A DNA stretch of 64,000 nt from Candidatus Dojkabacteria bacterium (GCA_030583685.1 CP129470.1:479007-543006); one strand, 5' to 3'; shown: positions 1 through 64,000, counted from the stretch's first letter. Notes: generated by a model from the sequence alone, not told the origin. Translations and numbers: made by a program.

Positions 1-2
1 TA

Positions 3-275
3 TTGCAAATTTCGATAAAAAATCCACTTGGTTCAAATAGTTTAACTATTTGGGGTGTATTAATTAATGCACTTAATGTCATTCTTCCTATTGCTGGAGT
101 ACTTTTTGTTGCGTTATTTGTGTATGCTGGGGTTTCGTATATGCTGAGCACTGGTGATCCAGGAAAAGTAAAAAATGCTCAGGCTGTCATGACAAATGCT
201 GTTATCGGATTTCTTATTGTATCCTTTGCCTTTGTTGGCTTGAGACTGATTCAAAGAAGTATAATAGGAACATAA
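3..275 (+). CDS. Small two-helix membrane protein, TrbC/VirB2-type pilin-like. Probably 5'-partial at the window edge (TTG at position 3).
   Basis: Two hydrophobic helices flank a short loop GDPGKVKNAQ. This architecture is typical of T4SS VirB2/TrbC pilins. A paralog lies immediately downstream. Confidence 0.4.
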   Translation: MQISIKNPLGSNSLTIWGVLINALNVILPIAGVLFVALFVYAGVSYMLSTGDPGKVKNAQAVMTNAVIGFLIVSFAFVGLRLIQRSIIGT

Positions 276-293
276 TTTGTAAGTATAATAATA

Positions 294-632
294 ATGACTT
301 TTGTGCAACAACTATATGCGTCTGCTGGCCAGATAATTGGAAATTCTCAAATCCCAACAGGTTATGTAGAACCGAGCTCTGCACCAGCGAGAATTGCTGC
401 TATGCTTAACCTCTTCTTTATTTTTTGTGCTATTCTTGCCACATTTTTTATTATCCGTGGTGGGATTGACTATATTATGAGTGCGGGTGAGGCAGGAAAA
501 GTGAAAAATGCTCAAGGAGCAATTCAGTATGCAATCATTGGTCTTATTGTTGCCGCGGTGGGATGGCTGGTTGTGAGAATAGTTGCAGGTATTTTGGGAT
601 ATAGTCCAGACGCTCTCAATCTTCCTTTATAA
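294..632 (+). CDS. Paralogous TrbC/VirB2-like small membrane (pilin-like) protein.
   Basis: Same two-helix layout with loop motif GEAGKVKNAQ, shared with the upstream ORF. An N-terminal leader-like region is present. Confidence 0.45.
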   Translation: MTFVQQLYASAGQIIGNSQIPTGYVEPSSAPARIAAMLNLFFIFCAILATFFIIRGGIDYIMSAGEAGKVKNAQGAIQYAIIGLIVAAVGWLVVRIVAGILGYSPDALNLPL

Positions 633-668
633 GTGTTATAATTACTCATAAACTAACAAACAAATATC

Positions 669-1058
669 ATGGCGGAAGTAATCAGAGCAACAGAAACAAA
701 TGATGGAACACCAAAAGGTGAATCCGATTCTCGATTAATGGCAGCAATTTCTTGGGGACTCGCACCCATTTCTTCACTTGTGTTTATTCTTTTGGATAAT
801 TACAAGAAAGACCAATATGTGCAGTATTACTCCTGGTTATCGCTTGCCTATTCTGTTTCAGTCTACGTGATTAGTTTGATTATTAACGTTCTGACCCTTG
901 GAATGGGTGTCTGTTTGACGGGACCCGTGATGTTTGTATTGTGGATTGTGGGTATTTGGAAAGCGTATCAAGGAGAAAAATGGGTTCTTCCCTATATTTC
1001 CGAGTGGGCTGAAAAGCAAGTTCAAAAAACTGTTTCCTCTTCCGGAACAACTATCTAG
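669..1058 (+). CDS. Small integral membrane protein (DUF4870-like), hypothetical.
   Basis: 129 aa with 2-3 predicted TM helices. The pattern SWGLAPISSLVFILLDNYKKDQYVQYYSW resembles DUF4870-type proteins. Confidence 0.4.
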   Translation: MAEVIRATETNDGTPKGESDSRLMAAISWGLAPISSLVFILLDNYKKDQYVQYYSWLSLAYSVSVYVISLIINVLTLGMGVCLTGPVMFVLWIVGIWKAYQGEKWVLPYISEWAEKQVQKTVSSSGTTI

Positions 1059-1084
1059 GGTAAAACTGCAACCTAAAAAGGTTT

Positions 1085-1173
1085 GGAGAGATGGCCGAGT
1101 GGCTGAAGGCGACGGTTTGCTAAACCGTTATACCCTTTTTTGGGTATCGAGGGTTCGAATCCCTCTCTCTCCG
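1085..1173 (+). tRNA. tRNA-Ser (anticodon GCU), class II with a long variable arm.
   Basis: Acceptor GGAGAGA/TCTCTCC. Anticodon stem ACGGT/ACCGT with loop TTGCTAA (anticodon GCT). Long variable arm. T-arm GAGGG-TTCGAAT-CCCTC. Discriminator G. No encoded CCA. Confidence 0.85.
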
Positions 1174-1284
1174 TATTTATTAATTCCTCTCTCTCACTAC
1201 TCAAAAGAATATCCATTTTTTTCGTTACGTTCGAGAACCGGAATTAAAAATACGGTAAGTTCTGGAGAGAGGAATTAATAAATA
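1174..1284. repeat. Perfect 20-bp inverted repeat (TATTTATTAATTCCTCTCTC ... GAGAGAGGAATTAATAAATA) flanking a 71-bp loop, directly abutting the tRNA-Ser 3' end.
   Basis: Arms at 1174-1193 and 1265-1284 are exact reverse complements. Confidence 0.6.
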
Positions 1285-1549
1285 TGAAAAAATTGAGGGA
1301 TGAAGAATCCCGAGGAGAACAAACATTTTTGTTCGACGAAGGGCGGGGCTACGCGCAAGGTCCACTATAACTTACAATGTAGTATTTCGGTGCTGAAGAA
1401 TGAAGCCGTGAAGTGACTTAATCCCTTCGTCTCTCCTTACTCGATTGAGCAAGGCCATTCTCGTAGCAATTGAGCTCCTGAAAAGTCAGCTTGACAGATG
1501 TTATGGTGAGTATGTACACTTTTAGAATTCTAATATAATGAGATGAGTT

Positions 1550-1864
1550 ATGGCATTCAATATTGGCGAAGGCATTGAATCACGAATAAATGATGAGTTA
1601 GGCCTAACGAGTCCTTTAAGTACAGAGGAAGAAGCACCGAATGAAGTTGTATCTAGCAATCGAGGTGGAATACGTATAAATGCCGTATTGGAGGAAGATG
1701 ATCAAGGAGGTGAGGATGAATCGATTCTCACACGAGGTGAGTTAGCGGAAGAGCTTAAAAGATCAGGATTCGGAAACAAAAAAAAGGAGGAAAGTAATCC
1801 TCCTCCAGAGGGACCGATTCTCAAAAGAGGTGAGATACAAAGAGCACTACAAGAAGTTGGGTGA
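1550..1864 (+). CDS. Hypothetical acidic protein with an internal repeat (ILTRGELAEELKRSG / ILKRGEIQRALQEVG).
   Basis: ORF only. Low-complexity and acidic. No recognisable domain. Confidence 0.3.
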   Translation: MAFNIGEGIESRINDELGLTSPLSTEEEAPNEVVSSNRGGIRINAVLEEDDQGGEDESILTRGELAEELKRSGFGNKKKEESNPPPEGPILKRGEIQRALQEVG

Positions 1865-2173
1865 AAACTTAGGGTATAATAAATTTCTATTTCCTACTTA
1901 TCAAAAAACCATATTTTGTGGCGTGCTATCTTTCGGTAAAGGCTTCTATTATCCAGCCGAATCACTCGAGCCCGGACCTTTGCATCAGATTGTGATGTTC
2001 CGGAGTCTGAAGCAAATGGCTCTGGAGCACTTTTGCTTGCGACACAGTTGCAAGAACAAATTACGGTAATTCACGGAAAGGGTTCTGTTATTTATGCAGT
2101 GAATGTATCTCACGAGAATGGGAAAATGGGTGGCAGAGTCGCAGTAACTAATACTTCTGTGCGATAATACAGG

Positions 2174-2524
2174 ATGAACGAGCAGTTGATCCTCGACTTG
2201 TACAAAAACAGGAAATACGAAATTACTCCAGAGCAATTACTTGAACCAGTATATGTTGCGGAAAATGCCTCTTGTGGAGACAAAATTGTTTTTTTTCGAA
2301 ATGATGAAGAACAGACCTTTCGGTATTCTGCACAGGCTTGTTCTTTGACCGTTGCAAGTGCGGAATATATTGCAAGAAAGTTGTTTCAAGAACCAACAAT
2401 TGAAATCTCTCTTCTTCAGGAGCAACTTCTGGGCGACTTTGAGATGACCATTCTCGATAAACGTGCCGCCTGTGTTCTTCTGCCCATAAGCGCGATACAA
2501 GGGACTGCACCGGCAGAACGGTAA
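2174..2524 (+). CDS. SufU/NifU-like Fe-S cluster assembly scaffold (N-terminal NifU domain).
   Basis: LYKNRKYE...ENASCGDKIVF matches the SufU/IscU HYKNPRN...NPxCGD signature. Three Cys residues are spaced as in scaffold proteins. Confidence 0.5.
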   Translation: MNEQLILDLYKNRKYEITPEQLLEPVYVAENASCGDKIVFFRNDEEQTFRYSAQACSLTVASAEYIARKLFQEPTIEISLLQEQLLGDFEMTILDKRAACVLLPISAIQGTAPAER

Positions 2525-2562
2525 TCTAGTATAATAAGACACTGCTCCCCATCAGAAACATA

Positions 2563-4413
2563 ATGAGTACTTCTGCAAATATTCAAGAAATAAAAGCGAG
2601 AGCCGACATTGTTGCGGTAATTTCGCGCTACGTAAAGCTAAAAAAGGCAGGAAGAAACTTTACTGGATTATGTCCATTTCACAATGAAAAAACACCCTCT
2701 TTTCATGTGACGCCGACGCTCGGAATCTATAAATGTTTCGGATGTGGCGCTGCGGGTGATGTCATCAAATTTGTTCAAGATATTGAACATCTTGACTTCC
2801 CGCAAACACTTGAAAAGCTGGCGGGAGAGTTAGGTATTACGTTACAAAAAAATAACGATCCGGCATTTAAGCGGGTATCACGTTTCAGGGAAGCGTATAA
2901 AGTTGCTGCAGAGTTTTTTCATTACCTCTTAATGAAACACCCTCAGGGAGCTACAGCACTCCACTATGCAAAGACAAAGAGAAAATTAACAGAAAAGTCG
3001 TTGATTCAATACCAGGTTGGATACGCACCTGCAGCAAAAGATGTCTTGCAGAAATATTTGAAGAAAAAAGGATTTACTGAGCAAGAAATCCGCCAGGCGG
3101 GGTTTGTTAACGAAAAAGGTAATGATAAGTATACGGACAGGTTGGTTTTTCCTGTGTATGACACCGCGGGACATGTTGTTGGTTTTAGTGGGAGGGTGAT
3201 TGCAGGAGATGATCCTCGACCGAAATTCTTGAATTCAGGTGAAACTGAATTATTCAAAAAGAGATATATTCTGTTTAATCTGAACTTTGCAAAAGAAGCA
3301 ATTAGCAAGAAGGATATGGCAATCTTATGTGAAGGGCAAATTGATGCAGTCATTTCTTCCCAAGTTGGCGTTGCAAACATTGTTGCTCCCCTCGGTACAA
3401 GTCTCACGGACACACAACTTTCCGTTCTCTCGCGTTTCACAAAGAACGTTGCTTTTTGCTTTGATAATGACGGCGCCGGACAGAAATCTATTTCCCGAGG
3501 AGCACAACTCGCATTCGCACAAGACCTTAATCCCCTGATTATTCCTCTTCCTGAAGATTGTAACGATGTTGATGATCTGATAAAAAAACGTCCCGATGAT
3601 TGGATTGATCGAGCTGCTCACCCGATTGAGTTTATTACCTTTCGTCTGACCGCATTAAAAGCATTGTTGAAACAAAATATCAAAGAATTCGAAAATCAAT
3701 TGCATGAATTACTCCAAATTGTTTCAGTTTCAACCCCTTTGCGGCAGCAATTGCTCGCACGACAGATTGCCGAAGCGCTCTCGTTAAGCGAAGAGAGTTT
3801 ACTCCAGTCAATTGCCAAGAAAAGTGCTCCTTCTTTTGTACGGCAGGAAATTAAACAAAAACAGGGTGCTATTTCAACTGCAGAGTACATCCTCAGTATT
3901 ATTTTTGTCTTCCCGCTCGTGACTAGTATGATGGGAAAAGCTGAAAACGCAGTACGCTATTTCCCTGCGAAAGAACAGCAAGAGGTGTTTCGGTTATTTG
4001 CCGCTTTCGCAGAAAAACAAAAGCATCTCGTGACGAGCGTGCTTGATAAAAAAACCAAGAAACTGTCGGTTTCTTGGGAAAGTGTGTATACACGTTTTAC
4101 CAATGAAGTTGCCTTAGAGTTTTCCTCTTGGATTGCGGAAATTGCTGAGAAACAGGGGGAGTTGGTGCCATTACTGGAACGTCTCGGACTTTCGGAAGTA
4201 ACATCGAGTGTTGTTATTACTGATGAGGTCATTCAGGATTATTTTCGTGCATGGAATCGTCTGAAAAAACAAACAATTACCTTGCGTTTGGAAGTATTGC
4301 GGAAAAAAATGGTACAGGCAGAGCATGAAGAGGACGACGAGAAAGTGACGAATCTCTCCAAGCAGATACAAGAAGAAATGCTCTTGTTGAGGAAAATTGA
4401 GAAACTAACGTAA
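2563..4413 (+). CDS. dnaG: DNA primase DnaG.
   Basis: CHC2 zinc finger CPFHNEKTPSFHV...YKCFGCGAAGD. TOPRIM motif EGQIDAVIS and DnD acidic patch. 616 aa. Confidence 0.92.
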   Translation: MSTSANIQEIKARADIVAVISRYVKLKKAGRNFTGLCPFHNEKTPSFHVTPTLGIYKCFGCGAAGDVIKFVQDIEHLDFPQTLEKLAGELGITLQKNNDPAFKRVSRFREAYKVAAEFFHYLLMKHPQGATALHYAKTKRKLTEKSLIQYQVGYAPAAKDVLQKYLKKKGFTEQEIRQAGFVNEKGNDKYTDRLVFPVYDTAGHVVGFSGRVIAGDDPRPKFLNSGETELFKKRYILFNLNFAKEAISKKDMAILCEGQIDAVISSQVGVANIVAPLGTSLTDTQLSVLSRFTKNVAFCFDNDGAGQKSISRGAQLAFAQDLNPLIIPLPEDCNDVDDLIKKRPDDWIDRAAHPIEFITFRLTALKALLKQNIKEFENQLHELLQIVSVSTPLRQQLLARQIAEALSLSEESLLQSIAKKSAPSFVRQEIKQKQGAISTAEYILSIIFVFPLVTSMMGKAENAVRYFPAKEQQEVFRLFAAFAEKQKHLVTSVLDKKTKKLSVSWESVYTRFTNEVALEFSSWIAEIAEKQGELVPLLERLGLSEVTSSVVITDEVIQDYFRAWNRLKKQTITLRLEVLRKKMVQAEHEEDDEKVTNLSKQIQEEMLLLRKIEKLT

Positions 4414-4430
4414 GCAGGTTACAATAGTGA

Positions 4431-5738
4431 ATGGTACTACAGCGAGTTGCATTGTTAGATATCCCACAACAACAAGGTGTTATCGTCTGTCATACGCAAA
4501 CAATAGATGCGTTGTTCCGTGTGGCAGTTGTGCCTAAGCAAGTACAGCGTTTATTAGCACTATTGCCGATTTCCCCTTATACCTTGAAACTTCAGAAAAA
4601 GAGTCTTCTTTATGAGCTTTCTGCAATTACGGGGGATGAGTATATATATGTCAGACTTCCGCGAAACAAGCAAGAACGAGAATATTGTACAACCCTAGAA
4701 AAAGCTGAATTGTGGGAAGTTACCGAGGATGAATACGCAATGCTTGTCGACGTGACAGGAGAGAAGGTAGTTTTCTCAGGGGGAACACAAGAGGAGCAGG
4801 CAGCCTTTCTTGCACTTTGGGAGGAAGCTGGTCGGGAACCGTCCTGGATCAAGAAAAGTATGGCTATTTTGAGCGAAGGAGTACTTGGATTGCAATATAA
4901 AACTCGAGCTGGAGCGGTAAAATATCCTTTTCCTTTATTCCGCGCTCACTTTTTAAGTGTCTTTGCGGGGACAAAAAAGCAAGCGATGGAGATGATTTTC
5001 GAACGCCTTCGACAACGATATGTGTCGGAACGAAATAATCAAAAGGTTCCGCAAGGTATAGTGGTTACTCCTAACCTCGATCATCTGCGACTCCTCTTTG
5101 CAGAGAAGGATGAAATCTTTCAACAGGTGTACCAGTCTTCATTCTTACAAACACCAGACGGATTTCCTCCCTTAATTCAGTATGGACGTGCCTCACTTGG
5201 GTATCAGCCACAGGAGCAGATTACGGGAATTGAGTTGTTTATGCAGTTGATAAATAAAATAGGTAGTGAGTCTCTCCCCTACACGATATACTTAGTCGGA
5301 GGGTTTGGAAATATTCCCTACAAAACTCGAGATTATTTCATTTCAATATATCCAGAGTTGGCAAACAATTTTGTCGGAATTAGCACACCACCGTTCGGAT
5401 TTCTCGAAAAAAAAGATATACTCGATACTATTGCCAAGGATATTGAGCAGAAAAAACCAGATATTATCTTTGCAGGAATGACTTCTCCGACGCAGGAGCG
5501 TTTTATTCAGGAACTTATTACACGAAAGGTTAATTTCGGAATTGGGCTCTGTGTTGGCCGTACTATCGAAATGGTTGCCGGTTACCAGAAAAAAGAGCCT
5601 TCGCTTATCGAAAAACTTCATTTGTCGTGGATATATCGCTTGTTCTTCGGAGGCGAAAAACACATTATGCAACGTCAGAGGAAGCGAGTCTATTTAGACC
5701 TTAAGTTCGTGTGGGAGACACTCTTCTCTTCTCGGTAA
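4431..5738 (+). CDS. WecB/TagA/CpsF-family glycosyltransferase with a ~190-aa N-terminal extension of unknown function.
   Basis: The C-terminal half (VVTPNLDHL...PDGFPP...YLVGG...KPDIIFAGMTSPTQE) matches the TagA/WecG family pattern. Confidence 0.6.
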   Translation: MVLQRVALLDIPQQQGVIVCHTQTIDALFRVAVVPKQVQRLLALLPISPYTLKLQKKSLLYELSAITGDEYIYVRLPRNKQEREYCTTLEKAELWEVTEDEYAMLVDVTGEKVVFSGGTQEEQAAFLALWEEAGREPSWIKKSMAILSEGVLGLQYKTRAGAVKYPFPLFRAHFLSVFAGTKKQAMEMIFERLRQRYVSERNNQKVPQGIVVTPNLDHLRLLFAEKDEIFQQVYQSSFLQTPDGFPPLIQYGRASLGYQPQEQITGIELFMQLINKIGSESLPYTIYLVGGFGNIPYKTRDYFISIYPELANNFVGISTPPFGFLEKKDILDTIAKDIEQKKPDIIFAGMTSPTQERFIQELITRKVNFGIGLCVGRTIEMVAGYQKKEPSLIEKLHLSWIYRLFFGGEKHIMQRQRKRVYLDLKFVWETLFSSR

Positions 5739-6057
5739 GCAGGTACTTCTTCGACTTGTTCTGTGTTAAAGGAATGTACGGCGATGTTATGCTTCGAAAT
5801 TTACAAAAAGCTCCGCCCCATCAAGTATACGGCTGAAAAATGATTCGTCAATCATAATCCATCCACGGCAGAGATAGCAGGTGAAATATCTGTGAAACAA
5901 ATCTCTTTCTTCTCTAAACCAACAATATACTCAAAAATACAGGTGATAGTCATAGCAACTCTTTTTACCCACAGTCGTGAAATACCTGTAAAACAAATCA
6001 CCTAAGGCAACAATACAAACAGTTTAAAAAGTGAATAACTACTGAGTCGAGGAATGT

Positions 6058-6990
6058 TTATGTTGTTAGTTCTTTTGCCATCGCTTCTACCGCAATCGCT
6101 GCTTCTGATCCAGCGGTAAGGAGTTGTGCAAATTTGTTCGAGGCGGTTGTGCTATCCCCTGCTGCATAGATACCGGGCACAGAGGTTTCTTGTTCTTCAG
6201 TGACGATAATATATCCCCCTTCATCGGTCTTTATTCCCAATGCATCGGTAAACACGGTGTTTGGCTCGTGTCCAATTTCAATAAATGCGCCCTGAACAGG
6301 AAGCGTTTTCAATTCGGGGTTGTTTGTGTGAATTTCGGTGAGGGCATCGGTTCCAACGAATTTAGTCACGCTTGTTTTGTAGTGAATGGTAATGGCAGGA
6401 TGCGACAGAAGTTTGTCAACCCAATATTGCTCTGCTCGAAGTTTGTCTCCACGAACAAGGAGGTGAATGTTAGGGCAAATATCTGCAAGATATAACGCTG
6501 CAGTCACTGCTGAGTCTCCACCACCAATGACGGCAACGTCTTTTTCTTTGTAAAAGAATCCGTCGCAGGTTGCGCAGTAAGTAACACCTTTTCCGTAAAA
6601 CTCCTGTTCTCCGGGAACGTGAAGCTTCTTTCTGACGACACCTATGGTTAACAGCACTTTCTTTGCATGAATTTTTGTTCCTTCGCGAGAATACAGGACG
6701 AAACGTTCTTCCTGCTTTTCAACCTTCTCGATTCTTTCGTATAACTCTTCGACACCCAATTTAATAGATTGTTGTTGGACTTTTTGCATCAATTCCATGC
6801 CGGTGATTTCCTCAAAGCCAGGATAGTTACCGATTATATGTGCCTCTGCCGTTTGACCTCCAAACATTTCCCCAATTATGAGTGTTTTTAAACCATATCG
6901 AGCTGCATAAATCGCGCCAGAATACCCCGCAAAGCCCATACCTACAATAACGATGTCGTATACTTTCTCCATAGCACGGTATTGTAGCAT
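6058..6990 (-). CDS. trxB: Thioredoxin-disulfide reductase.
   Basis: FAD GxGxxG at the N-terminus. Redox-active CATCDG. NADPH site GGGDSA. 310 aa. Confidence 0.9.
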   Translation of the reverse strand: MLQYRAMEKVYDIVIVGMGFAGYSGAIYAARYGLKTLIIGEMFGGQTAEAHIIGNYPGFEEITGMELMQKVQQQSIKLGVEELYERIEKVEKQEERFVLYSREGTKIHAKKVLLTIGVVRKKLHVPGEQEFYGKGVTYCATCDGFFYKEKDVAVIGGGDSAVTAALYLADICPNIHLLVRGDKLRAEQYWVDKLLSHPAITIHYKTSVTKFVGTDALTEIHTNNPELKTLPVQGAFIEIGHEPNTVFTDALGIKTDEGGYIIVTEEQETSVPGIYAAGDSTTASNKFAQLLTAGSEAAIAVEAMAKELTT

Positions 6991-7060
6991 CTCTTGAAAA
7001 AGGGAGCGCTGAATGGCGTGTATTATTCTTTAAGAATCTACGGTTTTTTACAGGAAATCG

Positions 7061-7068
7061 TGTATAAT
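7061..7068 (+). promoter_or_regulatory. Extended -10 box TGTATAAT, 8 nt upstream of the ftsK ATG (leaderless-type promoter).
   Basis: TGnTATAAT consensus. The same arrangement recurs at the ligase, uvrA, uvrB, uvrC, aspS, murB and PEGA gene starts. Confidence 0.45.
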
Positions 7069-7076
7069 GACGAGAT

Positions 7077-9398
7077 ATGGCGAAACGAGGTCGACCCGCA
7101 AAATCAAAAGAATTGACGATTAAAAGTAAAGAAACCCAAGCGTTTTTGGGGTTTGTGTTTGTTGCGGTTGGTGCCTCACTTTTTTTCAATAACTCGTTGC
7201 GTGGGGTTGTGCCGTTGTTTGTTCAGGCGAGCTTTGGGCAAACAACTTACGTTCTCGGCGCGATTGCGATAGTTATTGGATTGCGAATGATTAATGTAAA
7301 AACGCATATTACGAGCGACCGCTTTCTTGCAGGGTTACTGCTCTTGTTATTTGCGACACTTCCACTGTTTTCTGCAATTGCAGACAAAGGTGATACGTCT
7401 TTATCATATTCAGAAGCGATTCAAGCAAAGGGTGGTGGTTCCATTGGAGCAGCAATTCATCAGTGGTTACAAAGTATTTTAGGAAGACCAGCTGAAATCG
7501 GTGTATTGTGGGCAACGTTACTGTTGTCCGTCTCTGTTATTAGTGGCTTATCTTTGGAACAAGCGGGAGAGTTGTTAACCTCCTTACTCAATTTTATCGG
7601 AAGGCTTTTTTCTGCACTCTTCTCTGCGTTGACGGGAAAACCATCCCCCGCTTCTGCTGCTGAGCAAAAATTGGAGATCGTCAATAAAAGTACTCTCGGG
7701 AAGAAAGGCTTGGCCGATGATTCACGCGAATTAGATCTTGAAAACACATTAAACCCCCATATTAAAGAGTTAGATGTAGCGGAGGTAGAACTACCAGAAC
7801 TTGGTGCGGACGCAGGTCCAAAAAAACAAGGTGAGCCAAAGATTACCATGAGCTTCGGTTCCGATCTCCGAGGAGGTGGTGGCGAGAGCGGAGACAACGA
7901 CACCCTGCAAGTATCCGATCTTGAGCAGGAATTTCAGCGACGTTATGCTCCTCGTTTTTCAAAATGGAAACAGTTCCCGCTTTCTCTCCTGACCGCCCCA
8001 GAGGCTGATCCTGTTGAAGAAGGCGATTTAATTCAAAAAAGTAAGAAAATTGAAGAAACATTAGCGAGTTTTAAAATTCAGGCTAAGGTGGCGAAAGTGT
8101 ATGTTGGTCCCTCTGTTCTTCAGTTCGCACTAAATCTTGCGGTAGGAACGCAATTTTCGAGAGTTCAAGCACGAGCTCAAGATATTGGAATTGCCTTGTC
8201 AGCAGATAAGGTTCGTATCGAAACGATTGGGGGAACCTCTCTCGTTGGCGTTGAAGTCCCGCGTAAAATTGGTCGAATTGTTCGTGCAAGTGAACTCCTC
8301 TCTTCCTCAGAAATGTCTCGTGAAGTAAAAAAACTACCTCTCGCTATTGGTGCAGATATTCGTAATGAATTAACCGTTGTAGATTTAACCTCTATGCCTC
8401 ACCTGTTAGTTGCTGGTGCGACAGGAACCGGTAAATCGGCGGCAATCAATACGATACTTGTTGGCTTGTTGTCCAAATTTACGCCTGATGAGTTACGGCT
8501 TATTTTGGTCGATCCAAAGCAAGTGGAGATGACTTTGTACAACGACATTCCCTATCTTCTGACACCCGCAATTGATGATATGGCAAAAGTCGTTCCCGTT
8601 TTAGATTGGGCAATTGCAGAAATGATGAAACGTTTGGCACTATTTCGCGACAGTACAGTAAGAAACATCGATGAATTTAATAGCAAGTCAACATTTAAAA
8701 TCCCACACATTGTAATCGTCGTCGACGAAATGGCAGACTTGATTTTGCAGAAAAAAGGAGAAGTTGAGACAAAGATTGTTCGTTTGTCTCAGCTCGCTCG
8801 GGCTACCGGTATTCATCTGATTCTTGCAACACAGCGACCAAGCGTTGCCGTAATTACAGGGCTCATTAAGGCAAACATTCCTGCACGTATTTCACTTGCC
8901 GTTACCTCTGGAATAGATTCTCGCGTTATTATCGACCAACAAGGTGCGGAAACCTTGATTGGTAAAGGTGATATGTTACTCAAAACACCGGATAATTCCA
9001 AAATTAAGCGATTACAAGGTGCGTTTGTGAGTACTAAAGAAGTAAGCGAAGTGACGAATTTCATCAAAAAGCAAGCTTTGGAACTTGATCCTGACGGGGA
9101 TTGGTATATACCCGAAATAGAAAACTTTGCAGGTGCAAATGTTGCTACAGGTGATTTGGGTGACTCTGAGTCAGAAATTAGACAGGATCCGCTGTTTCGC
9201 AAAGCAGTTGAATTAGTAATTCAGCATCGCAAAGGATCTTCCTCCTCCCTGCAACGATACCTAAAAATTGGCTTTACTCGTGCCGCTCGATACATCGACT
9301 TAATGGAGCAAATTGGGGTTGTAGCGGCATCAGAAGGAAGTAAGCCCCGTGAAGTTTTAGTATCAGATATATCAGAAGTCGAAGCATTTGATAATTAA
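7077..9398 (+). CDS. ftsK: DNA translocase FtsK/SpoIIIE.
   Basis: N-terminal TM segments. Walker A GATGTGKS. Walker B VIVVDEMADL. C-terminal gamma winged-helix (SSSLQRYLKIGFTRAARYIDLME). Confidence 0.9.
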   Translation: MAKRGRPAKSKELTIKSKETQAFLGFVFVAVGASLFFNNSLRGVVPLFVQASFGQTTYVLGAIAIVIGLRMINVKTHITSDRFLAGLLLLLFATLPLFSAIADKGDTSLSYSEAIQAKGGGSIGAAIHQWLQSILGRPAEIGVLWATLLLSVSVISGLSLEQAGELLTSLLNFIGRLFSALFSALTGKPSPASAAEQKLEIVNKSTLGKKGLADDSRELDLENTLNPHIKELDVAEVELPELGADAGPKKQGEPKITMSFGSDLRGGGGESGDNDTLQVSDLEQEFQRRYAPRFSKWKQFPLSLLTAPEADPVEEGDLIQKSKKIEETLASFKIQAKVAKVYVGPSVLQFALNLAVGTQFSRVQARAQDIGIALSADKVRIETIGGTSLVGVEVPRKIGRIVRASELLSSSEMSREVKKLPLAIGADIRNELTVVDLTSMPHLLVAGATGTGKSAAINTILVGLLSKFTPDELRLILVDPKQVEMTLYNDIPYLLTPAIDDMAKVVPVLDWAIAEMMKRLALFRDSTVRNIDEFNSKSTFKIPHIVIVVDEMADLILQKKGEVETKIVRLSQLARATGIHLILATQRPSVAVITGLIKANIPARISLAVTSGIDSRVIIDQQGAETLIGKGDMLLKTPDNSKIKRLQGAFVSTKEVSEVTNFIKKQALELDPDGDWYIPEIENFAGANVATGDLGDSESEIRQDPLFRKAVELVIQHRKGSSSSLQRYLKIGFTRAARYIDLMEQIGVVAASEGSKPREVLVSDISEVEAFDN

Positions 9399-9414
9399 GT
9401 TAACATAATCTGGT

Positions 9415-10572
9415 GTGCAAAATTTCATCTTTCATAACCCTACCCGCTATATTTTTGGCGAGGGGCAAATTCAGTTACTTTCTCAGGAAATTTCGAAAAT
9501 AGGAAAGAAGGTGTTTTTGGTGTATGGTTCAGGAAGTATCAAGAAGAATGGTGTGTATGAGCAGGTTCTCGCGCAACTTACAGGCTTTGAAGTAAAAGAA
9601 TTTAGCGGTGTTGAGCCAAACCCTCGGCTTGAAACCTTAGCAAAAGCGCTTCCCCTCATTCGTGAGTTTGCTCCAGACATCATTCTCGCTGTCGGAGGAG
9701 GAAGTGTGATTGATGGGGCAAAATTCCTTGCCGTAGCAGCGTATTTTGATGGCGAGGATTTGTGGGAAATTGTAAAAACGCACGGTGAAGCGGTTACTGG
9801 AAAAGTGATTCCCCTGGGAGTAGTGTTAACCATGTCTGCAACGGCGTCCGAGTTTAATGGCGGTTCGGTTATCACTCGTTGGGCAACACATGAAAAAGAT
9901 TATTTCGAAACGGAGGAAACTCGACCTCGCTTCTCTCTTGTTGATCCTCAGGCACAGTATTCACTTCCTGAAGAGCAGATTATTTATGGAATTATTGACC
10001 CATTTTCACATGTATTGGAACAGTATATTACGCAAACTACCGATTTTGAGGTTCAAGACCGTTTAGCCGAAGCGTTATTACTTTCATTGATTGATCAGGG
10101 GCCGAAGGTACTACGAAATAAACAGGATTACTCCGCTCGTGCAAATCTCGCCTTTGCTGCGTCGCTTGCGCTGAATAATCTTATTGGATCCGGTGTGACG
10201 CAAGATTGGGCAACACATAGTTTGGAGCATGTGGTGAGTGGCTTTTATGATATTCCTCACGCGGCTGGGTTGGCAATAATAACACCACACTGGATGCAGG
10301 TGGTCGGGCTTACCCAAAAGTTTGAGAAAATGGTTCGTTATGGTCGCAATGTGTGGGGTTTAACGGGAACTGATGAAGTAGTCGCAGCAGGTGCTATCAC
10401 GAAAACTTCAGAGTTCTTCTCCTCTCTTGGCGCAAAAATGACCCTTACTGCGTGGAATATTCCACACGAGAGTCTTGAACAATTGGTCAGTGCAGCAGTA
10501 AAGTACGGCAATATAGGGGAAAATGCATTATCCGAGGTGCAAATTCGAGATATTTACACTCGCTGTTACTAA
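9415..10572 (+). CDS. Iron-containing (group III) alcohol dehydrogenase.
   Basis: GGGSVIDGAKF NAD-binding motif. Fe-ADH metal-binding His residues. 385 aa. Confidence 0.85.
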   Translation: MQNFIFHNPTRYIFGEGQIQLLSQEISKIGKKVFLVYGSGSIKKNGVYEQVLAQLTGFEVKEFSGVEPNPRLETLAKALPLIREFAPDIILAVGGGSVIDGAKFLAVAAYFDGEDLWEIVKTHGEAVTGKVIPLGVVLTMSATASEFNGGSVITRWATHEKDYFETEETRPRFSLVDPQAQYSLPEEQIIYGIIDPFSHVLEQYITQTTDFEVQDRLAEALLLSLIDQGPKVLRNKQDYSARANLAFAASLALNNLIGSGVTQDWATHSLEHVVSGFYDIPHAAGLAIITPHWMQVVGLTQKFEKMVRYGRNVWGLTGTDEVVAAGAITKTSEFFSSLGAKMTLTAWNIPHESLEQLVSAAVKYGNIGENALSEVQIRDIYTRCY

Positions 10573-12359
10573 ACGGACTTCGCCAGATATTTGTTCTTAA
10601 CGTTTACAATTTTCCTTAGAACTTTGTCTGGTTGGATGTACTGTTTCCACACTGAGGAAGTAGCAAGAAGGTAAACAATACCCGCAAGTATTCCTGTTAA
10701 TCCAGTAATCAGGACAACTCCTATCACCCGTGAACTATCAAAAAGCAGGTCCGTAATGCGGTAGGTTGTATACCCAACAATGAATGTAGCGATTCCGCCA
10801 AAGAGTGCCGTTTTAATCTGTTGCAAAGGAAGCACAACTTGTTTTGCATAGGCCCATAACTGTGTTTGGCGAGAGAGGAGCCAAAAACTCAAGGCAACTT
10901 CAAGGAACAAGCCGATTGAAATTCCAAAAGCGAGTCCAGCCACCGCTGCAAATGAATTGCCTCGCGTGAAAAACCAGCTCGCAATGAGCTGCCATGTTTC
11001 TAGACTCAGGAGTGAAGATGCAGTAAGCGCCATTATCTTGCTGGCGTGGGAGAAAAAATTGGTAAATAAGATGCTAAAGGTGATATTCGAAATAACACCA
11101 GTCAGGCTGATAAGAAGGGGAATTTTTGTATTGTTAAGTGCGTAAAATGTCCTAATATTGAGTGCTGCCATGGCTTGAAACAGAATGGCCGGCGTGAAAA
11201 AAGCAAGGGTAAAACTGGTCGCAATGGTTGCGGTCCAGTCGAAGCGCCCAGCCCCAAGAATTAATCGAACGATAGGCAATCGAAGCACGATGAATAAGAC
11301 TGCTATGGGAATTGCAACATAACAAAGAAGAACTAACGTCCGCCAGTATAATTTATTGAGTGATTGGTTGTTGTCCTGAGCTCGCTCGTGGGCCCGTTCA
11401 TTGAGACGAGGAAATATAACCTGCAAGAAACTACCGGAAATAAGATCGACTGGTACAAGGTAGAGGGTGCTGGCGTATTTGAATACGGAGAGTGCTCCTG
11501 TTCCCAAAGTAAACCCCCAAAACGTATTAAACATGATGGCAATCTGCTCAACTCCTAAGCCAAAAATCCGAGGGAGAGAAAGCTTTGCAATATCTTTGAC
11601 ATGCTGGTTGATTCCAAATGACCATGAAAAATCCTTTTCGTGAAGCCCCAGAATACCGATGAGCTGAGTAATAAAATGAAGCGCTGTTCCCAGTAATACA
11701 GCGTAACTTAACGCATAGATACCGAAATGTGGCGCAAACTTCACAAATAAAGTGATACCTAAGAGTATGCCGAGGTTATACATGAGTGGTGCAATGGCGG
11801 TACTGATAAATCTCTTGTGTGCCTGTAGATATGCGCCGAAAATACTACTCACTGACAATAACAGTGGCGAAACAAGCATAAGTCGGGACAGGTTCAAAAA
11901 TAGTTCTTGGTAATGTTCCTGATTTTCTTGGGTAAGCGCAGTAGCAAGGTCAAAGACCTTGAGCACTTCTTTGCTGGTAAAAACCCAGGTGGTAATTTGA
12001 GGCATGAAAATATAGATAATTCCGAGCAAAACGATCATCGTTCCAAAGAGGAGCGTAATAACGGTATTGAGTGTTGTATGGAGCACTTCAGGTTGATTCT
12101 TTTTAATAATTCTAATGAATATGGGGACAAGTGCTGCATTAACGGTGCCAACTACAAGCAAGGTAAACACCAAATCGGGTAACGCAAAGGCGGCAAAAAA
12201 GATATCACTTTCTTTACTTGTTGCGAATAACCGTGCGATGAAGTGAATTTTGAGGAACCCAAGAAGTTTACTGATGATTGAAATACTCGTAATAAATACG
12301 GAGATAAAGAGTATTTTGCTTTCCCAACGAATAATTTTTTCTCGCAATCTTCGGAACAT
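10569..12359 (-). CDS. murJ: Lipid II flippase MurJ/MviN.
   Basis: About 14 TM helices. N-terminal SKLLGFLK...DIFFAAFALPDL matches the MurJ signature. Confidence 0.75.
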   Translation of the reverse strand: MFRRLREKIIRWESKILFISVFITSISIISKLLGFLKIHFIARLFATSKESDIFFAAFALPDLVFTLLVVGTVNAALVPIFIRIIKKNQPEVLHTTLNTVITLLFGTMIVLLGIIYIFMPQITTWVFTSKEVLKVFDLATALTQENQEHYQELFLNLSRLMLVSPLLLSVSSIFGAYLQAHKRFISTAIAPLMYNLGILLGITLFVKFAPHFGIYALSYAVLLGTALHFITQLIGILGLHEKDFSWSFGINQHVKDIAKLSLPRIFGLGVEQIAIMFNTFWGFTLGTGALSVFKYASTLYLVPVDLISGSFLQVIFPRLNERAHERAQDNNQSLNKLYWRTLVLLCYVAIPIAVLFIVLRLPIVRLILGAGRFDWTATIATSFTLAFFTPAILFQAMAALNIRTFYALNNTKIPLLISLTGVISNITFSILFTNFFSHASKIMALTASSLLSLETWQLIASWFFTRGNSFAAVAGLAFGISIGLFLEVALSFWLLSRQTQLWAYAKQVVLPLQQIKTALFGGIATFIVGYTTYRITDLLFDSSRVIGVVLITGLTGILAGIVYLLATSSVWKQYIQPDKVLRKIVNVKNKYLAKSV

Positions 12360-12361
12360 TA

Positions 12362-12506
12362 TTCAGACAGTTTCAATATAAGCGTAGAATCCGGAACGGT
12401 GGAAAATCTGCTCAACACATAGGTGAGACCGCCAAAACTAAGAAAACTGGCAAGAAGCAGGATTACGACTGCGGCATAGATGATGATGCGGTCTGGTTTT
12501 TTAGTC
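12362..12506 (-). CDS. Possible small (48 aa) single-TM membrane protein. Its stop overlaps the murJ start (TAATG).
   Basis: Short ORF MTKKPDRIIIYAAVVILLLASFLSF... fits between the nuclease and murJ. Weak support. Confidence 0.25.
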
Positions 12507-12539
12507 ATTACGTTGTCATTATATAGTACTTGCCGATCG

Positions 12540-13169
12540 TTAGTAAGACTGGAAAAGATACAATCGTTCCGAAATTGCCTGTTGTTGAGCTTCATAAAAA
12601 TCTGGCTGGTAGGCGACATTGGGTGGAATGGTCAGCAATTGTGCGAGTCCAAGTCTAATCAATGCATGATTAACAAATATGCCGTCTTCTGTATAGACAT
12701 AGCGAAGCAGTCTTCCATATTTGTCAGTATCCTGAGAATCGGCGAGAAGATAAACGGTTTTGTCTGAAACAAGATATTCGTTGAGTCGTTGCGCCTCCAG
12801 TGCAAAAGGGTCATGGTTTTGAGCCTCTGAGCGATCTATTTCCGGGGTGTCAATGCCGATATAGCGAACTGCTGCCTCGTCTCCATTTGCCCGAGTAACG
12901 CGAATGGTGTCGCCATCAACTATGCGTGTTACAACAACTTTTTCGTACTGTTCGCTGGGAAAAGGTTCTTTTGCGTACTTCACTTGAAACGTTTTTTGCA
13001 ATGTCTCGTATTCACGGACATAAGCGGGCTGTTGTGAAATATCAGGTGGGGCAATATTGCTATTGGCGCTGGAGATCAAGTACACGGCAAAAACAATAAA
13101 AGCCAGAAATTCAAGAATTTTGAGGGGACGAAGCGTAATAAATTTTCCTATTGATATTTCTTGAGACAT
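12540..13169 (-). CDS. Thermonuclease (staphylococcal nuclease, SNase) family protein, membrane-anchored.
   Basis: SNase motifs VVTRIVDGDTIRV, GIDTPE and DKYGRLLRYVY. N-terminal signal-anchor. The start was taken at MSQEIS to avoid overlap with sufS. Confidence 0.7.
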   Translation of the reverse strand: MSQEISIGKFITLRPLKILEFLAFIVFAVYLISSANSNIAPPDISQQPAYVREYETLQKTFQVKYAKEPFPSEQYEKVVVTRIVDGDTIRVTRANGDEAAVRYIGIDTPEIDRSEAQNHDPFALEAQRLNEYLVSDKTVYLLADSQDTDKYGRLLRYVYTEDGIFVNHALIRLGLAQLLTIPPNVAYQPDFYEAQQQAISERLYLFQSY

Positions 13170-14332
13170 GCCCTGAGTTGTTCGATACAAAAGTTAACTT
13201 CTTCTTCTGTCGTGAGAAATGATGCAGAAATGCGAGTTGTTGGTCCATAACCAGCGTCAAGGTGAAGTGGTTCTGCACAATGAAATCCAGCGCGTACAGC
13301 AATTCCCTGTTCGTCAAGAAATGACGCGATGTCGTGAGGATGAATTGTTTTGTGTGAGAAGGAATATATAGGAAGATCGTGTGGTTTGTTGTCTCCAAGA
13401 AGTGAAATGTCTGAGAAATGTGACAGTTTTTGTTGAAGAAGAGACGAGATCTCCTTTTCGGCTTGTTGAATATGGGAGAACCCAAGCTCAGTGATAAAAG
13501 AAAGAGCAGCAGAGAGTCCAATAATGCCAGTCACATGGGGAGTGCCGGCTTCAAACGCTTCCTCCGAAGACTTAAAGGTTGTTTCTGTTGTTGAAACATG
13601 GGTAACACTACCTCCGCCCACTATCATCGGTTTTTGTCCTTGCAGGTACTTTTTCTTGGCAATCAGGACGCCGATTCCCTCTGGTCCATAGAGTTTATGA
13701 CCAGAAAACGCGAGAAAGTCTACCGGAGTTTCTGAAAGATTGAGCGGGATGTGTGCAATAGTTTGCGTTGCATCGAGAACGGTGATGCTCTCATTCTTTT
13801 CTGCGTAATCTGAGATTCGCTTCAATGAAAGTACTTGGCCGGTGACATTTGAGCCATGAGTAATCGCAAGGAGAGCCTTTCGAAGTGTGGGAAGTATGTC
13901 AAAAGAAAAAACTCCATTTTCAGTTTTGAGGAGTTGAATTTTTTTGTGAGGGAGTCGCTTCCAGGGGAGGAAATTTGAGTGGTGTTCAAGTGTTGTTGTG
14001 AGTATTGTGGAGAAATCAAGGTTGCGAACGAGATGTGCAGCAAGGTTAAGGGCTTCGGTTGCACTTTTGGTAAAAATAACAGCGTAGGTTTGTGAACTTG
14101 CGTGAACGAAAGAAAGAATCGCCTGTCTCGTGTTTTCAATCGCTTGCTGTGCCTCGAAACTGAGCGCGTGCGTACTTCTGCCTGGGTTACCTGTCCCTTG
14201 CTCGAGGTGTCGTATCATCGCGTTAATGACGGAACGTGGCTTTGGTGTGGTTGCTGAGTAATCAAAATAGGTTACGGGACGGGAAGCAATGTTGCGAGAA
14301 AAAAGGGGAAATTGTTCTCTCAAAGTATTCAT
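13148..14332 (-). CDS. sufS: Cysteine desulfurase (SufS/NifS class-V aminotransferase).
   Basis: PLP-lysine SGHKLYGPEGIGVL. Active-site VRAGFHCAEPL (the SufS RAGHHCA motif). 394 aa. Confidence 0.85.
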   Translation of the reverse strand: MNTLREQFPLFSRNIASRPVTYFDYSATTPKPRSVINAMIRHLEQGTGNPGRSTHALSFEAQQAIENTRQAILSFVHASSQTYAVIFTKSATEALNLAAHLVRNLDFSTILTTTLEHHSNFLPWKRLPHKKIQLLKTENGVFSFDILPTLRKALLAITHGSNVTGQVLSLKRISDYAEKNESITVLDATQTIAHIPLNLSETPVDFLAFSGHKLYGPEGIGVLIAKKKYLQGQKPMIVGGGSVTHVSTTETTFKSSEEAFEAGTPHVTGIIGLSAALSFITELGFSHIQQAEKEISSLLQQKLSHFSDISLLGDNKPHDLPIYSFSHKTIHPHDIASFLDEQGIAVRAGFHCAEPLHLDAGYGPTTRISASFLTTEEEVNFCIEQLRACLKKYQ

Positions 14333-14382
14333 AAATTGACGAAATTACGGTATAATTTACTCCTTAATTATAGCACGAGAAA

Positions 14383-15063
14383 GTGAGAAAGTATTGGTGG
14401 CTTGTACGACAGCAGGTTCGTCTTTTCTTGAGGAAATTAGTATTGAGCATTCGAGGTGTCTTTTTTGTTCCCACGAGCGCAGCGCTGAAAAGTATTAGAT
14501 ATCGCCAGTTACCAAGTCCTGTTCACTGGGAAAAGGTTGCCGGAGACCGTGAAGTTCAGGTAGAAATTGGCTCAGGACATGGGGAAGTTCTGTTGGCAAA
14601 TGACGCAGCTCGATCAATTCGAATAGGGTATGAAATTAAAAGTAGATTTTTTACTTTGACGTTTCGGAAGATTCGAAGAAGGGACGATGTATTCGTCTAT
14701 CAGGGGAGTGGGTACGAATCCTTGAAACTGCATTATACGAAGGAATCTGTTGATATCGTGTATATTCTTTTTCCTGACCCGTGGCACAAAAAACGACATT
14801 CAAAGCGACGGCCGATAACGAGCACTTTCTTTCAAGACGTCGCACAAAAGTTAAAAAAGAATGGGAAGATTCTTGTGGTGACAGATTGGGTTGAGTACGC
14901 AGATTTTATTGCAAATGAAGCAAAGAACGTGACAAGTATCTACGAGGTGACCGTAAAGCCATATAGTGCCCCAGAATTTGGATTACCGATTACTCATTAT
15001 CACCAAAAGTGGATTCGTCACGGCAGGACATTCACGGCAATTCTCCTTCAGAAAAAAAGATAA
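14383..15063 (+). CDS. trmB: tRNA (guanine-N7)-methyltransferase TrmB. The start codon is uncertain (GTG).
   Basis: VEIGSGHGE SAM motif and FPDPWHKKRHSKRR signature. Confidence 0.8.
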   Translation: MRKYWWLVRQQVRLFLRKLVLSIRGVFFVPTSAALKSIRYRQLPSPVHWEKVAGDREVQVEIGSGHGEVLLANDAARSIRIGYEIKSRFFTLTFRKIRRRDDVFVYQGSGYESLKLHYTKESVDIVYILFPDPWHKKRHSKRRPITSTFFQDVAQKLKKNGKILVVTDWVEYADFIANEAKNVTSIYEVTVKPYSAPEFGLPITHYHQKWIRHGRTFTAILLQKKR

Positions 15064-15090
15064 TCATAAAGTGCGCGGTACAGTTGTTCT

Positions 15091-15912
15091 ATGAGTCAAC
15101 AATTGTTCGTCATCAACGAGGTGCGTTTGTGTACGGAACGTTTTTTCCCTCGGATAAGTTTTATAATAGCCGAATATCTTGGACTAATACAATGTGTCTT
15201 ATGTGATCGATATTCGTCTACCATTTGTGATACATGTGCGGAAAATTTTCTTTACTGCTCGCCGAGCTGCGCAGTGTGTGGAAAATTTTCCGCCAACAAT
15301 CAAACGCATCACAATTGTTTAGAAAATGCGCCATTTTATTCTACCGCTGTCACACTTTTTCACTACACAAAAGAGATTAAAAAATTGTTTATTGAGTATA
15401 AGTATCAACAACATTTTGTGTATCAGAACGTTGTCGCATTGTTGATGAATATTGCTCTCAATAAGCCACCCTTTCCACAGGCACTAGAGATGTTGCGAAC
15501 GAGTCGGTCAGTACTTCTGGTACCTGTTCCCATGACGATAAAAAAACAAGAAGAAAGAGGTTTCTCTGTTCCTTATGAATTATGTGTGATACTTGGAAGA
15601 TTTTTGCAGAAACAAGGTATTTACGTACTTATTGCGCCTTGCTTCTTCATTAAAACAAAAGAAACAATTGCGCAGGCAAGGAAGAAGCGGAATGAACGGT
15701 TACTTGGTGTGTCTCAAGTATTCGCAGTTTCTCACACTGCAGTCCAAATGATTGTGCGTCAGAAACCAGAATCAATTGTCATTGTGGATGACATTATTAC
15801 AACCGGTGCAACAACAACCGCACTGTATGACGTGATGAAACGAGATGTACTGCCACACCTTTCTTTCCCGGTAAAACTGATTCGTTTCGCTTTTGCACAG
15901 CGTTTTCGCTAA
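15091..15912 (+). CDS. comF: ComF-family protein (phosphoribosyltransferase domain, competence-associated).
   Basis: N-terminal Cys4 zinc ribbon (CDTC...CSPSCAVCG). C-terminal PRTase motif IVIVDDIITTGATT. Confidence 0.7.
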   Translation: MSQQLFVINEVRLCTERFFPRISFIIAEYLGLIQCVLCDRYSSTICDTCAENFLYCSPSCAVCGKFSANNQTHHNCLENAPFYSTAVTLFHYTKEIKKLFIEYKYQQHFVYQNVVALLMNIALNKPPFPQALEMLRTSRSVLLVPVPMTIKKQEERGFSVPYELCVILGRFLQKQGIYVLIAPCFFIKTKETIAQARKKRNERLLGVSQVFAVSHTAVQMIVRQKPESIVIVDDIITTGATTTALYDVMKRDVLPHLSFPVKLIRFAFAQRFR

Positions 15913-15915
15913 TTG

Positions 15916-18900
15916 CTATTTTTCAATCGTAACCGAGAGTTTTGTTTTCTCTGGGCCAACATCGCCACTGTACGTTGCCGTTTCTGATAGGCCTTGCGTT
16001 ATGGTAAGTTTCGTGAGTAAGGTCGCTTTCTTCAGCTGCTCTTGGTACTTTTCAACAACAGAAGAAAGCGTGGTATCTTCCGTTCCCAGTGACACTGTCA
16101 CGTGCTGGCCAAGTTCTAATTGTGCCTGTTTTCTTGCTGCTTGAATTGCTCTGGTAATTTCTCGCACCAATCCCTGTTCTGCAAGTTCTGGGGTAATTTT
16201 TATATCTAAACCGACTGAATACTGCTGCTCCTGTTTCACTTTGAGCGAATCGGATTCAGTGAGTGACGCAACAAAGCGAGCTGTTTGAACGTTTAGTTCG
16301 TCTGCAATAAGCGTGTTGTAATCAGTTCCAAGATCATTTTCTGATGTATAAGATACAGAGGAAAGAGGCTGTTTGAGAGGAATACCTTGTTCAACCCGAA
16401 TACTTTGCCCAAGTGATACAATTTTTCTTGTCTTCTCCATAGTTTCAAGTAACTTGATTTCCTCTTGAGTGAGTTCAGAAACTGTTGGAAAGTTCTCCAA
16501 ATGAACAGATTCTTTTTGTTCATCTTCTGGGAGTGCTTTTTTCAGCTCTTGGTGGAGGTATTCAGTAATGAAAGGAATGATTGGCGCAAATGCTTTTGTT
16601 ACTAAAAGTAACACCGCAAACAAGGTATTGAGTGCATCTCCATCACCTGAAACAAAACGGTCTCGGGAGCGTCGAATATACCAAGTTGAGATGTCATCAA
16701 TGAGCGGTTTCAACTCGGCAATCGACTTGGGGATGAGATAGGCGTCAAGATTTTTTTGAACTGACAATATCGCCGACGTTGCTCTTGTTAATACCCAGGT
16801 ATCAAGTAATTGTGATGGTTTCCAGGTCTTGTCGTAGGAGAACCCGTGTTGATTCGCGTAAAGGGTGAAGTACTTAAACGTGTTCATAAGTGGCAACAGA
16901 ATCTCCTTTGCTGGGGCACCAATTGCATCTTCGGATACATTCAAATCTTCTCCAATTGGCAAGACGCTTCCCGCGATGTAGAGTCGGAATGAGTCCCCCC
17001 CATGCTTTTCGATTGTTCCGCGTGGGTCTGGATAATTTCCAAGGCTTTTACTCATCTTTCGACCATCAGTTCCATTGATTGTTCCCGTACAGACGACATT
17101 TTTAAACGCATTCGTTCCAAACAATATGGTTGAAACAACGTGCATGACATTAAACCAAGCGCGAGTTTGCCCAACATATTCGGTGATAAAGTCTCCAGGG
17201 AAATTTTGTTCGAATTTTTCCTTATTCTCAAAGGGATAGTGGAATTGGGCAAAAGGCATCGAAGCAGATTCAAGCCAGCAATCGACCACCTCTGGAACAC
17301 GCTTCATCATTCCTGTCTCACATTCTGAGCAAGAGTAGGTGTGCTCATCAATATATGGACGATGTAAATTAGTCACTTTTTTACCCGACTTTTCTTCGAT
17401 TTCTGCGATTGACCCAAGGACATCGCGGTGATCACATGCGTCACATTCCCAGATAGGGAGCGGAGTTGCCCAATAGCGTGTTCTCGAAATTCCCCAATCA
17501 GGGAAAGTTTTGATAGCGTCTTCAAATCTTCCGTGCTTAATATGCTCAGGAATCCAGTTGATATTCTCATTGTTTTTGTACAGTTGGTCTTTGACTGCTT
17601 GAATGTTGACATACCAAGAATCCTGCGCTTTGTACACGAGTGGGGTGCTACAGCGATAGCAAACGGGGTAGCTATGTGTGATTCGTTCTTCTTTCCAAAG
17701 AAGCCCTCGTTCTTTGAGAGCAGCAGAAATTGTAGGGTCTGCTTGTTTGAAATAGATGCCCGCATAGTCAGTGACTTCGGGGATAAATTTTCCTTCCTCA
17801 TCGATAGTCTCGTGCATTGAAAGGCCGATGGTTTTTCCAAGTGCCGTATCGTCTTCTCCAAATCCTGGAGCCATGTGGATAACGCCTGTTCCATCAGATG
17901 TACTAACGAAATCGGCAGCATAAATACGAAAATCTTTCTCACCGGCAGGGAAATAGGAGAAAAGTGGCGCATAAGTATTTCCCACAAGCTCCTTTCCCAG
18001 GTAGGTGTCTTCGATTCGATACTCTTTTCCTTCGAGAACCTGTTCAATGAGATCTTCTGCGAGAATGAGATACTCACCGTCAACAAGACACGTTGCATAG
18101 GTTGCTTTTTCGTCAACCACAAGGGCTGCGTTTGCAGGGAGTGTCCATGGCGTTGTGGTCCATGCGAGAACTGACACAGGAGGCTTGGTGATTGAGGGCT
18201 CTCCGTGAGGAATTTGGCGTGGTTCCTGGGACAACACGTCTTTAAGCGTGTTCTTTGTCGGAATATGAATATTGTCCCAGGGGATGTCTTCGGGTTTTAC
18301 CCAATTAAGTTCAGAATCCATATCTCCCTCCGTATCGACGACACGTGGTGTTCCCGAAACCTTTACTTTAAAGTGATGTGTTTTAAAAAGGCGCCCTTCA
18401 AAAATATCTATATTAAAGCCGTAATAGGTGAGTTCCGTAACCTCACAATCAATCTCTTCTTTAACTTCCCGTCTGACGGTGTTTTCAAGATTTTTCTCAT
18501 CAACGTCTTCATATTTTCCGCCAACAATTCCCATGACTTGGGCTCGGCCTTCTTTGATTCTGCGGATCATCAGAATTTCGCCTTTCTCGTTTTCAACGAC
18601 AACACCGGCACCAACTCCGGTTTTATAATAGTTCACAGGGAATTTTACGAAGACAGACGGATCTTCTAGCTCCCGGTACGAATTATCCATGGCAATTTCA
18701 AAGTTCGAGAGAGGCGTTCCACAACGAGTGCAGTATAACGAGACACGCTTTCCTTTATAAACCAATTCCTTTTCGTAAAATTGTTTAAAAACCCAGATAA
18801 CTGATTCCATGTAATTGAGGTCCATGGTTCGATACGGTTTACTCATGTCTACCCAGCGTGCGATACGGTCGATGTACCATTCCCACTCACCTGACACATC

Positions 18901-19290
18901 CGAAACATAGGTTTCACAAGCATCAATAAAGGCTTGTATGCCAACTTTATTTTCAATATCTCGGCGGTTTTTTGTATTAAATTGTCGCTCAACTTTTTCT
19001 TCAACGGGAATACCGTGACAATCCCAACCCCATACTCGTTCTACGCGTTTGCCACGCATCGTGTGATAGCGAGGAACAATATCTTTTAACACACTGGCGA
19101 GTAGGTGGCCATAATGGGGAAGTCCCGTCACAAAAGGAGGTCCGTCATAAAAAACAAAATGATTTTTTTCAGGTCGTTGCTCAATTGACTTCTCAAAAAT
19201 TCGATTCTTTTTCCAAGTTTCTAAGATTGGTTGTTCGACATCGTGATAAAACGAGCGAATATTTGGTGGTGAGAAGTGTGTTTTTGCCAT
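15916..19290 (-). CDS. ileS: Isoleucyl-tRNA synthetase with an internal Nudix-like insertion.
   Basis: HIGH motif PHYGHLL. KMSKS. WTTTPWTLPAN CP1 editing-domain signature. 1124 aa. Residues ~220-365 form an extra Nudix-like domain. Confidence 0.95.
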   Translation of the reverse strand: MAKTHFSPPNIRSFYHDVEQPILETWKKNRIFEKSIEQRPEKNHFVFYDGPPFVTGLPHYGHLLASVLKDIVPRYHTMRGKRVERVWGWDCHGIPVEEKVERQFNTKNRRDIENKVGIQAFIDACETYVSDVSGEWEWYIDRIARWVDMSKPYRTMDLNYMESVIWVFKQFYEKELVYKGKRVSLYCTRCGTPLSNFEIAMDNSYRELEDPSVFVKFPVNYYKTGVGAGVVVENEKGEILMIRRIKEGRAQVMGIVGGKYEDVDEKNLENTVRREVKEEIDCEVTELTYYGFNIDIFEGRLFKTHHFKVKVSGTPRVVDTEGDMDSELNWVKPEDIPWDNIHIPTKNTLKDVLSQEPRQIPHGEPSITKPPVSVLAWTTTPWTLPANAALVVDEKATYATCLVDGEYLILAEDLIEQVLEGKEYRIEDTYLGKELVGNTYAPLFSYFPAGEKDFRIYAADFVSTSDGTGVIHMAPGFGEDDTALGKTIGLSMHETIDEEGKFIPEVTDYAGIYFKQADPTISAALKERGLLWKEERITHSYPVCYRCSTPLVYKAQDSWYVNIQAVKDQLYKNNENINWIPEHIKHGRFEDAIKTFPDWGISRTRYWATPLPIWECDACDHRDVLGSIAEIEEKSGKKVTNLHRPYIDEHTYSCSECETGMMKRVPEVVDCWLESASMPFAQFHYPFENKEKFEQNFPGDFITEYVGQTRAWFNVMHVVSTILFGTNAFKNVVCTGTINGTDGRKMSKSLGNYPDPRGTIEKHGGDSFRLYIAGSVLPIGEDLNVSEDAIGAPAKEILLPLMNTFKYFTLYANQHGFSYDKTWKPSQLLDTWVLTRATSAILSVQKNLDAYLIPKSIAELKPLIDDISTWYIRRSRDRFVSGDGDALNTLFAVLLLVTKAFAPIIPFITEYLHQELKKALPEDEQKESVHLENFPTVSELTQEEIKLLETMEKTRKIVSLGQSIRVEQGIPLKQPLSSVSYTSENDLGTDYNTLIADELNVQTARFVASLTESDSLKVKQEQQYSVGLDIKITPELAEQGLVREITRAIQAARKQAQLELGQHVTVSLGTEDTTLSSVVEKYQEQLKKATLLTKLTITQGLSETATYSGDVGPEKTKLSVTIEK

Positions 19291-19343
19291 TGGGGATTAT
19301 AACCTAATTGCGCACATATCGCTAGAATTATGTATAATCAGAT

Positions 19344-21164
19344 ATGACGTTTTCTCAAGTGACAGCACTCTTTTCCGCAATCGAACAAACACCAAAACGA
19401 TTGGAAATGCAGGAATTACTTCGTGCTTTTTATGCAAAGAGTGATCCTCGCAACGCAGCAATTGCAACGTATTTATTGATTGGGAGAATTGTTCCCGAAT
19501 TTGTCGCAGTCGAGTTCCAACTTTCAGATAAAAGCTTGCGAGCGGTGGTTGAGCGATTACTTTCTCGAGATATTCGTGAGGATCTCAGCTCTCTGGGAGA
19601 TGTTGGTTCAGTCTGGGAAAAGTATGGAGAAAGCGTTCCCACGTCAGGAGAACTTTTGGAAATTTATGGAAAGCTTTGGGAGATTTCACAAACAACAGGA
19701 ACTGGCTCCCAGCAGAAAAAACAGCAGTTGCTCGAGGAATTGCTCAAACAGAACGATACAATCACGGGAAAATATCTGTTACGAATAATCAATGGAAAGT
19801 TGCGGTTAGGTGCAAGCGAGAGAACGGTTTTGGAGGCACTCGGTAAGTTGTCGGGGCAGAATCTTCAAGAACTAAAACAGCTTTTTGCCAACACCAGCGA
19901 TATTGGACATACGGTCTTTGTGACGTTACAGTATGGTGCCGATGCCTTGTCTCATGGAAGCTTTACTCCCGGTGTCCCTATCGCTGCGAAACTTGTTGAG
20001 CGAGAGGATTCAATAGAAGCAATTTACGAGAGAATTCCAGAACCAATTCTTGAGCCAAAATATGATGGTTTACGATTGCAACTACACATAACATCAAATG
20101 AAACAGTGACGTATCCAGAAAGAATTTGGGCAGAATATCAGGAACGATATAGTCGAGTTTCTGCTTCAGAAGAAATGACGCTGTTTAAGGTTGAATCACC
20201 GACGGCTGAGGAATATAGAGTGTTTTTGTATTCGCGTAATTTAGAGGACATGAGTGCAATGTTTCCAGAAGTAACGAGTGCGGCGAAAAAGCTGCCTGAA
20301 CAGTATGAAAAGAAGTTTGGTGTCAGACCATCATCGCTGGTCTTGGATGGAGAAGTCATAGGATACAACGACATTATTCAGGAATATCTTCCGTTTCAGC
20401 AGACGATGACACGTAAGCGAAAGCATGGGGTTGCCGGGGCTGCTTCCGAGGTGCCGGTAAAAGTATTTGTGTTTGATTTTCTCTTGAAAGACCACGAGTC
20501 CTATCTGGATAAACCGCTGCGAGAGAGAAAACAGGAACTCTCCTTTCTTGATGAGCACACTGAAATTCAATCCGTTATAGTCAAAACACCGTTACATACG
20601 GGACTTACTGTCCAGCAAGCTGAAGAGCAATTTTTAACCTATGTGTCTGAAGGACTGGAGGGCGTTATTTTTAAGGAACTGAACTCGATATATACACCGG
20701 GGACAAGAAACTTTGACTGGCTGAAGTACAAAAAGGCGATGAAGAAAGACTTGGCTGATACGGTTGATGTTGTCCTACTGGGCTATTATCGCGGGGAAGG
20801 AAAGTTAGCGCAGTTTGGAATAGGGGCCTTACTGGCGGGAGTTTACGATCCTGAGACCGACACCTACACGACAGTAACGAAAATTGGTACGGGAGTGACC
20901 CATGAACAGTGGCAACAGATTAAAACTGCCTGTGATGCGGTTAAGTCAGAGAAAATGCTCGATACCGTTGAAATTCCAAAAGCATTATTACCCGATGTTC
21001 TCCTTATCCCAGAACTCGTTGTTGAAGTGGAGGCTGATGAAATTACCAAGAGCCCGCTTCATAGCTCGGGCTATGCATTGCGTTTTCCGCGATTCAAGCG
21101 TTTCCGCGAAAAACGCGCCAATCAAGCTACGACAAAACAGGAGCTTGTGACGCTCTGTAAATGA
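19344..21164 (+). CDS. ATP-dependent DNA ligase (archaeal/eukaryal LigI-type).
   Basis: Adenylation motif I EPKYDGLRLQLH (KxDG). OB-fold region. N-terminal DNA-binding domain. 606 aa. Extended -10 TGTATAAT at 19331-19338. Confidence 0.85.
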   Translation: MTFSQVTALFSAIEQTPKRLEMQELLRAFYAKSDPRNAAIATYLLIGRIVPEFVAVEFQLSDKSLRAVVERLLSRDIREDLSSLGDVGSVWEKYGESVPTSGELLEIYGKLWEISQTTGTGSQQKKQQLLEELLKQNDTITGKYLLRIINGKLRLGASERTVLEALGKLSGQNLQELKQLFANTSDIGHTVFVTLQYGADALSHGSFTPGVPIAAKLVEREDSIEAIYERIPEPILEPKYDGLRLQLHITSNETVTYPERIWAEYQERYSRVSASEEMTLFKVESPTAEEYRVFLYSRNLEDMSAMFPEVTSAAKKLPEQYEKKFGVRPSSLVLDGEVIGYNDIIQEYLPFQQTMTRKRKHGVAGAASEVPVKVFVFDFLLKDHESYLDKPLRERKQELSFLDEHTEIQSVIVKTPLHTGLTVQQAEEQFLTYVSEGLEGVIFKELNSIYTPGTRNFDWLKYKKAMKKDLADTVDVVLLGYYRGEGKLAQFGIGALLAGVYDPETDTYTTVTKIGTGVTHEQWQQIKTACDAVKSEKMLDTVEIPKALLPDVLLIPELVVEVEADEITKSPLHSSGYALRFPRFKRFREKRANQATTKQELVTLCK

Positions 21165-21218
21165 ATGTGATATTCTACTATACCGTTCGGTTCGGTAAAT
21201 AAACTGAAAAAGTGTCGT

Positions 21219-21938
21219 ATGTCGGCCACTGATTCTCAAGTAAAGAAATTGCAACATGTTGTCGTTATTCCCGATGGCGATAGACGGTGGGCGAAGGCAA
21301 AAGGTCTTCCCCCGTGGGAAGGGCATCGACGTGGCGCAGACAATGTGCAGAATATGCTTGCTGCTTGCAAAGAACGAAATATTCCGTATCTAAGTATGTG
21401 GGGATTTTCCACGGAAAACTGGGATCGCAACCCAGAAGAAGTGTCACAGATGATGGACATGTTTCGCAGCTTCCTCAAAACGAAAAGTAAAATGATTCTC
21501 GATAACAAGATTCGTGTCCGCCATCTCGGTCGAAAGGATCGGTTACCTCAGGATTTGTTAGAGGGCATTCACGAACTAGAGCAAAAAACAGCGCATTTTA
21601 CCGAATGGAATTATCAGGTTCTGTTAGATTATGGTGGGCAAGATGAAATTGTACGTGCTACTAAAAAAGTTGTTGCTGCAGTACAAGCGGGAGAACTTTC
21701 AGCGAACGAGATAACCACTGATTCTTTTTACGACTATTTAGACACCGCAGGAATTCCAAACCCAGATTTTATTATTCGTACCTCAGGTGAACAGCGGCTT
21801 TCTGGCATCTTACCGTATCAAGCAGTATATGCAGAGTTGTTATTTGTTCCAGAAAACTTCCCAGATTTTACGAAAGAAAGAATGTTGCAAGTACTTGATG
21901 AATACGAGCACAGGACCAGAAGGTTTGGAGCGGGCTGA
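21219..21938 (+). CDS. uppS: Undecaprenyl-diphosphate synthase (cis-isoprenyl transferase).
   Basis: HVVVIPDGDRRWAK, SMWGFSTENWDR and RTSGEQRLSG motifs. Confidence 0.9.
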   Translation: MSATDSQVKKLQHVVVIPDGDRRWAKAKGLPPWEGHRRGADNVQNMLAACKERNIPYLSMWGFSTENWDRNPEEVSQMMDMFRSFLKTKSKMILDNKIRVRHLGRKDRLPQDLLEGIHELEQKTAHFTEWNYQVLLDYGGQDEIVRATKKVVAAVQAGELSANEITTDSFYDYLDTAGIPNPDFIIRTSGEQRLSGILPYQAVYAELLFVPENFPDFTKERMLQVLDEYEHRTRRFGAG

Positions 21939-22006
21939 GGTAAAACTTTCTTCGCTTCACAGGGTCAACGCTTTACAATCATGTTGTTATCGCATACGCT
22001 ATATTC

Positions 22007-22435
22007 ATGACGATGTATATTATTATCGCGCTAGTGGTTGTTTTGTATCTCATCGCTGTTGTTTTACCAAAGTTTCTCGATAAGGAAGGGAAGGGATTGC
22101 ACCAAGCGGTTCAAGGACTTATTGATGAGTATTTCTTAGCACACACCGATTCTGATATTGAAAAAAAGAGGCTACGTTTTCATCGATTAACCATTGCAAC
22201 GGATCGCGTTATGGGAAAAGTGTTACAACATTACGGTATTTTTGACAAAAGTGTCAAACAGCAACTGCGTCAGGCTTTAGAGAGGAATGTTGTGACGTAT
22301 GACCAATTTTCTCTTCTCAAAAGATTTCATCACATGCGGAATGAGGTCGTCCATGAGGGGTTGCAGGTGTATGGTGATAACGAACAACTCGTGTATAACG
22401 CATTACATATCGTAAAACAATTACTCGGAAGGTAG
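22007..22435 (+). CDS. Hypothetical membrane-anchored alpha-helical protein with a possible HEPN-like Rx4H motif.
   Basis: N-terminal TM helix. C-terminal RNEVVHEG (R-x4-H). No other recognisable domain. Confidence 0.3.
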   Translation: MTMYIIIALVVVLYLIAVVLPKFLDKEGKGLHQAVQGLIDEYFLAHTDSDIEKKRLRFHRLTIATDRVMGKVLQHYGIFDKSVKQQLRQALERNVVTYDQFSLLKRFHHMRNEVVHEGLQVYGDNEQLVYNALHIVKQLLGR

Positions 22436-23260
22436 CGTGTCTGCAAGAAGCATCCATTGGGCGATTGATAATTCGTGGGCTCGAAGGTGCAAGAGATAGG
22501 ACACTTGATCTGGTGCGTGTGCGAGAGATTTTCCAAAAACTGAACGAAGCACTTTACGTTTGGCCGAAAAACCTTTTCTCATGATAGTTGTAATGTGTGC
22601 GAGAGACGCCTTCACTTTTACGGGGAGGCTGTTGTTCCAACCAATTTCAAGGACTGCGCTTTCAACCCGTGGGGGAGGGTAAAAGGCTCCGGGTGGAATT
22701 TTTCTTGTTATACGGCGATATTCAGCATGGAGTGCGAGTCGATTACCGAGAAACGTAGCAGCGGGTGCAGAGGCAATAAAATCGTCTGCCACCTCTTTTT
22801 GAATGATAAATCGTGAGGGGAGGAAGTGTGTTCTCGGAGAAAATTTCAGTAAATTTTGTTCGCATGCGTTTACAATTTTCTTGGAAACATTGTAAGGGAG
22901 TGACCCAAAAATATAGGCAAATTCATAATTGGAAATTGCCGAAAAATCGTGCTTGAGAACATCTTTGTACACAAAATTGGGGGAAATTCGTTTTGGAAGT
23001 GCTGCTCCCGCAACTACTTCTTTTGTCGCGGCAATTGCGTCACTATCTATGTCGATTAAGTCGTAATGAAAACTCAACTGTGAGAAGGGAAGTATTTGTT
23101 CGAGAATTGCCTTGGTGACAACACCACTCCCTGGTCCAATTTCCCCTAAATATATTGCTGTTGGTCTTTGGAGTGACTGTATTTTTTCGAGATAATCGAG
23201 GGGAAATAATAGTTCCTGAGGAACTTGTCGGAGAAAATGCTGACCAAACACTTTTTTCAT
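22421..23260 (-). CDS. rsmA: 16S rRNA (adenine1518/1519-N6)-dimethyltransferase RsmA/KsgA.
   Basis: MKKVFGQHFL start. SAM motif GEIGPGSGVVT. The longest ORF runs to 23404, but the conserved start is at 23260. Confidence 0.85.
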   Translation of the reverse strand: MKKVFGQHFLRQVPQELLFPLDYLEKIQSLQRPTAIYLGEIGPGSGVVTKAILEQILPFSQLSFHYDLIDIDSDAIAATKEVVAGAALPKRISPNFVYKDVLKHDFSAISNYEFAYIFGSLPYNVSKKIVNACEQNLLKFSPRTHFLPSRFIIQKEVADDFIASAPAATFLGNRLALHAEYRRITRKIPPGAFYPPPRVESAVLEIGWNNSLPVKVKASLAHITTIMRKGFSAKRKVLRSVFGKSLAHAPDQVSYLLHLRAHELSIAQWMLLADTLPSE

Positions 23261-23320
23261 ACGAAAAGGCACCATGCAGCAATGTAGCATGTCCGTCGTT
23301 CTCGTGCTACTATAACGCAT

Positions 23321-24028
23321 ATGAAACTTTTCGTTCGATTGGTCTCGCTCATTCTCGTAACGGTGATGTCGATGACGTATGCGGTGCTTCCTGTCGCAGC
23401 GCAAAGTGTGACGGCATCATTTGTTTTATCACCCCGTACCAGATCGGTTCCGCTGAACGGAACTTTTGATGTGTCAATCACTATGCGGGCAACGGCACCA
23501 AAACAAGTAAGTTATGCACGTGTTGTCTTATTTTTTGATCCAACAAGTCTTGAAATTGCAGACGATTTACAAGCGGGATCGTTATTTTGTAATTATCCTG
23601 TTGATCAATCGAACTATATTGCTGACAATGAACAGGGCCAAATTGTGATTACAGGAATATCAACAGGGCAGGCGGGCTGTTCTTTTCCGGAATTGACGAC
23701 AACGGAAGTGGTCTTTGCAAAGGTCACCTTTAAGGCAAAGAAAAATGGTTCTACGAATGTATCTTTTATGTACAATGGTCGCCTTGAAGATGAGATGTCT
23801 GCAATTACCGACACAAACAGTCCTCCGCAAATGATTATGAGTGCACCACAAAACGGTACATACGCGATTGGCTCTTCTGCAACGACGCCACCACCACCGC
23901 CCGATAACCTTGGTGTTGATCCTCGAATTTTAATTGGGGTTGCTGCAACCACTATGGTGCTTGGTTGGTATTTACTCCCACGCAAAGGAAAATCTCAGCG
24001 AGTTGTTACTTCTACTGAAGCTTGGTAA
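23321..24028 (+). CDS. Secreted cohesin-like domain protein with a Pro-rich linker and C-terminal TM anchor.
   Basis: Signal peptide. Beta-rich cohesin-like region (FDVSITM...VVLFFDPTSLEI). TTPPPPPD linker. C-terminal hydrophobic helix plus a basic tail. Confidence 0.4.
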   Translation: MKLFVRLVSLILVTVMSMTYAVLPVAAQSVTASFVLSPRTRSVPLNGTFDVSITMRATAPKQVSYARVVLFFDPTSLEIADDLQAGSLFCNYPVDQSNYIADNEQGQIVITGISTGQAGCSFPELTTTEVVFAKVTFKAKKNGSTNVSFMYNGRLEDEMSAITDTNSPPQMIMSAPQNGTYAIGSSATTPPPPPDNLGVDPRILIGVAATTMVLGWYLLPRKGKSQRVVTSTEAW

Positions 24029-25520
24029 GGGTGATTGAGAGACCACTGGTCACTGCATTCTGTACTGTGGTTGAGGTGTTGTTGTAGTAAACATCTCCGT
24101 TAGTTGCAATACAAAACGCATTGGTAATAACGGTATCTGTTGCAACAGGAAGTAAGTATGCGTCTAAACTCGCTAGACGAACAGGCATAATATTAACGGC
24201 CCAAGAGTGGGAAACGCTTGGAATGGTGGTGATAATCGAAGATGTTTGTGAGTTTCGTTTGATTTGCGTTCGCACTAAACATTCACCAGTTCCATTTGAA
24301 AGATTGCCGGTGATAATTGTTTGTCCAGTTGGGAGAGCAATTTCTGCGGGTGTTGTAAACATTCTTACCGTAGAGTCGTTAGTTGGTTTAAAGTAGTAGG
24401 AAGTCATCGGCTGTAAACTGGGAAGGGTAAAATGATGAATCCTGCGGGCTGTTGCCTGTGCTGCATCTCGATCGTCAACACGATTTGAGGTGAGCGTGTT
24501 TGGCGTAGTCCCCCAATTTAGGGTGTTGATTATGGTCGCGTTGGTTAGGTACATCACACTCATCGAGGTCGCAGTAATATTCGAAACAGAAGGTGTCATA
24601 AATAGTGCAAAAAACTGCTCTCGGGTGGGGAGTTCATTTCCTCCAGGAAGGGTAGTTGTGGGAGTTATCGACGGTGTGGCTCCGATTGGTCGTAGGCTGA
24701 AATCTTGCCTTCCTGTCGTTGGCGAGGGGGTTGGGGTAATCGTTGTCGGGATAGTCGAGGGAGAACCAAGTAGAACACTATCGACTGTAGCCTGCGTGAG
24801 TGGATTCGCAAAAGAAAGTGAGAGAGGGTTTTGTTCGTGTGTCGCAAGTCTTGCTGTGCCTAAAGAGTTCGGGCCGACGGCAATGAGTGCAATTTCTGTT
24901 GTATCTGTGAGTGGTAGGAATTCTCCTGTGTTTCGTCTTCCCTCAGTTATCGCAATTAGCCAAGTTCCATTATTGGTGACATACGTCGCGAGAGGAGCAG
25001 AACTGGTGAACCCTAACGTGCTAGGGACGTAGGCAAGAATAACTGCATCAGTTGTTTGAGAGGAAATATCTCCATAAAGTGTTTTGGGGTCAACCGCAGG
25101 CTGCGCAATAACCGGAAATGTTGTGAAAGTAGCGGGATCAGTTCCTTCGGCAGGGTAAGTCGTGTCACCGGAAACAATGCGGTAGTAGTAGGTTGTGTTT
25201 GGTTGTAAGTTTGTTATGGTCACGTAATGAGTTTTTCTTGGTTTTGTGGTGTTCTCAAGAGAATCTCTATCGTCGGTGACAACGGTGCCGAGAGAAGGCG
25301 TCGTACCCCAGTGAAGGGCAGTGACTACTGCGTTATCGCCGGTGCTCCACACAATACTTGTACTTGAATCGGTCAGATTTGCGACGGTGACCATTTGTGG
25401 CACAGCGCCACTCGCTTGCGGAGTAAAAATGTTAAACCGTTGTAATGCAAAAAGTAACCCAACAAGTGAGGCTACTCCAAAGAGAAGATAAAGAACAATT
25501 TTCACGCGAGGCCAGTACAT
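24012..25520 (-). CDS. Surface protein with an N-terminal signal anchor and two fibronectin-III (PAP-N-like) repeats.
   Basis: Two repeats carry the pattern LHWGTTP...Y.YR / LNWGTTP...YYFKP. Thr/Pro-rich linkers. Confidence 0.45.
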   Translation of the reverse strand: MYWPRVKIVLYLLFGVASLVGLLFALQRFNIFTPQASGAVPQMVTVANLTDSSTSIVWSTGDNAVVTALHWGTTPSLGTVVTDDRDSLENTTKPRKTHYVTITNLQPNTTYYYRIVSGDTTYPAEGTDPATFTTFPVIAQPAVDPKTLYGDISSQTTDAVILAYVPSTLGFTSSAPLATYVTNNGTWLIAITEGRRNTGEFLPLTDTTEIALIAVGPNSLGTARLATHEQNPLSLSFANPLTQATVDSVLLGSPSTIPTTITPTPSPTTGRQDFSLRPIGATPSITPTTTLPGGNELPTREQFFALFMTPSVSNITATSMSVMYLTNATIINTLNWGTTPNTLTSNRVDDRDAAQATARRIHHFTLPSLQPMTSYYFKPTNDSTVRMFTTPAEIALPTGQTIITGNLSNGTGECLVRTQIKRNSQTSSIITTIPSVSHSWAVNIMPVRLASLDAYLLPVATDTVITNAFCIATNGDVYYNNTSTTVQNAVTSGLSITLTKLQ

Positions 25521-25640
25521 GAAACCATTTTAATGCTTTACCCCAATTAAAGCAACAAAGGGAGAATTTATGTAAGGAAAGTTTTTCTATGCTCGCGCAA
25601 CTTTCTTGCAAAATATGTAAACAGTCGGTACACTGTTCCT

Positions 25641-27149
25641 ATGAAAGGATATATCCCGCGCTTTGTTGAAGAACGATTAGAACAATCGATTGCTTCGAAT
25701 CTCATTACTATGGTTATTGGGCCTCGACAGGTTGGAAAAACGACGTTGTTGCAGCAAACACAAGAGAAAGTAGAAAAAAAACAAACAGTACAACAGGGGA
25801 GCGGAGGACTATCATTCACAAGAAACATTTTTACGTATGTTCTTGATGATATTCAACTACGCAGTTCATTGAAAAAAGATATCCGTTATATGCAGAAAGA
25901 TATTGAACTGTCCTTAGGTGAAACATTGGAAAAAACAGAACAGCAGGTATACATTTTTATTGACGAAGTCCAAAAAATGCCAGCACTTTTTGACTGGATA
26001 AAACAAGTGTTTGACAGCAATAACGAACACGTAAAATTCATATTGTCTGGTTCTTCAGCGATATCGATTACTTCTGTCGCAAGTGAAACCCTTGCTGGAC
26101 GTGTCGAATATATAAATGTTTACCCCTTTGTGTATAGCGAACTGTTAGAGGCAAAGACGGAAGTTAAACAACACTTTTTCCTTGATTTGATCGCGTTGAT
26201 GGATTCGCTGGCTGGTGGTGCTGACAATGATGGTTCCGTAGATTCGATACTCTCGCAAATGAGTCAAACTGCCATATCGGTGGACGACACGGTGGCTGCG
26301 TTACGTACCTATTTTGAGAAGCAATTTCCGTTATATCACCGACAACTTCTCCCCGTTGTTCGGGAATCAACCGCAAGTGTTGTAGAAACTTTGTTCTATG
26401 GTGGCTTGCCTCGAGTTATCACGACTCCTGTGCAAGAACGAGTTCGTATGATTAAAAACTATATTGATGTGTACATGGAGAAGGAGATTGGAACAATGGC
26501 ACGCAACCTTGACCTCGAGTTGTTTGGACTCAGTTTACAATCTTTTGCACAACAAAACGGTTCTACCTTGAATATCAATCAGGTCTCAAAAGATGTGGGT
26601 ATTTCTCGTCCGAGTTTGTATAAGTACTTGGATTTATTGGAAAATACCTATTTGATTAAGAAAGTGTATCCTTATGCTTCAGGCGGTATTGCCGAGGAAG
26701 CAACAAAGAGTGTCGTTATGTATTACTTAGATACCGGAATCTTGAACAACTTGTCGTATGTGACATCGATGCAGGAAATGTTGCGTCCAGATGTCTATTC
26801 GAGAACGGTTGGTTCGTGGGTGCTCAGCACGATTTTGTCAGGGTTTAGCTCGTTAGTTTATGTTCCGCAAATAACTTATTGGCAAAACTATTCTGGTCAT
26901 CGAATGGATATCGTCTTCGAACGAGGGGCTGTTACTTTTGGAATACTCTTTTCTCGGCCAAAAGATCCTCGTCGCTACCAAGCAACACTTGAAAAATTTG
27001 CTGAGGCATCTTCAAAAGATGTTGTTGTGGTCTTTTTACCGTTTTTTGATTCAGTTGGGATGTCACTTGCGTATAAGGCGGAAGAAATACATATTGAGTC
27101 AGGAAAGCGGGTGTTTACGGTAGAGGTACCGCTGCAATTCCTAGGGTAA
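25641..27149 (+). CDS. AAA+ ATPase of the COG1373 type (N-terminal P-loop plus C-terminal DUF4143).
   Basis: Walker A GPRQVGKTTLL. Walker B IFIDEVQ. Typical COG1373 length of 502 aa. Confidence 0.75.
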   Translation: MKGYIPRFVEERLEQSIASNLITMVIGPRQVGKTTLLQQTQEKVEKKQTVQQGSGGLSFTRNIFTYVLDDIQLRSSLKKDIRYMQKDIELSLGETLEKTEQQVYIFIDEVQKMPALFDWIKQVFDSNNEHVKFILSGSSAISITSVASETLAGRVEYINVYPFVYSELLEAKTEVKQHFFLDLIALMDSLAGGADNDGSVDSILSQMSQTAISVDDTVAALRTYFEKQFPLYHRQLLPVVRESTASVVETLFYGGLPRVITTPVQERVRMIKNYIDVYMEKEIGTMARNLDLELFGLSLQSFAQQNGSTLNINQVSKDVGISRPSLYKYLDLLENTYLIKKVYPYASGGIAEEATKSVVMYYLDTGILNNLSYVTSMQEMLRPDVYSRTVGSWVLSTILSGFSSLVYVPQITYWQNYSGHRMDIVFERGAVTFGILFSRPKDPRRYQATLEKFAEASSKDVVVVFLPFFDSVGMSLAYKAEEIHIESGKRVFTVEVPLQFLG

Positions 27150-27633
27150 ATACCCATCCAAGTGAAGCAATAGCGCCAAGAAGTAACCCTGCGATAACAT
27201 CAGCAATATAATGAACGCCAACGGCAGGCCTGTTAATCGCATTGAGAATTCCGAAAGTAACTAATACTGTTTCCCAAGGGAAGACGAAGAAAAATGCACT
27301 TGTAATTGCAAACCCCGAGGTGAATGCATGTGAAGAGGGAAAAGAAAATCCTGGCTGTTCACCTGCAGTTTGTGGTCTATGTCGCTGGAAGATCTTTTTG
27401 ATGCCGAGTTCATGGTAGAAGACCCAAAAAAGGGAGTAGGCTGCAAAAAAGAAAGGAGCTGGGTTGCCACCAAAATAGTAGAAGGCGAGAAAGAGTGGGA
27501 GTGCCGGTCCGTCCGAAAGAATTTTGACGGCTTTACTCGCTACCCTGAGCAGGGTATACTTTTGAACAGTCGTGTACAGATGCGCTGTATATCTAACATC
27601 GTAACTATGAACCTGCTCATAAAACTTTATCAT
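27115..27633 (-). CDS. PAP2-family lipid phosphate phosphatase.
   Basis: The three PAP2 motifs: KKIFQRHRP, PSSHA and NRPAVGVHYIADV. Multi-TM. The start was placed at MIKFYEQ; the longer ORF overlaps the UbiA gene. Confidence 0.7.
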   Translation of the reverse strand: MIKFYEQVHSYDVRYTAHLYTTVQKYTLLRVASKAVKILSDGPALPLFLAFYYFGGNPAPFFFAAYSLFWVFYHELGIKKIFQRHRPQTAGEQPGFSFPSSHAFTSGFAITSAFFFVFPWETVLVTFGILNAINRPAVGVHYIADVIAGLLLGAIASLGWVFTLGIAAVPLP

Positions 27634-28482
27634 ATAGCTCAGCAACTTCGGTGGTATCAATGGTACAAGGCGTTTTATACCTTCTTTGCGTTGTTGTGGA
27701 TTCCACATAGTGCCTATACAGCCGTTAGTTTAGTCTTTGTTGCGGCAGTAATTTTCATTATAGCGAGTAGTATAGTGTACATCATTAATGATATTTACGA
27801 TATAGAGCGAGATTCGCTGCATCCAACCAAAAAACAAAGGCCCCTTGCTGCAGGAAAAATTACTTTGTTTGAGGCGTATTCATTATTATTGATTCTGTCA
27901 GGGACATTGCTATTGGCAATGGGCGCAGTGAATAATACCTGGCTCGCAGTAATAATTTTGGTATATCTGTTCGTAAATATTCTGTACACCTTTGGGCTAA
28001 AACATTTGCCGTATATCGACATTATCACGATTGGGATGCTTGCTGGATTGCGTGTTATCGCAGGCTTTGTTGTGCTTGGACTTCCCGTTGCGTGGTATTT
28101 TGTTATGGTTATTGTGACGTTAGTATTGTTTGTGATGTCAGTACAACGATTGGCTGAAATAAGTATGAATCTTGTGGGAACTCGTCCCGTACTTCGTGTC
28201 TATAATCCGAAAGTATTGAAGTTGCTCATGACAGTTTTTATGATGATATCGGTAATTTTGTACTATTTCGCTATGGCAATGGTTGCTATCCCTCTTGTGT
28301 ATACTGACGTCTTGTACTTTCTTGTGCTCTTTTCGGTGCACCAGTTTATGATGTTTTCTCACACAAAAGTCAATAAAATTGATAATGGGTTTAAAATCTT
28401 TGTTGAGAATCGAACGACACTTGTATTATCACTGCTGTTTGCTCTTGTTATGATTGTTTCTCTGGTGTGGTTTCTTCGCTAG
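27607..28482 (+). CDS. UbiA-family prenyltransferase (DPPR-synthase-like).
   Basis: NDIYDIERD first Asp-rich motif (NDxxDxxxD). 8-9 TM helices. The start was placed at MNLLIKL. Confidence 0.7.
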   Translation: MNLLIKLYHIAQQLRWYQWYKAFYTFFALLWIPHSAYTAVSLVFVAAVIFIIASSIVYIINDIYDIERDSLHPTKKQRPLAAGKITLFEAYSLLLILSGTLLLAMGAVNNTWLAVIILVYLFVNILYTFGLKHLPYIDIITIGMLAGLRVIAGFVVLGLPVAWYFVMVIVTLVLFVMSVQRLAEISMNLVGTRPVLRVYNPKVLKLLMTVFMMISVILYYFAMAMVAIPLVYTDVLYFLVLFSVHQFMMFSHTKVNKIDNGFKIFVENRTTLVLSLLFALVMIVSLVWFLR

Positions 28483-29113
28483 TGAGATGATACTGATTCA
28501 AAATATTGTTGGGGTCTTTCATTTGGTGATGATTGGCGAGATGCTGTCCAACAAGCACGAGAATTCTATTAGCACGTCTCCATAAATCAACGGGAAGTTT
28601 TGCTCGCAGGGCAAACTCTGTTTCCTCCGGAGTTGCTGTCTGCACATAGTTGAGGTGGTTCATGATTCGGTGGACATGAGTATCAACACAAATCGCTGGC
28701 TCTTCACCGACAACTGATACCTGAAGGTTCGCAGTTTTTCGCCCAACACCCGGAAGTTTTACTAATTCATCGATAGTCTCGGGAACAATGTCTCGGAGCT
28801 CAGTATGAACAATAGTTCCTAGTTGGATGAGATGTTTCGCTTTTGTTTTGTAAAATCCAATGGGATGGAGTAATGGTTCGAGTTCCGGCTGTTTTATTTC
28901 CATAAAATCTTTTGGTGTTTTTGCTCGTTCCCAGAGTGCGGGAAGTTTTGTGATGGTCAGAGAGTCCTTTGTTCTTGCAGAAAGGATGGTCGATACAAGA
29001 GTAAAAAAGGGTGATTTTGTCCAAGCATAGGTATGCTCAACCAAGGTTGGGGGAAATCCTTTGACAGCTTCTTCGAATATGTCAAAGAGTTCGTAAATGG
29101 TGACTCGCTGCAT
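28448..29113 (-). CDS. nth: Endonuclease III-like HhH-GPD DNA glycosylase, lacking the C-terminal 4Fe-4S Cys cluster.
   Basis: HhH LVKLPGVGRKTANL with catalytic Lys. VDTHV catalytic Asp. No CX6CX2CX5C at the C-terminus. Confidence 0.75.
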   Translation of the reverse strand: MQRVTIYELFDIFEEAVKGFPPTLVEHTYAWTKSPFFTLVSTILSARTKDSLTITKLPALWERAKTPKDFMEIKQPELEPLLHPIGFYKTKAKHLIQLGTIVHTELRDIVPETIDELVKLPGVGRKTANLQVSVVGEEPAICVDTHVHRIMNHLNYVQTATPEETEFALRAKLPVDLWRRANRILVLVGQHLANHHQMKDPNNILNQYHLTSEETTPEKQS

Positions 29114-29131
29114 AGTTAAATTATACCTGAT

Positions 29132-29941
29132 ATGCTAGGCTACGGTATGAATAAGTTCGGGTTATATGGTGCAGCCTTAAAACCAGAAAGAATTATTGTT
29201 GCACACGTTGCATTCTTTGTTGCAATTATTGCGTATTGGCCGGGAAGTAATGGAGTATTAGGAACCCTCTACGGAGTTGCGTTGTTTGTACTTTTTTATG
29301 GTGCAGTATATTTAATGAATGACATTCTCGATTACCGAGAGGACAAGAAAGATCCACATAATAGAAAGCGAGTTCTTGCATCAGGATTGGTTACACGAAG
29401 AGAAGCAGTTTTGGTAGCCGCTCTTCTTCTGCTGCTGACAGCGGGAGGAATGTTTTTTTATGATATTTCTCTGTTTGGATTGGCAATTCTTCTTTGGGGA
29501 ATGAATGTTTTGTATGCACGTTGGTTGAAGGCAATCCCATATCTTGATTTGTTCTTTATTGCATGGACTCAAGCGATAAAGTTCTTAGCGGGAGTTGTGG
29601 TAGTCGGGGTCAGTATCGTGATTCTTTTTGACGTATGGCCATTATTTCTTGCGGTATATTGCGCAGGGTTGCTCATGCATGTTGAGAAGCAGATGGGGCG
29701 ATTACAGGAAGGTCGTGAACGAAAGTTCCGGTTTGGTCATTACACGATGCGCGGCTTGAATAGAATTCGTTGGTTTGCGATTCTTGGTGGTTTTGGATTA
29801 ACCTTCAGCATGTGGGGCCATCCATTCTTCTTTCTCATGCTTCTCGCAATGGGTATTGTGACAACGTTACGGTTTTTATTCCCTGGTGAAAAAACTATGT
29901 CTGCGGTTCATGCCCTTGAAAAAATTTTCCAACCGAGGTAA
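29132..29941 (+). CDS. Second UbiA-family prenyltransferase paralog.
   Basis: LMNDILDYREDK (NDxxDxxxD). Polytopic membrane protein, 269 aa. Confidence 0.65.
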   Translation: MLGYGMNKFGLYGAALKPERIIVAHVAFFVAIIAYWPGSNGVLGTLYGVALFVLFYGAVYLMNDILDYREDKKDPHNRKRVLASGLVTRREAVLVAALLLLLTAGGMFFYDISLFGLAILLWGMNVLYARWLKAIPYLDLFFIAWTQAIKFLAGVVVVGVSIVILFDVWPLFLAVYCAGLLMHVEKQMGRLQEGRERKFRFGHYTMRGLNRIRWFAILGGFGLTFSMWGHPFFFLMLLAMGIVTTLRFLFPGEKTMSAVHALEKIFQPR

Positions 29942-30649
29942 TTAAAACCCATCGGCGATTCCGCAATCTTCGTTGAAGGTGAGGTCTTGCTGTTGTTGAT
30001 AGTCTGCAATTGGCTTTAATTCAAACGTGTCGTAGCGATCTTTGTGTTGTTTTAGTTCTTCTGCTGTTGCCCAGAAGTTCCTTTGATAAGGGGTTTCTTC
30101 AATCAGGTTGCCAGATATTCCCGTAACTAAGTGACGATAAAAGATAACATCTTGAACGGTTTCTTCTTCACGGGTACGTATTTTTCGGAAGATTGAAAGG
30201 AGCTTCACTGACGTAGCGGTTAATCCAGATTCTTCATACAGCTCGCGAAGTGAGGCATCTACAAGTGTTTCTCCAAAGCGAATTTTTCCTGTAATAAGTC
30301 CGATTTTTCCAAAATAGGGATGACGAAGGCGTTTGTTAACGAGATATTCATCTTTTCCGTCTTCACGTGTTCGTGCAACGACCAAAAGTACAGAACTTTT
30401 GGGTTGTTTCTCAACGATGTCAACGGTATCGTCCATGAGGTTTCCGTAATCTTTTCCTTGATCGGAAAGTGAATATCCTGCGTCTGACTTGTTAATAAAG
30501 CCAATATCAAGAAGCTTCTGTAAGTGATAATTCATGTGCTCGCTTTCAAGACCTGCAATCAATAACTGATTGAAGCGAAGAGGTTCACTCGCGACGATCA
30601 ATTTTTTGAGAAGGTCTTTTTGATAATAATGTAGTTTTATTGTTTCCAT
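29942..30649 (-). CDS. Nudix hydrolase with an N-terminal winged-helix domain.
   Basis: Perfect Nudix box GKIRFGETLVDASLRELYEESGL (Gx5Ex7REUxEExGU). N-terminal HTH-like ~70 aa. Confidence 0.75.
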   Translation of the reverse strand: METIKLHYYQKDLLKKLIVASEPLRFNQLLIAGLESEHMNYHLQKLLDIGFINKSDAGYSLSDQGKDYGNLMDDTVDIVEKQPKSSVLLVVARTREDGKDEYLVNKRLRHPYFGKIGLITGKIRFGETLVDASLRELYEESGLTATSVKLLSIFRKIRTREEETVQDVIFYRHLVTGISGNLIEETPYQRNFWATAEELKQHKDRYDTFELKPIADYQQQQDLTFNEDCGIADGF

Positions 30650-30762
30650 ACGGTATTGTTACCTATTTACCGCAGAAATCAACTGAAAAGAATTTTAGTT
30701 GTGAGCATATGCAGAAAAGTGCCTTGTTTGCTCTCAAGGCGCGAAAGCATTATAATTCCCCT

Positions 30763-32565
30763 ATGGAACGAACAATTTCTTCAGGTCTTGCAGCACTCGT
30801 TGGTCAACAAGCGAGAGTGGAAGGCTGGTATCACAATCTACGAGAACTTGGTAAGGTCGGCTTTTTGGTGCTTCGTGATCGAGATGGACTTGTCCAAGTG
30901 GTTATTGACAAGAAAGAGACAATAAAAGAACTAGCAAAACTTCAGCCGGGAACAGTTATTCGAGCTATTGGAACGGTTAAAGAAACAACCGCAACAGATA
31001 TTGGCGTCGAATTGGTTTCTCCTGAAATCGAAGTGCTCGTACCAATTACAGAAGTGAGTCCTGTCTCCTATAACAAGAAATCTCTTGATGTGAATATCGA
31101 TACAGAACTTGATTTTCGGCCGTTAGTGCTGAGAAATCTCAAGAAACAGGCAATATTCAAAGTGCAAGCAAAGATTCTTCAAGCGTTTGCCGATTCCTTA
31201 CGAAATCAAGGATTTATGGAATTTCGTACTCCAATTTTGATGCATGCACCTTCAGAAAGCGGTGCGAGTGTCTTTGAGGTGAATTATTTCGAGGGAAAGG
31301 CATATTTGGCGCAATCTCCGCAGGTGTACAAGCAGATTATGGTTGGCGTATTTGAGCGAGCATTTACCATAACGCCTGTTTTTCGTGCAGAAAAGCACAA
31401 TACGACGCGTCACATTATGGAATTAACGCAAATGGATGCAGAAATGGGATTCATCGAAAGCTATCACGAAATTATGGCAGTTGCTGAAAAGACAATAAGA
31501 GATATTATTGCTACCGTTGTCGCGGAATATGCACAGGTATTTCAAGAATATGGAGTTGCCTTGCCACAAGTACCAGAAAAACCATTTCCAAAAATAAAAG
31601 TAAAGGAAGCACTCGCTGTTATTGAAGCACGAACAGGGAAAAGTGCTGTCAGAGAAGAGTTAGATCTCGACCCGGAGGATGAACGAGAAATGAGTAAATG
31701 GGCCCTTGAAGAGCATGGATCTGACTTCCTTTGGGTTATCAACTTTAAAGCAAATAAGAATTTTTACACCTGGGATGATCCACAAAATGCTGATGAATCA
31801 CTCTGTTTTGATTTAGAGTTCCGCGGATTAGAAATGCTTTCGGGAACGCATCGTATTCACTTGCATGAGCAACTTCTTGAGCGGTTTAAGAAGGAAGGGT
31901 TGACAGAAGAACATTATGAGCATTATTTTCAAGCATTTAAGTACGGCATGCCTTCTGAAGGTGGGTTTTCTTTTGGACTTGAGCGGCTCACGATGAAACT
32001 ATTTGAATTGAAGAATATTCGTGAAGCAACCCTCTTCCCCGCAGACTTAAAGAGAATTGCAGGAGCAAATAGAATTAAAGAAAAAGTCGTTGGCGAGCAT
32101 GCCGTTGTCGAGAAAATTAAGAAATTGTTGGACTCACGCGCGATTAAGTATCACTTTGAGGAACATGAAGCGGTACGAACCAGTGAAGAAGCCGCCGCAT
32201 TACGGGGGACTTCGCTTTCTAGCGGTGCTAAAGCGTTGATTCTTGTGGGAAAAAAGACAGGAAATCACGCTATGGTGGTAATTCCAGGCGATAAGAAACT
32301 TGCGCTTTCGGCGGTAACAGAAAAAATTGGCGAAAAAATGGAATTTGAAAAACCAGAGACAATTCTCGCTGAGTATGGGATTAAAGTGGGGGGAGTCCCT
32401 CCTTTTGGGAATCTTCTCGGAATGAGACTGTTAATGGATACCGGTGTTGCTAAAAATTCACAGATTTCCTTTAATGCAGGCAAGCAAACGTGTTCCATTC
32501 ACATGTCAGGGAAAGATTTAGCAGAAGTAACTGACGCAGAAGTTGGGGAATTTGCACAAAGGTAG
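30763..32565 (+). CDS. aspS: Archaeal-type class IIb Asp(Asn)-tRNA synthetase fused to a C-terminal ProX/YbaK-like deacylase domain.
   Basis: OB anticodon-binding N-terminus. Motif-2 region FRTPIL...LAQSPQVYKQ. Motif 3 GGFSFGLERLTM...FP. C-terminal ~170 aa with GAKALILVG...GGVPPFG (YbaK/ProX). TATAAT at 30751-30756 precedes the ATG at 30763. Confidence 0.8.
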   Translation: MERTISSGLAALVGQQARVEGWYHNLRELGKVGFLVLRDRDGLVQVVIDKKETIKELAKLQPGTVIRAIGTVKETTATDIGVELVSPEIEVLVPITEVSPVSYNKKSLDVNIDTELDFRPLVLRNLKKQAIFKVQAKILQAFADSLRNQGFMEFRTPILMHAPSESGASVFEVNYFEGKAYLAQSPQVYKQIMVGVFERAFTITPVFRAEKHNTTRHIMELTQMDAEMGFIESYHEIMAVAEKTIRDIIATVVAEYAQVFQEYGVALPQVPEKPFPKIKVKEALAVIEARTGKSAVREELDLDPEDEREMSKWALEEHGSDFLWVINFKANKNFYTWDDPQNADESLCFDLEFRGLEMLSGTHRIHLHEQLLERFKKEGLTEEHYEHYFQAFKYGMPSEGGFSFGLERLTMKLFELKNIREATLFPADLKRIAGANRIKEKVVGEHAVVEKIKKLLDSRAIKYHFEEHEAVRTSEEAAALRGTSLSSGAKALILVGKKTGNHAMVVIPGDKKLALSAVTEKIGEKMEFEKPETILAEYGIKVGGVPPFGNLLGMRLLMDTGVAKNSQISFNAGKQTCSIHMSGKDLAEVTDAEVGEFAQR

Positions 32566-32593
32566 CGTTGGCTGCTGCAACTGACCCAGGGAA

Positions 32594-33547
32594 TTATTCT
32601 TGACATTTCCACTCAGTATTTCCTTGTCGTTCGCACACCAGTGCTCCAACACCGTTACGAATTCTCCAGGGGTATTGCTTATTGTCTATGGTAACGACGG
32701 TTGCATTTGGTTTCCCTGAAGTGATTTCCAGCTTTGTGGTTGCGGTGAACGTAACAGAGTAACCTTTACTTTTTACCCCAACTGCCTTTTGTGTGCTGTC
32801 TGCAATTGCTTGGATCCATGCGTCTTCCGATGTTTTTATAGTGACAGAACTTTCTTGCACAGGATTTTGCGATTGTGGTGCTTGTGTTTGCACTTCTGTT
32901 GGACGTCCTGGTGGAATGTAGATGAGAGTCACGACTTGAGTTGCTTTCTGTCCATCAATGTTTTTCTTTGCTGCTTCAAAAGAGTACGTGTTATCGCCTT
33001 CGCGTAGCTCAAGGGTAAGGGAAAAGGTATTATCTTCGCGGAGTTGCACTTGTGAGCCATTAACCGTCACTAACGAGTTTTCTTCAACAACACCCGTTAT
33101 CTCGTAGGTGGGAGAATCTACCGTCGTAATGGGAGCGTTGGGTTGTACAATGCGAAACTCAGGAGGTTGTTGTAAGCGATAGAACTGAGTAATCAAAAAG
33201 GTAAAAATTCCAATAAAAAATACAATAATTGCGAGTGAAATGATTGTTGTTGGAGAAATGACAACGCTTTGTGGCCTGACTAACATTTTTCTTGCTTTCA
33301 GAGGAACATCTTCTTCTCCAATTTGGCGACGAAAAAGGGCAACGACATTTTCTGCATCGAGCCCGAGAAAAGATGCATAACTTCGGATAAATCCCTTAAC
33401 AAACGTAGAGGAGTTAAAGGTACTAAAATCATTTTGTTCAATCTTTTTAAGATAATCTGGTTTAATTCGAAGGGTCTGTGCAATTTCTTCTATTTGTTTT
33501 CCAGAATGTTCTCGTGCTTTTTTGAGTAAATTTCCGACTGTCAGCAT
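32594..33547 (-). CDS. RodZ-like protein: Xre-type HTH, single TM, and a C-terminal DUF4115-like domain.
   Basis: N-terminal HTH LLKKAREHSGKQIEEIAQTLRIKPDYLKKIE. Central TM. C-terminal beta-rich domain. Confidence 0.5.
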   Translation of the reverse strand: MLTVGNLLKKAREHSGKQIEEIAQTLRIKPDYLKKIEQNDFSTFNSSTFVKGFIRSYASFLGLDAENVVALFRRQIGEEDVPLKARKMLVRPQSVVISPTTIISLAIIVFFIGIFTFLITQFYRLQQPPEFRIVQPNAPITTVDSPTYEITGVVEENSLVTVNGSQVQLREDNTFSLTLELREGDNTYSFEAAKKNIDGQKATQVVTLIYIPPGRPTEVQTQAPQSQNPVQESSVTIKTSEDAWIQAIADSTQKAVGVKSKGYSVTFTATTKLEITSGKPNATVVTIDNKQYPWRIRNGVGALVCERQGNTEWKCQE

Positions 33548-33586
33548 GAAGAGATTATAACGCACTTTAACCTGCTATACTCGACA

Positions 33587-34762
33587 ATGAGTAAGTTTGT
33601 ACTGTCAGATGACCAAAAAAAGGTGTTAGACGCGATGCTTTCGTGGAATACTTCGAACCAACGAGAGCCATATATCACGGTTGGAGGCTATGCAGGTACA
33701 GGCAAAACAACTGTTATCGCCGAATTTCGTAAAGAATTGACCAAACTTTCCGAGGCAACAAAAATTGCTTTCTGTAGTTACACAGGTAAAGCTGCAAGGG
33801 TGTTACAACAACGATTAAAGCAGCAAGGTGCCCTGCGTTTGGTGGATTCTGTCGGGACAATCCATTCTTTGATGTATTCTCCTATCACTGATGAGAAAAC
33901 GCAGGAAATTATTCGATGGGATAAGAACAAGGAGATTAAAACTGACCTTATTGTGGTTGATGAAGCATCAATGGTGGATGAAGAAATATGGTTTGATTTG
34001 CTTTCGTATGGTATTCCGATTGTTGCGGTTGGCGACCATGGACAATTGCCACCAGTTCGAGGAACGTTCAACCTTATGCAATCACCCATGATTAAGCTGG
34101 AAAAGATTCACCGACAAAACGAAGGAAATCCAATCATTATGGTTTCCTTGTTGGCGCGGACTGAAGGGGTTATTCCCCTTGGAAAGTTTGGAGAAAAAGT
34201 CAGAAAGGTGAATCGTTATGATCCCGAAGCTCGCGAACAAATTGGCTCAATTTTAGATAGTTATAACACAGAAACTATGTTGTTGTGCGGATACAATAAA
34301 ACTCGTATCGATTTGAATAAATATATTCGTCAGCAGCGCGGTTTTGAAACGGATATTCCAAAACCGCGCGATCGCGTCATCTGCCTTCGGAATAATCATT
34401 CAGCGCAAATTTATAACGGAATGCTTGGTTCTGTGGAGTCGGTGGATATGCGAGATGACGGCAATTATTTCATGCAAATTGCTCTTGACGGTGAAGAGTA
34501 CCCATTTCGTGGTGATGTACTTGCAGAGCAGTTTAACGCGCCAACAAGTTTGAACTTTTCCAAGAACAGAGCAATAACTCGACAGTTCGATTTATTTGAC
34601 TTTGGTTACGCACTTACGGTTCATAAAGCACAAGGTAGCCAAGCTCGGCGAGTGATTCTCTTTGAGGAACGGTTTGCAAAGATGAGTGACGACGAATGGC
34701 GAAGGTGGCTCTACACAGGGGTGACTCGTGCTGAAGAAGAGTTAATTATTGTTGGTGGGTAA
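33587..34762 (+). CDS. RecD-like SF1 DNA helicase (AAA_30 plus UvrD_C_2).
   Basis: Walker A GGYAGTGKTT. Walker B VVDEASMVD. C-terminal LTVHKAQGSQARRVIL. Confidence 0.7.
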   Translation: MSKFVLSDDQKKVLDAMLSWNTSNQREPYITVGGYAGTGKTTVIAEFRKELTKLSEATKIAFCSYTGKAARVLQQRLKQQGALRLVDSVGTIHSLMYSPITDEKTQEIIRWDKNKEIKTDLIVVDEASMVDEEIWFDLLSYGIPIVAVGDHGQLPPVRGTFNLMQSPMIKLEKIHRQNEGNPIIMVSLLARTEGVIPLGKFGEKVRKVNRYDPEAREQIGSILDSYNTETMLLCGYNKTRIDLNKYIRQQRGFETDIPKPRDRVICLRNNHSAQIYNGMLGSVESVDMRDDGNYFMQIALDGEEYPFRGDVLAEQFNAPTSLNFSKNRAITRQFDLFDFGYALTVHKAQGSQARRVILFEERFAKMSDDEWRRWLYTGVTRAEEELIIVGG

Positions 34763-34799
34763 CCCCTTGAATACTTTTGCCAATTTGTTAGAGTAAAGT

Positions 34800-35633
34800 G
34801 TGAAAGCAAATAAAACAAAAATCATTGTCCGTTTCGTCGGAACTTTTTTTTCAATCGTTACAGTCGTCTCGGTAGGGCTGCTACTTCTTGTTCCAGAACT
34901 GAGATTTTGGGAGCCTGAGTCTGAAGCTGCGGCGAATTGTGAATATGGATCATATCCTGCGGGAACTTGTCCAAATACTGTTTGTCCTGACGCACGATAT
35001 TGTGCGATGAACCCAGTTGTTGGCGCTGATTCTGTAAAATGTTTAAGTATATCTACATCTGACATTATCTACGACTGTTGCCCTGCAGGAAAGATACTCA
35101 ATAGAGCAGGAACACTTTGCGTTACTCCTCCAGTAAATAATGTTTGTCAAACCTATGGTATTCATCCTGAGAATACTTGTACGAACACGCGTTGTCCTGT
35201 TGGAAGACATTGTGCGAGTAACCCTGTTGTGGGAGCGGACGCAGTCAAATGTCTTTCTTTGCCCTTGAGTGGTGATTTCATTTATGACTGTTGTCCAGAA
35301 GGAATGGTATTAAATGAAGCGAGAACCCAGTGCATAAGCCCAACGGCAACAACAACGAGTACCCCTTCTGTAACAACAACCGCAACAACGGTGGGAACGC
35401 CTTCCGGGACCGGTAATGTCACCTTTACTGCTTCTGCAACTGCAACTGCAGTTTTAACAACAATCCCTCCTGTTACAACCGGTTCACAAACAGCGACACA
35501 CGTTCCAGCAGATACCGGTTTTAGGGAAGACATTCTTCTTTACCTCGGAGGTGTTTTATACGGCGTCGGCGTACTTGCGTTCATTTATGCCAGAACAATG
35601 ACTCGCAAAGTGGGAAGTCAGCCCGCTGGTTAG
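34800..35633 (+). CDS. Secreted Cys-rich protein with two tandem 8-Cys modules, a Thr-rich linker, and a C-terminal sorting-signal-like anchor.
   Basis: N-terminal signal anchor. Two ~65-aa repeats share the same Cys spacing. C-terminus VPADTG, then a hydrophobic helix, then RTMTRK. Confidence 0.4.
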   Translation: MKANKTKIIVRFVGTFFSIVTVVSVGLLLLVPELRFWEPESEAAANCEYGSYPAGTCPNTVCPDARYCAMNPVVGADSVKCLSISTSDIIYDCCPAGKILNRAGTLCVTPPVNNVCQTYGIHPENTCTNTRCPVGRHCASNPVVGADAVKCLSLPLSGDFIYDCCPEGMVLNEARTQCISPTATTTSTPSVTTTATTVGTPSGTGNVTFTASATATAVLTTIPPVTTGSQTATHVPADTGFREDILLYLGGVLYGVGVLAFIYARTMTRKVGSQPAG

Positions 35634-35671
35634 AGGTACATAGCCCTGATATTCAGTATTTGTAGTATAAT

Positions 35672-37732
35672 ATGCTCATGCGTTTTCAACTTGCGTCAGA
35701 CTACAAACCACTCGGCGATCAACCTGCGGCAATTGAAAAATTGGTTGCTGGAGTAAAAAATGATCAAAGAGCACAAGTACTGCTTGGTGTCACCGGAAGT
35801 GGAAAGACGTTTACGGTCGCAAATGTCATTCAGCAAATTCAGAAGCCCACTCTCATTATTTCTCATAACAAGACGCTTGCAGCACAGCTGTATCAGGAGT
35901 TTAAAGAGTTTTTTCCCAAAAATGCGGTGCAATATTTCGTCAGTTACTATGATTATTACCAACCAGAAGCATACATTCCGCAACGAGATTTGTACATCGA
36001 AAAAGATGCGGATATCAATGAAGAGATCGATAAACTCCGTCTTGCAGCGTCAACTGCGTTAATGACGCGCGAGGATGTCATTGTTGTTGCGTCAGTTTCG
36101 GCAATATACAACTTAGGTTCACCTGAGACATACAGAAAAGCGATGGCGTTGATTGAGATTGGAAAAGGTTCTGGGCCACAAAAATTACAAGAACAACTGG
36201 TAAATCTTTATTATGAGCGTAACGATGTTGATTTTAAGCGAGGGACATTCCGACTTAGAGGTAACGCTCTTGATATTCATATTTCGTATGCGGAACTTGG
36301 AGTTCGAGTTATCTTTTCTGGCGATGTCGTGAGTACTGTCGAGCTTTTTAACCCAATTGACGGTAGTGTTGTGTCTGACTATTCATACTACATTGATCTC
36401 TTGCTCGAAGTCGAAGGGGAGACCATCAAAAAAGTGGTGCTGTACCCTGCAAAGCATTATGTCATGGATGAAGCGGTACAAGAGGAGGCGATTAAACGGA
36501 TTAATGCTGATGTTGAGGCTCGAGTAAAAGAATTTGAGAAACAAGGAAAAATGATTGAGGCACACCGACTCAAACAAAAAGTTCAGTACGATATGGAGAT
36601 GATTCGAGAAATTGGATATTGCAAGGGAATTGAAAATTATTCTTACTACTTTGACGGCAGAAAAATTGGGGAACCTCCGTATTCTTTAATGGATTACTTT
36701 CCAAAAGATCATCTGTTGATTATCGATGAATCCCACATGACGATTCCCCAGGTTCGTGGCATGTTTAATGGTGATCAGGCGCGGAAAGAGAATCTTATAG
36801 AGTATGGCTTCCGATTGCCAACAGCACGTGAAAATCGACCACTTCGCTTTCCAGAGTTTGAAGAGAGAATGGGGAATACGATATTTCTTTCCGCAACTCC
36901 CGAAGAGTACGAAATGCAAAAGGCTGGAAAAGAAAACGTCGCAGAGCAATTAATTCGTCCAACCGGAATTATCGACCCAATTGTCGAAGTTCGCCCTGCT
37001 TCAAACCAAGTACAAGATTTAGTCGGGGAAATTAAAGTGGTGCTCGAGAAAAAAGAACGTGTTTTGGTAACCACTATGACCAAAAGAATGGCAGAGGATT
37101 TATCAGAATATTTAAAAGAACTTGGGATTCGGGTTACTTACCTGCACTCGGATATCGACACACTTGAGAGAACTGATATTTTGGCTGATCTTCGCGCAGG
37201 AAATTACGATGTTCTGGTCGGAATTAACTTACTGCGAGAAGGACTCGACTTACCAGAGGTTTCTCTTGTTGCGATTTTAGATGCCGACAAAGAAGGTTTC
37301 CTTCGTTCGCGAACCAGTTTGATTCAGACCATGGGAAGAGCTGCGCGACATATTGAAGGCCGTGTTATTTTATATGCCGAAAAAAAGACAAGGAGCATGC
37401 AAGAAGCATTGTTTGAGGTTGAACGTAGACGTGCAATTCAGCTGGAGTATAACAAAGAACACGGCATAACTCCGCAGTCGATTCACAAAGCGATTCGCCA
37501 AAGAATTCTTCCGAAACAAGTTGAGGAGTCGGATGAAGCAAGAGATCAGAAAATTCACACCATGCTTGGCAAAGATATTGAAGTTATGGTTGCCTCGTAT
37601 CGAACAATGCCAAAGAAAGAGCAGAAATCAACGATAGATTGGCTCACTAAGGAAATGAAGAAAGAAGCGCTCGCGTTGAACTTCGAAAAAGCAATCGAAT
37701 TGCGAGAATTACTTAAGGGGTTGCGAGGATGA
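35672..37732 (+). CDS. uvrB: Excinuclease ABC subunit B.
   Basis: GVTGSGKTF Walker A. Helicase motifs. C-terminal UvrB/C interaction motif (EFEKAIELRE). TATAAT abuts the first ATG, so the true start may be the ATG at 35678. Confidence 0.95.
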   Translation: MLMRFQLASDYKPLGDQPAAIEKLVAGVKNDQRAQVLLGVTGSGKTFTVANVIQQIQKPTLIISHNKTLAAQLYQEFKEFFPKNAVQYFVSYYDYYQPEAYIPQRDLYIEKDADINEEIDKLRLAASTALMTREDVIVVASVSAIYNLGSPETYRKAMALIEIGKGSGPQKLQEQLVNLYYERNDVDFKRGTFRLRGNALDIHISYAELGVRVIFSGDVVSTVELFNPIDGSVVSDYSYYIDLLLEVEGETIKKVVLYPAKHYVMDEAVQEEAIKRINADVEARVKEFEKQGKMIEAHRLKQKVQYDMEMIREIGYCKGIENYSYYFDGRKIGEPPYSLMDYFPKDHLLIIDESHMTIPQVRGMFNGDQARKENLIEYGFRLPTARENRPLRFPEFEERMGNTIFLSATPEEYEMQKAGKENVAEQLIRPTGIIDPIVEVRPASNQVQDLVGEIKVVLEKKERVLVTTMTKRMAEDLSEYLKELGIRVTYLHSDIDTLERTDILADLRAGNYDVLVGINLLREGLDLPEVSLVAILDADKEGFLRSRTSLIQTMGRAARHIEGRVILYAEKKTRSMQEALFEVERRRAIQLEYNKEHGITPQSIHKAIRQRILPKQVEESDEARDQKIHTMLGKDIEVMVASYRTMPKKEQKSTIDWLTKEMKKEALALNFEKAIELRELLKGLRG

Positions 37733-38277
37733 GTACATCTTTTAGTCCGATAAGAGGCAATATCTGTGCTCGCGATTTTACTGGAGAACGACCATCACAT
37801 GAGCAAAAAAATATTTCCGAGAGGGAAGAAGCCAGATTGTTAATAGCTATGTGTCGGGAATATTCTCATCTCTTTGCAAGTCATTTCCGTTCAAATCTTC
37901 GGTACGATGGAAAATTAACTAAAATTGAGATCAAAACTGAGCGAGAAAGAAACATAGAGCTTTTTATGACAAGTTCTCCAAGAATATTAGCACTTACATG
38001 GAATATGTTGGTATCCAGTATAACCGATGAGAATAAGTCTGAGGTAAGGTCAATTTTAAATACATATTATTGGTTTCTAGCAATGTCGTTATATAGGAAA
38101 AAAGTAAAAAATCTAATTGAAGGAGAGATTCCTGATTATTTTGCAAGTATAATAAAAGAAGTTAGGGCCCTGGAAAAACTCTCCCCAAAACGTCTTGTAT
38201 TTCCAAGTGCAAAGAAATTTGGTGAATTTGTACCTGATTGCCTCAAAATAGTACTCTTCAAGGTTTACGAATTTTGA
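37729..38277 (+). CDS. Hypothetical 182-aa protein, translationally coupled to uvrB (ATGA overlap).
   Basis: ORF with a 4-nt stop/start overlap. No recognisable domain. Confidence 0.35.
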   Translation: MSTSFSPIRGNICARDFTGERPSHEQKNISEREEARLLIAMCREYSHLFASHFRSNLRYDGKLTKIEIKTERERNIELFMTSSPRILALTWNMLVSSITDENKSEVRSILNTYYWFLAMSLYRKKVKNLIEGEIPDYFASIIKEVRALEKLSPKRLVFPSAKKFGEFVPDCLKIVLFKVYEF

Positions 38278-38413
38278 GGTAAGGAGTGACAGGTCTTCGT
38301 GCTCACTTTACCAAACTCTTCGTGTATCTGAACTTTCCGGAACTGACTAACTCCATACTGATTTTACCACGAGAAAAACCTGGCAGTTTAACGGCACGTC
38401 CTTTTTATAGATA

Positions 38414-39790
38414 CTATCTCGTAACTTCAAACGACCTCACCTGTTCCAGTAATGCCTTTGCCTCTGCATCGTTCTCAAAGTGATCCCGGACTGGCTGTAG
38501 GAGTGCGTTCAAGTACGTAACGACTGCGTTTTTCAAGTCAAGAGGAAACACCTCTTTATTGACATAGGCGGCTTCTAATTCTGCGTACGAGGTAAATGAA
38601 ATATCACCTCCATGTTCAGGTTTTCGAGAAATTACGAACAGGTCATTTTCAAGTAAGGGAGTTTCTCGCTTCAAATATTTTGCATTGAAAATGATTTGTT
38701 TACAGTAATCAAGAACCGGGTTATCCTCTGCAACTCCTTCAGGGCAGTACGCCTTGGTAATTTTTCGCTGTACCTCTTCATCAGTGTCGGTCATAAAAAT
38801 TGCCGTATCCGGTTTCGATTTACTCATTTTCATGGAGATTGTACGGTCTTGCGTATTTTCTGTGACGCGTATGGTACCCGGCTCAGGCATATCAACTTCA
38901 AGGTCGAAGTATTTCTCAACGGTCATTTGAGGTGATACGGTAATGGTACGCAATATGTCGTTGTTGGCATTTACAAAATTTATTTGAAAAGTGTCAACGT
39001 CGGTTTCGAGCTTTTCTGCATCTAATCCAATCTTTTTTTCGGAAGTATAGAACGGAACTTTGGCGTTATTGAGGATATCTTCCCGCTGGAAAAGAGTCAT
39101 TTTCTTTTCAACGGGCTTTTGCAACCCTTGTAACATGCCGTGACTGACGATGACTGGCTTCCAGTAACCAAGTTCTTCGCCAATTTCTCGTGCTAAGACA
39201 TTCACTTTCTGCTGATCAAGCCCAAGTTGCGTGACACGTGCCTTCATGACACCAAAAATATCTGCTGCTTGCATGCACGGGTAGAGGATTTGCCCTGCGG
39301 AAAGATCGTCGCTCTCGTTCCTTCCCATAATGGCGGTTGTGCGCAGTGCTCGTTTTAACGTGACAGCTTTTGCTACTTTCATAACCAACTCCCAATACCA
39401 GCGTTGGCCAACGAAATCTGAGGTCCACAAGAACTCTGTTTTTTCTACATTCATGCCGCTTGCTTTCCATACTTCAATGAAATATTTTCCGACGGTCTGA
39501 ATTTTTTCTAAATCTCCACCAAGTTTGTTGTTTAAAAAGGCAAACCAATCTGCTACCCACATGCGGAAGATAAATCCGGCGTCAATCATTTTATTGACGT
39601 TGATTGCGCGAATAATTCCTTGTGCTATGTGCATTTGTCCCGAAGGCTCAAAACCATCGTAAGTATAGAGTTGCTCTGATGATTGTAAAACTTCAGGAAG
39701 TTCGTTCGCTCCGATGAGCTCTCCACCGTGTTCGGTAATCGAAGTAATCAGGGCAATTCGTTGTTCTAGGGAAAGTTGTGACATATCCAC
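38414..39790 (-). CDS. trpS: Tryptophanyl-tRNA synthetase, archaeal/eukaryal type.
   Basis: GFEPSGQMHIAQG HIGH-region. LGLDQ. KMSKSKPDTAIFMTDTDEEVQRKITKAY closely parallels eukaryotic TrpRS [29 protein letters not shown]. 458 aa. Confidence 0.75.
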   Translation of the reverse strand: MDMSQLSLEQRIALITSITEHGGELIGANELPEVLQSSEQLYTYDGFEPSGQMHIAQGIIRAINVNKMIDAGFIFRMWVADWFAFLNNKLGGDLEKIQTVGKYFIEVWKASGMNVEKTEFLWTSDFVGQRWYWELVMKVAKAVTLKRALRTTAIMGRNESDDLSAGQILYPCMQAADIFGVMKARVTQLGLDQQKVNVLAREIGEELGYWKPVIVSHGMLQGLQKPVEKKMTLFQREDILNNAKVPFYTSEKKIGLDAEKLETDVDTFQINFVNANNDILRTITVSPQMTVEKYFDLEVDMPEPGTIRVTENTQDRTISMKMSKSKPDTAIFMTDTDEEVQRKITKAYCPEGVAEDNPVLDYCKQIIFNAKYLKRETPLLENDLFVISRKPEHGGDISFTSYAELEAAYVNKEVFPLDLKNAVVTYLNALLQPVRDHFENDAEAKALLEQVRSFEVTR

Positions 39791-39997
39791 TTACCTAATT
39801 TAACTCAGGCAAGGGCGATGGGTACGCGGTACCACCTTGCTTCCACTCAAAAAAGAGTGCTTATTACTGCTATTTCGGGCTTACCCGAAGGGTTCTACTG
39901 ACGCAGTGCGCTTTCTTCCCTTAGCTCAGGCGTGTAATTCGCCGTCAAAGCTCTGCCATATTGTAGCATTTTTCAGAAATGAGCGATATACTGATGA
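39791..39997 (-). promoter_or_regulatory. T-box riboswitch leader upstream of trpS (minus-strand RNA).
   Basis: Reverse complement of 39825-39840 is AAGGUGGUACCGCG, matching the T-box consensus AGGGUGGNACCGCG. Overlapping alternative hairpin GCAAGG...CCUUGC. Upstream extended -10 TGCTACAAT on the minus strand. Confidence 0.6.
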
Positions 39998-40804
39998 ATG
40001 GAAGAACAAACAAACAATAAAGAAACAGAAGTAAGTGTTGAGCAACCCTCTCAAGAAGGCACTGGTACCAATCAAAAAGTAATGAAATGGCCAGTGATTC
40101 TACTGGTTGTCACCTTATTTGCTGTTGTCGTGTCTTCTGTTGCAGGGTATTATGCAGGAAGAAAAAGTGCTATGTCAGAAAAGGAGCCAACTCCAACGCC
40201 ACTTGTGACAGAAACGCCAACCCCAACAGAGACGCCAGAGGTAACCTCAACCCCAACTGAAGAACCAACAGGAACTCCGACTGCTACGCCAACGCCAAGC
40301 CCAACAGTCGCAAAAGTAAAGAAAACCGGCTCAATCAAAGAATATGGGGGAGATTACACGTTGAAATTTACGTTTGAGGTGCCTGCTGATGTGGTGGTTT
40401 CTGAAACAAAAATAGGAAGCTGGAATGGAATTTTGATGCGACGCGGAACAAAAGCATTTATGGCATTTAACTTGCCGTACGAACTATACGAGCAGCAAGG
40501 CTACTCAAGCTTGACGAATGTTGCATCGGACACTATTTCTAATCTCAGAAGGGTCCGCTCGAAGAAGGTTTTTGCAAACTCGGGAAGCTACAGTTTTGCC
40601 ATTGCATATGTAACTCCAGGCTCTCTTCAAAGTGGTGCGAATTGTACCGATCCGGTTGTGTCTGAGCCAACATCATCACCGTGCGCGGTTCCTGCGTTGC
40701 AATATGGTTCAGGAATTGGTTTTAGTGCGTATTGTTCAATTGACACAACGTATCTGGCGATTTGCGATCAAGTCATGAAGACAGTGAAGGTGGTGAAGGA
40801 ATGA
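39998..40804 (+). CDS. Membrane-anchored secreted protein with a Thr/Pro-rich linker and a C-terminal globular domain.
   Basis: N-terminal TM. (T/P)-rich repeat TPTPTETPEVTSTPTEEPTGTPTATPTPSPT. Four Cys in the C-terminal domain. Confidence 0.4.
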   Translation: MEEQTNNKETEVSVEQPSQEGTGTNQKVMKWPVILLVVTLFAVVVSSVAGYYAGRKSAMSEKEPTPTPLVTETPTPTETPEVTSTPTEEPTGTPTATPTPSPTVAKVKKTGSIKEYGGDYTLKFTFEVPADVVVSETKIGSWNGILMRRGTKAFMAFNLPYELYEQQGYSSLTNVASDTISNLRRVRSKKVFANSGSYSFAIAYVTPGSLQSGANCTDPVVSEPTSSPCAVPALQYGSGIGFSAYCSIDTTYLAICDQVMKTVKVVKE

Positions 40805-40853
40805 GTTCAAGCACAAAAATGTGTTCCATTTTGCAAGATTTTTTTAACTGTCA

Positions 40854-41150
40854 CTAAGTTCCGTCGTTAGCTGTGCCATCGGGGTAACCCTTTGGATTTC
40901 CCGAATGGTGTACAGGGTTCTCGCCTTCAGTTTCTTTATCAGGTTCCTCGTCAGCAGGTTCCTCATATTCGTCGTCAGGGTCAGGTTTCGCGAGTGCCCG
41001 GGCCTGAGCCTGAGCCACCTCCAACATATACCGAGCATAAGCTTTATTATAGGGAGTTCCGGTATTTGTATCAACTGCATCAAGAAGAAGAATTTGTAGG
41101 GGTGTAGAAGTTAACTCTTCTCGTAAAGGGCGTTGATCTGTAGCATCCAT
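40854..41150 (-). CDS. Hypothetical, highly acidic 98-aa protein.
   Basis: ORF only. D/E/P-rich C-terminus. Confidence 0.3.
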   Translation of the reverse strand: MDATDQRPLREELTSTPLQILLLDAVDTNTGTPYNKAYARYMLEVAQAQARALAKPDPDDEYEEPADEEPDKETEGENPVHHSGNPKGYPDGTANDGT

Positions 41151-41167
41151 TATTACAGTTAGTAATT

Positions 41168-41680
41168 TTATTTAATACCTAACACAGATTTGTGTATTAC
41201 AAGTAAATCATCCTTAATGACACTGTCTCCGAATCTTCGATTGTACCATAGCAACCTGTCTTCTGTAACTTTGTCTGGCGGGTGTCCGCAATGGATAAAT
41301 GTGAAATCCGAGCATGTTTGCCAGTCGATAGAAGCTAATTTACGAAAAGGTTCCGGGTCCTGTACTATCCCCAAAACCAACCTGTTTGTAACTGTTTGTC
41401 CAGGATGTTCAGTTTCGAGCAAACCATTAGGTGTTCTATTTTTCCAAATAATAGAAGATGGTGTTAATTCGTCAGGATAAGGGAATGTTTTTTTTGGAAA
41501 TCCTTTATTGGCTTCAATCCAGTCAAATTCTGATAACCAAAACGTCGGGAGAGGAATTGGTGGCATATATTCCTCATTTTCATCCATACCTGAAAGGTAC
41601 CCCATAAAGTATTCTACCATACCTTGCTTGGCTTGAAGAGAAATAAATAAGTCTTCTCTCCATCTTCCAAAATTCCCCAA
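41168..41680 (-). CDS. Hypothetical 170-aa protein. The start is uncertain; alternative Met codons lie downstream.
   Basis: ORF only, upstream of and co-oriented with the acidic ORF. No recognisable domain. Confidence 0.35.
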
Positions 41681-41700
41681 TTTCCTGTATAATACTCCTC

Positions 41701-44700
41701 ATGGACTTTCTGTCGATTCGCGGTGCGCGCGAGAACAATCTCAAGAATGTAAGTGTTGATTTACCCAAGAATAAACTGATTGTTTTTACCGGACTTTCGG
41801 GTTCAGGAAAGAGTTCCTTGGCGATGGATACCATCTATGCAGAAGGGCAACGAAAATATGTAGAAAGTTTGTCTGCGTATGCTCGGCAATTTCTCGGTGA
41901 GCTCAGAAAGCCTGATGTCGATAAAATTGAAGGGTTGTCTCCGTCAATTGCGATCGATCAGAAGACGGTGTCGCATAATCCTCGCTCGACTGTTGGAACA
42001 ATTACCGAAATTTATGATTATCTCCGTTTATTGTATGCACGGGTTGGAACGGCTCATTGTCCACAATGTGGAGCGGTTTTGACCTCGCAGACCATTGATC
42101 AGGTTGTGGATGGATTGTTAACGAAAATCAAGAAAGAGTACAAAACGGATAAAATTGTTCAGAAATTTGGCTTTCGGTTTATGATTACCGCCGTACCGAT
42201 TTCTGGTCGAAAGGGTGAGTACGAACAGGTTTTCATGAACTTGCGGAAGCAGGGATGGAACTTAGTGCGGGTCGATGGTGAGTACATCGATTTAAAACTA
42301 ATGTTACCGCAACTTGATAAATATAAGCAGCATGATATTGAAGTAGTCATTGACACCTTAAGTGTGTCGCGGCATGCTTTTGACGATGAGACGTTTTTGA
42401 AAGAGTTACGCTCTCGAATTTTTCAATCGGTTGAGGCGGCTTTGAAAATTCAACCAACCTTTGTCCGAATTATTGAAATTCGAGACCCGCAACCGGGTAT
42501 GCCTGCCAAACCCGACGTGACCTTGAACCATGATTACAGTGTGAGCAAAAGTTGTAAGCAGTGTGGTATTTCTGTTCCGGATTTTGAGCCTCGAGACTTT
42601 TCATTTAACTCTCCGCATGGAGCGTGTTCAACGTGTGACGGACTTGGGGTTATTAAGAAAATTTCGACGGAGGGAATAATTGATGGTAAGCGTTCAATTC
42701 TCGCAGGTGGCATTATGCCGTATGCAAAAATGCTTGAACGAGATTCTTATTTCCGCAGGTTGCTTGAAATTGTTTGTGATGAGCATACTATTTCAATCCA
42801 CACACCAGTGAGTATGTTAACGGAAGGGAAATTGAATACCATCCTCTATGGAACTGGCGATAAAAAATACAAAGTTACGTATTTCTCTAGCCAAGATGGT
42901 TCTGAGCGGTCCTTGTTCACAAAATATGAAGGGATTATTCCGAATCTTGAGCGTCGTTACAAAGAAACGAATTCTGATTTTATTCGAACAGAAATTGAAA
43001 AGTTTATGACGACGGTAACGTGTCCAGATTGTCAGGGAAAGCGATTAAAAGATATGGTGCTTGCAGTTACTATCGCGGGTAAGAATATTGCTGAAGTTTG
43101 CGATATGACGATTAAGGATTTCACCGCAGACGTTACTGCGTTTCCGAAAAACCTTGATGAGAAATCAATGCTGATTGCGCAGCCGGTCATTAAAGAAATC
43201 TTATTACGAAGTCAGTTCTTGTTGGATGTTGGCCTTGAGTATTTGACTGTCAGTCGAACGGCAACGACCCTTTCAGGAGGAGAAGCGCAGCGAATTCGCT
43301 TAGCAAGTCAAATTGGGACAGGATTGTCGGGGGTTATTTATGTGTTAGACGAACCTTCAATCGGACTTCATGCACGAGATCAACATCGATTGATTACGAC
43401 ACTCAAACAACTGCGGGATTTAGGCAATACAGTTATTGTTGTTGAACATGATCGAGACACGATGATGAATGCAGATGTACTAGTTGATTTTGGTAAAGGT
43501 GCGGGAAATAACGGTGGAGAAATCGTTGCAATCGGTACTCCTGAAGAAGTCATGAAGAATGTAAACTCCGTAACGGGGCCATATCTTTCAGGAAAGAAAA
43601 ACATTGCAAAAGAAGTTTCCAAAATCGTGGAAGCAAATAAAGACAAGAACAAAAAATTGACCTTGGCTCAGGTGCAACAACAACGAAATCGCGCTGCTGA
43701 TCGATACATCGAGTTGTCAGGCGCAAAAACGCACAACTTGAAAGATGTTACGGTGAAGTTCCCGTTGGGTAAATTTGTTTGTGTCACCGGTGTTTCTGGT
43801 TCAGGGAAAAGCTCCTTGGTGGTTGAAACACTTCTCCCTGCACTCAAAAAAACCTTAGGACTTCGAGTTGATAGCCCAGATACTGAATACAAAAATATCT
43901 ATATTTCCGATGTCGTAGACAAAATGTTGTACATTGATCAATCACCTATTGGTCGAACGCCTCGAAGTAATCCAGCAACCTATACAAAGGTGTTTGATGA
44001 TATCAGAGAATTATTTGCGCAAACAAAAGATTCAAAAGTCCGCGGCTATACGGCGAGTCGTTTTAGTTTCAATTTGAAAGGTGGACGATGCGAAGCGTGT
44101 AAAGGAGAGGGCAAAATCAAAATTGAGATGCAGTTCATGCCAGATGTGTATATCAATTGTGACGTTTGTCACGGGAAACGATATGTGTCAGAAGTATTGG
44201 ATGTTTTGTACAAAGGCAAGAATGTCTCCGAAGTACTGAATATGTCTGTTGACGAAGCTGCCGGTTTCTTTTCAGAAATTTCCTCAATTCGCGAGAAGTT
44301 TGAAGTGTTGCAGCAGGTAGGACTTGGTTATTTAAAAATTGGAGAACCTGCCCCGATGTTGTCAGGTGGAGAGGCACAGCGAGTTAAGTTGTCTGCAGAA
44401 CTTGGTCGTCGCTCAACGGGTAAGACCATTTATATTCTTGATGAACCGACAACGGGGTTGCATTTCGCAGATATCGAAAAGTTGGTTGCAGTACTCAAAA
44501 CCCTCGTTGCAGGCGGGAATAGCGTGTTTGTTATTGAGCACAACCTTGATTTTATCGCAGAAGCTGATCATTTGATTGATCTTGGTCCTGAAGGGGGAAG
44601 TGGCGGTGGACAGATTATTGCCACAGGAAGTGTTGCGGAAATCCGTAAAAATCCAAAAAGCTGGACCGGAAGGATGATGAAAGAGGAATTACATAGGTAA
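41701..44700 (+). CDS. uvrA: Excinuclease ABC subunit A.
   Basis: Two ABC modules ([22 protein letters not shown]). ABC signatures LSGGEAQR. Zinc-finger Cys clusters. 999 aa. TGTATAAT at 41686-41693. Confidence 0.95.
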
Positions 44701-44706
44701 GGTTTA

Positions 44707-44997
44707 TTGAAGCGGAGTAAAAACCTAAGGAGGAATATACTGATGAACAAAGAGTTTGAAGGGGGAAAATGCGAGGGGAAGGAGCACGTTGTTTCCTTTG
44801 AGGAAGATCCTCGTATCTATATGACAATTGAAGATGCAGAAGAAACGGTCTTATCAGAAAGCTCTCACCTGTGTCCAAGGTGTCCTATTCGTATTAAGAA
44901 GTGCGTTCCGATTGTTGATAGGTGGGTACCACAAACGAAGAGAATGAATAAGGGGGCTACTGCCGTAGTACATCCAAAAGCAGTAACCCCTCTTTAG
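44707..44997 (+). CDS. Small hypothetical protein with a CPRCP Cys pair.
   Basis: ORF only. Confidence 0.25.
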   Translation: MKRSKNLRRNILMNKEFEGGKCEGKEHVVSFEEDPRIYMTIEDAEETVLSESSHLCPRCPIRIKKCVPIVDRWVPQTKRMNKGATAVVHPKAVTPL

Positions 44998-45014
44998 TTG
45001 CTATAATTCCTTTA

Positions 45015-46343
45015 ATGAACTCCGAAAAGTTGGTGAAAAAGATTTCAAATTTACCTAATACTCCAGGTTGTTATCTGTATTTCAACGACAAAAAAGAAGT
45101 TATTTATGTTGGAAAAGCAAAAAATATCAAGAATCGTGTTTCTAGTTACTTTGTCGCGACCTACAAAGGACCAAAGACCGAAGCGTTAGTATCGCAAATT
45201 GCCGATTTTGAAGTCATTCAAGTTCGCTCTGAAATTGAAGCATTTCTTTTGGAAGCAGCATTAATCAAGCAATATAGACCACACTATAACATTTCGTTGA
45301 AAGACGACAAATCGTATAAATATATTGTTGCTCAGGATTATGATATTACCTATGAGGGGAAAAAATATACCTTCACGAAAATTTTTGGAGTTCATGGTAA
45401 ATTGTTAAAACGCGCAAGGTTTTATGGTCCGTTTCCTGATGGCTCCTTAGTGAATGCCGTACTTCGGCAATTACGAAAAATTTATCCTCATTGTGAATAT
45501 GGAAAAATAAAAATCCAACAGTCTCTGAAAAGTGGGAGAGCCTGTTTATACGCGCATCTTGGGTTGTGTACAGGAGCTTGCGGTGATATCACTCAATATA
45601 CACAAAACAGAAAAAATGTGAATGAGTTGGAAAAGTTTCTTGAGAAAGGGTATTCACGGGCAATTGAAGATTTGGAAAAAAGAATGAGACTGTTAGCAGG
45701 AGAAGAGCAATTCGAGGCAGCGAAAGAAATTCGCGATACTCTCGGGAAATTGCAACAGTTAGAAACTGCAAGTATTTTACCTGATCAGTATGTAGATAAT
45801 CCAAATCTCATGGAGGATATTTATCGAGAAAGAGCGCAGCGAATTGCAGCGTTCCTGCAGATTTCTTCAGCGGAAAGGATTGAGTGCTACGATATCTCGA
45901 ACATGATGGAACAATGGACGGTTGGTTCGATGGTCGTGAGTGAGAACGGAAAACTTGAGAAGTCGCAATATCGAAAATTTCGTATTAAATACACGAAAGG
46001 AATTTCAGATTTTGGCATGATGAAAGAGATTTTGTCACGAAGGATACACAAAGCAGAATGGAAACATCCGACTCTCCTCCTTATTGATGGCGGGAAGGGG
46101 CAGGTGAGTGCAGTGCTGGATGCAATAAAAGGTACCGCATTTGAAAAGATTCCGGTAATAGGTATTTTCAAGCCGCATGACTATTTTCTACAACAGCGTG
46201 CTGGTAAATGGAAAATCACAAAAGTTCAAAAAAACGATATAGGTTATCTGCATCTCAGAGAGCTTCGAGATGAAGCACATCGCTTTGCAAATCGTTATCG
46301 AAAAGTGAGAATGAAGAATGAAGGTGAACTCGCAAAAGCATAG
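45015..46343 (+). CDS. uvrC: Excinuclease ABC subunit C, short form lacking the C-terminal (HhH)2 domain.
   Basis: GIY-YIG (GCYLYFNDKKEVIYVGKAKNIKNRVSSYF). UvrBC motif EQFEAAKEIRD. RNaseH-like endonuclease domain (LLLIDGGKGQ). 442 aa. Confidence 0.8.
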   Translation: MNSEKLVKKISNLPNTPGCYLYFNDKKEVIYVGKAKNIKNRVSSYFVATYKGPKTEALVSQIADFEVIQVRSEIEAFLLEAALIKQYRPHYNISLKDDKSYKYIVAQDYDITYEGKKYTFTKIFGVHGKLLKRARFYGPFPDGSLVNAVLRQLRKIYPHCEYGKIKIQQSLKSGRACLYAHLGLCTGACGDITQYTQNRKNVNELEKFLEKGYSRAIEDLEKRMRLLAGEEQFEAAKEIRDTLGKLQQLETASILPDQYVDNPNLMEDIYRERAQRIAAFLQISSAERIECYDISNMMEQWTVGSMVVSENGKLEKSQYRKFRIKYTKGISDFGMMKEILSRRIHKAEWKHPTLLLIDGGKGQVSAVLDAIKGTAFEKIPVIGIFKPHDYFLQQRAGKWKITKVQKNDIGYLHLRELRDEAHRFANRYRKVRMKNEGELAKA

Positions 46344-46374
46344 CGTAATCTGGTAAATGTTGCTATACTGACCT

Positions 46375-47151
46375 ATGCCTCTTTCTTTTTTACGCAAAAA
46401 GAAAATTCGAACCTCCACTGAGAATCAGACGCGGGTCATTGCTCGGAACGGAAAACGTGAAGAAATGTATGATTCTGTTGAAGCAGGTCTATTTCCTGCT
46501 CGAGTGGCTTCACGCCAAGGGGTCAAACGCGTTAAGTTGGCAATTCAAATAGCACTTCTTACGGTTATTGCGATTGTTGTCGCGAGTTATTTTGGGCTCA
46601 TTGAACCGGTAAGGAAATTACTCCAACCGTTACAAGTCGGGAATGGAGGGCTTGTTGTTTCTTCGGATTATGTGCGTACGCAGGTGTCGCTTAATGGTAA
46701 ACTGCTTGGACAAACGCCTTTCTCGAGTGAAACGATTCCTGCAGGGAGACATCAACTGTCAATCGAGGTAGCAGAAAATCCTACAGATTTTTTTCAAAAA
46801 GCGACCATGGACATTGTCATTTACCCAGGAAATACAACGTTCGTTAAGGCAAATCCCGCACCAGATCAAGAATTATTCGGGTATACGGTAGTGACGTCTC
46901 GAAACCGAGCAGGTGGAGATCCGCTGTTAGTTGTTAAAGCACTTCCTGACGATGTTCAAATCAGAATAGATGGGAATATAGTAGGTTCAGCCCCATTTGT
47001 GAGTGAAAGCGTAACAGAAGGACCACATCAAATTCAACTGGACAAAACGGGGTACAAGCCTGTGTTACTTGACATAACCATCGATCATCGTAAAGTTATT
47101 GAAATAGAAGGGAAGTTGTATCAATATCAAGTAACAATCGAGAGAGAATGA
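46375..47151 (+). CDS. PEGA-domain protein (two PEGA repeats), membrane-anchored.
   Basis: TM helix, then two ~70-aa PEGA-like repeats (VSLNGKLLGQTPF...AGRHQL; IRIDGNIVGSAPF...GPHQIQLDKTGYKP). Confidence 0.7.
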   Translation: MPLSFLRKKKIRTSTENQTRVIARNGKREEMYDSVEAGLFPARVASRQGVKRVKLAIQIALLTVIAIVVASYFGLIEPVRKLLQPLQVGNGGLVVSSDYVRTQVSLNGKLLGQTPFSSETIPAGRHQLSIEVAENPTDFFQKATMDIVIYPGNTTFVKANPAPDQELFGYTVVTSRNRAGGDPLLVVKALPDDVQIRIDGNIVGSAPFVSESVTEGPHQIQLDKTGYKPVLLDITIDHRKVIEIEGKLYQYQVTIERE

Positions 47152-50129
47152 CCATAGACCAATTTACAAAATCTTCAGCTCCTGTCACTGTGATTGTGAA
47201 TATTGCAAACCCTGTTGCAGTTAAACTGATAAAGATTCTTCTAGATCAAGGGAGTCGCTTGTTGATTGTTGACAAGTTAACTAAAAGTAAACGCCAATTA
47301 TTAGGCAATTTGCTCACTCATGCCGATTGCTTATTCATGGATTCCGAAAGTACCTTTAAAAATATTCAAAAGTTCAAAAAAATTGATTATGTCTATTATT
47401 TTCTTTCGCAAATTACTGCAGGAAGTACCTATCCTGAGGTGTTTGCCGAAACGATGGATGTACAAAAACTTGATCACCGTGAATTTATGCGTGAATCAAA
47501 TAGAATTGACGCCTACTTAAAGTTGGCACAATCCTTTGATTCCTCGTTCACTTTAGTGACCTCGGCGTATCTGAGCCAATTCTTAGAATTATTGCCCGAA
47601 GCTAATCTTCAACTTCAGAAATACGCAGAATCTCTTGTGCTCGATGCGGTTCAGCAGAGTAATCTTATGGGGAGAATTGTTCGTCTTGGTGAGTTGATTG
47701 GTCGCGACTCTGATGTTGCTTCACCTACGTATTTTGCACGACTCTTGCGTGAAGTACTGGTGAGAAAAAAGCTAAATGTGTTCGCTGATGGAATGCAACA
47801 AAACTATCTGATTCATACAGAAGATGCGGTGTATGCGGTTCTTAAGGCAGCGTTTAGCCCGGAAACCAAGGGGAAGACATATCTTGCGGCGTATCCTCAA
47901 CCATTCACCTCTCTTGGAATAGCGTATCAACTTCTAGAATTGACTCAGGAAGAAAAACAAGTTGTCTTTAATGAAGTACTTCCCCATTACAACGAAATTG
48001 CTGGTCTTAAAACGCTTTGTCTGGCACCGTCTTTGGGAAGTGTTGGGTGGGAAACGCAAATTCCTTTTGAACAAGCAGTTGCTGAGACTACCCATGCCTT
48101 GGCGCAACAACTACACGTTGAATGGAAAGCATTGGGTTCGAAGGCTGCACTACTCGACCGTGAAGACGAAGAGGTTCTAGACAAGCCGACGAAAACCTCG
48201 TCGTTCTCTTTTGAACAAGCAAGTGTCTCGTTGTATCAATTTTTTATTGCGCAACCCATCCTCTGGCTCGTCTCTTTGCTGAAACCAAAACAGATTTCAA
48301 ATAAACGAAAACAGACACGTTCGGGAGTCGGCAAGATACTGTTTGGAGGAGTTATTGCCCTTATCGTTGCTGTAATACTTACCCCGTATATTCACTTCGG
48401 AGTATCAAGCTTTAAGGTGTGGTCATTGGTTACCGCGATGAAGCATGATATTGGTGCACTGCAAAGTGACCAATTCGACAGGTATTCACAAGAACTCCCA
48501 GCGTTATTAGAAGGTATGGTCAGTGATTATCGAGCGGTTGCGTATTTACAGCACATTCCAGGAGTAACTCAGGTATATGAAGATGTTGGGAATATTCTCT
48601 ATGGCGGACAATCACTTGCATTCAGCGCGTCCGCAACTTTTTCCTCGTTGCGTCCTGCTTTGGGAATAGTTGATGGGTTAAAAAACCTTTCTCCGAATAA
48701 TCCCGCCGGAACTGTATCAAGAGACTATTATCAAGATATTGGGCAAATGATTTCACATCGTAGTGCCTTAATACAGGCAGTACAGGACGCAAAAATCGGG
48801 AATTCAAGGCTTCAGCGAATTGAAATCTCCCGTTATCCTCTTGGTGTGCAACAACAACTCCTTCAAGTACAGCATGTTGCCCGTTCGTATTCTCAGACAC
48901 TCGAGGAAGTAACCCGTGTTTACGACATTGTTCCGTATCTGCTTGGGTATAAAGAGAGAACAAATTACTTTCTTATGATTCAAAATGAAACAGAGTTACG
49001 TTCGACTGGTGGATGGTTTACCCATTATGCAATTGTTGGCATTGAAAATGGACAGGTGCGAGAGTTGGTTGTCAATGATGTTTATGATTTTGATGGTAAA
49101 GCCGCAGGTATTCCCGCACCTCCTGCAATGCAATCGGGGTTAGATGTAAAAACGATGAAACTCGCGCTCAGTAATTGGGATCCTTCACTTCGTGTTACCT
49201 CGGAAACTGTCGAAACGCTGTTTGCGCAACAAGGATTGATGAAGAAAAACGATGTGACGGTTACTATCACCTTCGATCTCGTGAAAAAACTACTAGCCGT
49301 AGTGGGAAGTGTGTCAGTTGACTCATTGGGGGAGGTTACTGCTGATAATTTGTATGAGAAAGTAGGAGTATTACACGGACAATTTGTCCCCGGTTCTCAG
49401 CAAAAGAATACGGTGGTGTCTGAGTTCATGCCAAAATTTATGGAATCTCTCATGACGTCGTCAATTGAGCAGAAACAACAAATTCTTGTCGTCCTGGGGA
49501 ATGCAATTGAAGAACGCTCGGTTATGGTGTATTCAACTAATGCACGGGTAATGCAAGCTCTTCTTACTCCACATCAGACATATCGCGAGATAAAACCAGA
49601 GGATTCACCAATTGCGATAATTGATTGGAATTGGGGAGGGAACAAAGCGAACCAGTTCATGAAGCGCTCAACAGATTATCTTATCAATGAGCGGGATGGG
49701 AAAATGACTATAACGCTTCTTTATACAAATGAAAGTAAAACTGATACATATCCCGAAGGTCGCTATGTGAATGTTCAGCGACTGTATTATCCAAAGAACT
49801 TCACATTGCGGTCGTTGGTTGGCTATTCGACTCAGGCTAAACAGTTTACCACTGAACAAGGATTGCCGTATTTTGTGGCGGAAATGCGTGTTGATAAGCA
49901 AGAGACAAAACCTGTGTCGATAGAATTGGATATGAAATCATTGCCAAACAGTCTGACACTGTATAAGCAGCCAGGTATTGGTGTCGAAGCTAACCGTGTC
50001 ATTATTACTCGTGCCGCAGACTCGACCATAAGTGAAGATATGTTACGCCAACAAGGATTCACCGCAGTTGACGATAAATGGGTAAAAACGTATGTGAGTA
50101 AAAGCGATGTTGTAGTGCGTTTCCGTTAG
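47148..50129 (+). CDS. Large 993-aa membrane protein. It has an N-terminal degenerate Rossmann/epimerase-like domain, central TM helices and a large extracytoplasmic domain (DUF4012-like?).
   Basis: ATGA overlap with the PEGA gene. Hydrophobic segments around aa 370-420. No catalytic motifs identified. Confidence 0.45.
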   Translation: MTIDQFTKSSAPVTVIVNIANPVAVKLIKILLDQGSRLLIVDKLTKSKRQLLGNLLTHADCLFMDSESTFKNIQKFKKIDYVYYFLSQITAGSTYPEVFAETMDVQKLDHREFMRESNRIDAYLKLAQSFDSSFTLVTSAYLSQFLELLPEANLQLQKYAESLVLDAVQQSNLMGRIVRLGELIGRDSDVASPTYFARLLREVLVRKKLNVFADGMQQNYLIHTEDAVYAVLKAAFSPETKGKTYLAAYPQPFTSLGIAYQLLELTQEEKQVVFNEVLPHYNEIAGLKTLCLAPSLGSVGWETQIPFEQAVAETTHALAQQLHVEWKALGSKAALLDREDEEVLDKPTKTSSFSFEQASVSLYQFFIAQPILWLVSLLKPKQISNKRKQTRSGVGKILFGGVIALIVAVILTPYIHFGVSSFKVWSLVTAMKHDIGALQSDQFDRYSQELPALLEGMVSDYRAVAYLQHIPGVTQVYEDVGNILYGGQSLAFSASATFSSLRPALGIVDGLKNLSPNNPAGTVSRDYYQDIGQMISHRSALIQAVQDAKIGNSRLQRIEISRYPLGVQQQLLQVQHVARSYSQTLEEVTRVYDIVPYLLGYKERTNYFLMIQNETELRSTGGWFTHYAIVGIENGQVRELVVNDVYDFDGKAAGIPAPPAMQSGLDVKTMKLALSNWDPSLRVTSETVETLFAQQGLMKKNDVTVTITFDLVKKLLAVVGSVSVDSLGEVTADNLYEKVGVLHGQFVPGSQQKNTVVSEFMPKFMESLMTSSIEQKQQILVVLGNAIEERSVMVYSTNARVMQALLTPHQTYREIKPEDSPIAIIDWNWGGNKANQFMKRSTDYLINERDGKMTITLLYTNESKTDTYPEGRYVNVQRLYYPKNFTLRSLVGYSTQAKQFTTEQGLPYFVAEMRVDKQETKPVSIELDMKSLPNSLTLYKQPGIGVEANRVIITRAADSTISEDMLRQQGFTAVDDKWVKTYVSKSDVVVRFR

Positions 50130-50863
50130 ACCAAAAGAAACAAGCTTATTCCTGAAGCGATGACGATCAGTTGTAGAACTCTTTCTCGTAAGCGCGATGC
50201 GCCAAAATGATGGAGATCGGGGATTAAATCGGTACAAGCGATATACAAGAATCCGCCTGCAGTAACGGAAAGTGTGTAGAGGGAAAACTGGTCGAGATTG
50301 GCCGTAAGAATATATCCCGTGATTGCGCCAAGAAGTGCAAGTGCACCAGATAAAATACTGACCAGAAAAATTTTACGGAGAGCCCATTTCGCATGAAACA
50401 TTATACTGAAATCCGCGATCTCTTGGGGTATTTCGTGAAGTGCTACCGCAAGTGCAGTTGCCCACCCAAGTGATGGATTAACCAAGAAACTTCCGACGAT
50501 GAGCAGGCCGTCGAGAAAGTTGTGTGCGGAGTCCCCGAATACAGACATAACCGCTGCAGGGTGTCGTGATCGGCTTTCTTGTGGGTCGTGATGATGCCAA
50601 CGGAGAAATTGTTCGAGTCCATAAAACAATAAGATGCCTCCAATAATGAGGAGACTTGAAAAAGTTGTATTTTCTGTTTCTGCAAAAATTTCAGGTATCA
50701 AATGAAGGAGTGCATTTCCCAGTAGAGCTCCAATTGCGAAACTAACCAACCAATGAGTGCTTTTTGTGAGTGATTTTCCCGCGACTTTTGCGATAACCAC
50801 GATAAACACTGGAATTGAACCAACCAGTACAACGGCAACAAGTGATTGAAGAAATGGTGTCAT
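50126..50863 (-). CDS. zupT: ZIP-family divalent metal (zinc) transporter.
   Basis: HEIPQEIADFSIMF signature. 8 TM helices. His-rich loop HHHDPQESRSRH. Confidence 0.85.
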   Translation of the reverse strand: MTPFLQSLVAVVLVGSIPVFIVVIAKVAGKSLTKSTHWLVSFAIGALLGNALLHLIPEIFAETENTTFSSLLIIGGILLFYGLEQFLRWHHHDPQESRSRHPAAVMSVFGDSAHNFLDGLLIVGSFLVNPSLGWATALAVALHEIPQEIADFSIMFHAKWALRKIFLVSILSGALALLGAITGYILTANLDQFSLYTLSVTAGGFLYIACTDLIPDLHHFGASRLRERVLQLIVIASGISLFLLV

Positions 50864-50949
50864 AAGCAGTATGATAGCACAAAAAGGACAGTTCAGGTGA
50901 AGTTTGCGTTACTTTGTGCTATAATACACCTGTCTCGACCACACTTTCG

Positions 50950-51371
50950 GGGGTGATCGGCTTAGACGGTTGTTCGTTGAAAGAAGAAGCCAAGCGGGCT
51001 GATATCCCGTACTCCTATCAAAGCACATAAAGTGCCAAACAAACCCTTTCTGCAAAAATTGCTAACGCACTTAACAGCGTCGTTGCGGCTTTCAGCCGTC
51101 CCGCAGCTGCTTTGAACGTTATGCAAATTGCATAAGTCATTGCGACTTTCCTTAGTGTCCCTCCTTTGCCTGACAAGCGGACAATAAGGAGTAATAAAGT
51201 TCAGGCCGACGTATTCTCGAGCTCCTCTGTGAGAATACTGTTGTATACGTGAGGGCGAGTGTTACTTTTTTGCCTCGGTTTTAGGTGACACTTCGTATAT
51301 AATCAAGGCTGTCTTGGGAGAATCTTCTTTTAGAAAACAGCTGCACAGGGGTTCGATTCCCCTCACCTCCA
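50950..51371 (+). ncRNA. ssrA: tmRNA (ssrA).
   Basis: 5' GGGGGUGAUCGGCUUAGACGG. 3' T-arm GGGGUUCGAUUCCCC. Acceptor GGGGGUG/CACCUCC with a G3:U70 wobble (Ala identity). Discriminator A. Internal ORF with Ala-rich tag candidates. Extended -10 TGCTATAAT at 50917-50925. Confidence 0.85.
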
Positions 51372-51513
51372 TTTTGGAAATTTACGGTGCAACCGTAGAT
51401 TTTCAAAATAGAACAGAGAATCGAACCGTAGGTTCTCTTGCGAATTCCTTGCTTATGCGATTTTCGAATGAGCAATACAAAGCCCGATAAAGTTTCAATG
51501 TATCCGAAGTATT

Positions 51514-51533
51514 CCCCTCACCTCCACCAAAAA
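51514..51533 (+). repeat. Direct-repeat copy of the tmRNA 3' end (UUCCCCUCACCUCCA+CCA), 143 bp downstream of ssrA. It looks like an att-like integration scar.
   Basis: A 15-nt exact duplicate of 51356-51370, here followed by CCA. Confidence 0.55.
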
Positions 51534-51755
51534 TATCCCTACACTCGCTACAGAAAAAGGCACAGCCTTTGTTCTGTGACGCTCGCCGGAATATTTTTTG
51601 TGGAGAATACAGTAGGGATGTTTTTGGTGGAGATTGGTTGGCGGTTTGGGAACATGTTGTCATACAGCGTTCTCTGTCCTTGAATACAGCACAGGTTAAT
51701 TGCGGAGTAACTCCTCATTATACATAGGCAAGTACCGCTTTTGATATAATTAACT

Positions 51756-52472
51756 ATGCAGATAGAAGAGTCTCTTAAAGAGATAGTTGAGCTCGAGGCA
51801 GAGTGGAATCGAACAAAGTCAAGGCAAATATATACGAAATTGACTGCTAAGATTTTTGAAGTGGTTGAAAAGAACACTCTTGAAAAAGAGTTACTCGAAC
51901 ACTATTTCAGGATTCTTGATACGAAAAGTGCAAAATTAAAGTTGTCGAGACTCATGCGGAGACCAAAAGTGCAATTCACCCTTGAAGATCCACGATATGA
52001 TTTGAAGGTGACGGGAGTAGCGGATGTAGAAAGCGGAGTGTTGATTTTAGGGAATGAGATTGGCCAGCAGCTAAAACAGCAAGAAAGCTCTCTGGATTTT
52101 CATAAACAGGTCGCGATACTTCATGAACGTGGAGATGCCGTCATGCTTGAACTCGGAGGTGATGGTGCAATCGGGATTGAACTTCGAGTCATGTCATCTG
52201 GTGTACCGAGTATTTCGAAAAAAGAAGCAAAAATTTGCCGTTCCATCTCTCAAGAATATAGCCTGCGCGTTACGAACCCTACGGTTTTATACGGGGATCT
52301 TGGTTGTACACGAGACGATGAGACAAGGAAGATTATGGTTCAGATGAAAACTGGATATTATAAGGTTCGTTTTTTTATTCTAGAAATTGTTGGAAAGTTC
52401 ACGAAGTATGTTGCCATTATTGCTCCTACGGAAACAGTGGAGTTAAATCCACATATTGAAATGCTTGAATAG
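51756..52472 (+). CDS. Hypothetical 238-aa protein immediately downstream of the ssrA att-like scar.
   Basis: ORF only. No recognisable domain. Confidence 0.4.
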   Translation: MQIEESLKEIVELEAEWNRTKSRQIYTKLTAKIFEVVEKNTLEKELLEHYFRILDTKSAKLKLSRLMRRPKVQFTLEDPRYDLKVTGVADVESGVLILGNEIGQQLKQQESSLDFHKQVAILHERGDAVMLELGGDGAIGIELRVMSSGVPSISKKEAKICRSISQEYSLRVTNPTVLYGDLGCTRDDETRKIMVQMKTGYYKVRFFILEIVGKFTKYVAIIAPTETVELNPHIEMLE

Positions 52473-52682
52473 TGAGATAAGCGCATTCCTATGCAATAAT
52501 GAAAAATAACAGGGGAAGCAATCATTATTAGAGTTAATTAATACCAAACATGATGACAATAGAAGATGCAAAAGAACTGATAGACTACCTCGTATCTTCC
52601 GGAAAAAGAATAGCGAGCACGCGGGAAAAGTCTCTGATATTGGGGTAAGCTCATCAAAATGTAATTCCTAGATAATCTTCTT

Positions 52683-52698
52683 ATGACAATTTTGTCAT
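52683..52698. terminator. Palindrome ATGACAA-TT-TTGTCAT in the convergent intergenic region. Possible bidirectional terminator or operator.
   Basis: 7-bp perfect inverted arms with an AT-rich context. Lies between the stop of the 51756 ORF and the stop of the MFS gene. Confidence 0.25.
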
Positions 52699-52784
52699 TT
52701 TCATCATCATCGCGGCAGAATTGTTCATTTTCAAAATAAAACCCGATCATTTGTGGGTAAAGGTTCTTTCGGCACTCATCGCCA

Positions 52785-53993
52785 TTACTGGTATTTACTT
52801 GATTTCTTACTTTTAACCAATAATCCACTTATTACGATATATCCAAACGAGAGAAGAGCAGGTAGCCAAAACGCGTCAAAAACGGTAGTATTGTCTGCTA
52901 AAACTCCAAAGGAATAGGCAACAGGAACATACCAGATATTCTTGGCAAAACTAAGAATTGAGGTTGTTGTTGCACGATATTTACTTTCAATTCCGTGCTG
53001 CCAATCGGTATTAACCGCTATTTCCCCATAGGCGTGAATTATCCTCATAAAGAGCAGTGCAATGACAACAATACTCAGGGAGTGAGTTATCATGAGCAGT
53101 ATTCCACCAAGCATCGCGAAGGTGAGCTTTTGATACACAAGTACCGTAACTGGCTTCTTTTCTGCATACTGAACGCCGATTAAGAATGAAAGCATTTCAA
53201 AAAATGCAAAAATTCCAATAATGGTGAAAGAAAGACCTAACTCTTTTAATGTAATGAGAGCAAATTCTGAGACTAAGGTGTATGCGATAACAGTTGTCAG
53301 AGAAAAGAGTGCAATTGTTCTCAGGTGGGTATGCGTTGCTATTTTTTTGACTAATTTCAGTACATCGAAAGCGAGTAATTCCTGTTCTGAACTCGCTTGT
53401 GAGCTGCTTGCTCGTGGCAGTAAAAGCGCAAAGTAAACGGCAATTGTTGCGCTAACAACTGATGAAAACATCACTAAAACCATATTCGCATCTGCAACAA
53501 ATCCTGCAATGAGAACACCAACACCAAGCCCTATCTCTCTGCTCGAGGTAGCAAGAGACAGAACTTTTTGGAAATAATTTTGTTGTTGTTTTTCTTTCAG
53601 ATCGTCATAGATTAACGCCTCTAATGCACCTGACAAAAATGCGTCATGAATTCCCCAGAAAAGCATACCGATGACAAAACCAGTAAAATTCTGAAAAAGA
53701 AAGAAACATAAGAGTCCTGCTAAGAACGCTAATTTTCCTGCGATAACCACCACCTTTCTTCCAAATTTGTCTGCCAAAATTCCGCTCGGAATCTCCAATA
53801 GGACGATTGACACAGACCACACTCCCAAAACAATCGAGAGTTGCTTGTAGTCAATACCACTTTCGAGAAAGAAGATATTTTGAATCAACCAGAAGAAATT
53901 GAAATAATAGAAGAATTGAAGCAGGGAGTAAATAACCGAGGTCCTTCGTATTTCAGGAGGGAGAGAGGATAAGACTTTAAATTTTTGCATCAT
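52785..53993 (-). CDS. MFS-family transporter.
   Basis: 12 predicted TM helices. MFS loop motif GILADKFGRK. Confidence 0.75.
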   Translation of the reverse strand: MMQKFKVLSSLPPEIRRTSVIYSLLQFFYYFNFFWLIQNIFFLESGIDYKQLSIVLGVWSVSIVLLEIPSGILADKFGRKVVVIAGKLAFLAGLLCFFLFQNFTGFVIGMLFWGIHDAFLSGALEALIYDDLKEKQQQNYFQKVLSLATSSREIGLGVGVLIAGFVADANMVLVMFSSVVSATIAVYFALLLPRASSSQASSEQELLAFDVLKLVKKIATHTHLRTIALFSLTTVIAYTLVSEFALITLKELGLSFTIIGIFAFFEMLSFLIGVQYAEKKPVTVLVYQKLTFAMLGGILLMITHSLSIVVIALLFMRIIHAYGEIAVNTDWQHGIESKYRATTTSILSFAKNIWYVPVAYSFGVLADNTTVFDAFWLPALLSFGYIVISGLLVKSKKSSKYQ

Positions 53994-54352
53994 AGCGTAC
54001 TAAACCACTTTTGATAGTGAAAGAAAAGTCTTTGGACGTGGCGGTTTAAGTCAATAATAAGGTTATAGAAAAGAAAGGTGATGGTGGCTACTAGGAGAAA
54101 AAACGGTATTTGCGATACTTTTGTCATAGAAATGGAGATCATTAAGCCAATGAATACGTATTTTAATAGGAGCAGGATAGTGCGATTTCCGAGAGCTTTT
54201 GTATTACCCTTTTGATAAAGGATGCGACCAATCTTTTTATTACATTGTAATGCTGCAACAACGCAATAACAATAAAACCCTATGATATACAATCCTGATG
54301 GCAATATCGTTGTTGTGACCAGAAGAGTGCCAACAATAAATTTCATCCTCAC
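53990..54352 (-). CDS. Small hydrophobic membrane protein, hypothetical.
   Basis: ORF with 3-4 TM helices. Its stop overlaps the MFS gene start. Confidence 0.3.
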   Translation of the reverse strand: MRMKFIVGTLLVTTTILPSGLYIIGFYCYCVVAALQCNKKIGRILYQKGNTKALGNRTILLLLKYVFIGLMISISMTKVSQIPFFLLVATITFLFYNLIIDLNRHVQRLFFHYQKWFSTL

Positions 54353-54384
54353 TCATTGTAGCAAGTTTTATTTACCGTGTAGAC

Positions 54385-55509
54385 TTGAGAAATAGAGGTA
54401 CGTTGATTACAATTCCCCATATGTCTCAAAGGCGCATCACGCTTCGCGGTTGGCAATCATGGACTCATTGCAAACATGGTCCAACGTTTATTAAGCGAAT
54501 TCGGAATCATTCACCTTTCCCTTATGATGATGTAGTCGTTACGATTCCAGAAGATAAGAAAAGTAAGTCCCCCATAACTGGCTGGTGTTCATGGAATTCT
54601 TTTATGTTGCAGGTTTCCGAGCAAGGAATTCTAACGGTAGTTGACTGGTTGGTGAAGCGAAAAAAAGATATTCCGGTTGAGTACATTCTGATTGACGATG
54701 GCTGGTGTGAATGGGGTGACTGGGTAACGCCAAAAAGAAAGACATTTCCTGATGGAATTCACGGGACTGCAAAGAAAATCAGAGAAAAAGGCTTCAAAAC
54801 GGGATTGTGGCTCGCCCCATTTCTTGCGAGTGAACACTCGAATCTCGTGAAAGAGAAACCAGAATGGTTTTGTCGCAAACGTTTTGGACGATGGGTTGAA
54901 GGGAGAAAGAATTATCGATTGGATAGACTTGTTCCAGGGAGAAAATATTTACTTGATTTCGAAAATCCAGAGGTTTTCGAGTACATTTTGCAGAGCATCA
55001 GGAAAATTGTGCAAGAGTGGGGTATCACATTACTGAAACTCGACTTTCTCTATGCGGGGCATTTTAATCCGAAGTATAGAACTGGGGAACAAGCAGATGC
55101 AAAACTACAAGAATTATTGCGTGCAATAAAAGCAATGAGTCCAGAACTTCAAATTATTGCTTGTGGGTGCCCACTCGCGCCAGCTGTTGGGTTAGTCGAT
55201 GCAATGAGAATTAGTGACGATGTCATCCTTCCTCCTCTTAAAAGAGTGCCCGTAATTAATTGGTTGGTACATTCGATACGCTTGAGACAATTGCAAGATA
55301 ACTTTCAAGCCAGAAAAGAAACGAACGTGCTTTGGAACATTGACCCCGATATGTTTGTCTGTCACCCTTCGTATGGCCTTTCACATCTGCAGAGAAAAAA
55401 GTTTCAAGCAGTTATTAAACAAGCAAATGGGGTCATGATGCTTGGTGATTACCTTCCGGAGCTTTCAGAAGAGGAGATTGCTACCTACCTGATTCCTCTA
55501 TTTCGGTAA
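54385..55509 (+). CDS. Glycoside hydrolase clan GH-D (GH36/GH27 alpha-galactosidase-like).
   Basis: GWCSWNSF and ILIDDGW motifs typical of GH36/GH27 (beta/alpha)8 catalytic domains. Confidence 0.55.
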   Translation: MRNRGTLITIPHMSQRRITLRGWQSWTHCKHGPTFIKRIRNHSPFPYDDVVVTIPEDKKSKSPITGWCSWNSFMLQVSEQGILTVVDWLVKRKKDIPVEYILIDDGWCEWGDWVTPKRKTFPDGIHGTAKKIREKGFKTGLWLAPFLASEHSNLVKEKPEWFCRKRFGRWVEGRKNYRLDRLVPGRKYLLDFENPEVFEYILQSIRKIVQEWGITLLKLDFLYAGHFNPKYRTGEQADAKLQELLRAIKAMSPELQIIACGCPLAPAVGLVDAMRISDDVILPPLKRVPVINWLVHSIRLRQLQDNFQARKETNVLWNIDPDMFVCHPSYGLSHLQRKKFQAVIKQANGVMMLGDYLPELSEEEIATYLIPLFR

Positions 55510-55530
55510 CGTGTATGCGACTTTGGTAAA

Positions 55531-56559
55531 TTGATGTTATACTCGTCTATGACAGTCATTTTAAACATCTTCCGCTGGCTCTTTGGGCTTGTTTTCGCTT
55601 TTCTCTTTTTCATTTTCGCCGTCACTGGAATTCCACTCTCGTTGATATTTCAGCAAGTGACAAAAACTGAGGTCGGCATGTCTTGGGCGCGAGCTATCGC
55701 TGAAGATCCAGCTACGGTGAGCATCTTGTTTGATAGTTTTCTTGAAGGAATTGCAGAATCCGGTGCAATTGATGATCCTGCCTTACAGCAAACGTTTCGA
55801 CAAGCGGCAAGTCCAACAACCGAATTAGGAAAAGCACTCCGTACCTTAGCAACACCAGAGATTATAGGGAGAAATATCATCGAGAATACTGAAAAGTATT
55901 ACGTTTGGAGAGATGGCGACTCTTTGGATCTCGATATTCGATTAAAACTCGCAGAGGATGACGCGAGTTGGGCTCAACTTGTCGCTGTTATGCTGCAATC
56001 ACGCTACGAATCATTGGAGGCATGTACGCCACAGCAGCGAGCATCACTTGGTCGAGTTGATGCCAAAACTATCGCAGAAATACCTTGTTCGGTTGGTTCA
56101 ATGTCACCTGCAACGTTTCGAGCAGCTGCGAGGGAAATGGTTGCAAAGCCAGAGGAGCAAAAAATTATTCGTGAAGGTTTTCCTTTACTGACGTACGACG
56201 CAACGAACCGTGCGGAGGCTCAAGAAGCAAAGGATTCCATTCTCCGGTCTGAGAGAGGCCTGACGACGTTAAGAACAGTGATGTGGATTGGCTTGTTACT
56301 CTTATTATTACTGATGCTTGTCCTTTTTACTCCAACAAATGGCGTGAATTTTATTGTTACTGGTGTCATCGCAATCGGAACGGGAATTGCTATTTCGGGG
56401 ATTGGAAGAATGTTACTGACCATCCACGAAGTTGTTCGAGAAACTTTATCTCAACCGTTGGTTAATCAGGGAATGGTGCTGGTGCTCCTTGGGGTTGTGA
56501 GTATTGGCTTCGGAATCTGGAAATTGGCAAAGAAAGGGAAAGAGGCGAAGGTGGTTTAG
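55531..56559 (+). CDS. Hypothetical membrane protein (one N-terminal TM plus 3 C-terminal TM helices).
   Basis: ORF only, with hydrophobic segments. Confidence 0.4.
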   Translation: MMLYSSMTVILNIFRWLFGLVFAFLFFIFAVTGIPLSLIFQQVTKTEVGMSWARAIAEDPATVSILFDSFLEGIAESGAIDDPALQQTFRQAASPTTELGKALRTLATPEIIGRNIIENTEKYYVWRDGDSLDLDIRLKLAEDDASWAQLVAVMLQSRYESLEACTPQQRASLGRVDAKTIAEIPCSVGSMSPATFRAAAREMVAKPEEQKIIREGFPLLTYDATNRAEAQEAKDSILRSERGLTTLRTVMWIGLLLLLLLMLVLFTPTNGVNFIVTGVIAIGTGIAISGIGRMLLTIHEVVRETLSQPLVNQGMVLVLLGVVSIGFGIWKLAKKGKEAKVV

Positions 56560-58145
56560 GAGAGTAATTGATTTACCATGTCGATATCATTCCAGGGGTA
56601 TTCTGTTGTTCCAAAACAGAGTGATTGTTCATGTGCTTTACCCGCAATTAAGACTATGTCGCCTTCTTGTGCAAGTTCAAGTGCTTTTTCTATTGCTTGT
56701 TTTCTCACTTCCGTCAGGAGCGAATCATCATCAAAGCGAATGAGTTGTTTTTCTGGAGTTGCTGTTCGCTTCCACCCACTTGCAATTGCATCATTAATGT
56801 CCTGTAAACGCTCTGTTCTCGGATCCTCTGCGGTGAGAAGAGAAATGTCTGCAAATTTTCCAGCGGCTTCTCCCATGGGTTCACGCTTCGTTGCGTCACG
56901 TTTTCCCGCGCAACCGAAAACAACGATAAGTTTTTTCCCTTGGGGAAGAATTTTTCGCATAGCGGTTAAGGCGTTAGTGAGGGCATTTGCTGTGTGTGCG
57001 AAATCGACGATAACTTTAAAAGGTATATCTTGCATAACCTGCATTCTTCCGGTCACTGTTTCAAAGTCTGATAAGTGTGGAGCAATTTTTGTAACGGGAA
57101 GATCTTGAACGGCAGCAACAGTTGCAATTGCGGCTAATGCATTAGACACGTTATACAACCCAAGAATTGGGAGTTCACAATAGGTGTTTTCAACCATAAA
57201 GGCGAGATAAGGTGTTTCAGTAATTTTTTCTGCAAATAAGGTTGCTGTGGCATCATGAATACTGTAACTGAGGATTTTTCTTGAGAGCCTCGTTGCTTGT
57301 GCAAGTAGAGGAGCATACGAGCGATCATCTTTATTAAGAATCACTGCACTCGTAGGGAAGGTATGTTCTGTCAAGAGCAACTCTTTTGCGGCATAATAAT
57401 TTTCCCATGTTTTATGGTAGTCGAGGTGTTCGCTCGTTATGTTTGTATACGCAATTGCATGAAACTTCAATCCGGGAATCCTTCCCATTGCCAAGCCATG
57501 TGAGGTTACTTCAATAATTGCGTGTGTACATTTTGCGGCCTCTAACTTGAGTATGAGCGTATGCAGTTCCTGTGCAGACGGAGTTGTAGTATGGAAACCT
57601 GTATCGATTTCTTCCTCCCCGATCTTAGCGGAAACAGTTGAAACAAGCCCCGGTTTGAACCCAGCTTTTTTGAGAAGATGATAAATCATCGTGCTGGTAC
57701 TTGTTTTTCCATCTGTACCAGTAACTGCGATATAGGTCATTTTTTTTGAATCAATACTATACAAGGGAGCAATGTTGGAGTTATGAAATGCAGATACTTC
57801 AGATTCAGAAAGTATTTTTGCTTCAAAGGCATGCTGAAGCGTTGTCGTGAACTCACCGACGTCATAATGCTCTATATTTTGATTTTCATTGAGCAATACA
57901 TCAAGAATCTGGTTGGGGAGTCCGGGAGAGTAGACGAATAAAGTCGTTCCGTCTTCAAGTCTTCCTTTAGGATTTTGGTAAGTAATTCTTGCACCAAGCT
58001 TTTCAAGCTCTTCTGTTTTTTCAGATTTTGTGATGTCGAAACCATAAACAGGTACCCCCAAGTGAAGGAAAAACTTCGCGACAAAATAAACGCCTCCACC
58101 TCCAATTCCTATACAAGCGACTTTCTTCTGACTTTCATAGTTCAT
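56556..58145 (-). CDS. murE: Mur ligase, MurE-like C-terminal domain with a MurC/MurD-type N-terminal Rossmann domain.
   Basis: VTGTDGKTSTSTMI P-loop. C-terminal VFGCAGKRDATKREPMG...TAEDPRTE (MurE signature). N-terminal ACIGIGGGG...GFD resembles MurC/MurD. Confidence 0.65.
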   Translation of the reverse strand: MNYESQKKVACIGIGGGGVYFVAKFFLHLGVPVYGFDITKSEKTEELEKLGARITYQNPKGRLEDGTTLFVYSPGLPNQILDVLLNENQNIEHYDVGEFTTTLQHAFEAKILSESEVSAFHNSNIAPLYSIDSKKMTYIAVTGTDGKTSTSTMIYHLLKKAGFKPGLVSTVSAKIGEEEIDTGFHTTTPSAQELHTLILKLEAAKCTHAIIEVTSHGLAMGRIPGLKFHAIAYTNITSEHLDYHKTWENYYAAKELLLTEHTFPTSAVILNKDDRSYAPLLAQATRLSRKILSYSIHDATATLFAEKITETPYLAFMVENTYCELPILGLYNVSNALAAIATVAAVQDLPVTKIAPHLSDFETVTGRMQVMQDIPFKVIVDFAHTANALTNALTAMRKILPQGKKLIVVFGCAGKRDATKREPMGEAAGKFADISLLTAEDPRTERLQDINDAIASGWKRTATPEKQLIRFDDDSLLTEVRKQAIEKALELAQEGDIVLIAGKAHEQSLCFGTTEYPWNDIDMVNQLLS

Positions 58146-59509
58146 GTGAGCAATTCTGGAATAATTTTATCTATATCCCCTGCACTGACGAGCAATAGCA
58201 ACGTTTGGTCATCACTCTGTTTCATTGCCAGTTCCCTTGTTTTTTCGTACGGCGGAGTGTCATTTGTAGAGAAAAATGTTTTTTTAGGAAATCGCTTTTG
58301 GATGGCGTCTGCGAATTCTTGATTGCTTATCAGTTGCTTGTCTGCATCGCTTTCTCGTACTGAGTAAATATTGGGGAAGATAATGACATCCGCAAGTTTC
58401 AGGGACTCCACGAGTGCATCTTTAAATGTCGCTGTTCTTTCGTAATTGTGAGGTTGGTAGATGACCACTAATTTCTTTTCTGGAAATGCCTCCTTGGCTC
58501 CTTGCAAACAAGCCTCAACTTTCTGTGGATTATGCGCGAAATCTTTATAGACTAAGGTACCTTTCTTTGTGATTCCTTTATATTCAAAGCGAGCAGAGAC
58601 GCCGGGAAATGTCGCAAGCGCGTTACGGATATCAGCGTCTGTAAGTCCAAGCACCGTTCCAACTGCATAGGCACGCAGCAAATTTTCTTGATTATGATGT
58701 CCAAAAAGAAGTGGAGACTCGATTTTTCCAACGGTTTGGCGTAGCGAAGCAATATCAAGTATTGTTGCCTTTCCTTTGTATTTTTGAAGAGCGGCTGATT
58801 CATTTTTCCTTTGTGCATCAATGATGACGTGCGATTGTGTCGGATGAAGAAATTCCGTAAACGCGGCGTTATACGATTCTTGTGTAGGGTAGTAGTCGGT
58901 ATGATCAAGATCAATATGGGTGATAACAGAAATAAATGGTTCTGGTGCACGACTTAAGAATTGTTTTTTATACTCGCACGCTTCAAGAACGAGATAGGGA
59001 CTTTCGGGGTGAATTTCCCAGTTGGTATTAATCTCTGCAATCGTATCTTTTGCATCACCAACAATAAAATTAGGGGTACCGATAATCTTATGGAGTAGCC
59101 AGGTAATTAGAGAGGTCGTTGTTGTTTTTCCATGTGTTCCTGCAATTGCAATCGTTTTGAACTGTGTACTGATTGCCCCAAGTAGTTCTTGTACAAGTAC
59201 ATAAGGTCTCTTTTTATTCTCTGTTTCTTGCACTTCCGGATTTCCGGGAATGATACCGTTGGGAAAAATGACTAAGTCGATATCATCAGTGATATATTCA
59301 GCACTGTGGCCACCAACGTAGAGTACTTTTTCAGCAATCCATCTCTTTGCTGCATCTGACTCCTGATTTGCTTCTGAAGCAGTAACGGTGATTTCTTTTT
59401 GTTGCAAGAAACGTGCCGAAAAACTGCAAAAAGGAGAAGTGATACCGATGAAGTGAACTTTTCGCAATCGTGGCAAGAGTGAAAGTAATTGTTCTCGTGA
59501 CAAATGCAT
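58142..59509 (-). CDS. murC: UDP-N-acetylmuramate--L-alanine ligase.
   Basis: IAIAGTHGKTTTTSLI. C-terminal VVIYQPHNYERT...ADVIIFPNIYSVRE (MurC pattern). Confidence 0.75.
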   Translation of the reverse strand: MHLSREQLLSLLPRLRKVHFIGITSPFCSFSARFLQQKEITVTASEANQESDAAKRWIAEKVLYVGGHSAEYITDDIDLVIFPNGIIPGNPEVQETENKKRPYVLVQELLGAISTQFKTIAIAGTHGKTTTTSLITWLLHKIIGTPNFIVGDAKDTIAEINTNWEIHPESPYLVLEACEYKKQFLSRAPEPFISVITHIDLDHTDYYPTQESYNAAFTEFLHPTQSHVIIDAQRKNESAALQKYKGKATILDIASLRQTVGKIESPLLFGHHNQENLLRAYAVGTVLGLTDADIRNALATFPGVSARFEYKGITKKGTLVYKDFAHNPQKVEACLQGAKEAFPEKKLVVIYQPHNYERTATFKDALVESLKLADVIIFPNIYSVRESDADKQLISNQEFADAIQKRFPKKTFFSTNDTPPYEKTRELAMKQSDDQTLLLLVSAGDIDKIIPELLT

Positions 59510-59515
59510 GCTGTG

Positions 59516-60913
59516 TTATTTCAATTGATGTACCAAGTTGACATATTTTTCACCTCGGTCAAATTCGTTGATAAACATATTGAAGCTTGCTGCTCCTGGG
59601 CAGAGGATGACCATATCACCGGGTTCGGCGATTTCGTATGCCGTCGCGACCGCCTTTGCGAAATCGCCGAAATACTTTTCAACTCGAACGTGAGAGTTTT
59701 TCATCCCTTCTGCCATTTTCTCTGAGGCAGTTCCTTCAAGAAGAATGATTGCTTTTGCATATTTTTCCCAAAGAGGGAAAACTGGGGAATAATCCATTCC
59801 TTTATCCATTCCACCGGAAATCATGAGTATCTTACCGGTATATTTGGGTCCAAATCGTTGTAAGGCAACGAGCATCGCCTCCATAGCTGTTGCTGTGGTG
59901 TCGTTATAGAATGAAACCCCTCCAACTTCTCTTACAAACTGCTGTCGCCCTTCAACCCCGGTAAATTCTTGTAATACTTCTTGTATTTGCTGAGGAGTTA
60001 CTCCAAGTTGTCTTGCAATCGCGATAGCACCAAGCGCATTTTGATAATTATGATCTCCGTCAATGCGTAACATATTGAGGTCTACTAGTTTCTCTCCCTT
60101 CTCGAAGATTTCAAACTCATTTCTGTGATAGTCTGCAGTCGCTGAGTTGCTTGAAAAGGTGAGAGAGATTTGCTTTCCGGTACGCATCTGTTCGTGTATA
60201 TGCGAGACTCGAGGGTCATCGATATTGAAGATTGCGATATCAGATTCTTTTTGGAAGGTAAACAGAGTCTTCTTGCAATCGATATAATCTGCTAAGTCCT
60301 TGTGCCAGTTAAGATGATCTTCGTAGATGTTGGTGAGTAATCCAATATTGGGGGAGAGCTGAGCTTCTCGTAATGCATCAAGTTGAAAGCTTGACATTTC
60401 TAAAACAACAATGTGTTTATCTGTTAAATTGGGTAACTCTCTGATGGCACTTTTTCCAATATTTCCTGCAAGAACGGCAAGGTTCCCAAACTTTTTATGC
60501 AGAAGTAAATACGTTAGCGTTGTTGTCGTTGATTTTCCTTTTGTGCCAGAAATGCCAATAATCTTGCACGGTGCTAGTTTGTAAAACAAGGACATTTCCA
60601 TTTCGATTGTTTTGCCGGCCTTGCGTGCAATTTCTAGATAGGGATTGTCAGGTTTGATGGCGGGATTTCTGATGATAATATCATGTTCACGAAAATCTTG
60701 TTCATCGTGACCCCCTAATTTGTAGACAATACTGAGGCCTTTTGTATCAATTTTCGCAAGTGTTTTCTCCAGTTGTTCTGCAGTTTTTCCATCAGTTATG
60801 GTTATTTTTGCCCCTTGGTCGATAAAGAAATCAACCATACCAAGTCCTCCATCGTTGAGTCCAAGACCAAAAATAAGTACTTTTTTATCCTTAAATTGTG
60901 GAAATTTCTTCAT
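59516..60913 (-). CDS. murD: UDP-N-acetylmuramoylalanine--D-glutamate ligase.
   Basis: MKKFPQFKDKKVLIFGLG N-terminus. IGISGTKGKSTTTTL. C-terminal ILMISGGMDKG. The longest ORF extends to 60964, but the conserved start is at 60913. Confidence 0.8.
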   Translation of the reverse strand: MKKFPQFKDKKVLIFGLGLNDGGLGMVDFFIDQGAKITITDGKTAEQLEKTLAKIDTKGLSIVYKLGGHDEQDFREHDIIIRNPAIKPDNPYLEIARKAGKTIEMEMSLFYKLAPCKIIGISGTKGKSTTTTLTYLLLHKKFGNLAVLAGNIGKSAIRELPNLTDKHIVVLEMSSFQLDALREAQLSPNIGLLTNIYEDHLNWHKDLADYIDCKKTLFTFQKESDIAIFNIDDPRVSHIHEQMRTGKQISLTFSSNSATADYHRNEFEIFEKGEKLVDLNMLRIDGDHNYQNALGAIAIARQLGVTPQQIQEVLQEFTGVEGRQQFVREVGGVSFYNDTTATAMEAMLVALQRFGPKYTGKILMISGGMDKGMDYSPVFPLWEKYAKAIILLEGTASEKMAEGMKNSHVRVEKYFGDFAKAVATAYEIAEPGDMVILCPGAASFNMFINEFDRGEKYVNLVHQLK

Positions 60914-60970
60914 TACTACGATTGTACCACCGATTGCAACAGAGTCTCGACAGGCAGTGTACAATCGAAT

Positions 60971-62038
60971 ATGGAAGCATTTACGAATAAATCATTGAAA
61001 GAGTACAATTATTACGGTGTTGACGTTGTTGCTGAAACTTTCTATGCAATTTCTGAGCAAGGTGAGTTGACAAACTTCGTGGGAAAAGTGTCAACACTGG
61101 ACGACCTTCTTGTTTTGGGTGGAGGAAGTAATTTGCTCCTAACAAAAAATGTTCCCATTGTTTTATTTATTGCAATTACTGGGAGAACGATTATTGAGGA
61201 TACTGAAGAAACCGTTCTTGTTGAACTTGGCGCGGGAGAAGAGTGGCACGACTTTGTGACCTGGGCAGTTGATCACGATTACGAAGGAGTCGAAAATATG
61301 GCGTTGATTCCCGGAACAATTGGCGGTGCAGTTGTGGGAAATATTGCGGCGTATGGGCAAAATCTGAGTGATGTCTTTGTGTCTGCAGAAGTGTTTGATG
61401 TGGTTTCGGGTAAGTTTTCAACCTTTACAAAGGAAGAATGCCGTCTGCAGTATCGAGACAGTCGTTTCAAGCATGAACGGCAGTATATTGTGGTCTCAGC
61501 GCGGTTTGAGTTGAAGAAACAGTATGAAGCGCTAGAAACGACCTATCATGAGCGGAAGGGGCGCTATGGTTCGCTAGAAGAGGTATTACAAGAGACTGCG
61601 AAACCTCCCTATTCGATTCGAGATGTGTATCGGGCGGTCATCACCATTCGAACGAGAAAATTGCCCAATCCCGCGGAAGAAGGAACGGTCGGAAGTTTCT
61701 TTGTAAACCCAACCGTATCGAAGGAAAAGTTTGCTGAGTTAAGTCAACTCGTCCCAGAGCTGCAGTCATATCCGGTTGAGGACTTACGGTACACACAGAA
61801 GAACTGGCAAGAAATTCAGGCAAATTACGTCAAGATTCCTGCAGGAAGGCTGCTCGACGAACTCGGTTGGCGAGGAAAATGGGAAGGGAATGTCGGCGTC
61901 TCTGCAAAACATGCACTCTGTGTTATTTCAAATCGAAACGCAACAGGAAAAGAAATTTTCGAGTTTACCGAAAAAATGAGAAAATCAGTTTTAGAAGCAT
62001 ACGGCGTAGAGCTGGAATCGGAAATTAGAATTGTGTAG
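60971..62038 (+). CDS. murB: UDP-N-acetylenolpyruvoylglucosamine reductase.
   Basis: FAD-binding GGGSNLL. LIPGTIGGAVVGNIAAYG. CRLQYRDSRFK. Start at MEAFTNK, with extended -10 TGTACAAT 5 nt upstream. Confidence 0.8.
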   Translation: MEAFTNKSLKEYNYYGVDVVAETFYAISEQGELTNFVGKVSTLDDLLVLGGGSNLLLTKNVPIVLFIAITGRTIIEDTEETVLVELGAGEEWHDFVTWAVDHDYEGVENMALIPGTIGGAVVGNIAAYGQNLSDVFVSAEVFDVVSGKFSTFTKEECRLQYRDSRFKHERQYIVVSARFELKKQYEALETTYHERKGRYGSLEEVLQETAKPPYSIRDVYRAVITIRTRKLPNPAEEGTVGSFFVNPTVSKEKFAELSQLVPELQSYPVEDLRYTQKNWQEIQANYVKIPAGRLLDELGWRGKWEGNVGVSAKHALCVISNRNATGKEIFEFTEKMRKSVLEAYGVELESEIRIV

Positions 62039-62049
62039 AATTTGACAGG

Positions 62050-62832
62050 ATGAGTAAAGTGCAAATCCCACTGTCAATAGTCATCATTGCAAAAAACGAG
62101 GAGAAGTATATTCCCTTATTATTGAAAAGTATCCGTCAACAGTCTGCTCTCGTAAATGAAATAATCGTTGCTGATGCGGAATCGAGTGATAAAACGAAAG
62201 AAATAGCGTTACAGTTCGGTTGTCACGTTGTTCCAGGAGGACCACCTGCTGTTGGCAGAAACTCTGGAGGAGTTGCTGCCAGCTCAGAGTATATGCTATT
62301 TTTAGATGCAGACATGATTCTGCCAACAAACCATACTTTATTGACTATGTATTCTCGTTTTCTTGTTTCAGGGGCAGATATTGCGTCTGTTCGGTTTGTT
62401 TCTCACCAGAGGAGTAAAAAGAGGTCCTTCGAAGAGAAATTTGGAGACATTGTCTATTCTGGTTGGAATGTACTAAGGCAAGTGCAAAAAGTTACGGGAA
62501 AGATTGTCAGTCAGGGCGGAGGTTGCATTCTTGTGAAGCGCGAAGTATTTACCCAAATAAAAGGTTTTGATACCACATTAGCGGTCGCGGAAGATACAGA
62601 CTTTTTTAAGCGTGCTGTTGGGAGAGGCTACAGATATACGCATTTTCCTGACATTGCGTTGTACACATCTGCTCGAAGGTTTTCCCAACCAAAGAATTTG
62701 CCTCGGTATTTTGTGTCAACACTAGCAGTCGGAGCGTTGATTGTCTTGGGGCTTTACACAAGAAAGAAACTAGTTGAAAGATTTTCTAAGGGATATGGGA
62801 AACTTGGTGGAGATGGCAAGAATGATAACTAA
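62050..62832 (+). CDS. Family-2 glycosyltransferase (DPM/GtrB-like) with a C-terminal TM.
   Basis: LSIVIIAKNEE...DAESSDKT...FLDADM (GT-A DxD region). Confidence 0.75.
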   Translation: MSKVQIPLSIVIIAKNEEKYIPLLLKSIRQQSALVNEIIVADAESSDKTKEIALQFGCHVVPGGPPAVGRNSGGVAASSEYMLFLDADMILPTNHTLLTMYSRFLVSGADIASVRFVSHQRSKKRSFEEKFGDIVYSGWNVLRQVQKVTGKIVSQGGGCILVKREVFTQIKGFDTTLAVAEDTDFFKRAVGRGYRYTHFPDIALYTSARRFSQPKNLPRYFVSTLAVGALIVLGLYTRKKLVERFSKGYGKLGGDGKNDN

Positions 62833-62877
62833 CCCTCTTTATCTCTGTAATCCTTTTATAGATTCAGAACGTTAATG

Positions 62878-64000
62878 TTATTCCCAACTAATATTTGCAC
62901 CAAGTTCTGTTAGTTTTTCGTTAAAGTGTGGATGAGCTCGTTTAATTGAATCTGCATTGAGTATTGTGCTTTTTCCTTCAGTGGAAAGTGCAAGCATGGT
63001 TAGCGCTATTGCAGCTCGAATAATGTTTGGTGCTGCAACAGTTGCCGGAGTTAATGGTTCTCCTCCAAAGATAATCAGTCGATGTGGGTCAGAAAGCGAG
63101 ACTTTTGCCCCAAATTTTAATAGTTCTGGAGCCCAGAAGAGTCCACCTTCATATACTTTATTCCAAAACATGACTTCTCCTTTTGCTTTAATGGCAAGAG
63201 CAATGAGTAAGGGCATTAAGTCAACCGGAAAGTATGGCCATGGGGCAGCCTCAATTTTTTGTAACATGTTGTGAGTAAACGGTCTTTGAACAATCAGCGA
63301 TTGATTCTCTCGAACAATGGCAGTGTCATTTTCATATTCAATATGAACGCCGAGTTTATTAAAGGAACGAACAATAAGGGGGAAGTGTTCTGGAATTGCT
63401 TTGTGGACGCGAATTTCGCCACCGGTCATTGCGCCAAGTGCTAAAAAGGTGGTAATTTCATGATGATCACTGCCAATGGTATAGTCAGTACCTGATAGTT
63501 CTTGAACACCGTGGATAGTAAGCGTGCTGGTCCCTATGCCTTCAATCTTTGCACCCATTTGCTCAAGAAAACGGCAAAGCTCTTGGACGTGTGGTTCGCT
63601 TGCTGCATTAGTCATACGGGAGGTTCCCTTCGCGACAACCGCCCCGTTGATAAAATTTTCTGTAGTCGTGACACTCATATAGTCTGGCCATAATTTTCCA
63701 CTCGTGAATTGTTGGTCAATCGAGAATTCGAGAATTTCACCTTTCTTAACTGTTGCCCCAAGTGCCTCGAGAACGTCAATATGTGGGTCAATTTCACGAA
63801 TCCCTAATGAGCAACCTCCGATTTCGTTCTTCATACGAAATTTCTTAAGTCGATTCAGTAACGGCGAAAACAATAAGATAGAACCTCTCATTCCAACGGG
63901 AAAATCTTCAGCGAAGAATGTTGGATTAAAGGTCGAGTGGTTAATAGTCATGGTCGCCGTTTCTTTGTCCCACGTAATAGTAGAGCCAACTTCTTGGAGC
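62878..64000 (-). CDS. murA: UDP-N-acetylglucosamine 1-carboxyvinyltransferase, 5'-partial (continues beyond the window end).
   Basis: Active-site GGCSLGIREID. C-terminal RAHPHFNEKLTELGANI. The frame stays open upstream of the annotated Met to position 64000. Confidence 0.75.
   Translation of the reverse strand, partial: LQEVGSTITWDKETATMTINHSTFNPTFFAEDFPVGMRGSILLFSPLLNRLKKFRMKNEIGGCSLGIREIDPHIDVLEALGATVKKGEILEFSIDQQFTSGKLWPDYMSVTTTENFINGAVVAKGTSRMTNAASEPHVQELCRFLEQMGAKIEGIGTSTLTIHGVQELSGTDYTIGSDHHEITTFLALGAMTGGEIRVHKAIPEHFPLIVRSFNKLGVHIEYENDTAIVRENQSLIVQRPFTHNMLQKIEAAPWPYFPVDLMPLLIALAIKAKGEVMFWNKVYEGGLFWAPELLKFGAKVSLSDPHRLIIFGGEPLTPATVAAPNIIRAAIALTMLALSTEGKSTILNADSIKRAHPHFNEKLTELGANISWE

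Follow-up and report, generated by a model that had tools for sequence, protein, structure and literature searches.

Integration into tmRNA genes with displacement of a 3′ fragment is already known: the element restores the t(m)RNA gene and displaces its native 3′ fragment (PMC4383910), and tandem arrays at att cores are general because both cores can be used again (PMC7192596). The version that involves a serine recombinase and gives rise to arrays has been described in Dehalococcoides, and these ssrA islands with their DsiB/CcrB-like large serine recombinase (PMC3146451; McMurdie et al. 2011) are the closest description of the locus reported here, which lies in a 64,000-nucleotide stretch of DNA (the window, meaning the whole stretch analysed, from whose first nucleotide positions are counted). 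The likeness is carried by a related locus, L278, which as judged from its sequence reproduces the ssrA-island geometry, with a reverse-strand serine recombinase gene, absent from the window, adjoining attL. As in the Dehalococcoides islands, each displaced repeat is immediately preceded by a conserved motif, tandem arrays occur (in the relatives L275 and L273) and there are units without integration genes. Unlike those islands, the locus belongs to another phylum (Patescibacteria, Candidatus Dojkabacteria), the window's unit measures no more than 139 bp, L278 yielded no recognisable DsiA, RecF, ParB or Mom module, and conservation of the displaced copy together with its flank extends across saturated synonymous divergence, a feature that PMC3146451 does not describe.

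The t(m)RNA islands of the Islander and TIGER type (PMC4383910, PMC7192596) share with this locus an intact gene and a displaced 3′ fragment that together bound the element, the restoration of the gene, and arrays. Those islands mostly use tyrosine integrases, are required to contain an integrase and are at least 2 kb long (PMC7192596), whereas the window has the intact gene and the displaced direct copy with 139 bp of non-coding DNA and no integrase between them, so that pipelines of this type would not report it; in L278 an integrase gene does lie between the copies. Further likeness is to CIMEs (a concept found in PMC3146451), which are stretches flanked by attL and attR that lack integration or transfer genes and stand in tandem with other units. 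What the window shows is a non-coding insert between exact cores, free of recombination and transfer genes. CIMEs are known from Streptococcus ICESt1/CIME and, unlike the 139-bp unit, are kilobases long and carry genes. In SCCmec, too, the target is the 3′ end of a conserved gene present in single copy, where a short direct repeat is used and composite tandem elements form; the differences are that this target is protein-coding, that two recombinases act together and that the host belongs to another phylum. The use of a large serine recombinase is the further point of likeness to SCCmec/CcrAB at the 3′ end of rlmH (orfX), which is discussed in PMC3146451.

The tmRNA gene at the centre of this comparison is real, as the earlier note on this DNA had it. 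Rfam family RF00023 (gathering score 47) matches positions 50949-51374 of the plus strand over the full model (positions 1-374 of 374; 79 bits, E = 5e-29), and the Rfam alignment places the acceptor stem GGGGGUG/CACCUCC with its G3:U pair, the T-arm GGGGUUCGAUUCCCC and a discriminator A. Orthologues in the seven more distant relatives compared are 68-79% identical. ARAGORN, which had been proposed for defining the tag, called no tmRNA in either the window or 61 related loci; we take this to be a limitation of the tool for this clade and not evidence against ssrA. A custom stem-based finder written in its place recovers the tRNA-like domain of the window and that of 11 other loci, which represent nine further genomes. 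The tag frame, long at 27 aa, reads AKIANALNSVVAAFSRPAAALNVMQIA followed by a stop, just as first proposed, with GCA, a choice that we infer, as the probable resume codon. Frame and stop are kept in L273, L213 and L275, and the tags of relatives end in ...QLA, ...FSYV and ...SLV. Upstream, the TATAATAC block of the putative promoter element is kept in L273 and L213. The features of the locus are collected in Table 1.

Table 1. Features of the ssrA locus and the adjoining variable region, in window coordinates
Feature	Coordinates	Strand	Description
Putative extended -10-like promoter element	50917..50925	+	TGCTATAAT, as read from the sequence; upstream of ssrA
tmRNA gene (ssrA)	50949..51371	+	Mature 5′ end to discriminator A; CCA not encoded
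Tag reading frame	51052..51135	+	27 codons, stop TAA; ends -QIA
Core copy 1 (attL side)	51356..51371	+	Last 3 nt of T-loop, 3′ T-stem, 3′ acceptor strand, discriminator
Strong hairpin directly after tmRNA 3′ end	51368..51411	+	Fold of 51366-51440: -30.4 kcal/mol, z = -6.8
Insert between cores	51372..51510	+	139 bp, non-coding; putative mini-element or remnant with both element ends
Second hairpin	51415..51438	+	Holds GAATCGAACC, the exact reverse complement of T-arm segment GGTTCGATTC
Conserved right arm of insert	51470..51510	+	GAGCAATACAAAGCCCGATAA...GAAGT; immediately precedes copy 2
Core copy 2 (attR side) with encoded CCA	51511..51529	+	Core 51511-51526, CCA 51527-51529; probable displaced ancestral ssrA 3′ end
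Putative ancestral ssrA trailer (T)	51522..51632	+	Outer stem of ~20 bp (51522-51542 with 51612-51632) around two hairpins; fold z = -5.5
Terminator-like hairpin in T	51550..51578	+	ACAGAAAAAGGC-ACA-GCCTTTGTTCTGT
238-aa gene	51756..52472	+	Sparse, predicted ComJ/CgnJ-like (DUF4241/DUF6386-related) family; accessory gene of the variable region beyond ssrA
Truncated N-terminal inositol-monophosphatase-family remnant	52550..52645	+	BLAST: 71.6% identity to the intact L273 gene

The 3′ end of ssrA recurs as an exact 16-nt direct repeat, ATTCCCCTCACCTCCA, whose copies start 155 nt apart and leave 139 bp between them. TTTT stands after copy 1, CCA after copy 2. The exact recurrence and both flanks had been seen before and can be read directly from the sequence; the length of 15 nt, the placing of copy 2 at 51519-51533 (about 7 nt too high) and a spacing of 143 bp have to be corrected. 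Searching for the core with up to two mismatches returned only these two sites in the 64 kb, with 0.03 expected by chance, and none of 100 shuffled sequences contained two core matches. In the window the repeats are identical from the ATT of TTCGATT onwards, in L278 and L213 from CGATT onwards. The two-copy region is no assembly artefact, as Logan assemblies of two other runs are identical to it base for base where their contigs cover it, and a third Logan contig over the region is 99.5% identical.

By anchoring on the neighbouring DUF4012 protein we obtained ten further ssrA loci, in which the gene order UvrA-UvrC-PEGA-DUF4012-(ZIP)-ssrA-variable region-Mur ligases is kept. L274 and L275 are homologous exactly as far as the ssrA 3′ end and again from ~1-1.5 kb downstream of it. 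In L278 ssrA (13841-14260) is followed by an identical 16-nt core (18 nt with CG) at 21746-21761, and the 7.5 kb between the two form an element in which the recombinase gene adjoining attL is followed by HTH and SocA_Panacea genes. The recombinase frame crosses attL into antisense ssrA, and the protein has Resolvase (E = 1.9e-30) and Recombinase (E = 2.5e-10) domains together with a Zn-ribbon match below threshold (17.5 bits against a cut-off of 25.3). In L213 ssrA and a 17/18 copy of the core, CGATTCCCCTGACCTCCA, enclose a 2.05-kb island that encodes an EamA-type transporter and a GNAT acetyltransferase. The junction formed by the core and ATGTTTGTA...TACAAAC agrees at 35 of 38 positions between L273 and L278. 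That a 7.5-kb element is bounded by the same core supports the proposal that the duplicate is an att-type repeat produced by integration into the 3′ end of ssrA.

The remaining relatives show what the native end of the gene may have looked like. In L277 and L275 the functional ssrA is directly followed by CCA and a hairpin trailer of ~110 nt, T, estimated by eye to be ~85% similar to its counterpart behind copy 2 of the window, and for this reason copy 2, its CCA and T are best read as the ancestral end, in agreement with what had been suggested for the CCA-bearing copy. Although ssrA, CCA and T are contiguous in these two loci, both have another copy further downstream: after ~245 bp the arm GAGCAATACAAAGCCCG...GTCGAAGT appears together with this second copy, of which L275 has the full length and L277 a truncated form. 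L275 contains two different T elements and is organised in tandem units. L287 has the same layout as the window (ssrA, hairpin, AGAGAATCGAAC, conserved arm, copy 2, T hairpin). Partial second copies are found in almost every relative examined; those of L279 and L285 lie ~200 nt downstream of ssrA and have the flank GAGGTGACCG in common. The ssrA T-arm of L285 differs (GAGTCCCAC), and the copy matches this T-arm of its own locus (CGAGTCCCAC), which is a case of co-variation. In L276 the T-spacer-arm-copy unit is inverted as a whole and no ssrA is adjacent, and in L274 no second copy was found within 8.7 kb. Relatives with the same spacer and no sign of an element had been named as the outcome that would speak for a lineage-specific duplication; the layout of L287 and the widespread partial copies go half of the way in that direction, and the element in L278 goes against it.

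The recombinase seen at the ssrA site in this lineage (L278) is, by its domain matches, a large serine recombinase and the only integrase found there, which replaces the tyrosine integrase of the earlier suggestion. Searching the 64-kb window with this protein by tblastn gave only an antisense-ssrA artefact and no integrase, and none of its 120 best homologues lies on the 888,748-bp contig of this metagenome-assembled genome that carries the UvrA (WKZ23613.1) and the 238-aa protein (WKZ23618.1) of the window. Homologues of the L278 recombinase are common in Patescibacteria, and three unrelated loci (L058, L065 and L106) combine the same tmRNA 3′ end with adjacent large serine recombinase genes. 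In IMG/VR, searched for attP, the right-arm 17-mer gave three matches, all by chance, while the attL junction, the right arm with the core, and the core with ATGTTTGTA gave zero matches each; no relative of the L278 recombinase protein was found there either. Searching genome contigs with the 22-nt tmRNA 3′ end returned no relatives, as this string is common to tmRNAs and some tRNAs of many unrelated phyla, and in viral contigs it returned only unrelated phage or prophage tmRNAs.

We consider it probable, on the strength of these sequence comparisons, that copy 2 is the displaced ancestral end of ssrA and that the duplicate stems from integration of an element into the 3′ end of the gene. The functional ssrA would now end in the element-derived copy 1, followed by TTTT and a new hairpin (51368-51411), and the original end, consisting of copy 2, its encoded CCA and the native ~110-nt trailer T, would have been pushed downstream. 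The enzyme would most likely have been a large serine recombinase encoded outside the window, as in the Dehalococcoides ssrA islands and SCCmec. The 139-bp unit would be a non-autonomous mini-element or an internally deleted remnant, since it is this short and yet keeps both ends, namely the left hairpin and the conserved right arm. The circular junction of the insert should then read right arm-core-TTTTGGAAATTT, and the empty site should consist of ssrA directly followed by CCAAAAATATCCC. Because T lies between the copies in L277 and L275, not every block can be assigned unambiguously as native or element-derived. From the observed repeat, the layouts of the relatives, the recombinase element of L278 and the conservation described below we infer the direction of each event, the position of the crossover, the enzyme at work in this lineage and any present-day mobility.

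The insert is 100% identical in strain L273 and has homologous blocks in L287, and its right part has homologues in L275 and L277. The hairpin that directly follows the tmRNA 3′ end is probably a replacement terminator or a processing hairpin, and L287 has a hairpin of other sequence at the matching position. The AGAGAATCGAAC segment of the second hairpin is kept in L287. Within the right arm the 17-mer GAGCAATACAAAGCCCG is identical in five genomes (the window, L273, L275, L277 and L287), and the conserved motif ...AATGTAGTCGAAGT, which stands immediately upstream of the displaced repeat (ATTCCCC...), likewise occurs with it in five genomes. The block 51469-51577 is 87.5% identical to L275. 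Reading the right arm as a promoter gave no convincing sigma-70 match, and reading it as a small ORF fails on indels between species that are not multiples of three. When the insert was compared with the 2-kb island of L213 only the core aligned; beyond the core, its left end matches the left end of the L278 element at 12 of 14 bases, a resemblance that is suggestive only.

The trailer T is present in L273, L275 (twice), L277 and L276. It contains the motif CTCCACCAAAAATATCCC once in direct and twice in inverted orientation (51588-51605 and 51612-51632; inverted repeats I1 and I2). Its terminator-like hairpin is kept in position with compensatory changes in L275, L276 and L279, and a pattern scan catches the minus-strand reading of this hairpin. 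We did not adopt an integron-cassette reading, in which T would be attC-like and accompany a 983-bp segment of L273 (see below), as no array of such sites follows; the inverted ends of T are also unlike what we take to be the R''/R' consensus of attC. The inverted T-arm matches within the 238-aa ORF (pair I8) are ascribed to chance, as by our estimate ~0.3 such pairs are expected in the region.

The insert and the displaced copy are old. Synonymous sites between the window and the relatives compared are saturated (pS 0.74-0.81); the block from the right arm to copy 2 nevertheless has an identity of 0.69-0.77 to saturated relatives, and the tmRNA itself one of 0.76-0.79, so that right arm and copy 2 are as conserved as the tmRNA despite saturated synonymous sites. 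Given this tmRNA-like conservation and the co-variation with the T-arm in L285, the insert and copy 2 do not behave like decaying junk. The idea that the 139 bp are the leftover of a recently lost element does not agree with L287, which has homologous blocks at saturated synonymous divergence; the insert, being shared with L287, is either maintained or repeatedly renewed. The readings of the conservation that remain are renewal by repeated integration or gene conversion, horizontally transferred non-autonomous mini-elements, and selection. The trailers also hold sequences complementary to the tmRNA 3′ domain, T with the inverted CTCCACCAAAAATATCCC and the insert with GAATCGAACC, which is kept in L287.

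Selection is at the heart of the strongest rival to integration, which we consider possible but rather unlikely. Copy 2 and its flank would here be a selected, lineage-wide module that co-evolves with the T-arm, either as a decoy att site, i.e. a landing pad diverting serine-recombinase elements and single-gene segments from the essential ssrA, or as part of a structured 3′ trailer of the pre-tmRNA whose pairing with the tRNA-like domain would govern how the tmRNA 3′ end matures, T supplying anti-acceptor/CCA repeats and the insert the anti-T-loop GAATCGAACC. The tmRNA-like conservation of the block from right arm to copy 2 at saturated synonymous sites, the perfect 17-mer in five genomes and the conservation of the trailer segments complementary to the tmRNA 3′ domain all fit such a module, as do the partial second copies 100-250 nt downstream of ssrA in L275, L277, L279, L285 and L287, the L285 copy CGAGTCCCAC that follows its own T-arm and has the flank GAGGTGACCG in common with L279, and the segment in L273 that was inserted at copy 2 and not at ssrA. 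However, truncation or deletion has affected the CCA and the 3′ half of copy 2 in L277, L279, L285 and L287, and L274 shows no second copy over 8.7 kb, so that no single sequence is universally kept. Co-variation of the attL and attR cores is moreover expected anyway if elements re-integrate in each lineage, and since terminator-like hairpins lie upstream, the complementary segments may not be transcribed with ssrA.

Three further explanations compete with integration. The first, which we regard as improbable, is that in an ancestor the 3′ region of ssrA was locally duplicated in tandem, or copied by replication slippage, and that indels came later, a mobile element playing no part. It is in line with the absence of an integrase from the window, with a spacer shared unchanged by close strains, and with L275, which looks like two tandem core-CCA-hairpin-spacer units; however, the two hairpin trailers of L275 share only 19 nt (core and CCA) and are thus not recent duplicates, the same core bounds the recombinase-bearing 7.5-kb element of L278 and the 2-kb island of L213, and the duplicate spans T-loop to discriminator, which is the att geometry of ssrA islands (PMC3146451). 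An even weaker candidate is that T is a MITE-type mobile element with inverted ends TCCACCAA...TTGGTGGA that targets TCCA, the duplication being a by-product. Its 21-nt terminal inverted repeats are 95% complementary, L275 has two different T elements, and the homologue in L276 has the opposite orientation and is detached from ssrA, but the entire unit of T, spacer, right arm and copy 2 is inverted together there, which points to inversion of the locus and not to transposition of T alone. T-like sequences also occur only at ssrA-associated positions in the 2.7 Mb of loci compared, and the inner hairpin and flanks recur in the T-like trailers of L279 and L284 without the inverted ends. Group I introns do exist in tmRNA T-loops and can hide the 3′ exon (PMC13011429). 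Reading the 155 nt as a group I-type intron in the T-loop, with copy 2 as the real 3′ exon, would account for the CCA of copy 2 and is effectively refuted, as copy 1 already completes the gene without splicing and with a full-length Rfam match, no intron family matches 50800-51800 at E ≤ 1, and introns do not duplicate their own 3′ exon. At 155 nt it would also be too short for a group I intron.

Integration, the preferred reading, gains a population-level aspect from the close strains. Strain L273, represented by a Logan contig with 97-99% identity to the window, has the same ssrA, insert and copy 2. Behind its copy 2 come ATGTTTGTAG... and a segment of 983 bp with an intact gene of the inositol-monophosphatase family, and only then does ...CCTGGG-TCCA lead into CCAAAAATATCCC, which in the window stands behind copy 2. 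The presence or absence of the segment thus falls exactly between TCCA and CCA of copy 2. A third strain, L004, has the state of the window without the segment. With a conspecific 983-bp segment at the end of copy 2, the array at ssrA is probably still active in the population; the segment's junctions share only TCCA, and the difference also fits a microhomology deletion. L273 is also longer by 1.48 kb in the interval from the ZIP transporter gene to ssrA, and an additional 414 bp complete a UbiA-family gene. Divergence between the window and L273 is patchy: the flanking genes differ by less than 1% and 51312-51526 not at all, the ssrA body by 5.7% and the 238-aa ORF by 7.3%.

The 238-aa ORF downstream of T is a real gene under purifying selection: compared with L273 its pN/pS is 0.16 at a pS of 0.21, against a pS of 0.01-0.025 in neighbouring genes, and this synonymous divergence of 10-20 times that of its neighbours indicates an allele with a different history. 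The reading frame lies where the earlier note had placed it and has no direct Pfam or PHROG match, but the gene is no orphan, given its remote homologues, the purifying selection and a fold match. A word-indexed search found one homologue and exhaustive HMMER searching 17 more (25-37% identity among those aligned). Among 16 aligned family sequences including the window protein, seven match DUF6386 (best E = 6.6e-5) and three DUF4241 (best E = 2.8e-4), all weakly. The AlphaFold2 model (pLDDT 86.4) matches in Foldseek 6i86 (E = 3e-7, target TM-score 0.69), the structure of CgnJ, and 4mqd (E = 1e-6, target TM-score 0.60), the structure of ComJ, an inhibitor of the nuclease NucA. The protein is accordingly predicted to have a ComJ/CgnJ-like fold and to belong to a remote family. 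Further downstream, the translation of the inositol-monophosphatase-family remnant breaks after ~32 codons, a further sign of turnover in the region.

The locus offers a clear example of this type of integration in Patescibacteria, whose genomes are tiny and in which few mobile elements have been characterised, and it shows that in this family of Dojkabacteria the main variable region is bounded by the ssrA 3′ end. Units of 139-245 bp, or a single 983-bp gene, between att cores are missed by pipelines that need an integrase and at least 2 kb. If the tmRNA-like conservation of the scar and its co-variation with the T-arm are the result of selection, they would represent a new host-side or RNA-level function at an att site.

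The body of ssrA (the tag and pseudoknot region) carries 17 differences (5.7%) between the window and L273, the contig of the close strain, among them changes in two tag codons (N to K and I to L). Divergence is below 1% in the flanking genes and zero in the stretch directly following the body, and the comparison suggests that the diverged ssrA segment was imported by recombination. The only tRNA gene of the window is a tRNA-Ser (GCT).

Coordinates of the features compared (each in its own sequence)
Feature	Window	L273	Other relative	Strand
tRNA-Ser (GCT)	1084-1174			
Length difference, ZIP gene to ssrA	50886-50917	6700-8175		
ssrA body	51012-51311			
Stretch identical to L273	51312-51526			
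Inositol-monophosphatase remnant	52550-52645			
120-aa ORF / UbiA-family gene	53990-54352	12236-13021		
Inverted unit			L276 13425-13690	
Serine recombinase frame			L278 14028-15776	minus

Between the ZIP gene and ssrA, L273 is longer by 1.48 kb, and this extra segment codes for a 458-aa protein without a Pfam match. A promoter-like block stands at each end of it, GTGGTATAATACCTGT at one and the similar GTGCTATAATACACCTGT at the other, so the length difference may have its origin in recombination between duplicated ssrA promoters.

A gene remnant and an apparent second one were seen downstream. The first, present in both strains, is the cut-off N-terminus of an inositol-monophosphatase-family gene, with ∼70% DNA identity to the intact gene on the 983-bp segment that L273 carries at the end of copy 2, the displaced ssrA end. 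The other is a 120-aa ORF with no Pfam match; at the same place L273 is 414 bp longer and encodes a 261-aa UbiA product, and judging from this alignment the ORF appears to be the leftover of a UbiA-family gene. In the window the two alignment blocks at this locus share 14 bp, an overlap suggesting that the 414-bp difference is a microhomology deletion.

Among more distant relatives, GCA_020853235.1 (L276) carries the hairpin trailer, spacer, right arm and partial copy as an inverted unit adjoining a NUDIX gene, and ssrA is absent from the vicinity. At its outer junction the unit reads GACCTAGGG|TCCACCA, similar to the GGCCTGGG|TCCACCA found where the L273 segment ends on the right, and the arrangement may be an inversion with its breakpoint at the att site.

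Another recombinase, P0039, is 49% identical to that of the ssrA element in L278 and is encoded on a Logan contig of 163,957 bp; the longest contig listed for P0031, a member of the DUF4012 cluster of the L274 species, is likewise 163,957 bp, so the ssrA site may be occupied in another strain of that species. The L278 recombinase frame itself crosses attL and reaches a stop only after ∼78 codons of antisense ssrA, and because it does so the enzyme is predicted to have one C-terminus when the element is integrated and another when it is excised.
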